Assembly (NCBI GenBank): GCA_023205875.1
Contig: CP060757.1
Coordinates: 1,240,001-1,304,000, forward strand
Direction: 5' to 3'
Origin: Chloropicon primus
Taxonomy: Eukaryota
Length of the DNA: 64,000 nt
This document shows positions 1 through 64,000 of this stretch, in pieces (within the stretch, counting starts at the first letter, position 1; the number at the start of each line of letters is the position of its first letter). Under the pieces are notes generated by a model. The model saw nothing but the letters and a program-made list of their open reading frames with translations. It was not told where the DNA came from and searched no databases. Both the position numbers and the translations under genes were made by a program.

Positions 1-623
1 GTCCGAGGTCACGCGAATGCACCCGATCAGCTTCTCGCTCTCCACGTCGCCGCCGTCCTCGCCCAGAGCCTGCTTGTAGAGCGCCGTGACCATGAAGCTG
101 TTCTCCAGCGCCAGCTTCACCTTGTGGGGGTTCCTCTTGGGCCAACCCACCTGTGCGAGGGACGAGGGGGAGGAGAGGGGCCAATGCGATGGTCAGGAGA
201 GAGGAGAGGTGGTCGTCGCAGGAACCTTGGCGTTACCTTTTCTGTCAGAGCTTCCACCTCGTGCACGTTAATGAAACCGCCGATTCTGAACACTATGCGG
301 GAGTCTTCTGCCTCCACGATGACGGACTCCTCCACCTCGCTCAGCTGCGGAGCCACGAGGTCCTCCTCGGCGCCCGCCCCGACCGCCCCGAGCCTCTCTC
401 CCCTCCCTCCTCTACCTCTGCCGGTGCCAGTCGCGGCGACGACGAGTGGCGAGAGACTCCTGCTGTGACGCCTTGAGTTCGTGGCGCCCCTGCGCACCCG
501 CTCCGCGTCCCGCGCCAGGGGGCAGGGCGTGTGCAGGTGAGGACTGTGCCTCGGTGCCGCGCACACGCTCCCCGACCTCTTGCTCGTCGCCCCCGGCCTC
601 TTGCTCGTCGCCCCCGGTCTCAT
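1..623 (-). CDS. GNAT-family acetyltransferase (NSI/SNAT-like); intron 151-236; 3' end runs off window
   Basis: Splicing GT(236)...AG(151), with a CTGAC branch at 192-196, joins ...EALTEK to VGWPKRNPHKVKLALENSFMVTALY...KLIGCIRVTSD, matching plant plastid NSI/SNAT GNATs. Confidence 0.75.
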
Positions 624-698
624 CCTCTCTGTATTTCTAATATATGAGATAACGTTTAATAATGTATCCTTTATGATAATATGAACGAGTAGTCTTGA

Positions 699-2309
699 TC
701 ACTTGTGTTTCTTCTTCGAGCCGCCCACCTCGCTCTTGTCCGTGAAGTTGTGCCAACGAACCACGTGGCCGTCCCAGCCCACGGAGGCCAGCATGGGCCG
801 ATGGGGGTGCCAGTCGCAATCCCTGAGGACGGACTTGTGGTGCTCGAGGACGCCCGCAGTGCCGCCGGTCAGGGTGTCGAAAACGAACAAGCCCCCGCAC
901 TGGGAGCCGCTGATGACGTACCTCTGGCCCGTCGTCTCCGCGGGGGACCACCTGCACCGGATCAGGGTCTGCACGACCTTGTGGCCCGTGAAGGTCATCA
1001 CGGACCTGTCGCCGGGGTGCTTGACGGTCTCCACGTCGCCGGGGTAGTCCTGCCACCGGTAGTCCCACTCGAACTTGGAGACCCTCCCCTTGCTCCCCTT
1101 GGAATCGGGGCTTCCCATCAGCCTGAGGTCCCACACCTTGAGCTTCTGGTCCTTGGCGTTGGATACGAAGTACCTGCCGTCCTTCCTCGGGGAGATGTAG
1201 GTCACGCCCTCGGTGTGGCCCTGGAGCACCCCCTGAGGCCTGCTGAGCCCGGGGCCGCCCGGGGCCCCGCACCGCTTGTCCCAGCACTTGATCATGGCGT
1301 CGTCGCTGCCCGAGAGGAACACCTGGTCGTCCTGGCCCGCGAAGCACACCGTGTTCACGTCGTCGAGGTGCGACGTGGCTCCGAAAACCAGCTCCTGGGC
1401 CTCGACGTCGTACAGGTACGTCATGCAGTCGCTGCTTCCGGCGAGGAGGTGCTTGCCGTCGCTGCTGAACTCCAGCGCCCAGATGCCGAACGCGGCCTCC
1501 GTGTTGCTCCCCCCGAAATTCAGGGCGGCGTGGGCGTCCGGGCTCGCCCCCGAGTTCTCGGCCCCCGAGTCCTCGCCCCACTCGTACTTGACCGCGTGGA
1601 CCACCGGGGAGATGGTGGAGTACGCCAGGATCGGCTCCTGGGGGCTCAAGACCGTGTCCGTGACCGTCCAGTTGATGTCCCTGGGCACGACCTCCTTCCT
1701 CAGCTTCCAGGGCTGCTGGTGCGCCCGGTCCGCCACCTCGTACAGCCTTATCGCCTCGTTCTGGAACCCCGCCACGAAGACGCTCCCGTCGTCCGAGAAG
1801 TGCCCGCTGTACGCCCTCGAGATCCCCACGTCCATCAGCTCCGGCTCGCCCTGAGGCAGGACCTCCGACAGGATCCTCGCCCGCTTCAATCGAGACAGCT
1901 GACCCTTTGCCTCCCTCGCCCTGATCAGGCTGGCGACGTCCCGCGGAGACGCGCTCGGGGACTGCACCAGCCCCCTCAGGTGACTCAGGGACTCCGAAAG
2001 GGACACTTTCAGCTCGCCGTCGTCGTCGACGCCCAATTCCCCCCCCTCGCCTCCCCAATCCGCCCCGTCGGGCGATGACCCGTTGGGCGAAGAGCTCTTG
2101 GTCTTCGCCCTGGAGTCGCTCCCCGACGAGCCCTTGCCCCTGCCCCCGGAGCAGGACCGCTCCGACCACTCCTCAAGCATGTCCCTGTCCACCTCCACGA
2201 GGGCTTCCAGGAACACGTCGCACTCGACGCTGTCCTCGGACGCGCATTCGGACGCGTCCGAGAGGCCCGCGCCCACATCGACCTCGTCGGTTTCGGCGTC
2301 CTCCTCCAT
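699..2309 (-). CDS. DCAF11: WD40 protein, DCAF11/WDR23/LEC14B family
   Basis: WD40 repeats; motifs RAYSGHFSDDGS, HLDDVNTVCFA, FEWDYRW, GHKVVQTLIRCRWSP; first ATG at 2309. Confidence 0.88.
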   Translation of the reverse strand: MEEDAETDEVDVGAGLSDASECASEDSVECDVFLEALVEVDRDMLEEWSERSCSGGRGKGSSGSDSRAKTKSSSPNGSSPDGADWGGEGGELGVDDDGELKVSLSESLSHLRGLVQSPSASPRDVASLIRAREAKGQLSRLKRARILSEVLPQGEPELMDVGISRAYSGHFSDDGSVFVAGFQNEAIRLYEVADRAHQQPWKLRKEVVPRDINWTVTDTVLSPQEPILAYSTISPVVHAVKYEWGEDSGAENSGASPDAHAALNFGGSNTEAAFGIWALEFSSDGKHLLAGSSDCMTYLYDVEAQELVFGATSHLDDVNTVCFAGQDDQVFLSGSDDAMIKCWDKRCGAPGGPGLSRPQGVLQGHTEGVTYISPRKDGRYFVSNAKDQKLKVWDLRLMGSPDSKGSKGRVSKFEWDYRWQDYPGDVETVKHPGDRSVMTFTGHKVVQTLIRCRWSPAETTGQRYVISGSQCGGLFVFDTLTGGTAGVLEHHKSVLRDCDWHPHRPMLASVGWDGHVVRWHNFTDKSEVGGSKKKHK

Positions 2310-2488
2310 CCGAAGAACAATCGCCTTCCCCACAGTGCGTGGGTGCTCGACTCCAGTGAGCGCTCCTGGCCCTGTCTGCTTGGCATCAGAAAGTGCGGCA
2401 CGTGTCCGATCGGACGTAAAATCTCAGCCACGATTTCCGGGGAAAAGAGGGGGAAGGGAAAGACGTTTTTTCGTATCGTTCGTCTTCC

Positions 2489-3121
2489 ATGGGGGTGTAC
2501 TTTGGCAAGCTTCGCGTCGGGGTGGAGTTGCCGAGGTACGACGTGGTGTCCAAGTCCTCTTGCTACGAGGTTCGGAGGTACCACGCGTGCGTCGCGGCCG
2601 AGGTTCGGGTGGAGACGGGGAGCCAGTTCAAGGGGAGCGATGGGTTTCGCGCTTTGGCAAAGTACATCGGGGCGTTCGGGACTCCAGAAAACGAGAGGAG
2701 GGAGGCGATCAAGATGACCGCGCCGGTTCTGACGCAGGCGAGGGGGGAGAGGATCGCGATGACGGCTCCGGTGGTCTCCGGCGCGGCGGGGGGGGGCTCC
2801 GAGGGCTACTGGATGCAGTTCATCATGCCCTCGAAGTGGACCATGGAGACTCTCCCGGCCCCGAGCGACGAGCGGGTGAGGCTGAAGCCGATCGGGCCTA
2901 GGTACGTCGCGGCGCTCTACTTCAGCGGGAGGGCCAACGGCGACGAGGTGGTGAAGGGGATGGAGGCCAAGCTGCTCGAGGGTTTGAGGGCGGACGGCCT
3001 GACGGTGCGAGAGGGCGCCCAGCCGCAGCTGGCGAGGTACTACGACCCGTTCACCCCAGGGTTCCTGAGGACCAACGAGGTCTGGGTCGTGATCAACCCG
3101 CCCGACGGGAAGGGGGGCTGA
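2489..3121 (+). CDS. SOUL heme-binding protein
   Basis: YEVRRY, GFRALAKYIG, IKMTAPV/IAMTAPV, MQFIMPS, RTNEVW motifs. Confidence 0.9.
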   Translation: MGVYFGKLRVGVELPRYDVVSKSSCYEVRRYHACVAAEVRVETGSQFKGSDGFRALAKYIGAFGTPENERREAIKMTAPVLTQARGERIAMTAPVVSGAAGGGSEGYWMQFIMPSKWTMETLPAPSDERVRLKPIGPRYVAALYFSGRANGDEVVKGMEAKLLEGLRADGLTVREGAQPQLARYYDPFTPGFLRTNEVWVVINPPDGKGG

Positions 3122-3240
3122 GGCTCGCGTCGTCGTCCTCGTCTACACATAGACATGTCCTATACCATACAATTAAACCAAAACACCAAGCAGAGAATTC
3201 ATGTATCCCACAAACACTCGCACTCGCACTCCCTTCTGCC

Positions 3241-4077
3241 TCAGACGTTCGCCCACGTCCGAACGATCCTGTCGTAGACGGAGACCGGGTACATCCTCGC
3301 GAGGTACGTGGTCCGGATGGTCCCCGGAAGGATGACGAGGGCCTGCCTCCTCGCGACGGCCCCCATGATCCTGCGCACGACGTACTCCTCGTCCATCAGG
3401 GGGAAGAGGGCCGAGCACTTGACCTCGGCCTCCTTGCCCATGCCGTTGTCGACGTACGAGGGGCACACTATCGTGGTGCCCACGGCCGAGTTGATCTTGC
3501 TGAGCTCGAACCTCAGGGACTCGGTCAGGCCAAAGGCCCCGAACTTGCTCGCGCAGTAGTCCGAGAGCCCGGCCACCCCCATGATCCCCGCCACCGAAGA
3601 CACCGTCACGACGTGGCCCGAGTCGCGCTTGATCATCGAGGGAAGGAAGGCTCTGACCGTCCAGAAGTGGGCGAGGAGGTTCACGTCCACGCAGCGGTTG
3701 ATCTCCTCGTCCGAGAGGTCCGTGATCCACTTGCCTCCCGAGGTGACGCCCGCGTTATTCACCAGAATGTCCACCGCGCCCTCGAAGGCCGCCAGCACCT
3801 CGGCGGCGCGCTCCTGGATCTCCTCCCGGCTGCTCACGTCGCACCTCATCATCCGGAGGCTCCAGCCCTTCTCGGAAGCCTCCCTATGGACGTCCTCCAT
3901 CGCGTCCTCGTTCCTCCCCCACCCCACGACCTCCGCCCCGCTCGCCGCGAGCCTCTTCGCCAGACGGAGCCCGATCCCCGAGGTCGCCCCCGTGATGACC
4001 ACGCGCTTCCCCGAGAACCGCTCGTCCAGCGCCGGGCCGATGGCGTTCGACTGGCAGCAGCTGTACCCGACCCCCAT
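3241..4077 (-). CDS. Short-chain dehydrogenase/reductase (retinol dehydrogenase-like)
   Basis: TGATSGIG cofactor motif, NNAG, catalytic YCASK. Confidence 0.9.
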   Translation of the reverse strand: MGVGYSCCQSNAIGPALDERFSGKRVVITGATSGIGLRLAKRLAASGAEVVGWGRNEDAMEDVHREASEKGWSLRMMRCDVSSREEIQERAAEVLAAFEGAVDILVNNAGVTSGGKWITDLSDEEINRCVDVNLLAHFWTVRAFLPSMIKRDSGHVVTVSSVAGIMGVAGLSDYCASKFGAFGLTESLRFELSKINSAVGTTIVCPSYVDNGMGKEAEVKCSALFPLMDEEYVVRRIMGAVARRQALVILPGTIRTTYLARMYPVSVYDRIVRTWANV

Positions 4078-4676
4078 GGCGACGACGGTGGATGTCCTCG
4101 AAAGGCGAAGCCGATGGCGCGTTCTCTTTGCCTCTCTCTCTCTTCTCTTTGCCTCTCTCTGGTCCACGACCGTTATCTTCGTCGACAAAATCTAAGCAGA
4201 TCTTGATGAAAGGGCGGGCGGGAGGAGAGGGGGGAGTGCTTTTGTTTTTTGACAGAGTGATGCACATGCATTGTTTTACATATCGATAGGATGGTACACA
4301 TTTTTACATATACACGCAAGAGAGAAAGAGAGACACTTGTGCGTTCTTGCTCCTCTCTTCGTTTGGTTGTGCGCCCGAGCCCAGAGCAACCCGCGACGAC
4401 ACCGGGAGGGCCCGCGAAGAGGAAAAGAACTAAGAAAGAACCAAGCAAGCAAGAACATCAGAGATCGCCCTCCCAAGAACAAAAAAGAGAGGGGACGGGG
4501 CAGTGTAGATCCCCCCCCTTCACTTTGGGGTGGGTGGGTTGTTCTCAGACTCGAAAGATGGTGTTTTGGAAGAAAATTTTCATGGAAGAATTCTCAAAAC
4601 CTTTTGTCATCACCGAACACCGCGCGTTTCTTCTTCTTTCCATTCCCACCACTACTCACCTCGCATTCCCTCCGTT

Positions 4677-6101
4677 TCACTCGCAAGCGCCTTCGGCCTT
4701 CCCTCGCACCTTCTCCCAGCACGCTTCGAGCTTGCCAAGAAAATGGTCGACGTCCCTCTCCGTCATCCCGATGGCGGCGGCCGCGTTCAGGTAGCTGTGC
4801 GGGTAGGCCGAAGAGTGCGCGCCGTAGTTTACAAATTCGTGCCCGCAGACGGCCTGGCTCTTCCCCGGGGAGTAGACCCTCGCGCCCGAGATGCATCTCT
4901 GGAACAGCATGGAACCCAAGAACCTCGTCCTCTCGTCGGAGCCCCCGCAAGCGCTCTCGCGGAACCCGTCGAGGGTCATTGCGAAAGAGATGGGGTTCCC
5001 TGGGGTCTCCAAGACGCGCTCCCCCTTCGCTGACGCGAAGCTCCTGAGCCTCTGCCCGAGGTAAAGGTACAAGCTTTCCCTCTCCTTCAGGAGATCGGCC
5101 CAGCCCTTGGCCCCGAGGGAGAGCAGGGTGATGGTGACGTCCAGGAGGGGGGACATGGAGGCCCTGCCCGGGTAGGACTTGTCCACCATCTGGGGCACGT
5201 CCGAGAACCCCTTCTTCCCCACTATCACGGCCCCGCCCACGGGCACCATGAAGTTCTTGTCCGTGGACTGCACCACCGCGTCGACCCTTCCCTTCCTCCA
5301 GGAGGACGTGATCTCCTTGCATATCTCCGAGGACTGCACGCCGTAGGCGTTGTTGATGATGTGGGCCACGCCCTGGCGCTTGCACAGCTTCGCGACGTCC
5401 ACGATCTTGTCCGAGGCGCGGGGAGCGAAGCAGCTCGTGGTGGTGAGCACGCACAAGATCTCTCCCCCCTTGGACTCCACCTCGGCCTCCAGCTTGCCCA
5501 CGTCCGTGACCAGCTGGTCGCCCTCGAGCACGTTCTCCACCACCAGCGCTTGCAAATTGGCTGCGTAGATGCACTTGAGGCACGTCTTCTGATCGATCCG
5601 GGGCCACAGCACGTACTTTCCGCTTGGGTTGTGCCGCTTCAGGGCCTGGAGCACCAACGAGAGCGCCATCCCGGTCGCCACCGGCACGGTCGTCACGTAG
5701 CCCACCTCCCCCAACCCCGCGACCTCAAAGGCGTCCTTGACGAGAAAGTTGCAGACCTTGCACAGGAGGGAAGACCCCGCCGCCTTGGGCTGCACGGCGG
5801 ATATGTCCCCCGACCGACCAATGCCGTGGGCGAGGCCGTAGTGCCTGTCGTACACGAGGCGACTGTGGATCCTCCCCTCTCTCTCCCCCACGCCAGCGTT
5901 CTGCAGAAAGTTGTTGCTGTCCATGAGCGCCAGCTCTTTCAAGAAAAGGCGCACCGAGTCCTCGTCCCAGGCCTCGTCCGGCAGCCTCCTATTCGAAAGG
6001 AGCTTCTTGAAAAGCTTCCGCCTCGACGCCAACGCTTGCGCCCCCTGGTTCAGGTACGTCCCGGGCACCATCCCCTCGCAAGGAGACAACCAATCCTCCA
6101 T
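4677..6101 (-). CDS. SEPSECS: O-phosphoseryl-tRNA(Sec) selenium transferase
   Basis: MDSNNF, GEREGR, HGIGRSGDI..QPKAAGSS, WPRIDQKTC, NNAYGVQ, QSTDKNFMVPVGG, YPGRAS. Confidence 0.95.
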   Translation of the reverse strand: MEDWLSPCEGMVPGTYLNQGAQALASRRKLFKKLLSNRRLPDEAWDEDSVRLFLKELALMDSNNFLQNAGVGEREGRIHSRLVYDRHYGLAHGIGRSGDISAVQPKAAGSSLLCKVCNFLVKDAFEVAGLGEVGYVTTVPVATGMALSLVLQALKRHNPSGKYVLWPRIDQKTCLKCIYAANLQALVVENVLEGDQLVTDVGKLEAEVESKGGEILCVLTTTSCFAPRASDKIVDVAKLCKRQGVAHIINNAYGVQSSEICKEITSSWRKGRVDAVVQSTDKNFMVPVGGAVIVGKKGFSDVPQMVDKSYPGRASMSPLLDVTITLLSLGAKGWADLLKERESLYLYLGQRLRSFASAKGERVLETPGNPISFAMTLDGFRESACGGSDERTRFLGSMLFQRCISGARVYSPGKSQAVCGHEFVNYGAHSSAYPHSYLNAAAAIGMTERDVDHFLGKLEACWEKVRGKAEGACE

Positions 6102-6367
6102 CCCTCCCTCCCCCCTCTCGTCCTACGCCATCCTCCCTCCAACTCAACAACAACAACAACAACGTCCTCGCCCTCGGCCGACGACGACGACGGCGCTCGC
6201 GGCGGCCTCTCTGTTGGAGGTTTTCCCCTGTTGGTGGGATTCCAGTGTATACCAGTTTGGTCACACCCAAAGGACAACCCACAAAACGTTTTCTCGTTCT
6301 CACTTGCTGGACAAGGCACTGGTAAAAAATCTAGCCTCGCGAGAGGAAGGGAGGAGGACGCCGGGTG

Positions 6368-6376
6368 AAACCCTAA
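6368..6376 (+). promoter_or_regulatory. Telo-box-like motif AAACCCTAA just upstream of the Fanzor ATG
   Basis: Exact AAACCCTAA ending 5 nt before ATG 6382. Confidence 0.35.
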
Positions 6377-6381
6377 CAGTC

Positions 6382-8553
6382 ATGGCGCGATCAGGGAAGC
6401 GCCGTAAGAAAAAGGAGAAGCAGGGGAGTGGCTCGACGAGTTCCACAAGGAGGTCGCACTCTGGCGAGAGTCATGCTCAGGGCGCTTCGAAGTCGGGGCA
6501 GGAGTCTCCGACGACGGAGCGGCCGTTACTTCGGTTCTGGAATCAGGGTTTAGCCTGGCTCTACGCGTTGTGCCTGCTTCCTATTGCGGACGACCCCGCC
6601 TCTGCGGGTGAGGGTTCGAGCACGCCTCGCAAGAAGCGGGGGGGGAAGCGGAAGGAGACGCCGCTGGACGACCCCGCCTCTGCTTTCGAGGAGGGTTCGA
6701 GCACGCCTCGCAAGAAGCGGGGGGGGAAGCGGAAGGGGCGTCCGCCGGAGGCGGACGCCTCTGCGGGTGAGAGTTCGAGCTCGTCAGGCAAGCCTCGCAA
6801 GAAGCCTCGCAAGAAGGGCAAGAAGAAGAACAAGAAGAAGGGTAAGAAGAAGAAGAACAAGAGGGGGAAGAAAGCAGGGAAGCAGCCGGGTGGCTTGGCG
6901 GACGACAGCGTGAAGAAGACCTGGTTCTCATCGATCAAGAGAGAACTTGAAGAGGTAAAGTGTCCGAAGACGGGATGGAGGTCGTGCTTGAACCTTCCAG
7001 AAGATTCTGTGGTATCCGTCGAGACATTGCAGTCGCCCGCCAAAAGGAAGAGGGGGCAGAAACTGAAGACCTCCAAGCTATTGTCGGAGCGAACGGTGAT
7101 ACGGACGAGGAAGCTGAGGATGCGCTTGAACCCTGAGCAGGCGAAGTGCCTTTGCAACTGGATGGGAGCTGCGCGTTTCACATACAACAAGTGTTTGGAG
7201 GCGGTCAAGAAGGAGGGTTTTCCGCTGGTTTGGACCGTCCTGCTGGACAGATTTGTGACGGCCAAACCGCGACGCCCTGAGGTCTTTGAGGGCCTGGAGA
7301 AAGAGCTGAAAGAAATCCAATGCTCTCCACGGCCATGGACAAAACAGGAGGCAGAGCTTTTCGCGGCCAGAGAGAAGAGACTCGAGAGCCAAATTGGAGG
7401 CAGAGCTTTTCGCATCCAAGTCGCCAAGGACCGGGACTACGTTAGCGGGGCCTTTGTAAATCAGGAGCATCCTTGGCTGAAGGATACCCCCTGTGCCATC
7501 AGACAAGCTGCCGTGCGAAGTCTCATCAAGGCATGGGATTCGAACACCGCGAAGCAGGAAGCGATGAAGGAGCGCGGCGAGGAGAAGGGGCACCGCTTCG
7601 TTCTCAAGTATCGTCAACGTCAGCAACCGAGCTCTTGGACCATTGAAATTGATGCAAGAGAGTTAAAGAACGTGGAGACGATCGAAAGGCCAAACACGAG
7701 GCACAAGGATGACACCAAGCACAACAAACGACGCAAGTGGACCAAGCTGGAGGTGTTCAAGAAGAAGATGGCCGGCGGGCCCCTGTACTTGACGGAGGAG
7801 ATCCCCGGGGGCAAGATCGAGGGTGCCGTGAAGATCACAAGAAATCGCCTTGGGCAGTTCCACATGCACATTCCCATCGCGACGCCATGGGATCGCCTGC
7901 CACCCCTGAAGCCTGAGAACAAGCGGAAGGTTGTCGCCCTGGATCCGGGAGTCAGGACCTTTCAGACGTCGTACTCGCCGCAAGAAGGCGTCGGGGAGTA
8001 TGCCAAGGGCGAGCGAGGCTTCGCGAGGCTGTTCAACCTCTGCTGGAGGATTGATGAGATCATTTCCGAGCGCAAAGACCCAAAGGTGAAGCTCCCTTAC
8101 CTCGACCGCCGCGACTTGAAGAGACAGCAATACGCCTGCATGGAGAAACTTCGAGGTCTGACGAACGAGCTTCACAAAAAGGTAGCCAACGATCTATGCA
8201 GGAGGTTCGACACAATCCTCCTCCCGGAGTTCAAGTCCCAAGACATGGTGAAGAAGAACAACAACGGGAGACGCCGAGTGATCAGGAAGAAGACGGCTCG
8301 CACGCTCTTGACGTTGAGGCACTATGCGTTCAGAACGTTCTTGGCTTCCAAGGTGCTCTTGCACGGCAGTGAGCTGGCGATCGTGACGGAGGAGTACACC
8401 TCCAAGACCTGTGGCAGGTGCGGACACATCAAGAAGAACCTGGGTGGAGCAGAGGTGTACAAGTGCCAGAAGTGTGGCTTCAAGTGCGGTCGGGATGTGA
8501 ACGGGGCACGCAACGTCCTCCTGAAGCACTTGCGTCAACCAAAAAGTGTGTAA
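6382..8553 (+). CDS. Fanzor2-type (TnpB/IS607-related) RNA-guided endonuclease, ~723 aa from ATG 6382
   Basis: OrfB-type N-terminal helix (RKLRMRLNPEQ..WMGAARFTYN), RuvC-I ALDPG (D codon 7942), ILLPEF, EEYTSKTC (E codon 8389), Zn ribbon CGRC/CQKC, RuvC-III RDVNGARN (D codon 8494); Lys/Arg-rich N-terminus. Confidence 0.92.
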   Translation: MARSGKRRKKKEKQGSGSTSSTRRSHSGESHAQGASKSGQESPTTERPLLRFWNQGLAWLYALCLLPIADDPASAGEGSSTPRKKRGGKRKETPLDDPASAFEEGSSTPRKKRGGKRKGRPPEADASAGESSSSSGKPRKKPRKKGKKKNKKKGKKKKNKRGKKAGKQPGGLADDSVKKTWFSSIKRELEEVKCPKTGWRSCLNLPEDSVVSVETLQSPAKRKRGQKLKTSKLLSERTVIRTRKLRMRLNPEQAKCLCNWMGAARFTYNKCLEAVKKEGFPLVWTVLLDRFVTAKPRRPEVFEGLEKELKEIQCSPRPWTKQEAELFAAREKRLESQIGGRAFRIQVAKDRDYVSGAFVNQEHPWLKDTPCAIRQAAVRSLIKAWDSNTAKQEAMKERGEEKGHRFVLKYRQRQQPSSWTIEIDARELKNVETIERPNTRHKDDTKHNKRRKWTKLEVFKKKMAGGPLYLTEEIPGGKIEGAVKITRNRLGQFHMHIPIATPWDRLPPLKPENKRKVVALDPGVRTFQTSYSPQEGVGEYAKGERGFARLFNLCWRIDEIISERKDPKVKLPYLDRRDLKRQQYACMEKLRGLTNELHKKVANDLCRRFDTILLPEFKSQDMVKKNNNGRRRVIRKKTARTLLTLRHYAFRTFLASKVLLHGSELAIVTEEYTSKTCGRCGHIKKNLGGAEVYKCQKCGFKCGRDVNGARNVLLKHLRQPKSV
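6588..6810 (+). repeat. In-frame tandem duplication (period 78 bp; two copies plus a partial third) encoding NLS-like repeats
   Basis: GGACGACCCCGCCTCTGC...GAGGGTTCGAGCACGCCTCGCAAGAAGCGGGGGGGGAAGCGGAAGG at 6588-6655 and 6666-6736; partial copy from 6751. Confidence 0.9.
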
Positions 8554-8735
8554 CTCCTCAGGGTTGCACATACGTTTGTTAGTACGGGCTGCCGTGCGTG
8601 GGCGGAAGTATTCGTTCATGTACGGTGGAATGGTCGTGGTAGGGCCGAATTACCCTGCCGAGAAACTTACAAACTCGGTGAAACGACCTTTGCAGAAAAC
8701 TAACAGGTAAGTAGTGGCCGGCCTTCCTCCGTGTT
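8546..8735 (+). ncRNA. Candidate Fanzor omegaRNA (scaffold ~8546-8712, guide from ~8713)
   Basis: Hairpins 8546-8571 and 8591-8626; stem 8632-8637/8683-8688 enclosing two hairpins; closing stem 8577-8583/8699-8705; pseudoknot 8665-8670/8707-8712; many G-U pairs, which favour the + strand. Confidence 0.75.
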
Positions 8736-9155
8736 TCTCTCTTTCAGTGGAAAGGAGAACTTGCCTTTGTGCTTCCAGTATTGACTGTGATTTCCCTACC
8801 GTCCTTTCGTGACTTTTCTGTGTGCTGTTTTTGATCTGATGTCTGAACACCATAACACTCTCCCTCCCTCTCAGTTTTCCTGAAAACTCACGGTCAGGGA
8901 ACTCCAGGCCCTCCCAGAAGGCAGGGAGAACTCCAAGGCAGTGACCTTGGCGTCGAGGAAGGGAGGGGAAGGACAGGTTTGCAGAGGAGGCAGGAGGCAG
9001 GGAGGCGGGGCGATGGGTGCTTGGTAGCCCTGGCCGCGGTTGGCGATTCGTGAGACCAAGCGTCCGAGAAATTTCGAGGGAGGGGGCGGGACGTCTTCCA
9101 CATGGTCTCGCGGGAGGGGAAATAGACCACTACTTGGCACACGAGAGTCCTTGGG

Positions 9156-12100
9156 ATGGGAAAGTGGATAGAAGCGCTCGTCGTTCTGGGGAGGGCGGAC
9201 GCGTCCCCGGAGGCCAGCGCGCGGACTTCGAGAGCGGCGAGCTCTGAGTTCGACAACCGGGCGTCCATATTGAGGTGCATTCCCGGGGAGGCGAGGGAGC
9301 ACCTCCCACCGCAGCTCAGTGTCTGCTGCCTTCCCACGGGAATCCAGAGAAAGCCTTTCCACCACAGGTCGCTGAGCAAGTACTACGACAAGTACAATGT
9401 CGTCCTCACGGACTCAACGGGCAACAAGACCTACGGCTACTGCTGCACCTTCTTCGACGTTTGCTCCGACAGGGTTCCGCGGGAGGGGGAGAGCCAGGAA
9501 GACGAGTTTGCTTACACAAAGTGTCTCTGCCTGATATCCAAAGACCCTCTCTACTCGACCTTCGAGACCTTGGTGCAGACGATGTACTCCACTTGCTTCT
9601 ACCAGCGGTCGGTGCTGAGCTACAACTACGACCTCCTCGCCGAAATTGTGACGAGAGTGAACCTCTTGCCAAGAGAGCTGGGCAGTCCCATGCACCTCAT
9701 TCTTCCGATCGACAGCAGGACCATTCACCTGGAGTTCGAGTGCCTCCCGGAGGGTTCGCCCTCCGAGATTCAGATCGACGACGTGGTCGGGATCAAGCCA
9801 AAGGCCTTGCTGTGCCTCTTCGAGGCGGTGCTGCTGGAGAGGAAGGTGATTCTGAGGTCAGAGAGCAAAGCCAAATTGAGCGGCGTGGCAGAGGCTCTGT
9901 GCGAGCTCTTGTACCCCATGACCTGGCAGCACATCTACATCCCGATCGTTCCCCAGGGGCTGACAGAGTATTTGGAGGCGCCCACGCCATACTTGATGGG
10001 CGTTCTCTCCAGCATCTCGACTCACAGCTTGAACTACGATCAGTCGATCGAGATCAACATCGACGACTCCACCTGCCACTTTGGGGAAGACTTCTCCCTG
10101 CCCTTCTGTGACGACTTCGTGCTGCTCAGGAAGCGGCTGGAGCAGCTGCCACGGGAGGGCGGCCACTTGGATCGCAACAGGTACTTGAAGCACAGGGAGA
10201 GGGATATCAGGTCCTTGTTCTTGGAGTTCGTGACCAACTTGTTGGCAGAGGCCCGCAAGCACTTTCAGCAAAACAAAAGAGACTTCGGGGAGGTCAGCGG
10301 CCAGGACCCTGACTTTCTGCAATCGTTCATGGAGACGCAGATGTTCCAGAATTTCTTTCACAATTCTCCGGGAATGCTCGACGCCCAAGAATTCGATGCG
10401 ATGAGGTCCCGCTTGACGGAGAGGTTTTCCCTCGTGTCCGAGGCGCAGGCAGTCGGCAAGCAAGTCGAGATCGTGAGCTTCCAATCCATGCTGCCGTCGG
10501 CTGATATAGCCAGCGACCTGGAAGGAGCAAAGAAAAACTCCCTGGCCAATCTGAGCGGTGCGGAGGGGTGGAGGAGCAAGGCGGAGGACAAAATGTACTC
10601 GAAGCTTCAAATGGAGGCAATAAAGAGCGAGAGGATTGTAGACTTGCACGAGTCTGGCCTGCAAGTCACTCCTGATGGTGGTGGAAACAGCAGCGATTTC
10701 TCGTACAACGAGAAGATCGAGGAGCTCTTCGATTGCGTGTACTTATATTTTCAGACGAAATACGGGAACCTTCTGTTCGACACGAGTTCCTCGATTGTCA
10801 GGCAGTGCATCGATAGCGTGGGCAGCATGGAGCATCTGACGGCAATGGTGGACGTCTTCAAGTACACTATTATGGAATCAAAGAGCAAAACGATAGAGTT
10901 CCACAGCCTGGACACCATGCAGAAGTTGATTCCCGTGTTCGAGGACATTGTCATGAAAGCAATCCACTCGGGCGACCACATCTTGGCGTTTGGGGTGCTG
11001 GCCATGAGCCTGTTCATCGAGTACAAGCCCGTGCCTGATGGGGGCGAGGGCATCACGGCTTTTGCGCACGTCGTAAACGATTTCCCGAAGAACAAATCCT
11101 TCTGGGTGGAGTTGGTGTCTTCGATCGTCGGGGGCGCTCAAAATTTGGAAGCAGAGGAGTCGGCGGCCGGCTACGAGTTTGTCGCAGATCTCCTGCTCCT
11201 CTGCTCGGTGATATTTGGTGATGACACCTGGTATGAAGCTTCAGTTCACGATCTCGCCGAGAAGATCACGATGAGCGAGCTCGAAGCAAAGGACATCAAA
11301 GTCATGTGCCTCCTGAGCAAGTCCAAATTTAGTCCAAGGGCAGTCTCCATGTGCCCAGATTCTAACTGGAACTTGCTAGGGAAGTTCCAAGCCGCGGAGT
11401 TGAGAGAAATGGAGGTGCGCCTACCTTCAGGAGAGTTGAAGGCAGCCCCGAATTCTCCCGTGAAGTCTATGGACTCGTTTTCGAACGTGATCATCGCTGC
11501 CACGTGCGATGCCCAGGTCCGCTTGTATAGTAAACCTTCAGGGGGGTCCAAGATACTGAGGGCTCCCGCATCGGTGCTGAGGCAGAGATCACGCCTCAAT
11601 CTCGTGAAGTTTAGTCGGGAAGGGTCCAACTTCTTCATTGTATCAAACAGAATCGGAGTCTGGGACACGAGATCCTTGAAAAGCATTCGTCACATGGAGG
11701 TGGAAGACACTCACTCGTGTTTTCGCGTCAGAAAGAACAATTCGGGGAAGGACTCCATTCTGGCTGGGACTGCAAAGGGAAGTTGCAAGCTGTGGGACCA
11801 CCTGTCCTCGGCCTCAGCTGCCTGCCTATCCTTTGAAGGCCATTCCAAGCAGGTGACAAAGATAACGTGCCTGGAGGGAGACAATAATCTGTTTGTATCC
11901 TCTTCCCGGGACGGTAGAGCTCTGCTGTGGGACGTGAGAAAGAACGGGGAGCCGGTGCACACGATGGTTGGGCACGAGTCTTGGATCACGGACCACCGAA
12001 TTTTCTACTGTGGCGACGACCCCTATCTCGTGTGCGGCAGCGACGATTGGACGAGCACGGTTTGGAACCTCAGCAACGGAAGCCTCTGCTGCACCTACTA

Positions 12101-12521
12101 TGGCCATACCAGTCCCGTTTGTTCGCTTGCGGTGTGCTCCAGCGATCCCGAAGAAGGTCCTGTGATTGCTTCTGGCGATTGCACAGGGTCGATCCAGCTC
12201 TGGAGAGCTACTCTGGGCGATGTGTACACTTCTGGCGCTACCCTCGAGTCTCTGTCTCTGAGAACGAGAGGCGATCCGGTACTCAAAGTGGAGTGCCAGG
12301 GGTCGAAGCCCTTGATCGCCTGCCACTCAAGCAACACTGTGGCATCGTGGGAGCTCTGCGGCAGCGAGGGTGACCTTAGCGCAAACTGCAAGGCTTACCT
12401 CGACCTGAGTCTGCACTTCACCGCATGCAAAGTGGACTACGCCACGAATTTCGTATACAGTGGTTGCGCAAACGGCAACGTTGTGGCGTGGAGCCTCGCC
12501 GAGGGGATGTGCTCCTTGTGA
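9156..12521 (+). CDS. DENN-domain plus C-terminal WD40 protein (SCD1-like Rab GEF)
   Basis: uDENN/DENN motifs (VLTDSTGNKTYG, LLERKVIL, LLYPMTWQHIYIPI, EAPTPYLMG) and C-terminal WD40 repeats. Confidence 0.85.
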   Translation: MGKWIEALVVLGRADASPEASARTSRAASSEFDNRASILRCIPGEAREHLPPQLSVCCLPTGIQRKPFHHRSLSKYYDKYNVVLTDSTGNKTYGYCCTFFDVCSDRVPREGESQEDEFAYTKCLCLISKDPLYSTFETLVQTMYSTCFYQRSVLSYNYDLLAEIVTRVNLLPRELGSPMHLILPIDSRTIHLEFECLPEGSPSEIQIDDVVGIKPKALLCLFEAVLLERKVILRSESKAKLSGVAEALCELLYPMTWQHIYIPIVPQGLTEYLEAPTPYLMGVLSSISTHSLNYDQSIEINIDDSTCHFGEDFSLPFCDDFVLLRKRLEQLPREGGHLDRNRYLKHRERDIRSLFLEFVTNLLAEARKHFQQNKRDFGEVSGQDPDFLQSFMETQMFQNFFHNSPGMLDAQEFDAMRSRLTERFSLVSEAQAVGKQVEIVSFQSMLPSADIASDLEGAKKNSLANLSGAEGWRSKAEDKMYSKLQMEAIKSERIVDLHESGLQVTPDGGGNSSDFSYNEKIEELFDCVYLYFQTKYGNLLFDTSSSIVRQCIDSVGSMEHLTAMVDVFKYTIMESKSKTIEFHSLDTMQKLIPVFEDIVMKAIHSGDHILAFGVLAMSLFIEYKPVPDGGEGITAFAHVVNDFPKNKSFWVELVSSIVGGAQNLEAEESAAGYEFVADLLLLCSVIFGDDTWYEASVHDLAEKITMSELEAKDIKVMCLLSKSKFSPRAVSMCPDSNWNLLGKFQAAELREMEVRLPSGELKAAPNSPVKSMDSFSNVIIAATCDAQVRLYSKPSGGSKILRAPASVLRQRSRLNLVKFSREGSNFFIVSNRIGVWDTRSLKSIRHMEVEDTHSCFRVRKNNSGKDSILAGTAKGSCKLWDHLSSASAACLSFEGHSKQVTKITCLEGDNNLFVSSSRDGRALLWDVRKNGEPVHTMVGHESWITDHRIFYCGDDPYLVCGSDDWTSTVWNLSNGSLCCTYYGHTSPVCSLAVCSSDPEEGPVIASGDCTGSIQLWRATLGDVYTSGATLESLSLRTRGDPVLKVECQGSKPLIACHSSNTVASWELCGSEGDLSANCKAYLDLSLHFTACKVDYATNFVYSGCANGNVVAWSLAEGMCSL

Positions 12522-12624
12522 CGTTTTGTGAATTGTGTGTTATATAATTGCTGACACTTTACAACTTTTCATTTTTGTGACGAAGAAAACGTCATATTAA
12601 GTTTACGGGCCCTCCTCACTCGCT

Positions 12625-13689
12625 TTAGAGAGGAGCAAAATCCTTGAACAGCTCCTTCGCCTTCTCTGGGTCGACCTTCGCAGAGTTTGGATCATCGATC
12701 GAATCTGGATACTTGTCGAAGTTCTGCGTGTCACCCTCACCCTTCACACTTGGAACAATTGGCGGTTGCTGCTCTTCCGAATTGAGAGCCGCCCAGTTGT
12801 ATCCCTTGAACCACTTGTGCTTCTTGATGTCCTCAGCCCCATTCTTGAGACAGCCAAGTCTCTTTGTCCTATCCGACTGAAGAAGCTTCTTGACCAGGTC
12901 CTTTGCGTGAACATCGAAGTGTCGAGGGAACTCTAATTTGTTTGCAAGAATCTTCTGGTAGATTCCAAAAGGGTTCTCGTCGTAGAATGGTGGATACCCC
13001 GCTAGCATCTCGTAGATCAGGATTCCCAGGGCCCACCAGTCGGCGCTCTTTCCATGGCCCTTGCTCTGAATGATTTCTGGTGCCAGGTACTCGGGCGTGC
13101 CACACAATGTCCACGTTCTATCCGTGACCACCTTGGCAAAACCGAAGTCAGTGACTTTCAAGAACCCTCTATAATCCAACAAAAGGTTCTCTGGCTTCAA
13201 ATCTCTATAAATAATGTCCTTGGTGTGAAGGTACTGAATGGCAGATATAATCGATGCGGCATAAAACCTGCTTGTGTCGGTGCTGAATCTACCCCTTTCA
13301 CGCAAGTGAGAAAAGATCTCACCTCCTGCAACGTACTCCATGAGCATGTACAAGCTTGTTTCGTCCACAAAGGTGGCAAAAAGGTGGACAATGAAGGAAT
13401 GGTCGATTCTCGACAGAATATCCTTCTCACTCCTTATGTGCTCGACCTGCTTGAGTCTAATCACCTCGCTCTTCTTCAGAGCCTTCAAAGCATAATATTT
13501 TCCTGTCGCCTTGTGCTTTACTAGCCTAACTCGACCAAAAGTTCCCGTTCCTAACGTTTCGAGGATATCGAACTCGTCTAAGCTTTTGAATTCCTGACCC
13601 CTTCTTGGCTCCAAGCTCGAGCTCACCTGAGGAGCCGGCTCCTTGTCCTTTTTCTTGCTCTTGGAACCGAGCCCAAGCGCCTTCTTCAT
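12625..13689 (-). CDS. cAMP-dependent protein kinase catalytic subunit (PKA-C/PRKX-like)
   Basis: GTGTFGRV, LKQVEH, YRDLKPEN, DFGFAK, RTWTLCGTPEYLAPE, C-terminal FKDF motif. Confidence 0.92.
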   Translation of the reverse strand: MKKALGLGSKSKKKDKEPAPQVSSSLEPRRGQEFKSLDEFDILETLGTGTFGRVRLVKHKATGKYYALKALKKSEVIRLKQVEHIRSEKDILSRIDHSFIVHLFATFVDETSLYMLMEYVAGGEIFSHLRERGRFSTDTSRFYAASIISAIQYLHTKDIIYRDLKPENLLLDYRGFLKVTDFGFAKVVTDRTWTLCGTPEYLAPEIIQSKGHGKSADWWALGILIYEMLAGYPPFYDENPFGIYQKILANKLEFPRHFDVHAKDLVKKLLQSDRTKRLGCLKNGAEDIKKHKWFKGYNWAALNSEEQQPPIVPSVKGEGDTQNFDKYPDSIDDPNSAKVDPEKAKELFKDFAPL

Positions 13690-14205
13690 TGTGTCTCTCC
13701 TTTGTCCTGAACCGTCCTTCCTCTACAATCAATGTCGAGTCTCCTCTGCTCGCCGAAATGCACGTCTCCACCACCGCTCAGCGACTTGCTTTCAGCCCCA
13801 AAGTTCAGGAAACAAAGGAAGACGAGAAAAGGACACAATCCTTCCAAGTCTCTCTCTAAGGTTACGCCTTCCCTCCGACCGAGGGCAGCCCACTGACGCG
13901 GTTCCCAAATCCCCCTCCCTGGGTCTGCTCAGTCCTTTTCTTAGGGTAGAGTTCCTTACGTCTCCTCCTTTCCTCTTCGGTCCCGTCAGTCCGGTTCCTC
14001 GTCCCCGTGGCCAGTGCCGTCTCAAGCCAAGGTAAGGTAGTCCTCCCTTCCCTTGAGTCTTGTCCTCTACGCCGCAAACCACCTACGAAACCACCTCTTT
14101 TGCCAAGCCCAAGGTCCTCGAGGAAAAATGAAGAGTTCGTATTGTGCTAAATGCAACTTACTGGACAAGGGAGCGAGAACAACGGGGAGGGAAACACTCC
14201 CACAA

Positions 14206-14298
14206 AACAGAACAGAACAGAACAGAACAGAACAGAACAGAACAGAACAGAAGAACAAAGAGGAAGAGGAAGAGGACGAGGAAGAGGAAGAGGAAGAG
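14206..14298. repeat. (AACAG)n microsatellite followed by a GAAGAG-rich tract
   Basis: About nine AACAG units at 14206-14250. Confidence 0.9.
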
Positions 14299-14824
14299 CC
14301 AGCTTTGCTTAAGAAGGGGAATGGAAGGAGCGAAAGAGAAACAGGGTTGTCTTTGTGTAGAATTGTCATACTGTACCTCGCAGCGATTGGGGAAACGCAT
14401 ACATGTTTGGGATGAGGACGGAGGGGAAACTCAGACTCAAGAGGAAAAGTTTCAGTTTTAGAGTAGTATTCACGAGGTAGGACAAGAAGAGGAGGACGAG
14501 AGGGCAGCACGGGATTATAACTATGAGGGAAGACCCTCTTCTTGTACACGAGGACAAGCGAAGTCAATCCCCGGGACCCCGGGCCGCCTTTCCTTTCAAT
14601 GAAAGAAAAGTTCAAATATGAATTTGTCAGACAGCAGAAGACTTCTTTCTTTCTTTGTTTGCTTGGGACGTTCGTACGTTCGCGTGGTGGATCATCATCA
14701 TCATAGTATCCATTTCTTTTTTCTGTTTCTGTTTCCGTTCTACTTTACATTAGATTGCTTACTCGATGGGCAGACAGAGCCCAGCGGTGATCCCTGAGGT
14801 GCGACGACCTCCCCGACCTCTCAG

Positions 14825-16441
14825 CTACTTCTTCGGCTTCTTCTTCTTCGGCTTCTCGTTGCTGTCACTGTCGTCGTCGTCATCCGAATCCTCGTCGTCG
14901 TCAGAGTCATCGTCGTCGTCTTCACTGGCACTGCTGTCGTCGTCCTCGCTCTCGTCCTCGCTCTCCTTGAAGTCCTCGTCCTCCTCGCTGTCCTCGTCTT
15001 CGCCGCTCTCGCCCAAGTCATCGAGCCCGGCAACGGGGGCGCTCGCCGACCTCCCGCCGGCGTTCATGGACTGCTGCACTTGCTTCAGGTTCTCTATCCT
15101 CAAGTTCCTCTCCTGGATGAAAGAGAAGAGGTTCTGCCACTCCTGCTTCTGGATGCTCCTGAACAAGAACTCGGTGTCCGACTTTGTCTTCACGAGCAAG
15201 TCAAAAGTCTTGGCAGCCGCAGAGTACTGGGACATGGACTGCCTCTGGAACTCCACAGACTCTATGTCGTCGAAAAGGATGAGGATCGGCGGCTTCTGCA
15301 CGTAGAAGAAGGCCTTCTCGAGCGGGAACAGGTACCCGTCGTCGCTCTTGTAGCTGCACCTCACGCAGTGGCCGTCGCCGGAGGAGTTCTTGAACTTCAC
15401 CGGCCGGCTGATCTTCGCGCCCGCCAGACCCCTCACGACCTTGGCAAACACGTCGCTCGAGGGCCCGTTGAAGTTCCTGTCTGGAATTCCGTTCCCGTTC
15501 ACCTCGTTCTTCTTCTGCAGCTGCTCGTCCGACAGGTTCAAGTGGACCTCCTCCATGTCGTCGTTATGGAACTGAAACAGGACGTGCGGGTAGAAGGTCT
15601 GGCCCTTCCTGATGGGAGGATCCAGGGAGAGCACGACGAGGGTCTGGGGCTGGTGGACCTTCGGCAGAACGAAGACCCTCATGATGCTCGTGTACCTGAT
15701 CTTGAAGTCCTGGCTCTGGCCCACGAGCTTCAAGAAGTTCATGTGGAGCTGCACCTCGTACCTGCCCCTCGGCACCACCACGGCGACCTCAGGCATGGAC
15801 AGAATGATGTCGTCGCTGCTGGTGACCAGGTCGGCCTTGGTCAGAACCTGGTCCAGGAACACCTTGGCCGAGGTCTTGTCCTCCTCGGCGAAGTAGGTCG
15901 ACGAGTCGGGGGGAACGTAGAACGACATCTCGACCAGGGCGTCCTCCTTGGTCGCCGTCCCCGTGTCGTCGGTCTGGAACTCTATGGCGACCTCGTTCTT
16001 CCCCTGGAGGGACGCCTGCGAGATGTCCTTCATCGTCACCTCGAAGGCCTTCTTCCCGTCCACGTCGAAGCTCAGCTGCGAGTCCACGATGTTCAGTTCC
16101 CCCCAGTTCCTGCCGTTGGAGCTCAACTCGCGATCTTGGACCACGCCCTGCTCGAACCTCGCCCTGAGCTCCTCGATGTCCCTCTCCCGGAAGCCAACGA
16201 AAGCGAGCTGGCTCCCATCCCTCTTCTTCACCGTCAGCACGAACTCCCTCCCGCTCCTCGCCCAGTACGCCTCCTTGACCTCCTCCGAGCTCACCGTGAT
16301 CGTCTTCCCACCGCCCTGCTTGCGCCACGTAAAGCCTTTGCCTTCCAGCTTGAACGTCCCTTGAGGCGCCGCACCCGTCGACGCGAGGTAGATGCTCCCG
16401 AACTGGTGCACCCCCCCTCCGCTCGCCACCTCCGCTGCCAT
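14825..16441 (-). CDS. SSRP1: FACT complex subunit SSRP1/Pob3 (no HMG box visible)
   Basis: GRNWG, GKNEV..EF, PRGRY, LDPPIRKGQTFY, GYLFPLEKAFF..KPP; acidic tail. Confidence 0.93.
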   Translation of the reverse strand: MAAEVASGGGVHQFGSIYLASTGAAPQGTFKLEGKGFTWRKQGGGKTITVSSEEVKEAYWARSGREFVLTVKKRDGSQLAFVGFRERDIEELRARFEQGVVQDRELSSNGRNWGELNIVDSQLSFDVDGKKAFEVTMKDISQASLQGKNEVAIEFQTDDTGTATKEDALVEMSFYVPPDSSTYFAEEDKTSAKVFLDQVLTKADLVTSSDDIILSMPEVAVVVPRGRYEVQLHMNFLKLVGQSQDFKIRYTSIMRVFVLPKVHQPQTLVVLSLDPPIRKGQTFYPHVLFQFHNDDMEEVHLNLSDEQLQKKNEVNGNGIPDRNFNGPSSDVFAKVVRGLAGAKISRPVKFKNSSGDGHCVRCSYKSDDGYLFPLEKAFFYVQKPPILILFDDIESVEFQRQSMSQYSAAAKTFDLLVKTKSDTEFLFRSIQKQEWQNLFSFIQERNLRIENLKQVQQSMNAGGRSASAPVAGLDDLGESGEDEDSEEDEDFKESEDESEDDDSSASEDDDDDSDDDEDSDDDDDSDSNEKPKKKKPKK

Positions 16442-16682
16442 CTCCTCCAACCCTCTTCCAAAGTCACACACACACACACACACACACACAACACAACCTT
16501 GTGCAGCCGCTCCGCTCCCCCGCGCTCAATCTCTTCGATTGTCTTCGTTTTCCCGCCATGGGACCGACCCTCTTGGAAATTTCCATTTCCGTCGAGGAGC
16601 GAAGCGAGGGCAAAGCGGAAAGAGCGGAGAGCGGAGAGAGTTTTCAAGGGCGGTTTGAGGTGAAGAAGGAGTTGAAGGTTCG

Positions 16683-17294
16683 ATGATGCAGAGGTGGGCG
16701 AAGGCGTTGGGGCCAGTGAGTCGGCTGGCGTGGCAGACGGAGAGCATGGTGGAGAGCGCGCTCAAGGCGCTGGGAGGATATGGGCCCTCGAGGGTCTTTA
16801 GTTCTGCGGTGACTGCGCCTGCGACGATACCCACGACGAACAGTCAGGGGGCTGCTTTCCCGGACGACTTGAGGAGCACCTCCGGCCTGGGAAAGGGGGA
16901 CAGCCTCGGCACGCACACGTCCAAGTGGCTCTCGGTAAGTTCCCAAGGAATTCGAGTTCCAAGTGGCCCTTCCTTCCTCTCTCTCCCGGGCCTGGGTTCG
17001 TCTCCCGTGCCGGAGGGCGCATTTTCTGACCTCTTTTTCTTTTCCTCGTGCGACTCTTTTTCTCGCCTCCCGCCCGTGCGTCTTGCTCCAACCGCGAAGG
17101 AGGGAGAGGGTCCGATGGAGATGATCGCGAGGGTCCCGCCAATTGCCGTGAAGGAGAAGGTCGTCGCCTGCAGAGGAGGCCAGTTCTCTTTGGGGCACCC
17201 TGTCGAATTCATCAAGGTCTACGGCACCACAGAGGCCGATCCCGCCGTGTGCAAGTACTGCGGCCTGCGGTACCACTACGACGGCGACCACTAG
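16683..17294 (+). CDS. NDUFS6: Complex I 13-kDa subunit (zf-CHCC); intron 16935-17099
   Basis: HTSKW...PMEMIARVPPI...ACRGG...LGHPVEFI...CKYCGLRY; GTAAGT donor, CTGAC branch at 17026. Confidence 0.88.
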   Translation: MMQRWAKALGPVSRLAWQTESMVESALKALGGYGPSRVFSSAVTAPATIPTTNSQGAAFPDDLRSTSGLGKGDSLGTHTSKWLSVSSQGIRVPSGPSFLSLPGLGSSPVPEGAFSDLFFFSSCDSFSRLPPVRLAPTAKEGEGPMEMIARVPPIAVKEKVVACRGGQFSLGHPVEFIKVYGTTEADPAVCKYCGLRYHYDGDH

Positions 17295-18015
17295 CTCCGG
17301 GCCAGTGTCCATGATTCGTTTTGCGAGCGCCTAGGAGACGGAAACAAACGGGCGAAAAACTCTCTATATTTGTAAACAGGACTCGTTTTTTATCTCTCTC
17401 TCTCTCTCTCTCAGTCTGGCTTTTGAGCAAAGTCTGTTCTGTCTTACACCCAGGTCGGCCGCTTCTTCCGATTCCCTTCGAAACCGAGGCGCTGAACCGG
17501 CCACCTTTCCTCTTCTCCTTCTCTTCTGCATGGAGACAGAGGGGCTTGACGCGCGCGCTCTCTCATCCTGCCGTGGACTGTCAGAAGGAGCACTCGGAAG
17601 ACGGTTGCAGCAAAAGGACACAGGGACCAGAGAGAGCTTTGGACGGACGGACCAAAGGCTTTGGTCCAAAGCGCTGTTGGACACACTTGTTCCTGCGTTT
17701 GCGGGTTGCTCAAACTTGCTCCAAGGTCGAGCCAGGCCATCCCACCACCACTCGTGGCTGCTGCAGGACCCACCCACCCCAAGTCTCCAATCCATCCTCT
17801 CCATCCTCTCCTCGGTTCTGGACATCCACATCCTCGATCGAGGGGATCGAAGCCATTCCTCCCCCTCCCTCTCTCTCTCCAGGCCTTTGGAAAATTCGTG
17901 GCGGCAATGGGATTTCCTCTAGTGCGAAACGCTTCTTGCGGCCGCAGATCACCCCAACCAAGCTGGAGCTGGACCAGGAAGAGCAGAGCGGCGAGAGGAC
18001 AGAGCGGCCGTTGTC

Positions 18016-18055
<40 letters not shown>

Positions 18056-18168
18056 AGGGCGGAGCGACCGACCGAGGGGACGGGGCGGGGGACGAGGGAG
18101 AGGGGGACACGGGTGAGGGAGGAACTTGGAGGGAAGAGGGGAACGAGTCGAGTTCTTCTTCGCGCGAG

Positions 18169-20097
18169 ATGCTGAGGCAGAGGGGGTGCGGCCTCGTTCG
18201 GAGGGTCGCGAAGGCGCTGCCGTTGGAGTTGAGCGAGGCGTGCTCGACCTCCGCGCACGTGGGTGCTGCCTGCACGAGGGCGACGGGAGCGAATTTTCGC
18301 GGGTACGCCGCGGGCTCGGGCCCGGGGGGCGTGGTCTGGCCGGAGCTTCCGCCGGCGCTGACTGCCATCATCGGGACGAGGGAGAAGCTGGGGACGAGGG
18401 GGACGGCCGCCTTCAACAACCTCGTGAGGGCGTCTCGTCGCCTGTACGAGAACAACCACTTGGTTGCGGAGGAGGCACAACGGATAAAGCAAGCCGTGTC
18501 GAGCAGGGCGTACATAAACATCCTGAGCTCGTTCAGCTGCGCGCCCAAGGCCCAGAAGGTCATCATGGGGCTGCCGCTGCTGGCGGCCTCCCTGAGAGCC
18601 GGGAGGGAGGCGAGCTGCTACACGGTGAAAGAGTTCGGCAGGAAGACCAAGTCCTACCCGAGCACCGGGCTCGTCCAAAAGTCGGTGAAGATCGCGGTGG
18701 TGGCGTTCTACCACAGGGTGGCCCTGATCGTTCGGGGAATGTTCCTGACCACCCTCTTCATGCCGATTTTGGTCGGGGCGCCATTCGCCCTGAACTTTGG
18801 CATCGGGAGGGAGACCTGGAACAAGATGGTGAGGAGGGCGCTGGAGATCGCTGGCCCTGCCTTCGTGAAGTGGGGCCAGTGGGCCTCCACCAGGAGGGAC
18901 ATGTTCCCTGGCGACCTCTGCGAGGAGCTCGCGCAGCTTTACACGTGCGTGCCGAGCCACAAGTACGCTCACACCAAAAGCCTGGTGGAGAACGCCTTTG
19001 GGCAGAAGATGGAGGACTTGTTCGAGTGGTTCGAGGAGGAGCCTTGCGCCAGCGGGAGCATCGCTCAGGTCCACAAGGCCAAGCTGTCCGTGGAGGGCGC
19101 GAAGAGAATCAGCGACAAGGGGGAGATGGGCGAAGGCCGGGTCGTTGCCGTGAAGGTGAGGCACCCCAACGTCGAGACAAAGCTGCTCAGGGATTTTGAG
19201 CTCATGCTCATTCTTGCGGACTGGGCCGACGAGCTCGGGGACGCGCACGTCATCGGGGAGAGCGTGAGGCAGTTCAGGGGCCCTCTCATCGAGCAGATTG
19301 ACCTGGAGCACGAGGCGGAGGCGCTGTTCAGGTTCAACAAGAACTTCAAGAAGACCCGGGACGTGAACTTCCCGCTGCCTTTGTACCCCTACGTCACCAA
19401 CGACGTGCTGGTGGAGACGTTTGAGGACGGCATCGTGTTCAACGAGATCTTCAAGGAGGACATCATGGAGAAGCCTTGGAACCGCACGCTCGCGCAGATG
19501 GGCCTCAACACGCTGTTCAAGATGCTCTTGGAGGACAACTTTGTTCACGCGGACTTGCACCCGGGGAACATCCTGATAAGGTTCAAGGAGCCAAGCTTTT
19601 GGTCCAAGGTTCACGCCATGTTCTTCGGCTACAAGGACGCGGTTCCCAGGCCCCACATCACGATCTTGGACACGGGAATGTCGACCAGCCTCAGCAAGGG
19701 GGACAGGAAGGCCCTGTACGAGTTCTTCGAGAGCCTCGGGGCTCTGGACGGGCACATGGTCTCCGAGTCCACCCTAAAGATGACGACGGTCGGGGACAAC
19801 TTTCCTTCGAAGCCCCAGTTCGTCGAGGAGATTGTGGAGCTCTTTGAGGGTTTTCGGGCCTACATGTCTCAGCACGACGACCTGCCTCCCGCCGCGGAAT
19901 GCATGTGCAACCTGCTGGACATCTTCAGGAAGCACAAGGTGGGGATGAAGGCCGAGCTCTCCGTGGTCATTGCCACGGTCTTCATGATGGAGGGCTGGGC
20001 CACGCAGCTGGACCCGGACCTGAAGGTCATGAAGACGATCAGAAAATTTGCGAACTACAACTTTGAGACCTCGTTCAAGACACTGTGCACGAGCTAA
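18169..20097 (+). CDS. ABC1/UbiB atypical kinase (ADCK2-like)
   Basis: GPAFVKWGQWASTRRD, ASGSIAQVH, VAVKVRHP, HADLHPGN. Confidence 0.9.
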   Translation: MLRQRGCGLVRRVAKALPLELSEACSTSAHVGAACTRATGANFRGYAAGSGPGGVVWPELPPALTAIIGTREKLGTRGTAAFNNLVRASRRLYENNHLVAEEAQRIKQAVSSRAYINILSSFSCAPKAQKVIMGLPLLAASLRAGREASCYTVKEFGRKTKSYPSTGLVQKSVKIAVVAFYHRVALIVRGMFLTTLFMPILVGAPFALNFGIGRETWNKMVRRALEIAGPAFVKWGQWASTRRDMFPGDLCEELAQLYTCVPSHKYAHTKSLVENAFGQKMEDLFEWFEEEPCASGSIAQVHKAKLSVEGAKRISDKGEMGEGRVVAVKVRHPNVETKLLRDFELMLILADWADELGDAHVIGESVRQFRGPLIEQIDLEHEAEALFRFNKNFKKTRDVNFPLPLYPYVTNDVLVETFEDGIVFNEIFKEDIMEKPWNRTLAQMGLNTLFKMLLEDNFVHADLHPGNILIRFKEPSFWSKVHAMFFGYKDAVPRPHITILDTGMSTSLSKGDRKALYEFFESLGALDGHMVSESTLKMTTVGDNFPSKPQFVEEIVELFEGFRAYMSQHDDLPPAAECMCNLLDIFRKHKVGMKAELSVVIATVFMMEGWATQLDPDLKVMKTIRKFANYNFETSFKTLCTS

Positions 20098-20217
20098 TTG
20101 GGGGTCTCTGCATTCTTTTTCTTCGTAGTATACGTTCTTTTGCCTCATTCCTCGACGAGTCTCGTCAAAACCGTTGATAACACCACGGGTGCACGGCAAG
20201 CGCTCTTATTTTTTTTA

Positions 20218-20925
20218 TCATGGTGGCGAGCCAAACTTCTCCGCCCTCGCCTTCTTCTTCTGCTCGAACTCGCTCAGGGGCCTTCCCAGGCTGTCCCCGA
20301 ACCTCTTCTTCCGATCCTCGAACTTCTTTGCGACCTCGGCCTTCCTCGCGGCAGCCTCGGCCTTCTTCGCCATCTTCTCCTTCTGGTCGAACCGGGGGAG
20401 GGGCGTCAGGGCAGCCGCCCCAAACCGCTCCATCCTGGCCTTCTTCTTCGCCTCAAAGTCGTCGCTCTGGACGGACGCGACGCCGAACCGCGCCTCCCTC
20501 TGCTTCTTCTTCTCCGCCAAGTCCTTGGCCTTCTCCTCCTTGGTCAGCTCGAGCGGAACGCCGAACTTCTTCGCCCTCGCGGCCTTCTTATCGAGGAAGG
20601 AAAGGTTTTCGTCCTCCTTGGCCGCGGCATCGGTGTTCGCCGGCCCGGCGCCAGCGTCCCCCTTCCCCTCGTCCTTGACCTCCTTCTCCTTCTCGGCCGC
20701 CTCCTTCTCCGACTTGGCCGGCGCGGCCTCCTTCTCGGCCCCCTTCTCGGGCTCCTCCAGGGGTTCCAGCTCCTTGCTCAGGGTCTCCGCCTCCAAGGCT
20801 TTCTCCAACCGCTCCTGCAGCGCCGCCTTCAGCCCCGCCGTGTCCAGTGACCTCTTCCCGAGCTCCTCCCGAAGCTCCGCCACCTTCATCGTCTTCACGT
20901 CCGCCACCGTTATATCCCCTCCCAT
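20218..20925 (-). CDS. SAP-domain protein, Tho1/SARNP/MOS11-like
   Basis: SAP motif MKVAELREELGKRSLDTAGLKAALQERL; repeated 'KKARAEKFG' units. Confidence 0.8.
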   Translation of the reverse strand: MGGDITVADVKTMKVAELREELGKRSLDTAGLKAALQERLEKALEAETLSKELEPLEEPEKGAEKEAAPAKSEKEAAEKEKEVKDEGKGDAGAGPANTDAAAKEDENLSFLDKKAARAKKFGVPLELTKEEKAKDLAEKKKQREARFGVASVQSDDFEAKKKARMERFGAAALTPLPRFDQKEKMAKKAEAAARKAEVAKKFEDRKKRFGDSLGRPLSEFEQKKKARAEKFGSPP

Positions 20926-21145
20926 CTTGAGAACAACCCCACGACTCGACCAACACAACACAACCTCCTTCTCTCCCCCACTAACTCCTCCACTTTGCGC
21001 GCGCTTTCTCCCGATCGATCGTCGATCGATGAGAGACGAGAGGGAGAGCGAGAAAGCCAAGAAGGCGGCCAAGAGGAGAGAGAGGAGAGGAGAGAAGACG
21101 ACTTCGACTTAAGCATCTTCTTCTTTCTTCTTGTGTAGGTAGAGG

Positions 21146-21508
21146 ATGCAGAGCGGGTGTCGCGCGGGTACGTTGGTCAGACGTGTGGCGGGAGGGCGCC
21201 TGTGGAGCCTGGCGGCGTCGAGAGCGGTGGTGCTGCCAGCGAGCGAGACCACGGAGGGGTGTTGCTCCTCCGCCTTGGGGAAGACCCCGACGACGTGGGT
21301 GGTGACCAGGGGGTTCGCCGTGCCGAAGAGGAAGGTGAGCCGAAGCAAGAAGAGGATGAAGGAGAACCACCCGACCAAGAGGCTGAGAACGAAGAAGACG
21401 TACTCGTACTGCGAGAAGTGCGACGAGGTCCTGGGGCCCCACCAAATTTGCACGGGGATTTTGAAAGGCAAGTGCTCCATCGACGATCTGGTCAAGAAGG
21501 GGGTGTGA
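21146..21508 (+). CDS. Organellar (probably mitochondrial) ribosomal protein bL32
   Basis: Presequence-like N-terminus, then FAVPKRKVSRSKKRMK and CEKC...HQIC. Confidence 0.8.
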   Translation: MQSGCRAGTLVRRVAGGRLWSLAASRAVVLPASETTEGCCSSALGKTPTTWVVTRGFAVPKRKVSRSKKRMKENHPTKRLRTKKTYSYCEKCDEVLGPHQICTGILKGKCSIDDLVKKGV

Positions 21509-21557
21509 GGCGAACGGGTCGAGACCTTGAGAGGGGGAGCGCGCAGACGAAGCGGGC

Positions 21558-22958
21558 ATGATCGCCGCGAGGCGCGCGCTCCGCCGAAGGGGCCTCCTCA
21601 GAGGAAGCCCCCGGGCCGAAACGCCCGGTCTTCGGAGAGGTGCGCCCTGCCTCCTCCACGCGCGTGGGGCGACTGAAAGCGAGGGAAGGGGGGAGAACGG
21701 GGGGAGGTTCGGGGGGAAGGACCCCGGGGCGAGGTCCGCGTACGTCCACCTCCCGTTCTGCAAGCGAAAGTGCTTTTACTGCGACTTTCCCGTGGTCGCG
21801 CTGGGCAGCGAGGCCACGGGGACGGAGGCGGAGCCGCCCATCTTCGAGAGCTACGTCAACCTGCTCGAGAGAGAGGTGGGGCGCTACGCTTCCGACGCGG
21901 CAAGGGGGTCTTCGGGTGGCAAGAAGCTGGACACTGTGTTCTTCGGGGGCGGGACCCCTTCCCTGATCCCGCCCCGCCAACTCGAGAGAGTTCTGCGGCG
22001 GCTGGACGACACCTTTGGCATCGAGTGGGAGGGGGCTGAAATCTCTATGGAGTGCGACCCGGGAACCTTCGACAGGCGGAGACTCCGCGACTACATCGAC
22101 TTGGGAGTGAACAGAATAAGCATGGGGGTCCAGTCCTTTGATGACAGGCTCCTCGAGCTGTGCGGTCGGTCCCACACGCTGCGAGAGGTGTACCAGGCCA
22201 TAGACGACCTCCACGCGGCGTCTCCTGCCTCCTGGAGCATCGACCTCATGTTCGGTCTGCCCCACCAGTCGCTTCGGGCGTGGGAGAAAACGCTGGACGA
22301 GGCCGTGGCTGCGGAGCCGAGCCACGTGTCGTGCTACGACCTCCAGGTGGAGGAAGCAACCCCGTTCGCTCGCTGGTACGAGGTCGGAATGGCGCCGCTG
22401 CCGGACGAGGACACGAGCGCGGAGTTCTTCAAAATGGCTTCGAGGCGCTTGGGGTCCGAGGGGTACTCGCACTACGAGATAAGCAACTATGCGAGAGAGG
22501 GCCACGAGTGCCGCCACAACATGGCATATTGGCGCAACAGCCCCTTTTACGCCTTTGGCCTCGGGTCCACCAGCAACTTGCATGGCAGGAGGGTTCAGAG
22601 GCCCAGGAAGTACAAGGATTACGAGGCTTGGGTGGAGGACCACGACCGCCGTTACTTGGAGCTAGAGCAGCGGGGGAGCGGGGGGGAGGCGGAGGAGCAG
22701 GTGGTGCTGGACCGACTCCTGGACGAGGTCATGCTGAGCCTCAGGCTCAAGGACGGCCTGCGAGTGGCAGGCTTGGACGAAACGTTTGGCGGCTGTGGCA
22801 TCGCGGACGTCGAGGCCAGAATCATGGATGCCGTGACCGTGCACATCGAGAAGAAGCTCGTCCTCCTGAGTGAGGACGGGAAGAGTATCCGACTGTCGGA
22901 TCCAGAGGGTCAGCTGGTGTCGAACAGCATCATCTCTGACATCTTCTGTAAGTTCTAA
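21558..22958 (+). CDS. Radical SAM HemW/HemN-like protein
   Basis: YVHLPFCKRKCFYCDF, FGGGTPS, RISMGVQSF, HYEISNYA, HNMAYW. Confidence 0.92.
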   Translation: MIAARRALRRRGLLRGSPRAETPGLRRGAPCLLHARGATESEGRGENGGRFGGKDPGARSAYVHLPFCKRKCFYCDFPVVALGSEATGTEAEPPIFESYVNLLEREVGRYASDAARGSSGGKKLDTVFFGGGTPSLIPPRQLERVLRRLDDTFGIEWEGAEISMECDPGTFDRRRLRDYIDLGVNRISMGVQSFDDRLLELCGRSHTLREVYQAIDDLHAASPASWSIDLMFGLPHQSLRAWEKTLDEAVAAEPSHVSCYDLQVEEATPFARWYEVGMAPLPDEDTSAEFFKMASRRLGSEGYSHYEISNYAREGHECRHNMAYWRNSPFYAFGLGSTSNLHGRRVQRPRKYKDYEAWVEDHDRRYLELEQRGSGGEAEEQVVLDRLLDEVMLSLRLKDGLRVAGLDETFGGCGIADVEARIMDAVTVHIEKKLVLLSEDGKSIRLSDPEGQLVSNSIISDIFCKF

Positions 22959-23001
22959 AGCTCTGCACGCAAACAAAATTGTATTCTAGTCTAGTCTAAA
23001 T

Positions 23002-23772
23002 CTACGTCTTTTGGTACACGAAGCAGTCGAGGCTCCACTTGCTGTCAAAGCTCTGGCGGACGCAGAGGTAACCGTCGTTCGCTCCGTACGGTCGGAACTT
23101 GTTGGACTGCACTTGCTTGCTCACCAGCACCAGCCGGCTTCCCGGCTTCATCTCTGCTCCGAGCTTGGACTCCAAGGCGGCCATGAACGCAGGTTGAAAG
23201 CAGGTCGCGAAGACGAAGACGACAGTCGCGTCATCGACCTTGGCCCTCATCATATCCCCCAGCTCGAGGGTGCAGCTGGGCAAGCCCTCCCTCCCCAGCG
23301 CCGCCTGGAGCTTCTCCAGCGCGACCAGCGCTTTCTCGTGGAGCTCCGGAAGTATTTCGCATCCTCGGCATTCGCCCCAGGCCACGTCTTGAAGCGCGGT
23401 GGACAGCACCATCTTCCCCAACCCGCTGCCAAGGTCAACGAAGACGTCCCCTTCCTCGGGTCTCACGGCCTTGACGATCTCGGTGACTGACCTGTGGTCC
23501 AACTCCCCGTAAAAATACCCCATGCCGTCGACCCTCGGCCTCTCCTTGTGGCTCAGCTCGGCGATCTCGAGCCCCGCATCGCGGTCCAGGCCCTCGAAGG
23601 CCATCTCGTAGGCGGTCATCGGCTCGCGCCCATCTCGAACCCTCCCGTTAATCCGGTGCCCTCGCCCCCTCCCGCCAGCGCTGGGCCAAGTGGGAGACAA
23701 CGTGAAGCCTAGCCCAAGGACCCTGTCTAGGCAAGGGGCACACGCCCCCACTCCACCCACCAGCGCCACCAT
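23002..23772 (-). CDS. DOT1-like class I SAM-dependent methyltransferase; start uncertain
   Basis: YGEL, VFVDLGSGLGKMV, GCEI, VFVFATCF, MKPGSRLV. Confidence 0.7.
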   Translation of the reverse strand: MVALVGGVGACAPCLDRVLGLGFTLSPTWPSAGGRGRGHRINGRVRDGREPMTAYEMAFEGLDRDAGLEIAELSHKERPRVDGMGYFYGELDHRSVTEIVKAVRPEEGDVFVDLGSGLGKMVLSTALQDVAWGECRGCEILPELHEKALVALEKLQAALGREGLPSCTLELGDMMRAKVDDATVVFVFATCFQPAFMAALESKLGAEMKPGSRLVLVSKQVQSNKFRPYGANDGYLCVRQSFDSKWSLDCFVYQKT

Positions 23773-23938
23773 AAGAGGGCGGGAGACCGAGGCCGCGCAC
23801 AGGCCTGTCGCCTGACCCCTTCGCCCTTCGCTCGACCCCTCGGGTCGACCGCGGGATGGACGGAATGGGAGCAAGCGCGCGCGACCGAGGCCTGGAACGT
23901 TATCAAAAGCAAAAAGAGAAAGGAGAGAGATCTCGCCG

Positions 23939-25573
23939 ATGAGGTTGAGGGGGACGGAGTGGAGGGGGAAGGGGTTGTGGAGGGGGAAGGGGTTGAGGAG
24001 GGGGAAGGGGTTGAGGACGCGGTCTGCCAAGTCCACGGAGTCCTACGCCAGGAGCTCAGGGGACGCCACGACGAGCTCGAACAATTTGCGACGAATTCTC
24101 GCGAAGGAGACACTCGCACGGAGGTACTACGAGCTGAACTTGCCGGGTGTTTGCGTTCACGTGGCCTACCTTCGCAAGCCGCTGCAGTACCTGAACACCT
24201 CGGACAACAGCATAGACAGCGATCCCGAGGGCGACAAGGTGCTGATTGGGGGTTCCAAGAGCAAGGACGATAGAACGGATGACTTTTTGCACTTTGAGCT
24301 TCTGTGCTCGGAGCTGGTGGGGGGCGGGCTGGCGTACCCGATAGCCAGGGGGGACTCCAGGGTGGAGGACGATCTCCAGGTCACCGTCGAAGTGAATCGC
24401 GACAAGCTCGTGCCGAGGGGGGGCGAGGGGGACGGCGAGGGGGACGGCGAGGGGGAACGGAGGAAGCGAAGTGCCGGAGGCACGCTGTGGACGAGCAAAG
24501 CCGACCCCGAGGGCGAGGGTGCGGGGGGGGAGGAGGCGAACGAGGACAGGGAGAAGCAGAAGAAGCTCTACATGTCGAACGTTCCGGTCAGAATTCGTTA
24601 CCAGCAGTTCACGGAGTTCACGTCCTACACGTTCGAGATCCCTGCCCTGGAGGACTCCAACACACTGAAAGCCGGTTTCAAGCAGGGCGAGGCCCTGATC
24701 GAGTACTTGAAGGCCATCGACAACTGGTGGAATGAGATCCCGGGCGAGCTCTTCTTGGTCGGGATCGTGAACTCCAAAGCGGTGGAGGCGAAGGGGAAGA
24801 ACGTCTTGTACGACCCCCTCGAGCTCCAGGACGACCTTTACTCCATAAGGAGCGACTCCTCTTATCCCGGAGATTCTCCCACGGGCTGCTTCGTGGGGCA
24901 GCAAGAAAAGCCCATGGGAATCTTCGTGAACTACGCCCTGCAGCCCTTCACGGACTACCTCTACGTCGCAGTGTTGTACGACAGGGACGCGACTTTTGTG
25001 GAGAAGCAGCAGTACAGCAGGCAAATCCAAAGATTTCTGGAGCTGGAGGAGTACAGGCTGCTGTGCTTGTCGGCCTCCGCCATCGCAAAGTACCTCTTCA
25101 TAGCGATCGAGTCCATCAACGAGGAGATTTTGGAGGTCCTCAACTGCTTCAAGAGGAGCGACCTCAAGTTCGCCGAGAGGAAGGAGGCCTTGGAGAGGAT
25201 CATCGATTTACAGAATAGGAGTGAGACGTTGGGCATTGGGGTGAGGGACAGGTTCGGGGCTTCCGAGGCTTACGGCAACGTGGTGTTCAGGAGGCTGGAC
25301 CGAATGTACTGCACGCCCGCCCCGGGAACCCAAAATTTCCAAGGGTTTGTGCGCAAGAGGCTGGAGCCTGCCCTGAGGACGTACCAGTCGGCGGGGGAGC
25401 GCCTGGACGAGACCACGGACGCCGTCGCCCGCGCCTCCAACCTCCTTCGCTGCCAGATCGACTTGGACGTTCAGCAGCAGAACGACAACCTGCTGATCAT
25501 CGGAACCGTCCTGAGTTTGTCGTCCTTCTCGCTCGCGATCATTCAATTTCTCGAGAAGGTCGATGTCCTGTAG
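23939..25573 (+). CDS. DUF3422-family protein with C-terminal hydrophobic anchor
   Basis: TEFTSYTF, QRFLELEEYRLL, RFGASEAYG, RKRLEPALRT, RASNLLRCQIDL. Confidence 0.7.
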   Translation: MRLRGTEWRGKGLWRGKGLRRGKGLRTRSAKSTESYARSSGDATTSSNNLRRILAKETLARRYYELNLPGVCVHVAYLRKPLQYLNTSDNSIDSDPEGDKVLIGGSKSKDDRTDDFLHFELLCSELVGGGLAYPIARGDSRVEDDLQVTVEVNRDKLVPRGGEGDGEGDGEGERRKRSAGGTLWTSKADPEGEGAGGEEANEDREKQKKLYMSNVPVRIRYQQFTEFTSYTFEIPALEDSNTLKAGFKQGEALIEYLKAIDNWWNEIPGELFLVGIVNSKAVEAKGKNVLYDPLELQDDLYSIRSDSSYPGDSPTGCFVGQQEKPMGIFVNYALQPFTDYLYVAVLYDRDATFVEKQQYSRQIQRFLELEEYRLLCLSASAIAKYLFIAIESINEEILEVLNCFKRSDLKFAERKEALERIIDLQNRSETLGIGVRDRFGASEAYGNVVFRRLDRMYCTPAPGTQNFQGFVRKRLEPALRTYQSAGERLDETTDAVARASNLLRCQIDLDVQQQNDNLLIIGTVLSLSSFSLAIIQFLEKVDVL

Positions 25574-25722
25574 CTGGAGAGAGAGAGGAAGAGGAAGAGG
25601 AAGAGAGGTGACTTTTCTTCTTGTTGTTTTTTGTACGAACAGGCCAAGGCCCAACCCCCAAAGTAGTTTACATCACCATTGTTTTTTAGCCTAGATGGAT
25701 GACGAAGTCCCGCTACTTCTTT

Positions 25723-26916
25723 TCAACCGTCCATCGACTTCCAGTCCAAGGAGGACAAGTTCACGAAAAGGTCGTCCACGGCCGATCCAGATTTCGCGAG
25801 GCACTCGTCCGCCTCCAGGTGGCGCTTCAGCCACGTAGTGTAAGCCGGAAGCAGAGCTGCCGTGGCCTCGTCCCTGAAGCCCTCCTCGGGGTCCTCCACG
25901 TAGCCTCGGATCCCCCAAGAATCCTTCTCCTCACTGCCGTCCTTCGGGAGGACCTCCCCGCCGCTGAGGACGCCGACTTGGACGAACTTTGGCCGGCCGA
26001 CCGACGGACCCTCCTCCCCCTCCCCCGGGGCTGCGTCGAGGGAATTCAAGCGCAGGGATCGGGGCTCCCCCCCATCGTCGCCCCTGTAGGCCTCCACCAC
26101 GTCGTGGGCGGGCCCCGGTAGCTCGACGAAGATCGGCCCGCCTGAGTCGCCGTTACAGGAGGCGACGTTCGTGGTGGACATGCAAAGCGACCTGGAGGCG
26201 TCGCAGTTTTCCTCGCCCTTGTTGCACCACCGGAGCTCGTCGCAGCTCGTCACGTCGTAGCCCATCCTCTGGATCGGGTCGTGGTAGTCCGTGGCGTGGT
26301 ACGGCGAGACGCAGAAGTCCTCCGAGTCCCCCCAACCCAAAATCGATACCCGCGAGGGGAGCTTGGTCTGGTCGATCCAGTCGCCGCCGCCCTCGCCCTC
26401 CAGCATCTTCACCGGCTCGATGTCCTCCTGGCAGGTGTCGAGGAACAGGAGGGCGATGTCCCAAGCGCTGCTCCCCGTCTCGAACGCGAAGGGTTCGCCC
26501 ACTATGATCTTCCGCACGCCCACGGAATCCCTCGTGGCGTGCGGGCCACTCTTCTCGACCCCGAAGACCACCCTGTAGGAGCTCGTGATCTTCCTCTCGT
26601 ACTGCTTCAGCTCCTTGCTGTGAAAGTTGTTGTCGATCTCGTACAGCGGCATGTAGTCGTTCAAGCAGTGGGCGGCAGTCATTACCACCCCCGGCGAGAC
26701 CAGGGAGCCCGTGCAGATGGCGTCGCACGTCTCCTCCCCTCCGTAAATTGTCGTGCAGATCACCGCCCCGAACGGGAAGGACGCGCTGTCCACGACCTCC
26801 CCGCCGTATATCAGCGGGCTCCTCGTGGCGCCCGCCCCACCCAACAAGAGAAAGGTGGCGACGGCCGCCCCATACATCACCCCGCCGACCCGCGCCAGCG
26901 CCCCCTTCGCGATCAT
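25723..26916 (-). CDS. Secreted trypsin-like (S1) serine protease
   Basis: Hydrophobic signal, IYGG, TAAHC, DIALL, GDSGGP. Confidence 0.9.
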   Translation of the reverse strand: MIAKGALARVGGVMYGAAVATFLLLGGAGATRSPLIYGGEVVDSASFPFGAVICTTIYGGEETCDAICTGSLVSPGVVMTAAHCLNDYMPLYEIDNNFHSKELKQYERKITSSYRVVFGVEKSGPHATRDSVGVRKIIVGEPFAFETGSSAWDIALLFLDTCQEDIEPVKMLEGEGGGDWIDQTKLPSRVSILGWGDSEDFCVSPYHATDYHDPIQRMGYDVTSCDELRWCNKGEENCDASRSLCMSTTNVASCNGDSGGPIFVELPGPAHDVVEAYRGDDGGEPRSLRLNSLDAAPGEGEEGPSVGRPKFVQVGVLSGGEVLPKDGSEEKDSWGIRGYVEDPEEGFRDEATAALLPAYTTWLKRHLEADECLAKSGSAVDDLFVNLSSLDWKSMDG

Positions 26917-27340
26917 CGTCGAGGACGTTCGCGTTGGCGATTCCAAAACCCCTCGAACCTCTCGTGCGCCTCGTGTGCCCCGCCGCTCGCGCTCGTAACG
27001 TCCGTAACGCGCGCGCCTTTGCAAGGAGAACTACTGGTTCGCGCGGTTTTTCGCGGACGAAACCTCTTCATTTTTTCTCATCTCGCCATCAAATGCTCGT
27101 GATTGCCGCCATTCATGAGAATTGAAGAGGACATCTTTTGGATATGGATTGGCTTTTGCAACCCGCGCGTCGCCACGTCGGCAATTGGATTGCGAGTCGG
27201 GAGTCGGGAGTCTCGGGCAGTCACAATTCCGTTGCGGGGCTCGATGACTACGGTCAGGAAGAACGTGTTCGCCTTCAGGGGCTTGTTTGCGGTCTTCAGG
27301 TTTCTGATTGCCAATTAGACAAGAGAGAGAGAGGGGGGGG

Positions 27341-27520
27341 ATGCTGGACTACCCCGTGGAGGACTTGATCGGGAGGGCGACCGCGGCCACCGTCAGGGTC
27401 GTGGCCCTGCCCCACCTCCAGGGGATCCTGGTGGTCGTGGGAATTCTGTGGGCCTTCGCGGTGCGCATGGAGCGCAAGACGCCAAAGCTTCAAAGCGTCC
27501 AGGGAGACAAGAGCGAGTGA
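27341..27520 (+). CDS. Small putative single-pass membrane protein (59 aa)
   Basis: ATG after a purine-rich leader, host-like G/C-ending codons, hydrophobic stretch GILVVVGILWAFAV. Confidence 0.4.
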   Translation: MLDYPVEDLIGRATAATVRVVALPHLQGILVVVGILWAFAVRMERKTPKLQSVQGDKSE

Positions 27521-27658
27521 TCGACGACGACGGCGACTGACTCTTGGCGCGCCTCGTCGGTTCGCGTTACAAAAAGCATGTCGTAATCTTTTTCTTCTTC
27601 TTCTTCGCTGCGGCGGTGTGCCTCGGGTTGTAGTAAAGTAGCAGAAGCAGCAAAAGGT

Positions 27659-28588
27659 TTAGCCTTCTTCCCCGCCCCCCTCCTTCCCCTGCTTCCTCCT
27701 CCTCCTCTTCCCCCTGTCCTCCTCGGACTTCTTCCCGGGCAGGAACAGCAGGGGGAGCATCCCCAGGAGGCAGCCCACCGTGACGCCGACCGTGGCCCCC
27801 ATGGCCCTCGTCATCCGTATGGCGGGCAGCCTCAGCTGCGCCTTGGCCAGCCTGGGCTCCTTGACCCCGAGCTTGCTGGCCTGGGACTCGATCGTGTCAG
27901 CCAGGCCCAGGCCGAGGACGTCCGAGATCAGGTTCCCGAGCCCCGCGGCGGCCAGGGTCGTGATCCCGAGGGCGACCCCGAGGGTCTTCTCGATCTCGCT
28001 CCCCGCGGTGAGCATGATGGCGTTGTCCACGAAGCCGAAGCCCACGAAGGGGATCCCGCTCGCGAGGGCGACCTTGGCCAGCTGCCCGCTCGTGGGGGCG
28101 ACCGGACTGGCCTCGGCGGCGGAGGTCCTCCGCGCCTGCTCGCGCCTGGCCACGGCCCAGTACCTCTCGAACTCGGCCCTGGAGAGCTTGCCGTCCATGT
28201 CGGCGTCCGCCTCGAGGAACGCCTTCTCGAGGCCGTCGAGGCCCTCCGCGCTGTTCTGCCTCCTCAGGGCGCTCACCACGGCGCCCCTCTCCATCGGGGT
28301 GAGGCACTCCGCGAGCTGCGTCGCGGTGCCCACGGGGTTCCTCCTCAGCCTCTCCACGAGCACCCCGGTCACCTCCTTCAAGGACGGGCTCCTCCGGAAG
28401 GGGGTCGCGGCGGGCCGGCGGTACGAGCCCCCGTCGTCGCCGTGGTCGTTGTGGTCGCGGTGGCGGGGCTCCTCGGGGGGCGCAGTCGTCGTCGCCGTCG
28501 TCGTCGTCCCGGCGCGGCGCAGGGGGAGGAGCAGGAGGGAGGGCGACGACTTGCGCGCGAGGAGGACCCCCCCCGTCAGAGCGGCCAT
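27659..28588 (-). CDS. TMEM65-family protein with EF-hand
   Basis: DADMDGKLSRAE EF-hand; IPFVGFGFVDNAIML, AAAGLGNLISD, GCLLGMLPL. Confidence 0.88.
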   Translation of the reverse strand: MAALTGGVLLARKSSPSLLLLPLRRAGTTTTATTTAPPEEPRHRDHNDHGDDGGSYRRPAATPFRRSPSLKEVTGVLVERLRRNPVGTATQLAECLTPMERGAVVSALRRQNSAEGLDGLEKAFLEADADMDGKLSRAEFERYWAVARREQARRTSAAEASPVAPTSGQLAKVALASGIPFVGFGFVDNAIMLTAGSEIEKTLGVALGITTLAAAGLGNLISDVLGLGLADTIESQASKLGVKEPRLAKAQLRLPAIRMTRAMGATVGVTVGCLLGMLPLLFLPGKKSEEDRGKRRRRKQGKEGGGEEG

Positions 28589-29273
28589 CCTTCCTTCGGC
28601 ACGATCAGCGACCGGCACCGCTACTCCTCATGCGGACGCGACGACGACCACCAAGGAACCGAACGGATAATCCTAGCTCGCAGGAAGGAGGTGTAATAAT
28701 CCCGGAACGGTGGTGCTGATGTTGATGTTTGTGTGGAGGGAGGCGCGAGAGCGAGCGAGTTTTTTCCACGAACCCCGCAGCCACTTCTCCACCAAGTAGT
28801 AGAGCACCTTCACCAAAGGAAGGAAAGGAAAGGAAGGTCACTTCAGGCTCACTTCAGTTCGCGCGCGCGTCGTCGTCGTCGACTCCTTCCCCCAAAGCCT
28901 CGTCGAGGTCTCCTCTCCTTACGGATCAGGCATCAGGAGATTGATTTTATCGTGATGAACGTCGCTCGACGAACAGCAGATTTTTCGACAACGCGGGGCA
29001 CGCACGTGCCCATCGCGGGCAGTGCAAATCCTGTGTTGGGATTTGCGATTTTCCGTCGGCTCCTTTGATTCTCGTCGTTCGGGGGAGAGCAGAGCGTGGA
29101 CTGGAGGCGACGAGGGAGGGAGTTGACGAGGGACGACGACGACGAGGGTGGTTGTGGGGGACTGCGCGCGAGCGTGTCGTTGTGACGAGGGGTTTTCTTC
29201 TTCTTCTTCTTCCTTCCTTCCTTCTTCGACGAGTGGGGGTGGGGGTTTCTGTTCGTTCTTGCGTGCGTGCGTC

Positions 29274-29543
29274 ATGTCGGACAGGAAGGGGCTGCTTTCG
29301 GAACAGTTGTCGGGGTCGGTGGCGCAGCTGAGGAGGGTGTCCTTCGGGCGCGAGAAGAACCACGCGGAGATAAAGCAGATATTCTCGCAAGGGAGCCCGA
29401 CGATGGGGAGGAGCACCATCTTCGGGTGCTCGCCACCTGTGAGGGCGAGCAACCCGGTGCCGAGCGACAGCAAGTTCCTCAACAACTCCTCCTTCAACAC
29501 CATTTCCAGCCCGAGTCTGGAGTCCACCATGAAGTCGACGTGA
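29274..29543 (+). CDS. Small Ser-rich protein with plant-like SPPxRASNP motif (89 aa)
   Basis: FGCSPPVRASNPVPSDSKF resembles a motif in uncharacterised plant proteins; coding-like codon use. Confidence 0.55.
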   Translation: MSDRKGLLSEQLSGSVAQLRRVSFGREKNHAEIKQIFSQGSPTMGRSTIFGCSPPVRASNPVPSDSKFLNNSSFNTISSPSLESTMKST

Positions 29544-29741
29544 AGCCGTCGAGGGCGGGCGGGCGCGGTCGCGAGAGAGGAGCGTCTTTTTTAAGTAGAG
29601 AACGTCTTTTTTTTTTGTATTAATACCATAAAAACCATTCTGCTGTAGAAGCTTGCCCCTCCTTTCCCACAAGAGACCAGGACCTCGGCTCGCGTCGTCG
29701 AAGCTGCTTCCGGCGAGTGACTTTAGACTGGAGCGTGCGTC

Positions 29742-30620
29742 ATGAGGATGAGGGCGGCAACTGCTTGTGCTTGTGCGACGACGGGGAGGCCTTCGTCGCA
29801 CGCCCCCGGCCGGAGGGGAGCCAGGGGACACGCCGTCGTCTCGGCTTCCTCTTCGTCGTCGCCCGATCTCCCTCCTCTTTGTCGTCGTCGTGGTCATCAT
29901 CAACATCATCATCATCATCATCATCGTCGTCGCGGGCACCCTCGTTCCTTGGGCAACGATGCGGCCTACTCTGCGGCCTACTCTGCGGCCTCGCTCCACC
30001 GTCGCGCGCGCCCACCAGGCAGCTGCCGCGCGACCACCAACGGCGCGGGGGGGAGGAAGGAGGACTCGGCCAAGGAGAACCTGGGCAAGGTCGGGGCCCT
30101 GCTGAAGAAGTGCGGCTGGTTCGGGTTCTGGGGCCAGTTCGCGCTCATCACGGTCTCCGCGGTGATGACGGTCTTCTCGGTGATATTCACCAAGCCCTCC
30201 TCGGTGGCCGCCAAGCTCTCCCTCTACCTCGTGCTCATCGGCGTCCTCGCGGGGTTCTTCAGCACGTACTGGACCTTCGGGTACGTCCAGCTGTCGAGGA
30301 AGATCAGGAGGAGCGTCAAGGACGTGAGGAGCGCGCCGAAGAAGGCGGGGGTGCTGAGGAACCTCTCGGTCGGGATATCTGGAAACATCTTGGGGATGGG
30401 AACGACCCTGCTGGGAATGCAGGCCGTGGTCGGGTTCCTCGTGGCGAAGACGCTGGCAAACGCCACCGCGAACCCCTTCCTCTCCGGCGGTGCCGGGTCC
30501 TGGAACCCGGTCCTCGCCCTCGACGTCTTCCTGGTCCAGGCGGCCACCAACTGCCTGCTGAGCCACTTCATGTCCCTCTGCATGAACATGTGGCTGCAGA
30601 ACACGGTCAAGGCCGTGTGA
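29742..30620 (+). CDS. TIC21: Chloroplast inner-envelope TIC21/PIC1 (DUF3611)
   Basis: Transit peptide; FWGQ, LLGMQAVVGFLVAK, LALDVFLVQA..N..LSHF. Confidence 0.85.
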   Translation: MRMRAATACACATTGRPSSHAPGRRGARGHAVVSASSSSSPDLPPLCRRRGHHQHHHHHHHRRRGHPRSLGNDAAYSAAYSAASLHRRARPPGSCRATTNGAGGRKEDSAKENLGKVGALLKKCGWFGFWGQFALITVSAVMTVFSVIFTKPSSVAAKLSLYLVLIGVLAGFFSTYWTFGYVQLSRKIRRSVKDVRSAPKKAGVLRNLSVGISGNILGMGTTLLGMQAVVGFLVAKTLANATANPFLSGGAGSWNPVLALDVFLVQAATNCLLSHFMSLCMNMWLQNTVKAV

Positions 30621-30683
30621 CGATCTCGGACGGTTTTCCTCGTTCCGGTACGGCACAAGAACGAAATGTAATGGATTCTCTCT

Positions 30684-32675
30684 CTACCAATCGTTTACAG
30701 CGGCGTTCCTCCTGTTGACCTCCGCGATGTTCGCCAGCAAAGCCTTCATGACCTTGTTCCGCTTGCGGTCGTTGAGCGTCGCCTCGATCCTCTTCCTGCG
30801 GAGAGTGGGCTCCTCCTCCTCCTTCTTCTTCTTCCTCCTCCCCTTGCCCTCGGTCCTCCGCTTCTCCCTCAGCTCGTACTTCTTCCCCCCCGAGAGCTCC
30901 CTCAGGATGCTGTGGTTGGCCTCCTTGTCGAGCTCGCGCTGGGTCCTCGAGGAAGGGGGGGGCGCCGAGCCCCTCCTCTTGCCCCCCGCCTTCTGACGTG
31001 TCGCTCCCCCCCCGAGAGGCCTCCCCTCCGCGTCCCTCGGGACGACGGGACCATGGAACGGGCAGATCTTCTTGTCCCTCCTCTGGCAGAGGCCGCCGCC
31101 CGGCAGCCTCGCGCCGCAGATCGATATCTCGCCCGAGCTGGGGGCCTGGTAGAAGGACACCCTCCTGTTGAAGATGGCAGCCTTGTCGCTTGGCACCACC
31201 GCCGAGGCGTCCGTGGGCCCCCAGTGACCCTCGATCTCGAGCCCCCTGTCGTTGGCGAACACCTCGAGCTCCTCCCCCAAGGCGAGATTTTCCGGGTCCC
31301 TCACGAAAGGCGCGTCCTTCAGCAGCTTGGTCTTCGTCCCGGCGTCCAGAGTCAGGCGGCGCCCCCCTGCCTCTCGACTGCCGCTTGTCGCGTGGTCGGG
31401 CCTGTTTCCCGCTTCCCTCCTCTCTGGCTTCAAGGCGGGATCCCTCGGGAAGGCTGAGCTCTTTCCTGCGAGCCGCTTGCTGTCGGGCTTCCCCGCTCCC
31501 GCCGGATCTCTCGAGCCCAAACCCCCTTCCTCCCCCCCCGGGGCGACCGCGTCCTCGAACTCGACCCCGTCCTCGAGCTCCTCCTGGCTCACCCCCTCCT
31601 CCTCCCGTCCCGCGGCGTCCGTCGACTCGCCCCCCTCGAAGTCCGGAAACGCCGACCCCGTGAACACCACGTCCCAAAGAAGCCTGCTTCTCGCTTGGAC
31701 GTCCTGAATCTTTTGCCGCAGGCTCACCGTGTCCTGCAGCAGGATCTGGTGCGACCTCCTCATGTCCGACCAGCTGGGGTCGGACTCTCTCAGCACCTCG
31801 TGCCACGACTGAAGCTTGCAGTAGAACCTTTTGCGGAGCTGGTTCAGCAGGCCCCGAAAGGTCTCCACGAAGCTCTTCTCGAGCGAGGAGGATGCCTTGC
31901 CGCCCTTCGCGCCAGAGGAGGACTCGCCCTCCCACTCCCCCACGGCGTAAAGGGAGAGGCCCTCGCAGTGCTGGTCGCAATCCCCTTCGCCGCTGCTCGA
32001 GTCGCCGCCGCCGTCGTCGTCGTCCTCAGCAGCCGCCACGCTCTCCTCCAGCAGCGACAGCAGCGTCTCCGTTTCCGCGACCACGGCCAGACACTCCGCC
32101 TTGAGGTCCGGAAGCTCCTGAAGGATTTGGAGCACCCTGTCGTGCAACTCCCTCTGGTGGCTCTCGCTTCTTCTCGTGCGGGTGCTGCCGCTGCCCCCCT
32201 GGCGCTCCGCAGTCCCCGCAAGGAAGCTCGACACGTACCTCTGCGCGTGCCCGAGAGGCCTGTAGAAGGCTCCGAACCTCGTGGTCCACTCCGCGAGCAC
32301 CTCCCGAGTCCTCTGCCTCAGCCTCTCCGCGCTCCCCCGGGGCGGGGGCAAGGCCGCTTTCGCCTTTATTCCCACCGCGAGGTCCAGGATCTCGTTCAGG
32401 CTCTCCACCATGTGGTCCCGGAACACCTTGGATCGTACGAAGAGCTCGTGCGCGACCTCCAGGGCGAGGAGCCGAGTCGCCGAGCTGTCAGCGGACATCC
32501 TCTCCATCAGCACGTCGTACGCTCTGCACACGAGGGACTCGGACTTCTTGACGAGCCGCTTGACGTCGCCCACCACAGCGGCACCAGGCCTTCCCCCCTC
32601 GTTGTCCTCGCTCTCGGCATCCGTCGCCGCATTCAGGAGCTCCTCCAGCTTGTACGCCGCGTTCAAGTCCAGCAT
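30684..32675 (-). CDS. UVSSA: UV-stimulated scaffold protein A
   Basis: VHS-like N-terminus (ELFVRSKVFR, LPPP..AERLR); C-terminal CQRRDKKICPFHGPVVPRD. Confidence 0.88.
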   Translation of the reverse strand: MLDLNAAYKLEELLNAATDAESEDNEGGRPGAAVVGDVKRLVKKSESLVCRAYDVLMERMSADSSATRLLALEVAHELFVRSKVFRDHMVESLNEILDLAVGIKAKAALPPPRGSAERLRQRTREVLAEWTTRFGAFYRPLGHAQRYVSSFLAGTAERQGGSGSTRTRRSESHQRELHDRVLQILQELPDLKAECLAVVAETETLLSLLEESVAAAEDDDDGGGDSSSGEGDCDQHCEGLSLYAVGEWEGESSSGAKGGKASSSLEKSFVETFRGLLNQLRKRFYCKLQSWHEVLRESDPSWSDMRRSHQILLQDTVSLRQKIQDVQARSRLLWDVVFTGSAFPDFEGGESTDAAGREEEGVSQEELEDGVEFEDAVAPGGEEGGLGSRDPAGAGKPDSKRLAGKSSAFPRDPALKPERREAGNRPDHATSGSREAGGRRLTLDAGTKTKLLKDAPFVRDPENLALGEELEVFANDRGLEIEGHWGPTDASAVVPSDKAAIFNRRVSFYQAPSSGEISICGARLPGGGLCQRRDKKICPFHGPVVPRDAEGRPLGGGATRQKAGGKRRGSAPPPSSRTQRELDKEANHSILRELSGGKKYELREKRRTEGKGRRKKKKEEEEPTLRRKRIEATLNDRKRNKVMKALLANIAEVNRRNAAVNDW

Positions 32676-32917
32676 CTCACACGACGACCTTTAACGATTT
32701 TTTTTGTGGTACTCTCTCATACTAACATACTATCTCTATCTCTCCTCCCCCGAGTTGGCGCCAGCCAGACCCAAAGCTTTCGCGTCCCGCCCGCAAAGCT
32801 CCCCCACCCCCCCGCACCCCCTCCCCTCCCCCTTGCACCTCGCCCCACCTCCGCCCCGATCAATCGAAGCTCTCGAGGACATCGTCATCGTCCCCCTCCC
32901 CCAAAAGCCGTGCGGTT

Positions 32918-32920
<3 letters not shown>

Positions 32921-32963
<43 letters not shown>

Positions 32964-33144
32964 CCGGCTTTTGTCCTCTCTCCTTTTCTGCTCGGCTGGG
33001 CTCGACTCGGCTTCCTGGTGTGTGTGTGTGTGTGTGTGAGGTGACAGTGGAGGGAGCGCGCAAAGTGCGTGGGTCGGCGTAACTCGCGGGACGTGTGGTT
33101 TTTGTCACCACCAAACTGAACTGAACTGAACTGAACTGAACTGA
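32921..33144. repeat. Microsatellite cluster (GA)n, (GT)n, (AACTG)n in a divergent promoter
   Basis: (AG)20 at 32921-32960, (GT)n ~33018-33038, (AACTG)n 33114-33144. Confidence 0.9.
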
Positions 33145-33146
33145 CC

Positions 33147-34127
33147 ATGAAGGGAGAGGCGTGGGCGAAGAGGGGAGGGGCGGGGAGTGCGGGGGAGAGT
33201 TGCGGCAAGGCTGGGAGGGGGGTGGTGTCCGTGGCGAGGGGTTTGGGCGCCGCGCGAAGCAGCAGCGCGAGGGGTGGAGGGGAAGGTGCGGGAGGGGGGC
33301 AGACGGCGGGAGGTGCCTCCGTCGCGAGGAGGAGAGGGGGGGGCGCGAGGGGGGAGAGGCGCTGCATCATCGGATGCTCGGCGCTCACGTCCAAGGGGGT
33401 CTACGCCTCGTCCTCCGCGAGGAAGGAGTACGGGAGCCCCCCGAAGTTGAACTCGATGGTGGCGCCCACCAGGAGGAGCGCGGAGGCCTCCGTCGAGAAC
33501 GGGGAGTGCTTCCCCGCAATGGTCTCGGTGTCTAACGACGCGGACCCTCGCGCGACGAGGATCAACGTCTCCGTCGTGGACTTCCCCGGCTTGCTTCGGG
33601 TGGTTTCCTGGGTGCTGACGGGCCTGGAGCTCACGGTAGAGCGCGCGAAGCTGTCGACGACGGACGGGATGGCGAGCCAGGAGTTCTTCGTGACGGACGT
33701 CCGGGGAAGGAAGGTCCAGGACACGAGGGCCCTCGGGGAGAGGATCGCGCAGTTCGTGCAGCACTGCGCCCCGGACGAGGAGGCCATGCACGCGAAGAAG
33801 TTCCGGGAGGGGCGCATCGTGATCGACAACGAGGAGGACGAGAATTTCACCGTCATCTCCATCGACAGCGGGGAAAAGGACGCCCCCGGCCTGCTGCTTT
33901 CCATAGCCTCCACCGTCTCCGCCCTCGGGATCACGATCGACAGCGCGAGCATCTGCACCGAGTGCGAGCACTTTTCGGGCGGGCGCTACTTTCGGTTCCT
34001 GGTCCACAAGATCGGCGGAAGCAAGCTCGACTACGTCGAGGCCTCGGGCGCCCTCTTCACCCTGAGCCTGGTCATGGAGAGCGCGACCGTCGGGTCCCAC
34101 CCCATTCACGCGTCCAGGCTCCACTGA
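33147..34127 (+). CDS. ACT-domain protein (two ACT repeats)
   Basis: DFPGLLRVVSWVLTGLELTVERAKLST and DAPGLLLSIASTVSALGITIDSASICT. Confidence 0.8.
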   Translation: MKGEAWAKRGGAGSAGESCGKAGRGVVSVARGLGAARSSSARGGGEGAGGGQTAGGASVARRRGGGARGERRCIIGCSALTSKGVYASSSARKEYGSPPKLNSMVAPTRRSAEASVENGECFPAMVSVSNDADPRATRINVSVVDFPGLLRVVSWVLTGLELTVERAKLSTTDGMASQEFFVTDVRGRKVQDTRALGERIAQFVQHCAPDEEAMHAKKFREGRIVIDNEEDENFTVISIDSGEKDAPGLLLSIASTVSALGITIDSASICTECEHFSGGRYFRFLVHKIGGSKLDYVEASGALFTLSLVMESATVGSHPIHASRLH

Positions 34128-34255
34128 CCAGGACGGGGGGTCAAACCCAAACCAAAAACTTTTGTAATTCATTCACTTTTCTCTCTTGGATTTTCCCGCG
34201 CGACCTCTGGGGGGAAGAGCAGAGAGCTCTGGTCGATCGAGCGATCGGGGCGATC

Positions 34256-36010
34256 ATGGAGTGGGTGACGGTGACAACGAGCGCGTCGGTGGAGAAGCCA
34301 GAGGAAGTGGTGGCCCTCTTCCACCTGACGAGGGACTTCGCGGCCAAGCATCTCCCGCTGCAGGCGATAAAATGCCTCGAGGCCGTGGTGGGGGCGCAAC
34401 CCCCTTTCCTGCCCCAAATCGAAGCGGAAGCGAGGGCGAACCTGGCGATCTTTCTCCTGAGGTACACGCACAACGCCAGGGAGGCGAAGGTCCACCTGGA
34501 GCAGGCCCTTAGGACCGCGGAGGACCTCCCGGTGTCCCTCACTTTCGTGTGCAAGGTCATCTCCTTGCTGATCGCGTGCCTGGGCAAGCTGCAATCGCCG
34601 GTCCAGCAGAAGCAGGTCTTGGCCAAAGGACTGGACCTGGTGAGGGCGGATCAGCTCCAGTTCGAGGGCGCGACCGAGGGGGAGAAGACCCGGTGGTACC
34701 TGGTGTTCCAGGCCCACCTGGCGCAGATATTGGTGGACGAGGGCGACAAGCAGGCAGCACTCGAGATGGCCCGGGAGTCCAAGAAGGAGATCAAGGGGAG
34801 GTGCGCACCCCTGGTGCAGATTCAGACGGAGCTGACGGTCTTGCAGCTCACGCTCGTGGCTCAGGACTATCACAGGGCGGCGGAGCAGTTGGATATCTGC
34901 GAGGAGGCGCTCAAGATGTGCGACACGCAGGACGCGCTCGAGAGCTGGGCTTACTTCCACCTCCTGCACTCCCTGTACAACCTGAGGGTAGGCAAGCACG
35001 TGGACTTGAAGAAGTCTTTGGGCTGTGCCCAGAAGAAGATCTACGCGCTGAGGCAGAGCCAGGTCGTGGCCAAGCTCATTCCCCCAGACTTTCTTGAGGT
35101 GCTTCACTGTCTGCTGGTTTCGATATATTTCAGGCTCTCTGGGGACTTCAGGGACGAGAAGAGCAAGGTGCTCGAGGCTCACTCCATGATAAAGAAGCGG
35201 TCCGTCCTGATGAGCTCGAACTACAATGACGCGGTGTCCAAGCCCTTTTACATCACCCTCACGTTTCTCGTGGTGGAGTCTGAGATCATCTCCAGCTTGA
35301 CTCGGGGCAACATCAAGGAGGCGATGAGCAACATCATGAGGATCGCCAACATGGTACACAGGTACCCGGAGACCCTGGTGGGCTTGGAATCGTCTGTGTA
35401 CTTGCTGATGGGCTCCGTGAACATTCTTTGCGGAAACCATGGGAGCGCGGAGAAGCACATGAAGCTGGCTCTGGACTCTTCCTCCGATGACTACCAAAGC
35501 AATCTCGCGAAGCTTCAGATGTGCCTCATCTGTCTTGAGAACGACATGCTGTCGACCTCCGAGGCGGCCGATCGGATCCAGGAGCTCTCCGTGTCGTTCA
35601 AGGAAGAGGAGAGGGGGTACCCGGCCTTCCTCCTCTGCGAGGTCGCCCTGGCTTTGGCGCAGGAGGACGTCGGCGGTGCGAAAAAGATAGTGCAGGACCT
35701 CATCGCCAGGGCGAATCACAAGGGAGACCGGCAGCTGCTTGCCTTGGGCCTCGTAGAGTACGCCAAAGTTCTGGTTCTGGAGGGGGACACTACCCTATCG
35801 AAGCAGGTCGTCGACAGTGCAAAGGGTTTGGCGACTCACCTTCAACACCTCCCCACGCTGCTCCACGTCCTGACATTCTCGAATCAGAACATGAGGCAGG
35901 AGGAGGTGCTGCCCATTGTGCTGCAAAAGTGGAAAAAAACCGTGGCAACGGGCATCACCAACATAGCGGAGACAAAGTGCGATGAAATCATGCAGGGGCT
36001 GGTCAAGTAA
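34256..36010 (+). CDS. MAU2: Cohesin loader subunit MAU2/SCC4
   Basis: AIKCLEA..FLPQIEAEAR..LLRYTHN..EAKVHLEQA N-terminus; TPR-like helical body. Confidence 0.82.
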   Translation: MEWVTVTTSASVEKPEEVVALFHLTRDFAAKHLPLQAIKCLEAVVGAQPPFLPQIEAEARANLAIFLLRYTHNAREAKVHLEQALRTAEDLPVSLTFVCKVISLLIACLGKLQSPVQQKQVLAKGLDLVRADQLQFEGATEGEKTRWYLVFQAHLAQILVDEGDKQAALEMARESKKEIKGRCAPLVQIQTELTVLQLTLVAQDYHRAAEQLDICEEALKMCDTQDALESWAYFHLLHSLYNLRVGKHVDLKKSLGCAQKKIYALRQSQVVAKLIPPDFLEVLHCLLVSIYFRLSGDFRDEKSKVLEAHSMIKKRSVLMSSNYNDAVSKPFYITLTFLVVESEIISSLTRGNIKEAMSNIMRIANMVHRYPETLVGLESSVYLLMGSVNILCGNHGSAEKHMKLALDSSSDDYQSNLAKLQMCLICLENDMLSTSEAADRIQELSVSFKEEERGYPAFLLCEVALALAQEDVGGAKKIVQDLIARANHKGDRQLLALGLVEYAKVLVLEGDTTLSKQVVDSAKGLATHLQHLPTLLHVLTFSNQNMRQEEVLPIVLQKWKKTVATGITNIAETKCDEIMQGLVK

Positions 36011-36057
36011 TTTCAATTTCTCGTTATATATACACTCAAACATTATGAAATACTGTT

Positions 36058-38856
36058 TCATAACTTTGGCGCAACAGCTTGCCTCGCGCTCGCCTCCTCC
36101 CCGACAACGTTGCAGTACCTCTCGAGCCACACTTCCATTTCGTGCAGGCAGTGCAAGACAGACTCCTTCGCCCGGTATCCATGGCTTTCGTGAGGCAACA
36201 GAACGAGCTTGCTTGGGACCCCGTGGCCCTTCAAGGCCGAGAAGAAGCGCTCGCTCTGTATCTTTGAAGTCCCAGTGTTGTTGTCCTCATCCCCGTGAAT
36301 GAGAAGGATTGGCTTTGTGATCTCGTCGGCGTACAGGTAGGGTGACATCTTCATGTAGGTTTCCTTGGCCTGCCAAATCGTCCTTTCCTCTGCCTGAAAT
36401 CCAAAGGGGGTCAAGGTCCTGTTGTACGCGCCACTTCTGGCTATGCCACAGCAAAACAAGTCTGGGGCGTGTGCGAGCAAGTTAGCGGTCATGAAGGCTC
36501 CATACGAGTGGCCGCCAACGGCAACGGCGTTTCTGTCCGCAACACCCAGCTCCACCACCTTGTCGATGGCGGCCTCTGCGCTAGTCACAAGCTGCTTCAC
36601 AAAGGTATCGTTGGGCTCTTCGTCGTCCTCCCCGATGATGGGAAAGGTGGGCCCATCCAAAATCGCGTACTTCTGCGCCAAGAACAAGAGTGGAGACGTG
36701 CCACCAATGTACGAGAAAGTGAAGGAGGACTTTCTGATTTGCCCGGCAGCTTCCTTGGACTTGAATTCTCGAGGATACGCCCACAAAAGACAGGGGATCG
36801 GGCCATCCCTCTGTGCGTCATAGCCCGGCGGAGTGTAAAGCGTCGCAGTGAGATCCGTGCCGTCCTCGCGCTTGTACCTGAGAACCTTCTTTTGCAAGTC
36901 TTTCAGGTCCGGGTGGGGGTGGGGAAAGTCCGAGAGCAACTTCTCGGACGGCTCGCTGTCGAACCCATTCGGCCAAGAGATTGTCGAGTACTGCGAGGGC
37001 TCGTTTGGGTTCTCTCTCGACAGGAGGAAGGACACGTCATCCAGAGCGAAATCCTCTCCGTCTCCGTCGCACATGAAGCTCCCGACGCTCTCGTAATTAG
37101 GATCCTTGCTTTCCCATATTCTCTTGCTGGTGCGCGTTTGCAGGTCAAACAGGTCCAAGAACGGGTGGTTCCCTTTGGGAGAGTACCCCTCGCCCTCCAG
37201 CAGGATGTACCTGTCGTCCTCGAAAGTGGCGAGAACCGACCGCCTCATCTTGTTCTTCCTCGTAACTGGGACGCCAGGGTCTGAATACGCGTCCTCGTAG
37301 TTTCTGTCGAAAAGAATCTCCTTGGGCTTCTCCGGGGAGCCAGGCGAGAATTGGTACCAAACGGAGCGCCTCGTCTTCCACCAGGAAGCCCACCCAAACG
37401 CAAGGTCGTCGTTGCACCAAAGGATCCCACTGAACCTCAAGTCGGTGTGAAAGAAAGGCTCGGGGGTTTTGCCGCTCACGAAATCGCTTGCGCTCACCTT
37501 GTAGACAACATCCCTCTCCCCGCCCTCCTCGACCTCGACCTTGGGGTCTCCCTCATCCGCTGCGATAGTGTACACGAGCTCCGCTGGCTTGTCATCCCTC
37601 CACTGGATGTCCCTCGGGCCCCTCCTGCAGGAGTTGAAGGAGATCGGTATGTCCTCCGCAAGCGGGAGGTAGGCGATCTCCCTCAGCATCTCGCCCTCGC
37701 GCGACCACAGCTCCACCCTCTTCGGGAACCTCCCGCAAGGCACCGCATACGAGAAGGGCCTCTCGATGTAGGAGATGATGACGTACTTCTTGTCCGGAGA
37801 GGGGCTCATTCTGGTGTAGATCCTGGACTCGTCGCTGAAAGGCTTGACCTCCCCCGTGGAGATCTTCACGGCGACCAAGTCAGACGTCGTGTAGTGCTCG
37901 AAAGAGGCGCAGTCGTACTCGTCCCTCAGCAAGTCCGGGTAAGTCCTGGACTGCTTGGAGGTGGTGCTCTCGTTCACCTGGACCAGCGGGCCGCCAGGAA
38001 CGACGGGCTTGGTCGGCGGCGCGCCGTGGTCCAACCCGCTCGGAACCACGGACACGAGAATTTCGTCAGGACTCAGCCAAGAGTAAGTCCCGAACACAGC
38101 GGACATGTAGTACTTTGGGGTCTCCAGGAGCTGCCTCGCCTCCCCCGTCTCCGTGCTCGCGACCCACAGGGAGAAGGGCTCGTCCTCCGTCTCGCCATCC
38201 GTGCTGCGCAGGAAGAAAGCAATGTGCTTCCCGTCCGGAGACCAGGACGCGTAGTTAATGCCGGTCTTCTCCGGAATTCCCGTGATCGGCATGTCCTTGC
38301 CAGGCTTTGGGGGAAGCAGCTCCGTCAGAGGCACGAGGGACATCCCCAAGTAGGACGTCATCTTGCTAGGAGCGCGCAGGTTCGGGTCGAGCCTGGCGCC
38401 CGCCAGCTTGAGCTCCTTTCGAACGAAGTCCGCCAGCGGGGGATTGGAGGGCGGCCTCAGCAGCTGAAGGACCCTCGTCTTGCACGGGCTGAAGGACAGC
38501 ATCGGAGTGGGAGGAGCAGTCACGATCTTCTTGATCGTCTCGCTTGGCTCGCAGTACGTGCTCGCGTCCGCGCCGTTCTGGCTCGCGCCGGCCGCCTGCG
38601 TCCTCACCCAACCGATCCCATCCCCACGTCGGGAACCCATCCCCACGCCCCCCGACCTCGACAACGCCCCTCGGCCTACCACACCCCGACCCTCAGCATC
38701 CCTCGCCCCACGGCCCACCAGCCTCTCTCCCCCTCCCTTCCGTTCCCTCTCCCACCCCGTCGCCCTCGCCAGGTGCCTCCCGCGGCTCTGCGCTACGACC
38801 CGTCCCCTCGTTAACCTCCCGGCCAACCACTCCCTCCCTCTATATATCCTAGCCAT
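36058..38856 (-). CDS. S9D glutamyl endopeptidase (chloroplast CGEP-like)
   Basis: WAYPREFKS, GGHSYGAFMTANLLAHAP, ARSGAYNRTLTPFGFQ, IHGDEDNN, HESHGY. Confidence 0.92.
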   Translation of the reverse strand: MARIYRGREWLAGRLTRGRVVAQSRGRHLARATGWERERKGGGERLVGRGARDAEGRGVVGRGALSRSGGVGMGSRRGDGIGWVRTQAAGASQNGADASTYCEPSETIKKIVTAPPTPMLSFSPCKTRVLQLLRPPSNPPLADFVRKELKLAGARLDPNLRAPSKMTSYLGMSLVPLTELLPPKPGKDMPITGIPEKTGINYASWSPDGKHIAFFLRSTDGETEDEPFSLWVASTETGEARQLLETPKYYMSAVFGTYSWLSPDEILVSVVPSGLDHGAPPTKPVVPGGPLVQVNESTTSKQSRTYPDLLRDEYDCASFEHYTTSDLVAVKISTGEVKPFSDESRIYTRMSPSPDKKYVIISYIERPFSYAVPCGRFPKRVELWSREGEMLREIAYLPLAEDIPISFNSCRRGPRDIQWRDDKPAELVYTIAADEGDPKVEVEEGGERDVVYKVSASDFVSGKTPEPFFHTDLRFSGILWCNDDLAFGWASWWKTRRSVWYQFSPGSPEKPKEILFDRNYEDAYSDPGVPVTRKNKMRRSVLATFEDDRYILLEGEGYSPKGNHPFLDLFDLQTRTSKRIWESKDPNYESVGSFMCDGDGEDFALDDVSFLLSRENPNEPSQYSTISWPNGFDSEPSEKLLSDFPHPHPDLKDLQKKVLRYKREDGTDLTATLYTPPGYDAQRDGPIPCLLWAYPREFKSKEAAGQIRKSSFTFSYIGGTSPLLFLAQKYAILDGPTFPIIGEDDEEPNDTFVKQLVTSAEAAIDKVVELGVADRNAVAVGGHSYGAFMTANLLAHAPDLFCCGIARSGAYNRTLTPFGFQAEERTIWQAKETYMKMSPYLYADEITKPILLIHGDEDNNTGTSKIQSERFFSALKGHGVPSKLVLLPHESHGYRAKESVLHCLHEMEVWLERYCNVVGEEASARQAVAPKL

Positions 38857-39148
38857 CGCGCCTACCCACCGCTATAACCCCCCCCCGGGTTCGATCACCT
38901 CCAATCCTCTGATGAAAAGACCTTGGAGCCTCGAGCGCGAGGAGAGAGAGAGAGAGATAGGAGAGGAGAGGAGAGGAGATTTGATGATTGCCAAGCACGT
39001 GCCCTTTTTGTCTGTTCTTTTTTTGCCTTTCCAAGAGGAAGGAGGCCATCCCTCTCTCTCTCTCTCCCTGTTGGTCTTAGACTCTTGTTGGTCCACAAGA
39101 GGGGCATTAATATGTTGTTATAGGGAACGTAGATTGTTTTCTTTTCTC

Positions 39149-39149
<1 letters not shown>

Positions 39150-39199
<50 letters not shown>
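39150..39199. repeat. (GA)n microsatellite
   Basis: About 25 GA units. Confidence 0.9.
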
Positions 39200-39202
<3 letters not shown>

Positions 39203-39528
39203 GGGGATCGAACATCAAGCAAGGAGGGGAGTTCAGTTTGAGCGATCGAGGGAGGAGAATGAGTGGGAGGGAATAGGGTGTCCGCCTACGTATCAAAGGG
39301 CTTGGAGTCAGCGAGGCGCACTGTTGTTTGGCGACCCAAACGCAGAGGAGACTGGGTCAAAGGTGAAATCTTGGCTTTCGTCTTTGGGTCGGGAAGAGAC
39401 TATCGTTTCGTGAAAGTCCCTCAGGTTTCTCTCTCTTCGCCCGTTTTATGTTTTAGTCAGAGTATCGACTTCTTTGGGAGACGGACGCGGGCGAGGGCAG
39501 CAACCTCGTGGCACTGTATTTGGTTTGG

Positions 39529-39993
39529 ATGGACTTCAGTTCCTTGAACATATTCGTCGTACCCGCCATGCAGATATTGCTTTGCGTCGTTATCGCTTCC
39601 CTGTTTAAGCTTGCCATGCAAGGGCAAACGGAGAAGAAGGCCGAGCCAGAGGAGCATCTGGGGAACGGGCTAGGTGACACCGCCGAGGAGGTTCAGGGAA
39701 CGCACCTCGGTTCGGGGGAGGAGAAGGTCCCGCGAGAGGAGGAAGACCAGGACGACAAAGCTGCGTCGTCGCTGGACAAGCAGGTGTCCCTGGACAAGAA
39801 GCTGCGAGAGGGTGTGCAGGAAAAGAAGCACAGGACAGCGTCTTTAGACGCACAGCTCAATGAGCAGAGGCAGGTGGAGCTGGCAGTGGAGCACTTCAAC
39901 AAGAAAGCCGAGGCCAAGAAGGAGAAGGAGAAGGAGAAGGAGAAGGTTGCTCCCAAAACGGGACTCTTCTGCGGTTGCTTTGGTGCGCACTGA
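39529..39993 (+). CDS. Hypothetical protein with N-terminal hydrophobic segment and Cys-containing tail
   Basis: Open frame, TM-like MQILLCVVIASLF, charged body, TGTAA at 40046. Confidence 0.55.
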   Translation: MDFSSLNIFVVPAMQILLCVVIASLFKLAMQGQTEKKAEPEEHLGNGLGDTAEEVQGTHLGSGEEKVPREEEDQDDKAASSLDKQVSLDKKLREGVQEKKHRTASLDAQLNEQRQVELAVEHFNKKAEAKKEKEKEKEKVAPKTGLFCGCFGAH

Positions 39994-40063
39994 TCGGAAC
40001 TTTGGATTGACAGAAGAGGGCTATTAGATTCGATTATATTCTTCTTGTAATTACAACACCTGT

Positions 40064-42745
40064 TTAAGGGGAAAAGACGCACACACTGCAACCCGGAACG
40101 GTTGGTTCCGCGAACATGGTGAAGCCAGACTTCTTGGCCCAGTGCTTGGCGTCCTCGAGGCACTCCTTGTCCCTCTCCATGAGGACGACCTTCCCGTCCA
40201 CTCTCAACTTGCTCCTTATCGACTGGAACAGCTGCGGGGGGTCCTCCAGGGACTGCCAGACACCAGCAATGAGGGTGAGGTTGGCAGAAACTGGGAGCTG
40301 GTCCACCGTCTCATAGTCGCACAGGACCGTATAGACGTTCTCCCTGCTCGTTTGGGACGCGACCTGGTCAACGAGGCTCTTCACCCAGTCAACCGCGTAG
40401 ATCGAGGACCTCTGCATTTTCTGGGCAATCTGGGCACAAAGGTGCCTGCTCCCCAACATCCGCCCCGACGCGGCGCAGAGCTCCACAACGATGTTCTCCT
40501 CGTCGCCTGGCCTCACCAAAGTTCCGAGGTAGACGCAGAGCTTTTCGATGTCCAGCTGGTCGACCAGCCTCGACTTCTCCATGACGATCATGTCATTCTC
40601 GACAGGAGGGGAGAACAGGCTGGCTCCCCCCGTCTCGTACGCCTCGGCCATGACCTTGTGCTTTGCGAGGTCTTCCACCAAAGCCACCACCTGTCCTTCA
40701 CTCGCACTCTCCGTGAGAAGCTTAGAGGCCTTCTCCTCACTCAAGAGGAGCTGCAAGAGCTGGAGCACGTAAAACTTGGCGGTTGCCTTCCTCCCGTACC
40801 ACAATTCCACCAGAATTCTGAGCAAATCGATGTCGCTGCAAAGCTTGTCGCGAAACTCCTCGTCATTTTTGGAGACGCACAGGAGTATCCTGCACAGTGC
40901 CACCACCGCGAGGTCTGAAGTCTGGCCCTGGACGATCTTGAGCAGGTTCCCAAGGGGGCACCTCGTCGAAATGAAGTGGTGGAATTCCGGGACGTTGCTC
41001 AGAATGTTAGCGACGTAACTCACTTCCTCCTGACGCTTTGGGTCAGCAGAGTTGGTGAAAATGTCGAAGAAAGTCTGAAACGCATCCTTGTCCTTCGCCA
41101 CGGAGAAGGAGAGCTCTGGCATGCACTTGCAAGCCGACACGAAGAGGGTGATCGCCGCCCCTTTGAGCTTGTGGGAATGAGACTCTATCATCATGACAAC
41201 AATGGCCCAGACCCCCTTGTCGCTCAACTCGGTCACAAACTCCTTGGAGACGCTCTGCCCGCTTGGGGACCTCCTCGGGATGCACAAGGAGGTGCAGATG
41301 TCCAGAATATCCCCCAACTGCTCGAGCTGCTCCGTGTTGTACGCCGCGGAGACGAACATCTGCTCCCCTTGAGACTGGCTCGAGACGGCCTCTTGAAGAA
41401 TGTTTGAGATTCCCAAGCCCAGATCCCTTCCCGACAACATGGCCAGTATCGCCTTGGAGTGCTGAACCTTTTGCAAGATCGCCAGGGCAATCGCTTTGGG
41501 CCACCCCTCGCTGGACATGCAGCACCTGACCAGACCCCTGGTGAAGTGTTGGTAGTGCTGCACAGCAAAGTTCACAAACTTTTTCATATGGGCAATTCTC
41601 ATGATCACCGCCCCGCATTTCTCGGAGAGACTCTCTGAAGCCTTCGCGAACATAGCCAGGGTCGTCGGCAGCATCACGTCCGCAACGCTGCCTTCCAGGA
41701 AGTGCTCCCTGAACTCCCTCCTCTCCATCATCACGTGCAAGATGTCGAGCGCGGTCCCGACCAAAGTGACCCTTCTCTTCAGAACGCACTCCATGACGAT
41801 TTTCAGGTGCGCGATCGAGGTCTCGTTCAGGAACATGATCCTGTGCGCCCGCTTCGCAGTTTCGCTGCTCAGGGTCTCGGCGTGCGACCCCGCCCCGGAT
41901 ATCTGGCTGACAATCCTCAGCACCATCAAGTTGTCGAAAGCGAACGCGTCAAACACTTTGGACACGCCGCTTCGAGAGAAGAAGTAGTCCACGCACTTCT
42001 CCTCGCCCCCCAGCAGCACCTCCAGCTGCTTGAGGTTCTGGCGCACCCTCTTCGCACCCGAGGCAGCCTCTGCCTCCGTTGCCCTCTCGCTCGACGGCGC
42101 GGTGCCGACAGCGTCCAGAGCGCACAGAGCTTCCTCCAAGAGGTGCATCGAGTCCTCGGCGCCCTCGCTGGCCCTGGGGGGCGAGGCGGGTGCCTGCTTG
42201 GCCGCAGCCCCCTCGTCGCTGAGGCCCTCGACCCTCGCGAGGCAGAGCCTCACGTCCTCCAGCATCTTCAGAGCGAAACCATCCGAAGCCGTTCCCAGGG
42301 AGCACGCCTTCTCCAGGTCCTCCGCGGCCTCCTTCAGCTTCCCGAGCTTCTGCAGGGCCGCGGCCCTCCTCACGTACGCCTTCACGTTGCTCGGCTGCAG
42401 CTTCATAGCGAGCGAGGCGTCGACGAAGGCGTCGTGCAGGTTTCCCCTCCTCAGGCTCGCGATGGACCGGTTGCAGAACAGCTTGCTCGTGGGCTGGTGC
42501 CGAATCCCCTTGGTGTAGAACTCGTACGCCACGTCGTACTTCCTCTTCTTGAAGGCCCGGTTCCCCTTCTCCCGGTAGAACGTCGAGTTGATCGACAGCT
42601 GGTGCAAGTGGTCCTCCCTCGCGCGGCCCTTCCTCTCCTCGAGGGGAGCGACCTCCCTCATCGTCTCCGCCCCCACCTTGTCCAACGACGTCGCGGTCCT
42701 CAACCCCCCCGACCCGGGCACCACCTCCCCCACCCTCGACCCCAT
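40064..42745 (-). CDS. TPR + ARM-like protein (TTC12/UNC45-like) with methyltransferase-like C-terminus
   Basis: Three TPRs (REKGNRAFK..YTKG, LFCNRS, KAYVRRA), long helical region, then VVELCAASG..IYAVD..GKVVLME. Confidence 0.6.
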   Translation of the reverse strand: MGSRVGEVVPGSGGLRTATSLDKVGAETMREVAPLEERKGRAREDHLHQLSINSTFYREKGNRAFKKRKYDVAYEFYTKGIRHQPTSKLFCNRSIASLRRGNLHDAFVDASLAMKLQPSNVKAYVRRAAALQKLGKLKEAAEDLEKACSLGTASDGFALKMLEDVRLCLARVEGLSDEGAAAKQAPASPPRASEGAEDSMHLLEEALCALDAVGTAPSSERATEAEAASGAKRVRQNLKQLEVLLGGEEKCVDYFFSRSGVSKVFDAFAFDNLMVLRIVSQISGAGSHAETLSSETAKRAHRIMFLNETSIAHLKIVMECVLKRRVTLVGTALDILHVMMERREFREHFLEGSVADVMLPTTLAMFAKASESLSEKCGAVIMRIAHMKKFVNFAVQHYQHFTRGLVRCCMSSEGWPKAIALAILQKVQHSKAILAMLSGRDLGLGISNILQEAVSSQSQGEQMFVSAAYNTEQLEQLGDILDICTSLCIPRRSPSGQSVSKEFVTELSDKGVWAIVVMMIESHSHKLKGAAITLFVSACKCMPELSFSVAKDKDAFQTFFDIFTNSADPKRQEEVSYVANILSNVPEFHHFISTRCPLGNLLKIVQGQTSDLAVVALCRILLCVSKNDEEFRDKLCSDIDLLRILVELWYGRKATAKFYVLQLLQLLLSEEKASKLLTESASEGQVVALVEDLAKHKVMAEAYETGGASLFSPPVENDMIVMEKSRLVDQLDIEKLCVYLGTLVRPGDEENIVVELCAASGRMLGSRHLCAQIAQKMQRSSIYAVDWVKSLVDQVASQTSRENVYTVLCDYETVDQLPVSANLTLIAGVWQSLEDPPQLFQSIRSKLRVDGKVVLMERDKECLEDAKHWAKKSGFTMFAEPTVPGCSVCVFSP

Positions 42746-43370
42746 GGACGACGCGCGCGAACGCGAACGCGAACCCAACCTCTCTCTCGTCCGGTCGTCC
42801 GTCTAAACCGATCGACCACCGAGAAGATTATTATAGATTATTTCCGACCTCTCGGATTCCTCCTCCACGTGCTTCCTGTCTTTCGTGCTTCGTCTCCCGA
42901 AGCGATACACCGGTCCCGCGCGAAGCACCTTCCCGAGCGTTCCCTCGCTAAACACCTTCCCCTCCCCCTCGCACCACACGACTCAACAGAACCGATCGGC
43001 GCCCTTCCCTCTTCTCTCTGATACTGAGACTGAGAAGACCTTCAGCTAGATCCCCCCCCCCGTGAGGAAGGAATATCTGGCTTTGGTGAGAAGGCGGGAA
43101 ATCTGGCTCTCTGGCTCTGGCTCTGGCTCTGGCTCTGGCTCTGTGTGTCTTCTGGACGGCTGTTAGGGTTGGACAGAGGGAGGGTGCTCCTCCTCCACGA
43201 CACACCTCTCGGTCGACTCTCCGGATTTGGTTTGGATTGGATTGGATTGGATTGGATTGAATTGGATTGGGATTCGATTTGGACTGGGCGGCTTGGAGGT
43301 GGTGGTGGTGGTGGTGTGTTTAGTTGGTTTCTCTCTCGTTCTCTTTCGTTCTCTCTCTCGATCTCTCTCG

Positions 43371-44259
<889 letters not shown>

Positions 44260-44510
44260 ACATAGACATAGACTGCTCGGCACGGTGCGTGTCCGTGAGA
44301 AGCAAGGGGAGAGGGGGAGGAAGGAACCTCATTAAACGCGACTCTGTTATTTATCTGCCTTGGCATTTCTCTGAAATCTTCGGAAATCTTTGCTTCCTTA
44401 TTTTTTTTTAAACCTCTCTCTCTCTCTCTTGCGAAAGGGAGAGGAGAGGCGAGAGAAAGGGGGTGACGGTGACGGGAAGCCTGGCGGGGAAGAGGGTACG
44501 AGGACGAGGT

Positions 44511-46159
44511 ATGGCGCCCACGACGGAGGATACGATGGCCGAGGCACAGCCTCAGGAGCCGAACGTGACCAAGGAGAAGAAGAAGAAGGCGGGGATGAAG
44601 AAGAAGGAGAGCGACATAGACTATGAGGCGTTGGAGAAGCAGATCGCTTCGATCAAGACAAACGCAGTGGGGTCGAGCGCGGAGAAGCTGCTGTCGCAGA
44701 CCTTGGAGGAGCTCCTCGCGCTCGAGAAAACATACAGGCTTCAGGCCGACCTCAAGGCGACTTCCATGTGCGGCGTCGCCGTCGTCCAGGTACGTGTCTC
44801 CCTCCCGGAACGATCGACCGATCACGAGATATGTGGAGAGAGGGCCCCGCGAGACCCGGTGGTGTCTTTCCTTTCTTTTCTCACGCCGCCGTTCTTTTTG
44901 CTTCGTCTGCTCTCCTCCAGGCTTGCTTCGAAGCGAGGCAGTGGAAGCTCCTGAACGAGCACGTCATCCTCATCTCGAAGAGACGTGCCCAGCTGAAGCA
45001 GGCCGTGGCTGCCACCGTGAAGGAGGCGATCGGCTACATAGACTCCACCCCGGACGAGGACACGAAGATCGAGCTCATCAAGACCTTGACGAGCGTGACG
45101 GAGGGCAAGATCTACCTCGAGCTCGAGAGGGCGAGACTGACCAGGAAGTTGGCTGCGATATTGGAAGCCAGGGGGAAGATCGACGAGGCTGCCGAGGCCC
45201 TTCAGGAGGTCGCCGTGGAGACCTTCGGCGCGATGGCGAAGACCGAGAAGATCGCGTTCATCCTGGAGCAGGTCCGCCTTTGCTTGAAGAAGAAGGACTT
45301 CATCAGGGCGTTCATTCTTGTGAAGAAGGTCACCCCGAGGGCCTTCTCGGAGAAGAGGCTGGTTTCCGACGGGAAGCAGGACGGGGAGAAGAAGGAGATG
45401 GCCATGGACGGCACGACCGCGGCCCCTCCGGACGAGGGAATTCCATCGCTGGAGGAGCTCAAGCTGGTGTACTACGAGCACCTCATCGCGTACTACACGC
45501 ACACCAACGATGCCTTGGAGATATGCCGGTGCTACCAGAATATTTATGACACGCCTTCCATCAAGGGTGACACAAGCAAGTGGACGGAGGTGTTGAAGAA
45601 GGTGTGCTGGTACGTCGTGCTCGCCCCCTCTGGACCAATGCAGAGCAGCATCCTTCACATGGTGCACGGGGACGAGAACTTGGCCAAGCTGCCGCTGTAC
45701 GAGAGGCTCTTGAGGATATTCGTGAAGAACGACATTGTCCAGTGGACTGACGTCCAGGATCAGTTTGGGGTTGAGATGATGGAGCAGGACTCCATCTTCT
45801 TGGGCAAGGTGGCAGAGAACAGGGACACGTTCAAGCTCCGAGTTGTGGACCACAACATCCTGGTGATTAGCAACTACTACAGCCAGATAACGCTCCCAAG
45901 GCTCGCGGACATCTTGAAAATTGATGTGGAAGAGGCCGAGAAGTACTTGTCGGACCTGGTGCTGAAGAAGACGGTAAAGGCGAAGATCAATCGCCCTCAG
46001 GGTATCATCAACTTTGGAGCCAAGCCAAAGCCGGAGGAGGTGCTCTCCCAATGGTCTGGGAACATTGGAAAGCTGCTGGAGTTGCTCGAGAAATCTTGTC
46101 ACAAGATCCACAAGGAAGCCCAGCAGCACAAAGTTCTCGTCCCTTCCATGAGACAGTGA
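44511..46159 (+). CDS. RPN5: 26S proteasome lid subunit RPN5/PSMD12; intron 44790-44920
   Basis: LEKTYRL.AD, KRRAQLKQAV, VTEGKIYLELERARLT, VETFGAM, PCI domain. Confidence 0.93.
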
Positions 46160-46614
46160 GTCTCCTTAACCTTGTAATGTAATGGCTTCTTTTCTTTGAG
46201 AAAGTATATTGAAGTCCAGTTGGACCCCTTGCAAAAAAATCGCGATTTGCCCCAGCGGTCCCGGGCTTTCCCCGCGTCGTGAGCAAAGGTGAGCGGGAGA
46301 GTCGCCTTCACGGGTCGCGGCTCGACCCTCCGTCGCCTCAAGGGAAGCCAGTGTCTTCTTCTAACGCCCGCCTTTCAAATTTCCAACCAAGTTGCTCGTT
46401 GGTTGAGGGGCCTCCACCAATATAGAATTCAAATTGCGGGGACAGACTGGGGCCAACACGGAGAGAGGGAGAGGGAGGGAGGGCGAAGAAAGAGTTGTGG
46501 GAAGGCCGTGCGTGAGGGCACGAGAGGTGCACGGTAAGCGCCGGAGAGAGACCCTCCAGCCCTGGGCAAGAGCAAGATTCGAATCTTTTCGAAACTCTGC
46601 ACAAGAGACACAAG

Positions 46615-48156
46615 ATGACCTCGATACACGCCATAAGCGAGGACCTCAGGCCTGCACCGAATGAGTCCCTGCAGAAGAACCCAAACACTCTTGCGGTGCT
46701 GAAACCCTTGTCGAGGGATCTCCCTCCGATACAAGAGACGAGGAGGAGGACGGAGGCGGAGACGACACGAGTCGAGGTCAAAGCACAGCCCGAAAGCTCG
46801 GGGGGTGCCAGCCACACGGCGGGCGTTGCCGCAGACGAGGAGAGCGTGAGGGCGTCGGTCACGACGTTGGAGGCTCCTGTGCACATCCAGGCGCGGGCAA
46901 AGATTCGGCGAAGGATCTTGAACTCGATGGAGAAAGACCATTTCTTGTACCTGAAGCAAGCGTACCAATTCTCCGCCGCTATATCGCCCTCGAGGTTGAA
47001 CCTGGTGGAGAAGAAGGGGAAACAGAAGACGTCCAAGCTCTTCGTCCCCAAGTTGCTGGCGAACGGCCTTGGGGTTCAAAGCAAGCTGGCTGGGGACGTC
47101 ACCCCGAAGCACTTTTTGATCACGCCAATGAGGGCAAACAATATTCCTGGCCCTGGAAGGGGCATCACCAAGTTCGTGCGAGTGGCGAGATTTATGCTTC
47201 TGCACGGCAACAAGTTCATAGGAAATCAGGAGAAGGTGGAGACCTACCCTGCGCGGTTGGAGAACAGAAGGTGGAAGTTCTACGAGGAAACACTCGTCTT
47301 GAGGTACAACCCAGAGCTCGAGAACCTCAAGCTCTATGTGGAGTTCAACTTTGAGCACCAGCTCAGCAGCAACGACAAGCTTGGCCTTGGCCTCAACGAC
47401 AGAAAGGCGACTTGCCAAGTTACTGAAGGCACGGTAGCATGGTGCGTGATCCCGGTGTCGATATGCGGCCAGATCACTGAGGAGACCATCGTTCCTGTGA
47501 AGCTGATGACCGGCCCCTTGAACCAGCCCAGGAAACTGGATGACTTGAGGAACGAGCGAGCCAACCAGAGCGGCATCCGAAGGAAGATCCAAGAAAGTTG
47601 CGGGGTGACGTTGGCCGCCCAGACCACGTGCTACCCTTCCAAGCAGTCCCTCTTCACCATCAAGATCGGCCCCATGAAATTCAGCAGCGATGACTTCAGG
47701 TACCTGCCGGCCAACTACATTTCCAGCGTGAAGCTGGCGACGGTAATCACCCTGCACCAGATGATACTGCGAGACTGCCTCAAGGACATGCCATCTTTTC
47801 TGGACCAGATTCTCGATCCGGTCCTAGCGGTGTTTCCACACATTTTGGACGATCAAGCGATGAGAACGAGCTTTTTGAGCATATGGGACGTCGAGTCTGG
47901 GAAGATCGAGCAGACGAGGGAGAAGCTTTACGCTTGCTTCAGGGAGTGCGTCATGCGCTTCTGGCCACTGGTGAACACGAACGACTTGAAGGAGACCTTC
48001 AGCAACGACTTTGCCACGAGGACGCTGAGGAACGAACGAATCAAACAGTTTGTGGCAAAGAAGTCAGAGAGCACTCTCACGGTGGGGGCCCATGCTTGGT
48101 CCAACAAGCCTTTTCAGATCGGAGAGATGCGCTACTCGATTGGGGATTTCATGTAA
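46615..48156 (+). CDS. NPHP1: Nephrocystin-1-like transition-zone protein (C-terminal homology domain)
   Basis: IPGPG..RFMLLHGNKFIGN, VAWC, DPVLAVFPHILD, C-terminal PFQIGEMRY resemble the NPHP1 C-terminal domain; no SH3 seen. Confidence 0.65.
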   Translation: MTSIHAISEDLRPAPNESLQKNPNTLAVLKPLSRDLPPIQETRRRTEAETTRVEVKAQPESSGGASHTAGVAADEESVRASVTTLEAPVHIQARAKIRRRILNSMEKDHFLYLKQAYQFSAAISPSRLNLVEKKGKQKTSKLFVPKLLANGLGVQSKLAGDVTPKHFLITPMRANNIPGPGRGITKFVRVARFMLLHGNKFIGNQEKVETYPARLENRRWKFYEETLVLRYNPELENLKLYVEFNFEHQLSSNDKLGLGLNDRKATCQVTEGTVAWCVIPVSICGQITEETIVPVKLMTGPLNQPRKLDDLRNERANQSGIRRKIQESCGVTLAAQTTCYPSKQSLFTIKIGPMKFSSDDFRYLPANYISSVKLATVITLHQMILRDCLKDMPSFLDQILDPVLAVFPHILDDQAMRTSFLSIWDVESGKIEQTREKLYACFRECVMRFWPLVNTNDLKETFSNDFATRTLRNERIKQFVAKKSESTLTVGAHAWSNKPFQIGEMRYSIGDFM

Positions 48157-48223
48157 TTTGGTAATGCATGCGCGTGTATACGATTTTTTTACGTTTTCTA
48201 AGTTGCTGTACGGCCCTCCCTCA

Positions 48224-50488
48224 TCATCCTCTGCCCGAGGTTAGCCGCTTCAAGGCCAGCCTGTTCGAGCTGATTTCCTTGTTAAGCTTATTCAGCCTTT
48301 CTTCGATCTCCCTCTTCTGCTTTCGCTGTGCCAAAGTCCTTCCGGATGACGCGGGCATTTTCGCGTACTGGGACTCCAAGAACTGCTTCTCCATGTTCAT
48401 TTTCAGCAGCTGCCTTTCTATTTTCTGCTCGCTGTTGAAGGTCGACGATTTGTCCCCCTCGACCGCGTATGGACACGCGTGGCTTGGCCGTCGGGCGCTC
48501 TCGGCATTCGCGGCCTTGGCCTCTTGCTTGTTGATGGCGATGTCGGCTTGCTTGCGGATGATGTTTTCCTTCGCTTCATTTCTTCTTTCCAGCGCTGAGG
48601 GAGTGGGAGCGGCCTCCTCCGAGACCCTCTCGGGCCCCCTTTGCCGTGATGCGAGGCTCTCTTCTTTACTCGCTTGCAGGGGCTCTCTCTCCTCGGCCAT
48701 CGCCACGTTGAGATCTTCCTCCCCGTGATACTGCCGGTGCCCCCTGCGAATGTGGTCGTAAATATTTTCTATTGTGTCTCTGTTGGACATGCTCTTGGGG
48801 GTCAGAACCTCCCTCGGTGGCTCCTCGATGCGCGCTGCTACGGGAACCTGCACGCTTGCCGCAGGAGCTCTGTGCGCCTGGACCTCGAAATCGAAATCGC
48901 CGAGGCTGGGCCTCACGTGGGCATCATACGAGGGAATTATGCCGAGGTTGTCCCGTGGCCGGCTCACCTCCACCATCTTTTGTGGGGAGAGCAGGAGCTT
49001 TTGCTTGCTTGCCTCCAAGACCTTGACCTCTCTTGACAGCCTCGAGAGCTCTTCGTCCTGGTTCGTGAGGTCCAGCTTGAGATTGACGATGGTCGCCTGG
49101 AGGAGCTTGTTCTCTCGGACGAGATCGTCCATTTGGATCCTCTGGTTGTAGTTGGCAGTGTTGCACTCCACGATGTACGACTTCAAGCTGTCGACATCGC
49201 TCTCGGCCTTTTCGAACTTGGACTTGTACTCGACGCACGCCGCACTCGCCTCGTGCTGCACCTGGGCGTACTCCCTGACCTCCCTCATGAGCGTCTCGCA
49301 CCTGTGCCTCTCGTCCCCAATGGCCTCCTGGAGGTGGATGTTGTCGTTCCTGAGGGCCTCGAACGCGCTTTCCAGCTTGTTGTAGTCCCTTCTCTCGCCC
49401 AGCAAGTACTCAATCCTGTCCACGAGCTCATTCTTTTCTGATTTTGCCTCCTTGAGTCTCGCCTCGTATTCGTTCACAATGTTTGAAACTTCCTCGAGGG
49501 ACGACTGCTCCCTGGCCGACATCGCCGCGTTCACCTCCTTCTCGTCCATCATGTCCCTCAGCCTCAAGTACAGCTCCTCCTTGTCCTTGACGAGCCCGGC
49601 GATCGCCTCGTCCTTCTGGGCTATCACCATCTGCTGGTCCTTGATCAGGGAGAGCTCCTTCTCCCTCACGACGGGGTCGCTCTCCTTGCGTTTCAGGGAC
49701 ACCACCACCTCCTCGATGTGCTGGAGCCTGTCGTCGATCGCCTCGACCTTCGCCATCGCGGCCAGGGGGGGCGCTTCGGGCTCGGGGGCCCTCTCCAAGC
49801 CCCGCCTCGGCCAGTAGTCCTGCTCCTCCGCGACGCTCGCCTCGCGCTCGGGCTCTTGCTCGACGGGTCGGAACGCGTCTGCCTCCTCGTGGACCTCCTC
49901 GACCGCCACCAGGTGGTGGTCGTGGACGTCGTGGTCGGACTCTGGGGACCAGTCGCCGAGGCCTCGTTCCTCGGGGAGCTCCGGAGCTCCGGACCCCGCC
50001 TCCGCTTGCCTTCTCTGGAGCTGGTCCAAGGTCGCCTTCGCGACCGCATCCGGGAGCTTGGAGATCAGCTGGAGCTCGTCGCTGTCCAGGTTGTACTGCT
50101 TGAAGTTGGAAAGGATCTCTTCCTTCTCCGTGGTTATCGGGACGAGGTTCGACTCGGGACTGGGCACGAAAAGCGGGCTTCCAGACGTCACGTGGAACTC
50201 CTCGTCGTCGGGTATTGTGCTCCTGAAGTTGTCCTCCAGCACGCTTGCCTGCAGCCGCTCCTGCAGCCTCGAGTCCACCAGAAAGTTCTCCGGGGAAACG
50301 AAAGGGTTCGAGCTCCTCCTCCTGGAGAACTTTGCGGCGTCGGGCTCCTCTCGCTCTGTCTGCTGGTTGTCGTCCGCCACTAGCAAGGCCGTCGTTGTTG
50401 TCGTCGTTCTCATGTCCAGGAAGTTGTCCCCGTCTACCTCGAAGCTCTCGTCCGCGAACGGGTTCCCGAACTCGCACGGAACCTCCAT
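48224..50488 (-). CDS. Coiled-coil protein with MPHOSPH9/enkurin-like C-terminal domain
   Basis: Long coiled coil; C-terminus EKQFLESQYAKMPASSGRTLAQRKQKREIEERLNKLNKEISSNRLALK. Confidence 0.55.
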   Translation of the reverse strand: MEVPCEFGNPFADESFEVDGDNFLDMRTTTTTTALLVADDNQQTEREEPDAAKFSRRRSSNPFVSPENFLVDSRLQERLQASVLEDNFRSTIPDDEEFHVTSGSPLFVPSPESNLVPITTEKEEILSNFKQYNLDSDELQLISKLPDAVAKATLDQLQRRQAEAGSGAPELPEERGLGDWSPESDHDVHDHHLVAVEEVHEEADAFRPVEQEPEREASVAEEQDYWPRRGLERAPEPEAPPLAAMAKVEAIDDRLQHIEEVVVSLKRKESDPVVREKELSLIKDQQMVIAQKDEAIAGLVKDKEELYLRLRDMMDEKEVNAAMSAREQSSLEEVSNIVNEYEARLKEAKSEKNELVDRIEYLLGERRDYNKLESAFEALRNDNIHLQEAIGDERHRCETLMREVREYAQVQHEASAACVEYKSKFEKAESDVDSLKSYIVECNTANYNQRIQMDDLVRENKLLQATIVNLKLDLTNQDEELSRLSREVKVLEASKQKLLLSPQKMVEVSRPRDNLGIIPSYDAHVRPSLGDFDFEVQAHRAPAASVQVPVAARIEEPPREVLTPKSMSNRDTIENIYDHIRRGHRQYHGEEDLNVAMAEEREPLQASKEESLASRQRGPERVSEEAAPTPSALERRNEAKENIIRKQADIAINKQEAKAANAESARRPSHACPYAVEGDKSSTFNSEQKIERQLLKMNMEKQFLESQYAKMPASSGRTLAQRKQKREIEERLNKLNKEISSNRLALKRLTSGRG

Positions 50489-50986
50489 CCTGAGCAAGGC
50501 TCCACGACGAACTGGTTCTCGACCTCTTCCCCCTCCCCCTCTCCCTCGTGTCAATCTTTCGGGTGGGGTCCAAGGCTGGGGGTTCCCTCCCTCCACAATG
50601 GGCGTGGACGCACAACAACGAAGGCAACCGAGAAGACCACCGGGTTCCCTGGTCGTTCCTCGATCTTGGACTGGTTCTGACTCCAGAACTCACCTAAGAC
50701 TCGCAGGGGAGACGATCAAGATCTGTCCCCGCCTTGGTTTAAATGTCCTTGGCTTGGGAAATTTCACAAAGGAGAGAGAGAGAGAGGAGAGAGGGAGAGA
50801 GGAGAGGGAGAGGGGGACGAGGAAGCGTTTGCGTTTGGGTTTGGACGAGGACGAAAGGGGTCGGGTGGGCGGAGGTGTGTGTGTGGGGGGGAACTCTGTG
50901 GCGTCACTTTCGTGGAGAGCTGGGAGTGCTTGGAGTTCGGGTTCGGGTTCGGGAGGAGGAGGAACAGGACGGGGTCCGTGAGAAGA

Positions 50987-51522
50987 ATGAGGGATATGGG
51001 GAGGACGACGGAAAGCGTGAGGAGGGGGGGGGCGAGGGCGTCCGGGCCTCCTCGAGACAGGTCGAGGGTGGGGACGAAGGCGAAGAGGTGCGGGGAGTTC
51101 GGCGTGACCCTGGCGAGCAGCGGCGTCTTGAGGAAGAGGAGGAAGCCGAGCGGGGGAGGGGCCGCGAGCTCGGCGGGTCCGTCTTCGTCTTCGTCGTGGT
51201 GCCGGGAGACCGCGGAGTACTACGGGGACCCGGGCCGGGGGGGGAGCCCGTCGGTCGCGCGGGCGGCCTTTGCGGAGGAGGTGAAGGTGAGTGAAGGAGC
51301 GGACTGAAGAGAGAGAGAGAGAAGAAATCTTGGAGTCTTGCGCGTGGCTTGGCTGGCGCTGACAAACCGTGTATTCTTGCACACCGCGTCTCTGTCTCTC
51401 TCCCGTCGGCGAAACCGCGAACCGGCGCAGGAGACGTGGAGCTCATCCTCGGAGGACGACTTGGTTTCGGTCACCAAGGTGTTCACCAGGGCGGCAAAGA
51501 TAAAGGGGTCCTCGTCGTCCTC

Positions 51523-51553
<31 letters not shown>

Positions 51554-51961
51554 TCGTCCTCCTGCTCGGGCGGGAAGAAGGGCAAGAAGGGCAAGAAGCG
51601 GAGGAAGAAGGTCGAGGCGCTCCAGGCTCAGCTCCAGAGGAAGGCGAAGAAGCTGGCCACGACGACGGCGAGGGGGACGACGACCGGCACCGGCGTGGGC
51701 GTGGAGGTCTGCTACGGCCCCAAGTGCAGGAAGAAGGGCGCCGAGGAGATCTCCAGGAAGCTGGAGCAGCTCGGGAAGCTCGACCCGGACTTCGTGGTCC
51801 AGAGGTGCAGTTGCATGGGCAAGTGCGGCAAGGCCCCGAACGTGAGGGCGTATCCGGGGCTGAGCACCGGGGATGAGACCAGCCTGCTCGAGGAGAAGAC
51901 CAAGACCAAGACCAAGACCAAGACCAAGACCAAGGCGAAGAAGAAGGGTCAAGTGGTGTAG
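50987..51961 (+). CDS. Thioredoxin-like [2Fe-2S] ferredoxin-domain protein (DGAT3-like); intron 51287-51430
   Basis: EVCYGPKCRKKGA..CSCMGKCGKAPNV; poly-Ser and Lys tracts; GTGAGT donor, CTGAC at 51359, CAG acceptor keep frame. Confidence 0.7.
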
Positions 51962-52351
51962 AGGTGTACAGGGGAAGGAGGATTGACAATTGACAGTAAT
52001 ATTAAACCAACCCCCCTCCTTGCGTTGAGTTCAGTCTCTCCTCTCGTCTCCGTCTCCCTCTCCTTGACCTTTGCGCAAACACCCATTCCGCTCCTTTTGT
52101 GCGCGCGAAAAAAAAAAATCTTAATTCGCGTTTTCTATTCTCGGCCCCGTCTGGTCTTATCCATCGCAGGTCTAACGCTCCTTTTTTGTGAACGAGAGGG
52201 GGAACAACTCACAACTCAGGACCCCCCGTGCGTGTGGGAGGACGGAGGGAAAAAAGAACGGACGTCACGGCCACACAGCGACGATCGATTGATCGCCGTT
52301 GACGAGGGCGAGGGGGGCGACGATCGCATCGCGCGGCGCCGCGGTGGGAGG

Positions 52352-53632
52352 ATGATGAGCGGTTCTTCGACGCCGGAGGGGGGGAGCGGGGAAGCGGGGG
52401 CTGGAGCGGGGGAGAAGGAGGACCGACCCGTGCTGCAGCAGGGTGACCGCCAGCACGAGGCGTCCTCGGCGAGCGGCGAGCCGGCGGCGAGCGGTGCCCC
52501 GGCCCCCGCCCCGGAGGCCGAGAAGAAGAAGAAGTCTTCGCCCTCGTCCCCGTCGTCGACGACGTCGTCGGCGCCCACGAGCTACCGCGGGGTCCGCCAG
52601 CGGCCCTGGGGCAAGTGGGCCGCGGAGATCAGGGACCCGAACGCGGGGGTGAGGCGGTGGCTGGGGACCTTCGAGTCCGCGGAGGAGGCCGCGAGGGCCT
52701 ACGACGTCGCGGCGGTGGGCATCCGCGGGTCGAACGCGAAGACGAACTTCCCCAAGGAGAACTACCTCAAGGGCGGGCAGCCGGTGGGCGCCAAGGGGTT
52801 CCCCCCAGCCCCCCCGAGGAGGTCCCCCCTGACCGGGCCGTCCAAGAGGGACCAGGCCTCGCCCAAGGGGTCCAGGAAGAGGGGCGGCAAGGAGGGCGGG
52901 TCCAAGTCCGGGTCCAAGACCAAGTTCCTCGGCAAGACGAGCAGCCTGCTCGGGCGCCAGATCCAGAAGATGGGGGGCCACAAGTTGGCCGCCACGCACT
53001 ACTTGGGGGGGCTCCACGGCGTGGGTAACCCCTACGGCTTCGCCGCGGCGGGGCAGCAGGGCTACCAGGGCTGGGGCCTCCCGCACAACTCGGTGGCGGG
53101 GCTGGCGCAGCAGCAGCAGTACGCCGCGTTGGGGGCTCGCGGCGGCAACCCGGGCGGCGGACTGGGCCTCGGCAGCCCCCTGGCCGCCCAGCGAGCGGGA
53201 GAGCAAGGGCTCTCGGAGGAGGACCTGGAGATCGAGGTGGAGACCGAGATCTGGGGGGAGCCCCACCACATCGAGGAGATCTGCAGGTCCGCCGCGGTGA
53301 ACGTGTCCGTCCTCGGGACCTCGGCGGACATCGTCGAGGAGTGCAGCAAGCACCTCGAGAAGATGAGCTGGGTGGAGACGATGGACGTCATCGAGTCCAC
53401 GAACCCCCCCATCCTGTTCCAGCTGGACACGGAGGACGCCAAGGCCTCCGCGATCGACATCGTGAGGAGCAAGGAGGACGCCAACAGGAACAGCGTTGAC
53501 ATGCCGTTCGCCTTCAGCCCCTCCGGGTTGAGCCTGGGCATGAGCCCCCCTCAGCTGGTGCACTCCATGTCCCCTATCACGGCCGGCGTGTGGAAGAGCT
53601 TTCTCAACGACGTCAAGACCGTGGAGAGATAA
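52352..53632 (+). CDS. AP2/ERF transcription factor
   Basis: [46 protein letters not shown]. Confidence 0.93.
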
Positions 53633-54158
53633 GGGGCGGGCGCCGCGACGGGAGGGAGAGAACGCCGAGCGGAGCGAGGTCCTCCCCGTCCAACACGTCC
53701 TTTCAAGTGTGTAAAATTCCTGTAATTTTCTTTGTGTAACACATTTCTTTAGCGCTTTTGCAGATCAGATCACCGCGGAGCTCAATGCTCGGTGCCGAGC
53801 ACGCGAGGAACTCATTCGGACCCCCAAAACCAAACTATCCCCCCGGATCTCAGGATCATCCTGGTCTCTCGTGAGAATTCTGAGCTTTCCGTGGGTGGGC
53901 TGGCTGGCCTCCTCCTGCTGCTGCTTTTCTTCGGGCACCTGCACCCCTCCCCGAGCGACCGTCCCGCCCTCGTCGTGCAATCCTTCCCCCCCCAAGGTTG
54001 AAGGCGATCGACCAGCACTCTCATCATCCACTTTTGCTGTGCTGCTTGGTCTGCTAGGTCTTGCAGGACGTGGGCGGCAAAAGAGGGAAAGGGGCGGGTT
54101 TCGGGGGGAGACGAGACGAGAGCGAGAGGAGAGCGCGAGAGGGGAGAGGGGAGAGATC

Positions 54159-56642
54159 ATGGCGGGTCTCAGGGGGTCTTTTAGCAACCTTCAGGCCCTG
54201 CTGGACGGGGCCCAGCACCACTCGCCACAACTGCGTACGAAACTCCAGTCGCAACTGAGTCTCGGGAGCTCGGAGAGCCTGCAAAGCAAGGACAAGCGAA
54301 AGCCGAGGGTGATAGTCGTGTCCATGAAGCTTCCCTTGTCCATGTCGGCGAAGGAGGGGGACGGGGAGGCGGGCTGGGACTTCAAGGTGGACGAGAACGC
54401 CCTCCTCGTGCAAGCTTGCACGAGCAGTGTCCTGGACAAGGACTTCGAGGTGATACACGTGGGGTGCCTGCCGAAGGAGGTGGCTCCCGAGGAGCAGGAC
54501 GACATCTCGTCGGAGCTGATGGAGAAGTTCAACTACATGCCGGTCTTCCTCGGGGACGACTTGAAGGAGAAGTACTACAACAGCTTCTGCAAGCAGACTC
54601 TGTGGCCCCTCCTGCACTACCTGCTCCCCCTGTCGACGGCGTCCTCCGGGAGGTTCAAGCAGGACGAGTGGACGGCGTACATGAAAGCGAACAGAATATT
54701 CGTGGACAAGCTTCTCCAGTTCTTGCGCCCGGAGGAGGACTACATTTGGATCCACGACTACCACTTGCTCGTCCTTCCCGCCCTGCTGCGAAAGAGGAGC
54801 TACAAGGTGAAGGTCGGACTGTTTTTGCACTCGCCGTTCCCCTCCTCGGAGGTCTTCCGCGCCTTCCCCAAGAGGGAGGAGCTCCTGCGGTCCTTCCTGA
54901 CCGCGGACCTGGTCGGGTTCCAAAGCTTCGATTACGCCCGTCACTTTTTGTCGTGCTGCGCGAGGCAGCTCGGGGTGGAGCACGAGATGGACAGAGGAAG
55001 CATCGCCCTCAAGTACTTTGGAAGGAAGGTTTACGTGACGATCTCGCCCACGGGAGTGCAGCCGGACAAGCTCTTGGAGTGCTGCTGCTGGAACGACACG
55101 GTCTGGAGGAAGGGGGAGCTCATGAACGAGTACAAGGACAAGACCATCCTGTTGGGAATGGATGACTTGGACCCTTTCAAGGGCATCGAACTTAAGCTTC
55201 ACGCTTACGAGCACATTCTCGACATGCACCCTTACCTCCGCCAGAGCCTGGTCCTCATCCAGGTGGTGAACCCTCCGAGGTCCCACAGCAAGGAGATGGA
55301 GGCCCTCCAGCTCGAGCTGCGGGAGTGCGTGGAGAGGATCAACAACAAGTACGGATCGGACAAGCACACGCCCTTGGTTTGGCTGGACAGGTCTGTTCCG
55401 CACTACGAGAGGATCGCGCTTTACTCTATTGCGGACTGCACGATCGTGACCGCGACGCGCGACGGAATGAATCTGATGCCCTATGAGTACATCGTGTGCA
55501 GGCAGGGACCTGACGCTTCTCCGGGGGTGAGGAGATCGACTCTTGTGGTTTCAGAATTCGTGGGGTGCAGTCCTTCCCTCAGCGGAGCGCTGCGTGTGAA
55601 TCCTTGGAGCGTGGAGAGCGTGTCCGACGCCATGCTCCAGTGCATCTCCATGTCGCCGCAAGAGAGCATGCTTCGGCATGACAAGCACTGGAAGTACATC
55701 ACGAGGCACACGGCCTCTCACTGGGCGTCATCTTACCTGAATAACCTGAAGAAGGCGTGCGCCAACCACTCTTCCATGAAGTTCTATGGTCTCGGACTCG
55801 GGCTGGATTCCTTCAGGATGGTGGCCCTGGACGTCAACTTCAGGCGCCTCGACGAAGTCTCCGTCAACGAGGCGTTTAGGAATTCCCAGAGCTGCGTTTT
55901 CCTTTTGGATTACGATCAGACTCTGATGACAACGACGAGTTTTTCCAACCAGCCGAGCGAAGAGGTGCTGATGGTCCTTGGAGACTTGTGCGCCAGCACT
56001 TCGAATACCGTTGTCATCGTTTCGGGAAGGCGGGCACAGGACTTGGAGGCTTGGTTCGGTGGAGTGAAGAACTTGGGACTGATAGCAGAGCATGGCTACA
56101 AGTTCTGGCCACCGGGAGGTGACAGGTGGGAGACTCATCTTCAAGTCGAGCCCAAGTGGCACGACGTGGTTCTGCCGATTCTGGAGCATTACGTGGAGTG
56201 CACGGATGGAAGTTATCTGGAAAGGAAGGAGAGCGCTCTGGTATGGCACTACCAGGACACCGATCCTGACTATGGTAGCTGGCAAGCCAAGGAGCTGCTC
56301 GACCACTTGGACAGCGTTTTGGCAAACCTGCCAGTGGAGCCCTCCAAGGGGAATGGAATCATCGAGGTCTCCCCTCAAGGGGCAACCAAGGGGCAAGCGA
56401 TCGAAGTCGTCTTGTCCTGGACCAGGAAGGTGAGGGACGACGTGGATTTCGTGTTCTGCGTGGGCGACGACAGGAGCGACGAGGAGATGTTCAAGGCGGT
56501 TGAGCATGTTACCTACTCGCCTCATATGCCGGCAGAGGTGTTTGCTTGCACCGTCGGGGCGAAACCGAGCCAGGCTCCCTATTATTTGGATGATCCGAAC
56601 GATGTCTTGGATATCCTGCGGCAACTCTCCAAGAAGAAGTAG
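54159..56642 (+). CDS. Trehalose-6-phosphate synthase/phosphatase, class II-like
   Basis: LWPLLHY, WIHDYHL, FLHSPFPSSE, RDGMNLMPYEY, SEFVGCSPSLSGA, LDYDQT, GDDRSDEEMF. Confidence 0.93.
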   Translation: MAGLRGSFSNLQALLDGAQHHSPQLRTKLQSQLSLGSSESLQSKDKRKPRVIVVSMKLPLSMSAKEGDGEAGWDFKVDENALLVQACTSSVLDKDFEVIHVGCLPKEVAPEEQDDISSELMEKFNYMPVFLGDDLKEKYYNSFCKQTLWPLLHYLLPLSTASSGRFKQDEWTAYMKANRIFVDKLLQFLRPEEDYIWIHDYHLLVLPALLRKRSYKVKVGLFLHSPFPSSEVFRAFPKREELLRSFLTADLVGFQSFDYARHFLSCCARQLGVEHEMDRGSIALKYFGRKVYVTISPTGVQPDKLLECCCWNDTVWRKGELMNEYKDKTILLGMDDLDPFKGIELKLHAYEHILDMHPYLRQSLVLIQVVNPPRSHSKEMEALQLELRECVERINNKYGSDKHTPLVWLDRSVPHYERIALYSIADCTIVTATRDGMNLMPYEYIVCRQGPDASPGVRRSTLVVSEFVGCSPSLSGALRVNPWSVESVSDAMLQCISMSPQESMLRHDKHWKYITRHTASHWASSYLNNLKKACANHSSMKFYGLGLGLDSFRMVALDVNFRRLDEVSVNEAFRNSQSCVFLLDYDQTLMTTTSFSNQPSEEVLMVLGDLCASTSNTVVIVSGRRAQDLEAWFGGVKNLGLIAEHGYKFWPPGGDRWETHLQVEPKWHDVVLPILEHYVECTDGSYLERKESALVWHYQDTDPDYGSWQAKELLDHLDSVLANLPVEPSKGNGIIEVSPQGATKGQAIEVVLSWTRKVRDDVDFVFCVGDDRSDEEMFKAVEHVTYSPHMPAEVFACTVGAKPSQAPYYLDDPNDVLDILRQLSKKK

Positions 56643-56765
56643 TAGCGAACGCTGGCTAATGTGGCGAGAGCGCGTGCGCGCGCTTGCCCTGCTTGAGAAT
56701 AAAAGAACTAATTTACTGCTGACTCAAGGCAGTCTCGGTTTTTAAATAAATTAGAAATCTCCGTC

Positions 56766-58016
56766 TTAGTTCCTGAAGAGAGCGTTCATCCTACAGATCG
56801 ACGGACCGTACTCCTCGTAGTCGGCCTTTGTGTGCACGGACTTGACAAAGTTGTTGGTAGACGCCAAAACGCTTCCTCCAAACCAGACGGCGAACCTCTG
56901 CATGTGGTGAGACTCCACGTTCACCTCGATCTCCTGGCTCTCTGTCTGCCTCACCTGCTTGCTCATTCTCTCCTTCACCCTGTTCTTGAGGTCCCTCCCG
57001 ATCCTCCTTCCAAAGTCCTTGAACAGCGTCGTTCCCCCGGACAGAACGATGTTCTTGTACAAAGCTCTCCTCGTGTCTATGGGGCTCGTTGTGATGGCGT
57101 CGTCGATCACCTCAGGAAGCGGCGTGGACCAATCCGACGTGTAGATGTCAGGGTTAAAGAACATCTCCGGAGCGAGGAACCGCTCGTAACCCAGGTCGAT
57201 GGAGAAGTCCTTCCCTCTCGAGGTCTTCCCGTTCAGGTGCTGGCAGTACTTTTCCGGCTGCAGGTGGTGCTTGTTGAACTCCTTCGCGATGTCGCTGCAA
57301 GTGTAGCAGTGCTTCTCCTTCACCACTCGAGCGACCTCGTGGGCCTCGTAGGGCAAAGGCTCCCCCCTCTCCTTCAAGAGGTTGAGGATGAACTGAGAGA
57401 CGTCCTTCCCAGCGAAGGGGAGGGTCTTCACGCTCGACCCGATGACGTACCCGTCCACCACGGGAATGACGTGCGTGGACCCCTCGCCGGAGTCCACCAC
57501 CGTCCCCGTGAGAAAGTCCGTCCCTTGGCCCGTCATAGGATTCGCAGCCGCGAGGGCCAAGACCGAGTTCACCGCGATGTACAGCCCCGCCACGTTGAAC
57601 GTCTCGAACATGATCTCGGCGGTGTACTCCCTGTTCTCCGGGGAGTTCAGAGGCGGCTCCGTCAGCAGGAAGTAGTGGTCCTCTGGGTCGCACCTCAAGT
57701 ACTTGAAAACGCAGTGCTGCCAGTACTTGTCCATGAGATCCCAGTTGTTCACCTGCCCGTCCGTGATGGGGTGGTGGATCGAATACTTCTTCGTGTTCGC
57801 GAGGGCCTCATCTCCTATGAGGTAATCCAGGTCCTTGAGGGAGGGCGTCGAAGACCGCGCGCTCGTCGTCTTGGCGAGGTTGTGGGTGTCCAAGCCCACC
57901 ACCGTGGGCATAATGTAGTTCGGCTCCACGTTCCCAGAGAAGCCGAACTTCGTGGAGCTCGTTCCGGCGTCTATGACAACTGCCGGCCGATTCGCGGCCT
58001 CGTTACTCGTCGTCAT
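56766..58016 (-). CDS. ARP3: Actin-related protein 3
   Basis: [68 protein letters not shown]. Confidence 0.95.
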
Positions 58017-58329
58017 CGCACCGCAGCCCACCCACAGTCGTCCACCTCTCTCTCTCTCTCTCTGCGTGCGTGTGTGTGTGCCCTCCCGCCACCCCACACC
58101 CAACACCCTAGGATGATGATGCCGGTTTCGATTAGGGCGACGAGAGAGAGAGAGAGGAAAACCAAGGACGGACGAGAGGAGGGGAGACGAGGAGAAATTG
58201 CGTTTGTGCGGGAGGCTCTGCGAGTGAAAGGCGGACGGAAGGAGCGTCGTCTTGTGCTCTTTCGAAAGAGCTCTCAAGCGAAAGGAACGACACGGTGGTG
58301 AGGATCTCAGAGAGAGAGAGAAACGTCGA

Positions 58330-58557
58330 AGTTCGAGTTGTGCTTTTGCAGCTCGAGGAGGCCACCTTCATGTTTTGCAGTGGCTTCGAAGCCAGGATCC
58401 GCCTTGTGATTGGAACGAGAAGACTTGTGACGGGGCAGCTCAATATGGTCACCTTGATGTTCTGAAGTGGCTTCGAAGCCAGGATCCGCCTTGCCCTTGG
58501 GACGAGGATTCGCCCTGGATCAGCGAATACTACGAAGATGATTACTGGACACAGTAA
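58330..58557 (+). pseudogene. Two-unit ankyrin-like repeat fragment (CxxAAxxGHLxxLxWLRSQDPPCxW)
   Basis: Two 29-aa units; DNA repeat TGGCTTCGAAGCCAGGATCCGCCTTG at 58381 and 58468; no convincing ATG or N-terminal domain. Confidence 0.65.
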
Positions 58558-59071
58558 TACGTTGGAGGACAACATTCTTCTTCCTCTTCTTTTAAGTCCT
58601 GATCCACCTTCAATCGAGCCAACCTTACCTTTGTCCTAAGCTTCGCTTGCTTTGTCCTTCTCATAATATGGAAGTAGTGGAGCATGGAGAATTCATAACA
58701 AGAGATCCTCAACCAAGGCCCTGATGGATCATTATTGTTGTTGTTGTTGTTTTGTGATGTATCCTCCTTCTCCGTCCTTCTCTTCGCTCTCTCTCTCTCT
58801 CCCTGTTCTCTCTCTCTGTTTTTTCTCTTCTGGTGGGTTTCTCCCTTCCGCTGAGGAGTCATAACGGGCGAGGAATTTTCAGCCAAAATTTTGACGAGAT
58901 GGATTGGGCGCGTGACTGCGGGTAGCGATCGGAGACGAGCAAAGATGACGGCGGGGGGTATGGGAGCTCGCGGAGCGGGAGGGATGGCATTTATCGAAGC
59001 GGTACAGGCGCACGATACCGACGAACACTGCGACGATTGTTAAGAAGAACAGGAACAGGAACAGTGACAAC

Positions 59072-60520
59072 ATGGCAACTGCGATTGCAACTGCAGCGAT
59101 GCTTGGCTTCGGGATGCTTGCGGGTGGCGTCTCAGCCGCGAAGCCCGGGGAGAAGACGGTCGAAATTCTCTCCCAGCCCATCAACCTGAGGTACGGCGAG
59201 GTCAACAACCACTTCCAGCCCAACCAGGATCTCCCCGAGGAGATCAGAGAGGCGTTCAGGAACAAAACGATGGCCATTGTGGACTTTGAAGTGGACATCG
59301 TGGACGCCCAGGGCAACCAGGTTCCCTTGTACGAGATGTACAACCACCACTACGCCGCGCTTCTGGGTACCGAGGAGTACGCGAACGCCATCTACCAGCT
59401 GTTCAAGGACGCCCCGTTCGGCATCCCGAGCCCCAGCAACTTGACGGAGCTCGTGATCCCGGAGAACCTGAGGAAGAACGCCACGGGTGGGGACGGGTCC
59501 TCGACCTCGTTCAGGGCGTCGGACGTCAACAACAGGAAGCTCCTGATGATGGAGATGATGCAGAACATCGGAGGGTTCAGGTCCATCCAGCAGGACAACA
59601 ACAGGGGCGGTTTTGGCGGCGGTGCCGGCGCCGAGATGAGACACATCAACAACCGCGCCCCTCCGGGATATGCTTATTTTGTCGACAACCCCGAGCAGTG
59701 GACGCCGCTCTTCCACTTCATCAATCAAAAGGTTCCCGAGGGCGTCGACGCGTCGGACAACGCTCTTTTCGAGTGCCCATGCACCCCGCAGAGGGTCATC
59801 GACGTGGAGAATGGGACGATCGATGGCACGAAGAGTTTCGCCAACCCCTTCGGAACTTGCAACGAAGCGTTCGAGGAATCGAACCCCTCCTGCGAGCTGA
59901 GCACCTACGTCGGCGGCTGGAGGTGCTGCGAGGATGGAGTCTTCGTGCTGGACACGGACAAGTATGACGTCGATGCTCTGCCCACGGACGAGGTCTACGG
60001 GGTCTTCAGGATCACGTACCTCGACGGGGTTGACGCGAGGGACACTGATCTCAAGCCGCTTGAGAGCTTGGGCGGCGATATCACTGGCTCCGTTTACACG
60101 AAAGGTAATGTTGAGTTCGACGTTCCCCTTTGTGAAGAAGGAACGGCCCCGGAGGATTGCATCTATGAAATGGAAACAGTCCACTACATCAGCGGCGGGA
60201 TAAACGCCACGGACGATACTCTCTGGGAGATCCCCTACCTTGTCGGTCATCTCCACAAGGGTGGTATCGATCTGTCGATGTACAACATGACCACCGGCGA
60301 CCTCATCTGCCGATCTACGCCAATCTATGGCAACGGCACTGAGGCGGGCAACGAGGACGGCTACTTGGTTGGCATGAACCCCTGCTACTTCGAGGGCGAC
60401 GATCTCATTGTGGCGCCCGCGAATGAGAAGGTGAGGTCCGTTGTGCGCTACAACTCCACCGAGCCCCACACCGGAGTGATGGCCTTGTGGTTCCCAAGGG
60501 GCGCGGAGGTTTCCGCCTAA
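59072..60520 (+). CDS. Secreted SURNod19-family protein
   Basis: Signal peptide; VPLYEMYNHH, GAEMR, GGWRCC, GHLHKGG, LICRSTPIYGNGTEAGNEDGYLVGM, HTGVMA. Confidence 0.85.
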   Translation: MATAIATAAMLGFGMLAGGVSAAKPGEKTVEILSQPINLRYGEVNNHFQPNQDLPEEIREAFRNKTMAIVDFEVDIVDAQGNQVPLYEMYNHHYAALLGTEEYANAIYQLFKDAPFGIPSPSNLTELVIPENLRKNATGGDGSSTSFRASDVNNRKLLMMEMMQNIGGFRSIQQDNNRGGFGGGAGAEMRHINNRAPPGYAYFVDNPEQWTPLFHFINQKVPEGVDASDNALFECPCTPQRVIDVENGTIDGTKSFANPFGTCNEAFEESNPSCELSTYVGGWRCCEDGVFVLDTDKYDVDALPTDEVYGVFRITYLDGVDARDTDLKPLESLGGDITGSVYTKGNVEFDVPLCEEGTAPEDCIYEMETVHYISGGINATDDTLWEIPYLVGHLHKGGIDLSMYNMTTGDLICRSTPIYGNGTEAGNEDGYLVGMNPCYFEGDDLIVAPANEKVRSVVRYNSTEPHTGVMALWFPRGAEVSA

Positions 60521-60539
60521 GCAAAAACATTTCTCTCTT

Positions 60540-60989
60540 TTACAAGTTTTTATATACAAGCCGAAACAGCCTCTCTGTGTCCAGCCTGTGCTCGGTCTCT
60601 GCGTTTGGCTCCGTCAAGGGGCAGAGGCTCGCCACCTTGATCTGCCTCTGCCCCTTGTACTCGTGAACCTGCCCCCGCACCTTCACCTGGCAACCAAGCG
60701 CGAGACCTTCCCTCTCGCTCTCGTAAGCCTCCTCCTGGACCTCCATCCAAACAGTTCTCTCCGCGCTCACTCCTCCGCCTGTGCTCCCGTTCCTGGCGGG
60801 TCTCCAAAGAATGCACTGAACCACAGCTGTCGCGTCATCGATGGCGAACATGGTGTACTTCGTGGCCTTGTACACCTCCACGACCACGCCGCAGCACTCG
60901 ACGTCCTGGTACTGCTTCCAAGTTCCACTCGCCACTTGAAAGGCGAAGAGTTTCAAGGTGTGGGTCTGGCCATCTCGCAGGAACGGCAT
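60540..60989 (-). CDS. STN1: CST complex subunit STN1-like OB-fold protein
   Basis: VECCGVVV, IDDATAVVQCILW, VKVRGQV..YKGQRQI, EPNAETEH. Confidence 0.75.
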   Translation of the reverse strand: MPFLRDGQTHTLKLFAFQVASGTWKQYQDVECCGVVVEVYKATKYTMFAIDDATAVVQCILWRPARNGSTGGGVSAERTVWMEVQEEAYESEREGLALGCQVKVRGQVHEYKGQRQIKVASLCPLTEPNAETEHRLDTERLFRLVYKNL

Positions 60990-61246
60990 CAAGGAGAGGC
61001 GGCGAACCACCGCGTCCCGCAGTGCAGGCCGAAATCACAGCGAGCGCGCCCCCCTCGCGGTCGTTGCTTCACTCCTCCTCCTCCCCTCTCTCTCTCTTTC
61101 CGAGGGTCGAAGCGCGGGAAACTGTCGACCTCAACTCAAAATCGTTCGGTGGGCGCAATAGGGGACGCGAGAGTTTTGTCCTCAGCGCGTGAGAGACCTG
61201 ACAAAAAAATACAATGACGTACGTGTACAAGGAATGGCTGGCAATA

Positions 61247-62323
61247 TTAAGCGTCCAGCTCCGAAGCTTTCGTATCCGAGCTAGGCTTCAGACTGCGGTG
61301 ACTCAGCCCGAGAGTGGAGTCCTCGAGGCGGTCCACCAGGATGTCCCATATCTTCAAGAAGGAGATGACTGTCATTTTGAGCCCCACGTCTGCGTTCTTT
61401 GGCGCGGTCTTCACCCTGTGCAGCACCCTTTCCTCCTCGCCGACCCCTGCGGACTCCCGCTGGTCCCTCAAAATGTTTCGCAGCGAGAAGGTGAAGGAAA
61501 GGAGCAGGGAGAAGAGGACCATCTGAATCACTGAGATCGTCCCGAGAAGCCTCTCGCTCCACTTGGAGTCGCTGTACCCGTACATCGCGTCGTCTGGGAA
61601 CGCCCCTATCGTCTCCAGCGCGTTGGTCAGAAGAGGCTGCAGCAGCGCCAAGACCACGAGTATCTTTATGCACAAGAACTTCCTCTCCGCCTGGAAGTCC
61701 TCCAGCTGCCCCCGCAGCGCCACGTAAGTCTCAAGGATGCAGTGCATCGCCAGCGACACGGACATCAGCGAGAAGAAGTGCAGGAGCCTCATCCCGTACC
61801 CCTTGAAGGCCAGCAGGACGAGGACGCCCTTCAAGACTTTCACGATGATCAGCTGCCTCATCGAGAAGCGCCAGAACTTGAACCTCGCCATGGGTGTGGA
61901 GAACGTGTAGAGCGGGCAGGAGCAGCCCCTCGCACGGACGCCGAGCAAGGGGCACAGGGAGCACCGGTGGCTTTCCCTGCTCTGCTCCTCGAGCAGCTCT
62001 ATCGTTCTCTTCTGGCCCCCGACCCAGAGGATCAACATGACCCAATAACAGTAGATGGAATACGCTTCCGCGAACTCTTGCAAGGTCTTCCACAGCGGGA
62101 AGAGCGGGGTCAGGAGCAGCTTGGCCCACTGGATGAACCCGTACACCGGAGCTATCGCCACGACCCTGAAGCAGCATATCTGCAGTGCTGGAAGGCTGCC
62201 TATGGAAAGGTGCTCCTGAAAGGTTCTAAAACAAATGTAGGACGAGATGAGGCACAGAAACAGCACGGAGGACTGAAACACGACGTCCAGCGCCAACTCG
62301 GAAACCAGCGCCGACACCTTCAT
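61247..62323 (-). CDS. TMEM184/OST-alpha family membrane protein
   Basis: RVVAIAPVYG, EFAEAYSIYCY, QLIIVK, KFLCIKILV..LLQ; multiple TM segments. Confidence 0.78.
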   Translation of the reverse strand: MKVSALVSELALDVVFQSSVLFLCLISSYICFRTFQEHLSIGSLPALQICCFRVVAIAPVYGFIQWAKLLLTPLFPLWKTLQEFAEAYSIYCYWVMLILWVGGQKRTIELLEEQSRESHRCSLCPLLGVRARGCSCPLYTFSTPMARFKFWRFSMRQLIIVKVLKGVLVLLAFKGYGMRLLHFFSLMSVSLAMHCILETYVALRGQLEDFQAERKFLCIKILVVLALLQPLLTNALETIGAFPDDAMYGYSDSKWSERLLGTISVIQMVLFSLLLSFTFSLRNILRDQRESAGVGEEERVLHRVKTAPKNADVGLKMTVISFLKIWDILVDRLEDSTLGLSHRSLKPSSDTKASELDA

Positions 62324-62688
62324 CCCCTGGAACCGCGAGTGGAAAGCAGGGAAAGGGGACGACAACAAGGGTCAGACGAACCCAGAAGCAAGTTCAAGTT
62401 CGATGATGCTCGAGACGATTCACTTCCTCTCGAGCGAGGGGCGACGGCGACAGAAGCACGCGCGGCGGTGTGGATGCACCGAGACAAACAGTCGAGCGTG
62501 CGCTCCCTTCCCCACCCTTCGCGAACGTGAGAGAGTCGTCATCGTCATTTGGCACTTACCTCGCCCTCGCCAAGGCGTCCTCCTCCCTCGATCAGCCCAC
62601 GACGGAGATGATCGCCCCACGATCGATCAGCTGCACCTTTTTTTTTTGGATTGGATAATAATAACGGGCGAGCCTCGAGCCTCGGCGC

Positions 62689-62860
62689 AGGAGGAGGGGA
62701 CTTGAGAGAGAGAGAACGAGACCAAGGGGAGGGGACGAGGACGGACGTTGGGGGGAGGAGGGAGATAACGGACGAACGATCCTTGGGTCTCGGCGGCGGC
62801 GAAGGAGGAGGAGGAGGGGCTTGAGAGAGAGAGAGAGAGAACGAGACCAAGGGGGAGGGG
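62689..62860. repeat. Direct repeat (~45-50 bp, two copies) upstream of SPX-MFS
   Basis: GGAGGAGGGG.CTTGAGAGAG..AACGAGACCAAGGGG(G)AGGGG at ~62690-62734 and ~62810-62860. Confidence 0.8.
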
Positions 62861-62864
62861 CAGA

Positions 62865-64000
62865 ATGGTGGGGTTCGGGCAGCAGATAAAGCGGGAGGCC
62901 CCGGACGGCTGGGGGGACATGATGCTCGACTACGAAGCCCTGAAGCACAGGATCAAGCTAGCAAAAGGCGCAGGGACGGACCTCCTGGTGAGGAAGGCTT
63001 TGGAGAATTCTTTTCAGCACCTCTTGGACAGCGAATTGGAGAAGGTGCTGGCCTTCTACAAGACGATCTCGCCGGGTCTCGTGAGGAGCATCGGCGCCTT
63101 GAAGGCCGAGACGGGGCGCGTCGCGAGAGCGCTTCACAAGAGCGAGGACGTGGAGAGGCTTGCGAGCCAGTGGGTCGCGGAGGCGCAGAATTTGCATAAG
63201 CTTCTGTTGTACCTGTCTCTCAACCTTGAGGCGCTCAGGAAAATCCTCAAGAAGGCCAACAAGTCTAGCTGCCTCTCCGTCGAGCCCAGGCCAGGTCTCG
63301 TGAAGCTCCGGTTGCAGCTGGGGGACTGGAACGTGGAGCAAGGCTCGTTCCTTCCGGCGGACATTGTCGAGGAGATAAACGTCATGAAGGACCATCCAGA
63401 ATTGGAGGAGGCCGCCGTGACAGTCAAGGTCGCCCTGCAGGAGCTGGACGTGATGAGAAAGCAGCACGCGAAGGGAGGGAGGCTGTCTCTCCATGCCTTC
63501 AGCAGGGAAGGAAGGAGCAGCCACCGCGTGAACAAGTCCTTGAAGGTTCTGCACTCTCAGGTGGAGAAGGTCAGGCTGGCGCAGATTCAGATTGCTCTGG
63601 ACGACGTGGGGAACCGAGCCAAGGCCGCGGCGAGCATAATCGAGGCGACCCCGTATCTCCACCTTGTCGCGAAGGCGGGAATTTTCACGCCGGCGCCCCC
63701 CGAGAACAGGGCGCATGCCACGGTCCAGGGTCTCCTCATCAACCTCGCGGGGGCGTTTCTTTACATGACCAATTACAACCTCGTTCTGCCGACGAACGAG
63801 GCGTACCTGAATCACCTCGACTCCTCTTCCAGTTACGCCGGAGCAGTGGTGGGTTTCTCGGATCTGACAGCAGTCGCCGTATCCTTCGTATACGGGTGGT
63901 GGAGCAACCACACCTTCAAGCAGCCCTTGGTCGCCAGCTCCCTGCTGTCCCTTTTGGGAAACTTGCTGTACGTCGCGGCCTGGGATTCGAGCCCAGGCGG
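62865..64000 (+). CDS. SPX-MFS phosphate transporter (PHT5/VPT-like); runs off window
   Basis: Translated by hand (absent from the ORF track): MVGFGQQIK..LDYEALKHRIK..LDSELEKVLAFY..LNLEALRKILKK, then MFS LYMTNYNLVLPT..KQPLV..GNLLY. Confidence 0.88.
   Translation, partial: MVGFGQQIKREAPDGWGDMMLDYEALKHRIKLAKGAGTDLLVRKALENSFQHLLDSELEKVLAFYKTISPGLVRSIGALKAETGRVARALHKSEDVERLASQWVAEAQNLHKLLLYLSLNLEALRKILKKANKSSCLSVEPRPGLVKLRLQLGDWNVEQGSFLPADIVEEINVMKDHPELEEAAVTVKVALQELDVMRKQHAKGGRLSLHAFSREGRSSHRVNKSLKVLHSQVEKVRLAQIQIALDDVGNRAKAAASIIEATPYLHLVAKAGIFTPAPPENRAHATVQGLLINLAGAFLYMTNYNLVLPTNEAYLNHLDSSSSYAGAVVGFSDLTAVAVSFVYGWWSNHTFKQPLVASSLLSLLGNLLYVAAWDSSPG

Follow-up and report, generated by a model that had tools for sequence, protein, structure and literature searches.

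Fanzors and pro-Fanzors are defined by a DPG motif in RuvC-I, an alternative glutamate before the zinc finger and the absence of the canonical glutamate (Yoon 2023, PMC10711439). In the text of the same study the family of Chloropicon primus is assigned to the Fanzor2*s and described as non-autonomous, with a variable 5-nt target-site duplication (TSD) and no partner found (see also preprint 10.1101/2023.08.09.552727). It is the same family as the 25 C. primus genes annotated as 'putative IS605 transposase' in Lemieux 2019 (PMC6731263), most of which have an RNA depth of 19-88. Two intermediates are cited for the capture of IS607 nucleases by eukaryotic transposons, one of them being C. primus Fanzor2*. 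The capture model has new ends absorbed into the guide scaffold, and Yoon 2023 states in general terms, as a prediction, that the scaffold of Fanzor2*s appears to include TIR and TSD. Characterized Fanzor2 enzymes recognize a TAM that is GGG for ApmFz2, as found by experiment (PMC11832414), and A/T-rich for mollusc enzymes (Jiang 2023). ApmFz2 (or ApmFNuc; mimivirus L79, PDB 9B0L; PMC11832414, PMC10530073) is encoded within an IS607 that also carries TnpA, draws its guide from the flanking sequence and uses an RNA closed by a pseudoknot, formed between a 5′ segment and bases -4 to 0, those immediately preceding the guide. IS607-type IStrons, which end in CGG (PMC13565253), carry a splice site at the scaffold-guide junction of their IS607-type nuclease (10.1101/2023.11.20.567912).

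The locus described here has the rearranged triad of ApmFz2 and may have, by prediction, a similar closing pseudoknot before the guide, whereas its TnpA is decayed and its cassette nested in another element. As in IStrons, a splice site is predicted to lie at the scaffold-guide junction; unlike in IStrons, it is a spliceosomal 5′ donor, which leaves ORF and scaffold within the exon and exchanges the sequence behind them. The scaffold seems to have kept the old IS607 end, and this layout matters because a capture intermediate meets a spliceosomal donor where the model expects absorbed ends, a eukaryotic parallel to IStrons. The protein and the element are already in print, but the splice arrangement is apparently undescribed: the internal scaffold end, the donor and the TnpA trace do not figure in the accessible text of Yoon 2023 and Lemieux 2019, the term 'splic' is absent from the Yoon preprint (10.1101/2023.08.09.552727), and the open literature searched held no report of an internal scaffold end or donor, the figures and supplementary figures of Yoon 2023 being a place that may bear on it.

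We analyzed a 64,000-nt stretch of C. primus DNA, referred to as the window. The Fanzor2 ORF (6382..8553, + strand) is open throughout and encodes 723 aa without a stop; the proteins listed in the text of Yoon 2023 match it nearly letter for letter. It is located, as stated in the preliminary description of this DNA, between a host SEPSECS gene (4677..6101, - strand, divergent; PF05889, E 3e-125) and a host SCD1-like gene with DENN and WD40 domains by domain search (9156..12521, + strand). The same description called it intronless, and the RNA contigs indeed have no joint within the ORF. An in-frame ATG upstream (5923) falls outside the element defined below, and the paralogs P0002, P0003 and P0005 begin with the same MARSGK. 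In-frame tandem repeats (81/78-87 bp; 6597..6816, + strand) lie in the low-complexity N-terminus and are shortened in P0003 and P0005.

The protein comprises a Lys-rich N-terminus, WED/REC, RuvC and a Zn ribbon. Motifs were located at DPG 521, ILLPEF 612 (P615 occupying the canonical RuvC-II site), EEYTSKTC 670 and RD 704-705, which places the RuvC catalytic codons at D521 (7942-7944), E670 (8389-8391) and D705 (8494-8496), all on the + strand; the Zn ribbon cysteines of the ORF are C677/680/695/698 (CGRC 677, CQKC 695). In a 103-row alignment, the numbering of which is offset by 176 from that of the ORF, D521, P615, E670, D705 and the four Zn cysteines were invariant, and E670 aligned with ApmFz2 E467. 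DPG and the alternative glutamate E670 are present and the canonical glutamate is absent (P615), the signature of Fanzors and pro-Fanzors. Pfam identified Cas12f1-like_TNB and HTH_OrfB_IS605 domains. The top solved relative by sequence was the mimivirus Fanzor2 9B0L (E 3.8e-19; profile search E 3e-38), which also ranked first in a Foldseek search (E 8.6e-20) with the predicted structure (model pLDDT 89.8), SpuFz1 entries being found at rank 39 at best (E 1.6e-6 or worse); identity to 9B0L is 18% over the fold alignment. Sequence and predicted fold make the protein a Fanzor2, nearer to ApmFz2 and to pro-Fanzors of the IS607 type than to Fanzor1, a placement for which the quick tree contained no Fanzor1 reference. 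The Fanzor2 assignment, the rearranged triad with its proline and the complete set of acidic residues and cysteines, all previously proposed from the letters alone, were borne out by translation, alignment and fold. A TAM prediction from ApmFz2 residues R194, H215 and E260 was dropped because the region did not align.

The ORF is carried by a non-autonomous transposon of 2,646 bp (6212..8857, + strand) with TGTT...AACA ends, bordered by two copies of a 5-bp TSD, CTCTC (left 6207..6211, right 8858..8862, + strand). In the DNA run X1, contig depth was 4,100-4,900 in the element body vs ~139 in the flanks, i.e. 29-35 fold, indicating ~30 copies; the sequence of other copies diverges at 8857 in X1 and in the putative RNA runs X3 and X5, and at 8858 in the putative RNA run X7. 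The four best of 658 homologs, all bearing the name 'putative IS605 transposase [Chloropicon primus]', share 91-98% identity with the 723-aa protein. Three heterozygous insertions of 2,664-2,707 bp with the same ends appear among ten over-long cells of the indel table of Lemieux 2019 (PMC6731263) and coexist with an empty allele in this mostly diploid strain. For two of the three (Supplementary Data 8, rows 49 and 94), 25-26 extra bases are found on the right-end side, an excess that may reflect an artefact of calling, a duplication of some length or flanking sequence carried along. Yoon 2023 calls the ends (degenerate) TIRs in its text, whereas here only TGTT/AACA was seen: inverted similarity beyond these bases, long TIRs included, did not exceed that of shuffles (p 0.22-0.50). 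Blastn of the element against the 64-kb window returned only the self-hit among the matches listed. A 2025 comparison places the family among C. primus-specific orthogroups, present in both strains and absent from C. roscoffensis (PMC12301720).

The arrangement is that of a Fanzor2*, a Fanzor2 within a non-IS607 element bearing a TSD, and differs from a canonical IS607 carrier by five stops in the TnpA frame, the 5-bp TSD and a mobile unit extending 151 nt beyond the predicted scaffold. The nuclease had initially been thought to be stand-alone, or else domesticated, a view given up here because the gene belongs to a recently mobile, already published element present in ~30 copies; the suggestion of a non-autonomous element holds, and no intact transposase lies nearby.

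Variation among copies was also recorded. The 24 variant codons of the ORF comprise 17 replacement and 7 silent changes (neutrality not rejected, p 0.34-0.59), and none of them hits a catalytic residue. A diverged subfamily (8406-8593; ~5 copies by depth, 11 differences in 136 nt) has the first part of the scaffold in common and departs from the main sequence beyond 8593. Transcripts also come from deleted derivatives: in one, 6985 is joined to a right end with CGG in front of the donor, and another skips 6319-8798. In X3, loose ends on both sides of 8257-8298 suggest an insertion in the RuvC region of another copy.

Relatives point to an IS607 origin. In a quick SH-aLRT tree of 103 rows (top homologs and the 70 best loci), the C. 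primus copies (support 99) fell in a 34-row clade (95) together with L001-L005, and 94 of 160 metagenomic and viral loci had an IS607 TnpA-like match, L001-L005 included, the metagenome scan having covered 30 of 64 parts. In the nearest loci the TnpA gene runs in another frame across the start of the Fanzor gene, over its N-terminus; L004 has an intact TnpA (MerR and Resolvase) and the partial L003 an open one, while that of L002 meets a stop at the catalytic motif and that of L001 is cut short. The N-terminal extension of the clade is written in the second frame over the IS607 recombinase gene (L003:1-480, L004:220-1008, L002:250-960). With the L004 TnpA as query, tblastn gave 6879-7061 (33% over 61 aa, E 0.001) and 6438-6758 (E 0.3), matches no better than a low-complexity noise match elsewhere in the same search (E 5e-4), and the equivalent frame holds five stops between 6384 and 7097. 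A decayed remnant of the serine recombinase TnpA is nevertheless likely at 6438..7061 (+ strand), in the second frame under the Fanzor N-terminus, its main support being positional, as L001-L005 carry TnpA at the same place. The statement that no transposase is found nearby therefore stands for an intact enzyme, and gives way for this probable trace. The best prokaryotic match reached 43% in the best segment among 80 of 336 loci, many of them cyanobacterial, and viral relatives did not exceed 52% over a short segment, none being close. Downstream of the complete IS607-Fanzor2 of L004, an ORF (L004:2432-2890) resembles by eye what we take to be a viral prohead protease, so the host of L004 may be a large virus.

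We then looked for the end of the guide scaffold. The region 8540-8707 is predicted to fold with a z of -5.24, a value reached by none of 200 shuffles, whereas 8707-8874 appears unstructured (z +0.76), the last 151 nt of the element being T-rich. The predicted omegaRNA scaffold (8546..8706, + strand) would be shut by a closing helix of 8576-8583 with 8699-8706 (+ strand). L002 shares both helix strands (a 12-nt block, found in 1 of 150 shuffles, and a 9-nt block) and is the only one of four relatives to do so, no significant shared block being seen in L001, L003 and L004. Over five elements, 37 of 40 cells pair and 4 of 8 positions show changes in both strands; the register was chosen by eye, because MAFFT, applied to the five 3′ regions, put the 5′ strand of the window in the wrong place. 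In a blind scan the closing helix alone was no better than chance in all five sequences (p 0.64-0.99). Rfam gave three chance matches, all below threshold, and the right-end pattern had no match in viral contigs. Similarity to IS607 relatives stops at 8704-8708, the sequence 3′ of the L002 scaffold end resembles a host reading frame, and the end trinucleotide in this register is CAG here and CGG in L001 and L002 (CGG or CCG in relatives overall). On these comparisons we place the old IS607 right end, and hence the scaffold end, with good confidence at 8706, 151 nt inside the mobile unit. Contrary to the Fanzor2* feature predicted by Yoon 2023, TIR and TSD would stay outside this scaffold, the terminal 151 nt being predicted as unstructured and spliced out. 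For enzyme assays, the scaffold to choose would be 8546-8706, not one running to the transposon end.

A perfect splice donor, AG|GTAAGT, starts at 8707 directly after CAG. AGGTAAGT occurs only twice in 128 kb (the window, both strands). Two of the four putative RNA runs, X3 and X5, have contigs with the joint 8706 to 8875, which defines a GT-AG intron of 168 nt (8707..8874, + strand) made of the GTAAGT donor and element end (151 nt), the TSD and 12 nt of flank; the DNA run X1 continues unspliced. As acceptor it uses the first AG downstream of the element, with no AG between 8779 and 8872 in a pyrimidine-rich stretch, and the size is close to the mean of C. primus introns (152-154 nt; PMC12301720). 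In all four putative RNA runs, from three studies, the main contig ends at 8706 (X3, X5, X7) or 8707 (X6), and other partner sequences follow the donor, one each in X3, X5 and X6. Intron depth relative to the scaffold contig was 6%, 13% and 12% in RNA runs vs 88% in DNA, contig depth being a crude measure of level in runs that are labelled 'RNA?' and give polyA-type contigs at best, of a kind that would miss a small unspliced omegaRNA. In a noisy long-read consensus (PMC6731263), CAG|GTAAGT is retained in two further copies, with variation beyond +6.

The insertion also bears on the neighbouring genes. Since the element lies only 110 bp from the SEPSECS start (6102-6211), it likely split a short two-way promoter. 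In X3 and X5 the SCD1-like contigs open with sequence of the element, which is therefore the likely source of the first exon, a reading of contigs that cannot reveal the start site of the SCD1-like transcript; X6 barely covers this gene and X7 has no cover at 8868-8910. Upstream ATGs (9013 and 9102) precede the SCD1-like ORF within 8875-9155. A sigma-70 promoter scan found nothing, the model being bacterial and irrelevant to a eukaryote. In X1, a DNA contig runs from 8831 on, from the element end through the SCD1-like gene, so that only the filled allele is seen at this site; together with paralogs named C. primus, it places the Fanzor2 gene in a eukaryotic genome.

What would the nuclease do in such an element? 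Our leading explanation, held at about even odds, is that the nuclease has lost homing and travels as a mostly disarmed passenger in a Fanzor2* transposon, the transcripts of which are spliced from 8706 into host sequence. On the ORF, ends, TSD, copy number and splice joints, all observed directly, the following scheme can be built. An IS607-Fanzor2 cassette with a decaying recombinase would have entered a small TG...CA mobile element, the right end of the cassette coming to abut a splice donor 151 nt from the end of the carrier. An integrase-type transposase would copy the whole unit in trans, and the element would likely serve as promoter or first exon for the downstream gene. Scaffold end, guide content, TAM, mover and lack of homing are what we infer. 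What follows the scaffold is the intron start of the element when the RNA is unspliced and the start of a host exon when it is spliced, as the majority is. Spliced RNA would account for most of the RNP's load, and the guides would be host exon starts, which match DNA only behind AG, in filled and empty alleles alike. Exon-start sequences in DNA follow an AG acceptor, not the G-rich TAM of characterized Fanzor2s, and would therefore mostly remain uncut. As the predicted scaffold does not adjoin the flank and no TAM is constant, a guide to the empty insertion site likely cannot form. The active nuclease proposed in the preliminary description would agree with the intact residues, while the RNA layout argues against the usual empty-site guide.

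The persisting empty alleles and the neutral-looking 17:7 codon ratio fit the passenger reading, bearing in mind that the three heterozygous sites may be too recent for conversion. Against it, the 723-codon frame and all catalytic and Zn residues were kept while decay of the overlapping TnpA frame went well beyond the state seen in L001 and L002. The kept frame points to long selection on the protein, perhaps before capture.

Three other schemas retain a role for the guide. According to the first, which we regard as unlikely but the best placed of the alternatives, the spliceosome joins the scaffold to the downstream exon of each copy, which becomes the guide, and the acceptor YAG acts as TAM. 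Such a constant acceptor AG would solve the variable 5-bp TSD, and the enzyme would bind or cut beside its own copies with ~30 guides against exon starts. In its favour, the last base of the predicted helix is also the final base of the exon, at one of the two donors of this kind in the 128 kb and with CAG replacing the CGG or CCG of relatives; most transcripts appear spliced, to different partners, and the catalytic residues are intact. The difficulty is the target: being present in filled and empty alleles, its cutting gives no homing advantage and harms the host. The coincidence itself is also explained without selection, by IS607 insertion at GG beside an existing donor. If true, this would be a eukaryotic RNA-guided nuclease with spliceosome-written guides.

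The second schema, to which we give rather little credence, takes the unspliced RNA: the guide would be the element's own 8707-8727, and the targets Fanzor-less or variant sibling elements, to be cut and converted. It applies ordinary IS607 logic to the site entered, has unspliced contigs at 6-13% to draw on and might explain the absence of an autonomous partner in the text of Yoon 2023; the deleted derivative of X3 and X5 (loose ends 6985), reading CGG before the same donor, could be a GG-type target. Yet the would-be guide varies among copies after +6, 8707-8727 has no second match in the window, and a DNA joint from the left end to 8707, expected for an empty carrier, is missing among the X1 loose ends listed.

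The third, the canonical Fanzor2* mode, is improbable here. The scaffold would take in the terminal sequence and the TSD, the guide would be the right flank and the element would be restored at empty sites, in line with the general statement of Yoon 2023 on Fanzor2* scaffolds and with the way other Fanzors work (Jiang 2023; PMC13565253). It is at odds with the unstructured, T-rich and spliced-out last 151 nt, with the end of IS607-relative conservation at 8704-8708, with a variable TSD that leaves no constant TAM before the guide and with the persistence of empty alleles in the data of Lemieux 2019. Finally, a host gene that was domesticated, contamination from bacteria or a misassembly would agree with an intact and transcribed ORF but is highly improbable: such readings are refuted by the ~30 near-identical polymorphic copies, the TSD and the heterozygous insertions, and have against them an orthogroup confined to C. 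primus, the DNA contig running into a host gene and the 43% of the best prokaryotic match (among 80 of 336 listed).

As for the mover supposed in the passenger reading, the TG...CA ends and 5-bp TSD make an integrase-type transposase acting in trans likely. Integrase-type DDE transposons (Ginger2, 4-5 bp TSD; LTR elements, 3-6 bp; IS481EU, TGT..ACA; PMC10045372) are alike in TGT...ACA ends and 5-bp TSD, a likeness of the ends alone. The searched part of the C. primus gene table gave no retroviral-type integrase or DDE label, and one secondary 'int; integrase' KO on a hypothetical protein; the accessible orthogroup lists of C. primus contained no integrase-type transposase. A solo-LTR reading was rejected: one flank after 8857 starts with TGG, yet no tRNA primer site was seen by eye.

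A separate observation was made in ENA metagenomes. A literature search on Exo1-Fanzor fusion returned no mention of Fanzor among the matches listed. In P0028, P0064 and P0122, an Exo1/XPG-type 5′ nuclease is fused in frame to a Fanzor2-type nuclease whose part carries DPG, the alternative glutamate and RD. P0028 and P0064 are 51% identical and both belong to the clade of the 723-aa protein, and the Exo1 part has its best named match in the XPG/Rad2 protein of C. primus (47%). With a resection nuclease coupled to it, an RNA-guided cutter could tip the balance towards homologous repair.

Follow-up and report, generated by a model that had tools for sequence, protein, structure and literature searches.

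The closest described counterpart of the locus analysed here is the Fanzor2* element of Chloropicon primus (PMC10711439; bioRxiv 10.1101/2023.08.09.552727), a non-autonomous transposon with TIRs and a variable 5-nt TSD; for Fanzor2*s, the first of these papers proposes a scaffold that includes TIR and TSD; 25 genes of the family are listed for the species (PMC6731263, Supplementary Data 6). In ApmFz2 and in the omegaRNAs of IS607 TnpBs and pro-Fanzors (PMC11832414, PMC10530073, PMC10711439), a 5' part of the RNA base-pairs with the bases that immediately precede the guide (in ApmFz2 the first 45 nt with positions -4 to 0; PMC11832414), long peripheral stems are present, the RuvC domain combines a DPG motif with a shifted E, and the guide follows contiguously after GG, with GGG as TAM. 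ApmFz2 nicks at positions 15-21 (PMC10530073), native Fanzor guides are 11-21 nt long, and MmeFz2, with TAG, sets a precedent for a TAM ending in AG (both PMC10432273, where the role of Fanzors in their hosts is stated as open). In IStrons (PMC10690162; PMC13565253), one RNA end of an IS607/IS605 element serves both splicing and the guide, and group I splicing and the omegaRNA are coupled antagonistically.

The window, i.e., the whole 64,000-nt stretch of C. primus DNA that was analysed, contains an element that belongs with Fanzor2* by its protein and element features and has a predicted omegaRNA of the IS607/Fanzor2 type, but lacks contiguity of scaffold and flank. Instead of including TIR and TSD, the scaffold stops 151 nt short of the end of the element, and splicing links it to the flank; where the ApmFz2 and IS607 RNAs have GG followed by the guide, the window has AG and a spliceosomal donor. 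The double use of one RNA end is reminiscent of IStrons, however, the GT-AG intron starts only past the scaffold, which is retained and gains the flank; no group I ribozyme is among the four Rfam matches in 6000-9300, and only 8707-8874 is removed rather than the whole element. In Introner-type DNA transposons, a TIR transposon contributes a single splice site and recruits the second one from host sequence. Introners are spliced out whole and have no guided nuclease, whereas the element in the window loses its last 151 nt together with 17 nt of flank. The preprint (bioRxiv 10.1101/2023.08.09.552727) nowhere contains the strings 'splic' or 'intron', the passages of PMC10432273, PMC11423790, PMC10530073 and PMC12301720 contain no spliced guide, and full-text literature searches, with most subscription journals outside their coverage, returned no paper on one.

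The Fanzor2 gene and its transposon

6207..6211, + strand: left TSD copy, 5 bp, CTCTC (sequence)
6212..8857, + strand: non-autonomous DNA transposon with TGTT...AACA ends and imperfect TIRs, multi-copy (contig depth, ends, TSD)
6382..8553, + strand: Fanzor2 ORF, 723 aa (motifs, domains, best structure match)
6435..7145, + strand: decayed remnant of an IS607 TnpA (serine recombinase), interrupted by stops and overprinted in a different frame (tblastn)
8858..8862, + strand: right TSD copy, CTCTC (sequence)

Judged by its sequence, the ORF encodes an intact Fanzor2 and belongs to the known C. primus TIR/TSD element. Its nearest database proteins are C. primus 'IS605 transposases' with 90-98% identity, and the identity of 97% to one of them places it in the protein family of the published Fanzor2*. 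The protein contains HTH_OrfB_IS605 and Cas12f1-like TNB domains and, in the manner of Fanzor2s, a RuvC-I motif of the DPG type with D521 (in ALDPG), a shifted RuvC-II E671 located six residues ahead of the zinc finger (CxxC at 677 and 695), and D705; catalytic residues and zinc finger are intact at the sequence level. ApmFz2 (9b0l) is the top solved match by sequence (E 4e-19) and also by Foldseek with the predicted fold (E 1e-13). A profile alignment to ApmFz2 ends short of its TAM-reading residues.

The borders of the element read CTCTC/TGTT...AACA/CTCTC and enclose 2646 nt. Contig depth in the DNA runs X2 and X4 is in the thousands over ~6200-8860 and ~100-140 outside; unique sequence restarts with a contig beginning at 8831, and loose contig ends fall at 8857, where the loose-end consensus strings, with an agreement of 0.54-0.68, are mixtures of contigs and were excluded as flanks. 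Copies of the element were viewed through assembled contigs and one published table; blastn returned no second copy in the 64,000-nt window, and single-protein locus searches gave no match. TIRs, a TSD, dispersed copies and a TnpA that is no longer intact are the features that define Fanzor2*, and all are found here.

Four metagenomic relatives, L008-L011, with 48-57% identity to the window protein, form one clade with it at 100 SH-aLRT (quick tree, 115 rows). The TnpA of L008 is a Pfam Resolvase domain protein and detects the remnant in the window by tblastn with E 1e-10 over 90 aa and 2.5e-4 over 63 aa, which provides the relation to IS607 that is characteristic of Fanzor2.

The predicted RNA scaffold and where it ends

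8546..8571, + strand: hairpin across the stop codon, 5' stem of the scaffold (11/11 pairs; a stop hairpin likewise in L008, L009 and L010)
8573..8586, + strand: mini-hairpin, the 8-nt loop of which (8576-8583) is the 5' strand of the predicted pseudoknot (motif common to L008, L009 and L010)
8589..8628, + strand: long G-U-rich stem-loop, peripheral (pairing check; the relatives have a shorter stem here)
8632..8688, + strand: three-way stem domain, peripheral, with a loop ACUUAC at 8665-8670 that can pair with the splice donor (pairing check)
8699..8706, + strand: 3' partner strand in the predicted pseudoknot, preceded by an A-rich linker; scaffold end and former IS607 right end (homology)

A first-pass annotation of this DNA had proposed a structured + strand RNA on the basis of five pairings, and all five were recovered where it had placed them. 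Besides the hairpin around the TAA stop codon (8551-8553), the stem 8591-8626 forms 16/16 pairs, six of them G-U, with an AGUA loop and possible extension to 18 pairs, and the domain 8632-8688 forms 6/6, 7/7 and 5/5 pairs. The fourth stem (UUGUUAGU/ACUAACAG) joins 8577-8583 and 8699-8705 by 7/7 pairs, or 8/8 with U8576-G8706, and 8665-8670 pairs with 8707-8712 at 6/6 positions. The assignment to RNA of the + strand is borne out by folding: z is -3.20 for 8546-8735 (2/200 shuffles as good) and +0.79 for its - strand, and -4.51 and -0.80, respectively, for 8546-8706, while the z values of 14 control windows of 161 nt, taken elsewhere in the element, lie between -2.75 and +1.49, all above the value of the scaffold. 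The stretch 8707-8857 is unstructured (z +0.88). In 6000-9300, Rfam reported no family at gathering score, and its four weak matches all lie outside the scaffold. A structured RNA at the 3' end of the ORF with a pseudoknot before the guide is the mark of an omegaRNA, and on this prediction the earlier proposal of an omegaRNA-type scaffold with a terminal pseudoknot, here derived from homology, was right in kind.

The conserved pseudoknot is stem 4, however, and not the ACUUAC/GUAAGU pairing that had been put forward. In 3/4 close relatives stem 4 is kept as a hairpin-loop pseudoknot, in which the 8-nt loop of a GT-(8 nt)-AC mini-hairpin pairs with a strand past an A-rich linker. This motif, which was defined after the sequences had been inspected, arises in 59 of 5000 shuffles of the window, and in 28, 49 and 33 of those of L008, L009 and L010; it is found in 1/95 distant loci and is absent from L011. 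A counterpart of ACUUAC/GUAAGU is present in none of the three relatives tested, and ACUUAC arises in 302/5000 scaffold shuffles, so that this pairing alone is weak. Compared with the window, L009 alters one pair of stem 4 on both sides, and L010 alters 4/8 pairs on both sides and breaks one. In a formal count on the window, L008 and L009, 30/30 cells are paired against 20-65% for slid partners, and the covariation on those three rows is not significant (one compensatory pair; 166/500 shuffles as high). L010, which MAFFT misaligned, was left out of the count and tabulated separately by script.

The scaffold end is assigned to 8706 since two independent boundaries agree. In L010 an 83-nt scaffold is present three times, and the match to the flank of the gene-linked copy ceases two bases past a 6-nt core; L008 is an IS607 element, the two flanks of which share one reading frame across GG at the same boundary. 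The scaffolds of the three relatives that keep stem 4 end two bases past its ACUAAC core, for which the equivalent position is 8706; the window has ACUAAC-AG in place of ACUAAC-GG, and the last two bases are GG in L008 and L009. The last two scaffold bases are also the two bases before the predicted target (GG in L008, TA in L010, AG in the window), and in L010 a near-identical target follows CCTA. Among distant IS607-type loci, the end is definable by a close partner in 66/99, and at 29 of these 66 the last bases are a 5-nt strand, complementary to a segment further upstream, and GG. Copies of the element are nearly invariant in the scaffold and vary in the next 25 nt. Conservation far past 8720 had been named by the annotation as a sign against its own reading, and the copies are conserved ~140 nt further, to 8857. 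A scaffold that ends with its element and continues into a contiguous flank guide is thus not what is found, the two ends being 8706 and 8857. A scan of viral contigs with the scaffold pattern gave 13 matches, with a Fanzor gene nearby in 0/13.

The splice junction at 8706

8707..8874, + strand: 168-nt GT-AG intron with donor GTAAGT, which includes the right TIR and TSD and has its acceptor CAG in the host flank (joint in X1 and X3)
8875..8895, + strand: host-flank exon joined to the scaffold; predicted guide, with a length taken from other Fanzor2s (joint; guide role inferred)

Contigs of three RNA-type runs and one DNA run were placed on 8440-9040; the RNA status of X1, X3 and X7 is an automatic guess, and a separate omegaRNA, with its strand and level, is not readable from contigs. 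One joint, 8706 to 8875 (GT..AG, 168 nt), is present in the RNA-type runs X1 and X3, which come from two studies, and is absent from the DNA run X4; it is not listed in a separate four-run contig set that includes X6. The intron begins at the expected first guide base and removes TIR and TSD, i.e., the last 151 nt of the element and 17 nt of flank, and the scaffold is joined to the host flank there. The guide start at 8713-8718 given by the annotation lies in this intron, inside the element, and GUAAGU at 8707-8712 is used as donor. GT-AG ends and a joint seen in RNA (by the guessed status) and not in DNA characterize the intron as U2-type spliceosomal.

In X1, X3, X7 and X6, single contigs diverge at 8707-8709 and continue in four distinct sequences, the pattern predicted if this donor is used in further copies, each joined to the flank of its own insertion. 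X6 is labelled DNA and has an RNA-like pattern, e.g., a contig that begins at 8872. In X1 and X3 the contigs leave a gap at 8860-8871, and contig depth, a weak measure, drops past 8712 from >1200 to 35-330, more than fourfold; the spliced form appears to be dominant.

In the general donor consensus the exon ends in AG and is followed by GTAAGT. This hexamer occurs once on the + strand of the 2646-nt element, at the scaffold boundary. The intron is U-rich, with branch-like sites at 8831-8848, and no AG occurs in 8779-8857, the last 79 bases of the element, which is mildly unusual (P 0.046); with such a tail, the acceptor is the first AG in host DNA. The mean intron size in C. primus is 152 bp (PMC6731263). 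In nested folding, which cannot represent the pseudoknot, guide openness does not differ between the spliced (0.50) and unspliced (0.51) forms.

A proposed spliced guide and its alternatives

We favour, with a probability of roughly 0.6, a reading in which the scaffold 8546-8706 is spliced to a host exon that serves as guide, with a TAM ending in AG. As the remnants suggest, an IS607 unit (TnpA, Fanzor2 and a scaffold ending in GG) would have been captured within a TIR DNA transposon, so that 151 nt came to lie between the former right end and the new one, with the scaffold cut off from the variable flank. A donor arising at the old end (AACGG to AACAG/GTAAGT) would, together with the AG-free tail, reconnect scaffold and flank. 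The protein would then bind the scaffold and the first 11-21 nt of the host exon and find its target behind a TAM ending in AG; each copy would target the flank just right of its own insertion, with the acceptor supplying the AG of the TAM whatever the TSD or excision footprint, and a flank cut in this way would be repaired with the homologue or sister as template, similar to TnpB homing. Loading of the RNA, the TAM, cleavage and the benefit of a spliced guide are steps that we infer. That the spliceosome programs Fanzor in vivo, the 3' splice site doubling as TAM, the host exon acting as guide and cuts falling beside the insertion, is in our estimate an even bet, and it includes a part for the ACUUAC loop, which may mask the donor or an unspliced self-targeting seed and thereby act as a lock on either.

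With TAM and target wholly in the flank, filled and empty alleles would look alike to the nuclease, and the asymmetry of homing is left without a mechanism; this tells against a spliced guide, as do L011, with its lack of the motif, and the formal covariation on three rows. Searched against the window, both candidate guides gave only second matches with three mismatches, none of them close.

A guide RNA assembled by pre-mRNA splicing would, if true, be new for the Fanzor family. It would offer one explanation of how an IS607 nuclease of bacterial origin can retain a programmable guide once a eukaryotic cut-and-paste transposon with variable TSD has captured it, unlike the published model, in which the TSD becomes scaffold. 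The alga is diploid and its genome small; as it has ~25 copies, with insertions that are heterozygous and candidate scars of cutting, the role of a Fanzor in its host is testable with existing data; for enzyme tests, the scaffold boundary is fixed at 8546-8706 and an AG-ending TAM is predicted. Possible traces of cleavage are located as follows.

8721..8731, + strand: hotspot of indels between copies, at +15 to +25 counted from the scaffold end; candidate scars of self-cleavage (contigs; PMC6731263 Supplementary Data 8)

Copies differ at this position by indels and a short duplication, and PMC6731263 contains two further alleles in its Supplementary Data 8. If an unspliced guide began at 8707, behind CAG, the nick positions of ApmFz2 would fall on 8721-8727, i.e., on the hotspot. 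The tract is TC-rich and intronic, and slippage could explain the indels. A motif search of the same table found three heterozygous insertions of the element; in both of those viewed from the right end, the empty allele lacks part of the right flank, 25 and 26 nt, respectively, which is 20-21 nt more than a 5-nt TSD, and both flanks have AG in their first 5 nt (n=2, long-read calls, table cells seen to 400 characters with the far ends outside view). These losses are suggestive, in that they suit a cut ~20 nt into a flank guide; they fit a guide right after the TSD equally, and a 25-26 nt duplication is an alternative. Such possible scars are indirect hints at RNA-guided, TAM-dependent cleavage by the window Fanzor2.

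The hotspot also speaks for an unlikely reading in which splicing disarms the system: the loaded RNA would be the unspliced scaffold with an element-internal guide from 8707 that targets the element's own copies, and splicing would remove or dilute this guide, in a conflict similar to that of IStrons, or just make a 3' UTR. Some unspliced contig is present in X3, and in IStrons splicing precludes guide function and vice versa (PMC13565253), both in line with this reading; yet a fixed self-targeting guide brings no locus-specific benefit, splicing keeps the whole scaffold and adds a new 3' neighbour exactly at the guide position, and the flank losses at empty alleles are left unexplained. Those losses, 20-21 nt past the TSD at two empty alleles, fit well with the register of an RNA that runs unspliced to the right TIR and TSD (8862) with its guide from 8863, and for Fanzor2*s, PMC10711439 describes TIR and TSD as apparently included in the scaffold. 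We nevertheless regard this canonical arrangement as improbable: 8707-8857 is unstructured, the homologous pseudoknot is already complete at 8706, TSDs vary, and the RNA-type contigs of X1 and X3 leave 8860-8871 without cover.

The decay of TnpA, and the possibility that a donor at a consensus-like exon end arose by chance, would agree with a vestigial scaffold followed by an ordinary 3'-UTR intron, in a protein that no longer uses a flank guide. Our data lend this quite improbable reading little weight, as RuvC and zinc finger are intact, the scaffold is nearly invariant among copies while the following 25 nt are variable, and the sole GTAAGT in 2646 nt sits on the scaffold boundary. The model of the first-pass annotation, a terminal ACUUAC/GUAAGU pseudoknot with the guide from 8713-8718, is in our view very unlikely indeed. 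Its 6/6 pairs are formed, but three of three close relatives tested lack the pairing and it arises in shuffles (302/5000, see above), the 3' strand GUAAGU is spliced out, and one contig skips 8594-8678, by which the loop is lost and stem 4 kept. The model also has a parallel in a distant Thiotrichaceae clade that ends in GTAAG(A/T)G with an upstream CTTAC; this clade is far from the window on the tree, unlike L008-L011, which share the 100%-support clade with it (quick tree), and its CTTAC/GTAAG pair is counted as a resemblance only.

Possible scaffold variants and a possible transcript into the downstream gene

One contig (side 21) skips 85 nt of the predicted omegaRNA scaffold, corresponding to window positions 8594–8678, and several contigs, across four runs, end at 8593. 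There appears to be a subfamily of copies in which the peripheral stems of this segment (8594–8678) are either absent or replaced.

The element in the window is flanked by a DENN/WD40 gene downstream and by a divergent SepSecS gene. The spliced contig of run X3, which joins 8706 to 8875, is 3758 nt and extends far enough past the joint (window 8875–12521) to span the DENN/WD40 gene. The element may supply an upstream exon for this gene; the contig does not prove a single transcript.

Zygosity of the insertions

A motif search of Supplementary Data 8 of PMC6731263 recovered only 3 heterozygous insertions of the element, compared with 25 listed genes, and the majority of copies may therefore be homozygous in C. 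primus. The scarcity of heterozygous insertions could be explained by homing or by low heterozygosity.

Related elements and their insertion sites

The Fanzor N-terminal extension (window 6382–7100) is long and basic, contains 81-nt repeats, and overlaps the decayed TnpA frame. The same overprinting is found in the metagenomic relatives L008 and L009, where TnpA is still recognizable. L008 is inserted within a host reading frame:

L008:64–167 and 2441–2630, IS607-Fanzor2 insertion at GG; host reading frame split by the element

The right part of the split frame looks hydrolase-like by eye but gave no Pfam match.

The distant Thiotrichaceae loci (L037–L085) constitute a long-branch, pro-Fanzor-like clade with the terminus GTAAG(A/T)G rather than GG, and with the CTTAC partner located within the ORF.

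The L010 contig carries both a Fanzor2 relative and a poly(A) polymerase gene of viral type; the regions of note are 727–1456 and 3311–3662. Two stand-alone scaffold copies lie on the strand opposite to the Fanzor2 relative, and a 270-nt duplication creates a near-perfect target for the gene-linked guide, placed after CCTA.

Follow-up and report, generated by a model that had tools for sequence, protein, structure and literature searches.

Fanzor2* of Chloropicon primus has been described as a non-autonomous TIR element with a variable 5-nt TSD that carries Fanzor2 only (PMC10711439; preprint 10.1101/2023.08.09.552727), and the accessible part of these sources proposes that TIR and TSD join the omegaRNA scaffold. 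In the locus described here, by contrast, the predicted scaffold stops 151 nt short of the element end, and the flank is reached by way of an intron. IStrons, composed of a group I intron and an IS605/IS607 TnpB, likewise have a splice site at the omegaRNA scaffold/guide boundary; as presented in the available portion of the report (10.1101/2023.11.20.567912), their scaffold is part of an intron that splices itself out, which separates scaffold and guide, whereas here the scaffold is an exon, the donor is spliceosomal, and splicing would join the two. Introners, in the part of the account at hand (10.1101/2022.06.06.494994), are TIR/TSD DNA transposons with a 5' splice site of their own and a 3' splice site co-opted from the insertion site, as at our locus, but they remove the whole element from the host mRNA, while at our locus the element RNA is kept, except for its tail. 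IS607 Fanzor2 systems (ApmFz2, PDB 9B0L; relatives L001-L018 below) share with our locus the protein family, the rearranged RuvC domain and a pseudoknot adjoining the guide; their element ends directly at the scaffold end and their recombinase is intact, whereas our locus has a broken TnpA and an internal end. Fanzor transcripts that undergo spliceosomal processing are known, for example, from the Chlamydomonas Cre-1 gene, whose introns lie in the coding region, and the accessible text of PMC10312701 describes none at the omegaRNA.

In a literature search confined to papers available without subscription, several of them in part, we met with no account of a Fanzor omegaRNA at which the spliceosome acts. 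The strings 'splic' and 'intron' do not occur in the text, as distinct from the figures, of Yoon et al. (PMC10711439, preprint 10.1101/2023.08.09.552727) or in its supplement text, and Saito 2023 contains 'splic' once, in a reference only. The Jiang preprint, in its available sections, describes coding introns only, and the 2026 OMEGA review, to the same extent, covers IStrons and not splice-assembled guides.

We analysed 64,000 nt of C. primus contig CP060757.1 (positions 1,240,001 to 1,304,000), referred to as the window, whose own numbering is used throughout. Contigs of four public runs (X1-X4), taken as RNA by guess, were aligned to positions 4000-15000. The features of the locus are the following:

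6207-6211, plus strand: left TSD CTCTC; among the ranges scanned, no other pair of ends combines a 5-nt duplication with termini that match
6212-8857, plus strand: Fanzor2* non-autonomous TIR transposon, from TSD and TIR and from loose ends of other copies at 8857 (X1, X2); fits the description in PMC10711439
6382-8553, plus strand: Fanzor2 ORF, 723 aa, with zinc finger, intact RuvC D (ALDPG) and rearranged E (VTEEY) and D (RDVN)
6435-7352, plus strand: broken remnant of an IS607 serine recombinase (TnpA) that contains stops and lies in another frame (tblastn with the relatives' TnpA, best E 1e-15)
8546-8706, plus strand: predicted omegaRNA scaffold, with a provisional 5' end, the upstream exon of the intron, from homology to relatives and fold
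8578-8583, plus strand: predicted pseudoknot 5' strand GTTAGT within a short stem-loop (covariation)
8657-8679, plus strand: hairpin whose loop holds ACTTAC (8665-8670), complementary to the donor and not kept in relatives
8699-8706, plus strand: predicted pseudoknot 3' strand ACTAAC plus AG, the ancestral IS607 right end and scaffold end (relatives, covariation)
8707-8874, plus strand: spliceosomal-type intron, 168 nt, GT..AG; 151 nt of element tail and 17 nt of host flank (joint in X1 and X2)
8836-8840, plus strand: candidate branch-point-like CTGAT within the element (motif)
8858-8862, plus strand: right TSD CTCTC, which opens a host pyrimidine tract
8872-8874, plus strand: acceptor CAG in host DNA, holding the first AG past the element (sequence and joint)
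8875-8895, plus strand: predicted guide, the host flank that would stand behind the scaffold after splicing (joint and pseudoknot table)
9156-12521, plus strand: host DENN and WD40 gene, reached by the spliced transcript

The TIRs of the transposon are degenerate (TGTT...AACA), with the first 4 nt perfect and 7 of 15 positions matching overall. Contigs from other copies in X1 and X2 diverge at 8857, which agrees with the right end, and no intact transposase is present. IS607 elements carry an intact serine recombinase and lack a TSD, whereas this element has a TSD and a TnpA remnant with stops. Contrary to the TIR-plus-TSD scaffold end proposed in PMC10711439, the pseudoknot strand stops 153 nt before the element end. 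The empty site was reconstructed from the TSD alone, and ends of a second copy were not found within the window. The insertion split a divergent gap of ~400 bp (6102-6211 and 8863-9155) between SepSecS, which runs on the minus strand from an ATG at 6101, and DENN-WD40, whose ATG is at 9156, so that the Fanzor ORF now lies between them. Upstream ATGs precede DENN-WD40 at 8618, 8630, 9013 and 9102, and DENN contigs now begin in the scaffold exon. One X1 contig joins 6318 to 8799, a mini-element that has both ends and lacks Fanzor, scaffold and donor while retaining the branch-like CTGAT and the right end; it may be a minimal form of the TIR element.

The ORF product is TnpB-like, with Pfam matches to Cas12f1-like TNB and HTH_OrfB_IS605. 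Its four best matches are 90-98% identical and named Chloropicon primus 'IS605 transposase', and its closest PDB match is 9b0l (E 2e-19). The Fanzor2 active site is recognizable as ALDPG (residue 519), VTEEYTS (668) just ahead of the CxxC (677), and RDVNG (703), an intact catalytic triad. The decayed TnpA overlaps the Fanzor N-terminus, an overlap also found in intact relatives, where TnpA is a resolvase (PF00239) in all six. The Fanzor N-terminus is enlarged at 6597-6858 by tandem repeats of 81 bp and by a lysine-rich run with NLS-like PRKKRGGKRK motifs, and the repeat number varies between element copies. Prokaryote genomes gave two weak matches (E ~1e-4), which were left aside, and a viral scan with a single Fanzor protein gave no relatives.

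Relatives were gathered with alignment A1 and comprised 80 metagenome and 7 viral loci. Among these 87, the element tail and left end had no clear match (best E 0.11), and the search thus yielded no further lineage that has this intron. For the pseudoknot scan, 19 of the 87 loci were picked by eye; seven were tabled with the window and 12 dropped (L003, L007, L015, L017, L031, L036, L041, L042, L049, L055, L065, L081). Of the dropped loci, L036, L042 and L055 have a candidate pair in a similar position. In the resulting eight loci GTTAGT:ACTAAC is paired in 48 of 48 cells, a count inflated by selection, since the scan that chose the loci required pairing; slid controls gave 11-25 of 48, and two-sided changes occur at five of the six pairs. 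The scaffolds of the nearest relatives L001 (56%), L002 (53%) and L004 (40%) are homologous to the window by sequence alone, independently of that scan, and have GTTTGTTRGTAC-like and AAACYARC-like motifs in common with it. The pair changes of L002 (A-T to G-C) and L004 (T-A to C-G) fall in motifs that are homologous by sequence. A MAFFT alignment of the seven divergent scaffolds misaligned the motifs and was set aside. Covariation in these eight selected loci thus points to the guide-adjacent omegaRNA pseudoknot typical of Fanzor2. The fold z score of 8540-8735 was -2.94. The upstream exon alone folds 8577-8583 onto 8699-8705; in the spliced or unspliced RNA the pseudoknot pairs were not recovered (P 0.01) by the program, which cannot model pseudoknots. 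Rfam gave no matches, and a pseudoknot-motif scan of viral contigs gave 27, none near a Fanzor gene, which we took as chance. Two close Fanzor relatives, L003 (3301 onward) and L007 (806 onward), have no recognizable homologous scaffold, and L007 carries 30-nt tandem repeats in its place.

We place the predicted scaffold end at ~8706, with a margin of 1-2 nt, because of the conserved position of the pseudoknot strand, of published structures in which the pseudoknot occupies the last few scaffold bases (PMC11832414, as far as accessible), of IS607 scaffolds that end one base into the flank (PMC10711439, likewise), and of the more distant L036 family, where four different flanks (L036, L041, L042, L065) start right behind the strand plus GG. 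A GT stands two bases past the strand in all seven tabled relatives (L001:2433, L002:3085, L004:1825, L005:2321, L016:2471, L018:2116, L050:1068). Its T, three bases after the strand, is thus present in 7 of 7, and L055, which was not tabled, has C. This suggests a GT rather than a GG crossover core in this IS607 clade, and the donor GT may have been inherited from the IS607 end, which would lower the improbability of a donor at the boundary, itself uncertain by 1-2 nt. GTRAG was found at the corresponding place in none of the tabled relatives.

An earlier note on this DNA had pointed to a consensus donor CAG|GTAAGT and had predicted a junction 8706^8875. The donor is present as CAGGTAAGT at 8704-8712, the only copy on both strands of the 64 kb; of all window positions, 0.11% start a GTRAG and 0.017% a GTRAGT. 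The junction was found in contigs of X1 and X2, which come from two studies (depth 69 and 127; 168 nt skipped; 27 letters on the short side), and not in contigs of X3 or X4. X1 and X2 also skip the host intron 4430-4659, a sign in favour of both being RNA. The joined contigs continue unbroken into DENN-WD40 (X1, 8872-12600), bearing out the read-through into the downstream gene that had been suggested; since 8875 onward is unique host DNA, the spliced RNA comes from this locus. The loss of a segment with GT..AG ends in two of four runs is as in a U2 spliceosomal intron. A group I intron is not indicated: 8300-9200 matched nothing in Rfam with E values up to 1, and the ends are GT..AG. As in IStrons, a splice site lies at the scaffold/guide boundary, here a donor rather than an acceptor: the intron starts within 1-2 nt of the boundary and the scaffold is left whole. 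The donor and CTGAT belong to the element and the acceptor to the host, an introner-like pairing of one own and one co-opted site, but only 8707-8874 is skipped; splicing removes the element's own 151-nt end, with the acceptor 17 nt beyond it. The location of the element end at 8857, and hence of the acceptor in host DNA, had been missed.

The tail combines the perfect donor with a U-rich tract, CTGAT, an AG-free last 79 nt and the end ACA. The AG-free stretch before the acceptor had been noted correctly (AG at 8777 and next at 8873, within the CAG); taken alone it is not rare, with 19 gaps of at least 95 nt on the plus strand of the window and P ~0.05 in shuffles of the element tail. The remark that no CTGAC branch is present is literally true but passes over the CTGAT, and the host intron 4430-4659, the sole host intron verified here, likewise has CTGAT near its acceptor. 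The proposed nearer acceptor TTTCAG, ending at 8747, is there, while the joint 8706^8748 appeared in none of the four runs, contigs being able to show presence and not absence. The host intron, on the minus strand, starts at 4659 with GTGAGTAGTGG, which is identical to the element intron start at 12 of 15 positions; this likeness may be due to chance, shared origin or an extended host donor motif.

Long contigs of X1, X2 and X3 stop exactly at 8706. Summed contig depth, a weak measure, falls between the scaffold (8533) and 8715 from 1415 to 170 in X1, from 1888 to 0 in X2 and from 336 to 34 in X3, and in X4 a copy extends from 8707 into 46 unrelated letters. From this one contig, the contig ends and the depth drops, we tentatively conclude that other copies are spliced as well, each to the flank of its own insertion. 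The copies differ among themselves from 8715 on. An abundant internally deleted copy, in which 6985 is joined to the pseudoknot strand (depth 753, 2331 and 363 in X1, X2 and X3), is unspliced through CGG|GTAAGT. This derivative (6888-6985 joined to a copy of 8697-8718) has kept pseudoknot strand and donor and lost the scaffold; its apparent end, ~14 nt past the donor, is a run of A, possibly poly(A).

Taken together, we consider the chances about even that the intron at the scaffold 3' end, spliced to a host AG, gives the scaffold a flank-derived guide. On that same evenly divided judgement, the reading is favoured by the joint in two runs of two studies, the contig ends at 8706, the covarying pseudoknot, the donor kept in the deleted derivative and the intact triad; it is opposed by the highly expressed deleted copy that is unspliced through the donor, the lack of a G-starting flank, and the lack of allele discrimination at this locus. 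Held slightly less firmly is the full model of a spliceosome-assembled guide RNA of a eukaryotic nuclease. The transposon would supply donor and branch point and the host the acceptor, and each insertion would be spliced into scaffold plus site-specific guide; splicing would be the adaptor that keeps an IS607 Fanzor working within a TIR transposon to which it is unrelated, and one locus could obtain several guides by the use of alternative acceptors.

In this model the ancestor would be an IS607 Fanzor2 whose end, as our comparison shows, consisted of the pseudoknot strand plus 2-3 nt, followed by flank. Capture in a TIR transposon would then have buried the IS607 end 151 nt inside, as the element ends show, and the unspliced RNA would consequently have a fixed guide for which the element is the only match. 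The tail, with its perfect donor and AG-free U-rich stretch to ...ACA, would be spliced to a host AG, as the joint shows for this locus, probably by way of the CTGAT branch, and splicing would restore the ancestral IS607 layout of scaffold and then flank-derived guide. By analogy with other Fanzor2 and TnpB proteins, Fanzor would bind the spliced RNA and trim it to scaffold plus ~15 nt of flank. With a duplication starting with G, ACA+G would place an acceptor right at the element end, where the filled allele would show CAG and the empty allele host bases. Since the TAM would then differ between empty and filled alleles, restorative homing would be possible, provided that the TAM is not YAG. 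In the accessible parts of the literature, the TAMs given for Fanzor2 have 3 nt with G as the last (CCG, and TAG for MmeFz2), and 'G-rich' is also mentioned; self-cutting is possible if the TAM is YAG. A random flank gives a first-base acceptor only 29% of the time, and none of the three flanks seen starts with G (own C, X1 T, X2 mixed A), which counts against this step. At the present locus the acceptor lies 17 nt past the element, so that the spliced target and TAM position (CAG) are identical in filled and empty alleles and homing would not discriminate between them. At such sites the guide, with YAG always at the TAM position, is probably idle, and read-through into the host gene would be a by-product.

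TGTAA is the green-algal signal, and none occurs past 8549 in the element. This counts in favour of the main alternative, a real intron that serves the mRNA only, which we rate clearly below an even chance. The element would then be a splice-donor gene trap that borrows host exons and 3' ends, with an incidental effect on the guide, and transcription would reach a gene that the element has separated from its promoter. The spliced contigs run unbranched into DENN-WD40, the element sits in the ~400-bp SepSecS/DENN gap, the GT is possibly ancestral, and allele discrimination fails here; carrying a donor and co-opting an acceptor is also known from introners (10.1101/2022.06.06.494994, accessible part). 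What a purely mRNA role leaves unexplained is a donor within 1-2 nt of the scaffold end and not anywhere in 300 nt of 3' region, together with an intact nuclease and covarying scaffold kept despite a fixed unspliced guide; it is, moreover, compatible with guide assembly rather than exclusive of it. An antagonism as in IStrons, where splicing competes with the omegaRNA at the same boundary (10.1101/2023.11.20.567912, available portion), is unlikely. Here the unspliced RNA would be a working omegaRNA with a fixed guide (8707 onward) against another element, and splicing would disable or swap it; unspliced contigs do exist, and 14 nt past its donor the abundant derivative appears to stop in a run of A. 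However, the fixed guide matches only itself in the window, plus one host donor with 3 mismatches in 15, the copies diverge from 8715 on, the A-run derivative is without scaffold, and little contig depth extends into the tail.

ACUUAC is the hexamer by which U1 snRNA reads donors. The earlier note had built on this a pseudoknot ACUUAC:GUAAGU that would compete with U1 and be deleted, together with the guide, by splicing that destroys the omegaRNA. Its motif positions, including ACTTAC at 8665, its junction and its reading as an intron that can change the guide and allow read-through all stand; the pseudoknot does not. The complementarity is perfect over 6 bp and ACTTAC lies in a hairpin loop, but ACTTAC arises in 5.7% of scaffold shuffles and neither hexamer follows the Fanzor gene in any of the six relatives checked. 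It is the pair GTTAGT:ACTAAC that covaries, and its strand ACTAAC lies in the upstream exon and is kept on splicing. We regard this competition as even less probable than IStron-like antagonism, and the loop at 8657-8679, as a U1 mimic, as at most a secondary, lineage-specific donor mask. It is very improbable that an assembly artefact, or a deletion of the DNA between the two CAG triplets in the strain that was sequenced, gave rise to the joined form. The 3-nt identity flanking the joint, the guessed RNA nature of the runs and the short side of 27 letters would allow it, but the canonical GT..AG, the consensus donor, the two studies, the host intron spliced in the same runs and the contigs of three runs breaking at 8706 speak against it.

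The locus bears on the question of how a TnpB or Fanzor, once captured by a transposon whose ends are of another kind, can go on taking its guide from the flank. The published answer is that TIR and TSD are recoded into the scaffold; splicing, to which this locus points, would be a second one. For none of the RNA-guided nucleases of this kind did we find splicing described as a route of guide-RNA assembly. It would be the inverse of the IStron logic, in that splicing makes the guide RNA instead of breaking it. Even if the intron serves the mRNA only, the scaffold boundary of this Fanzor family is corrected and the element rewires the 5' end of a host gene. If guide assembly by splicing is true, the element would be a model from nature for guide RNAs that are transcribed by Pol II and controlled by splicing.
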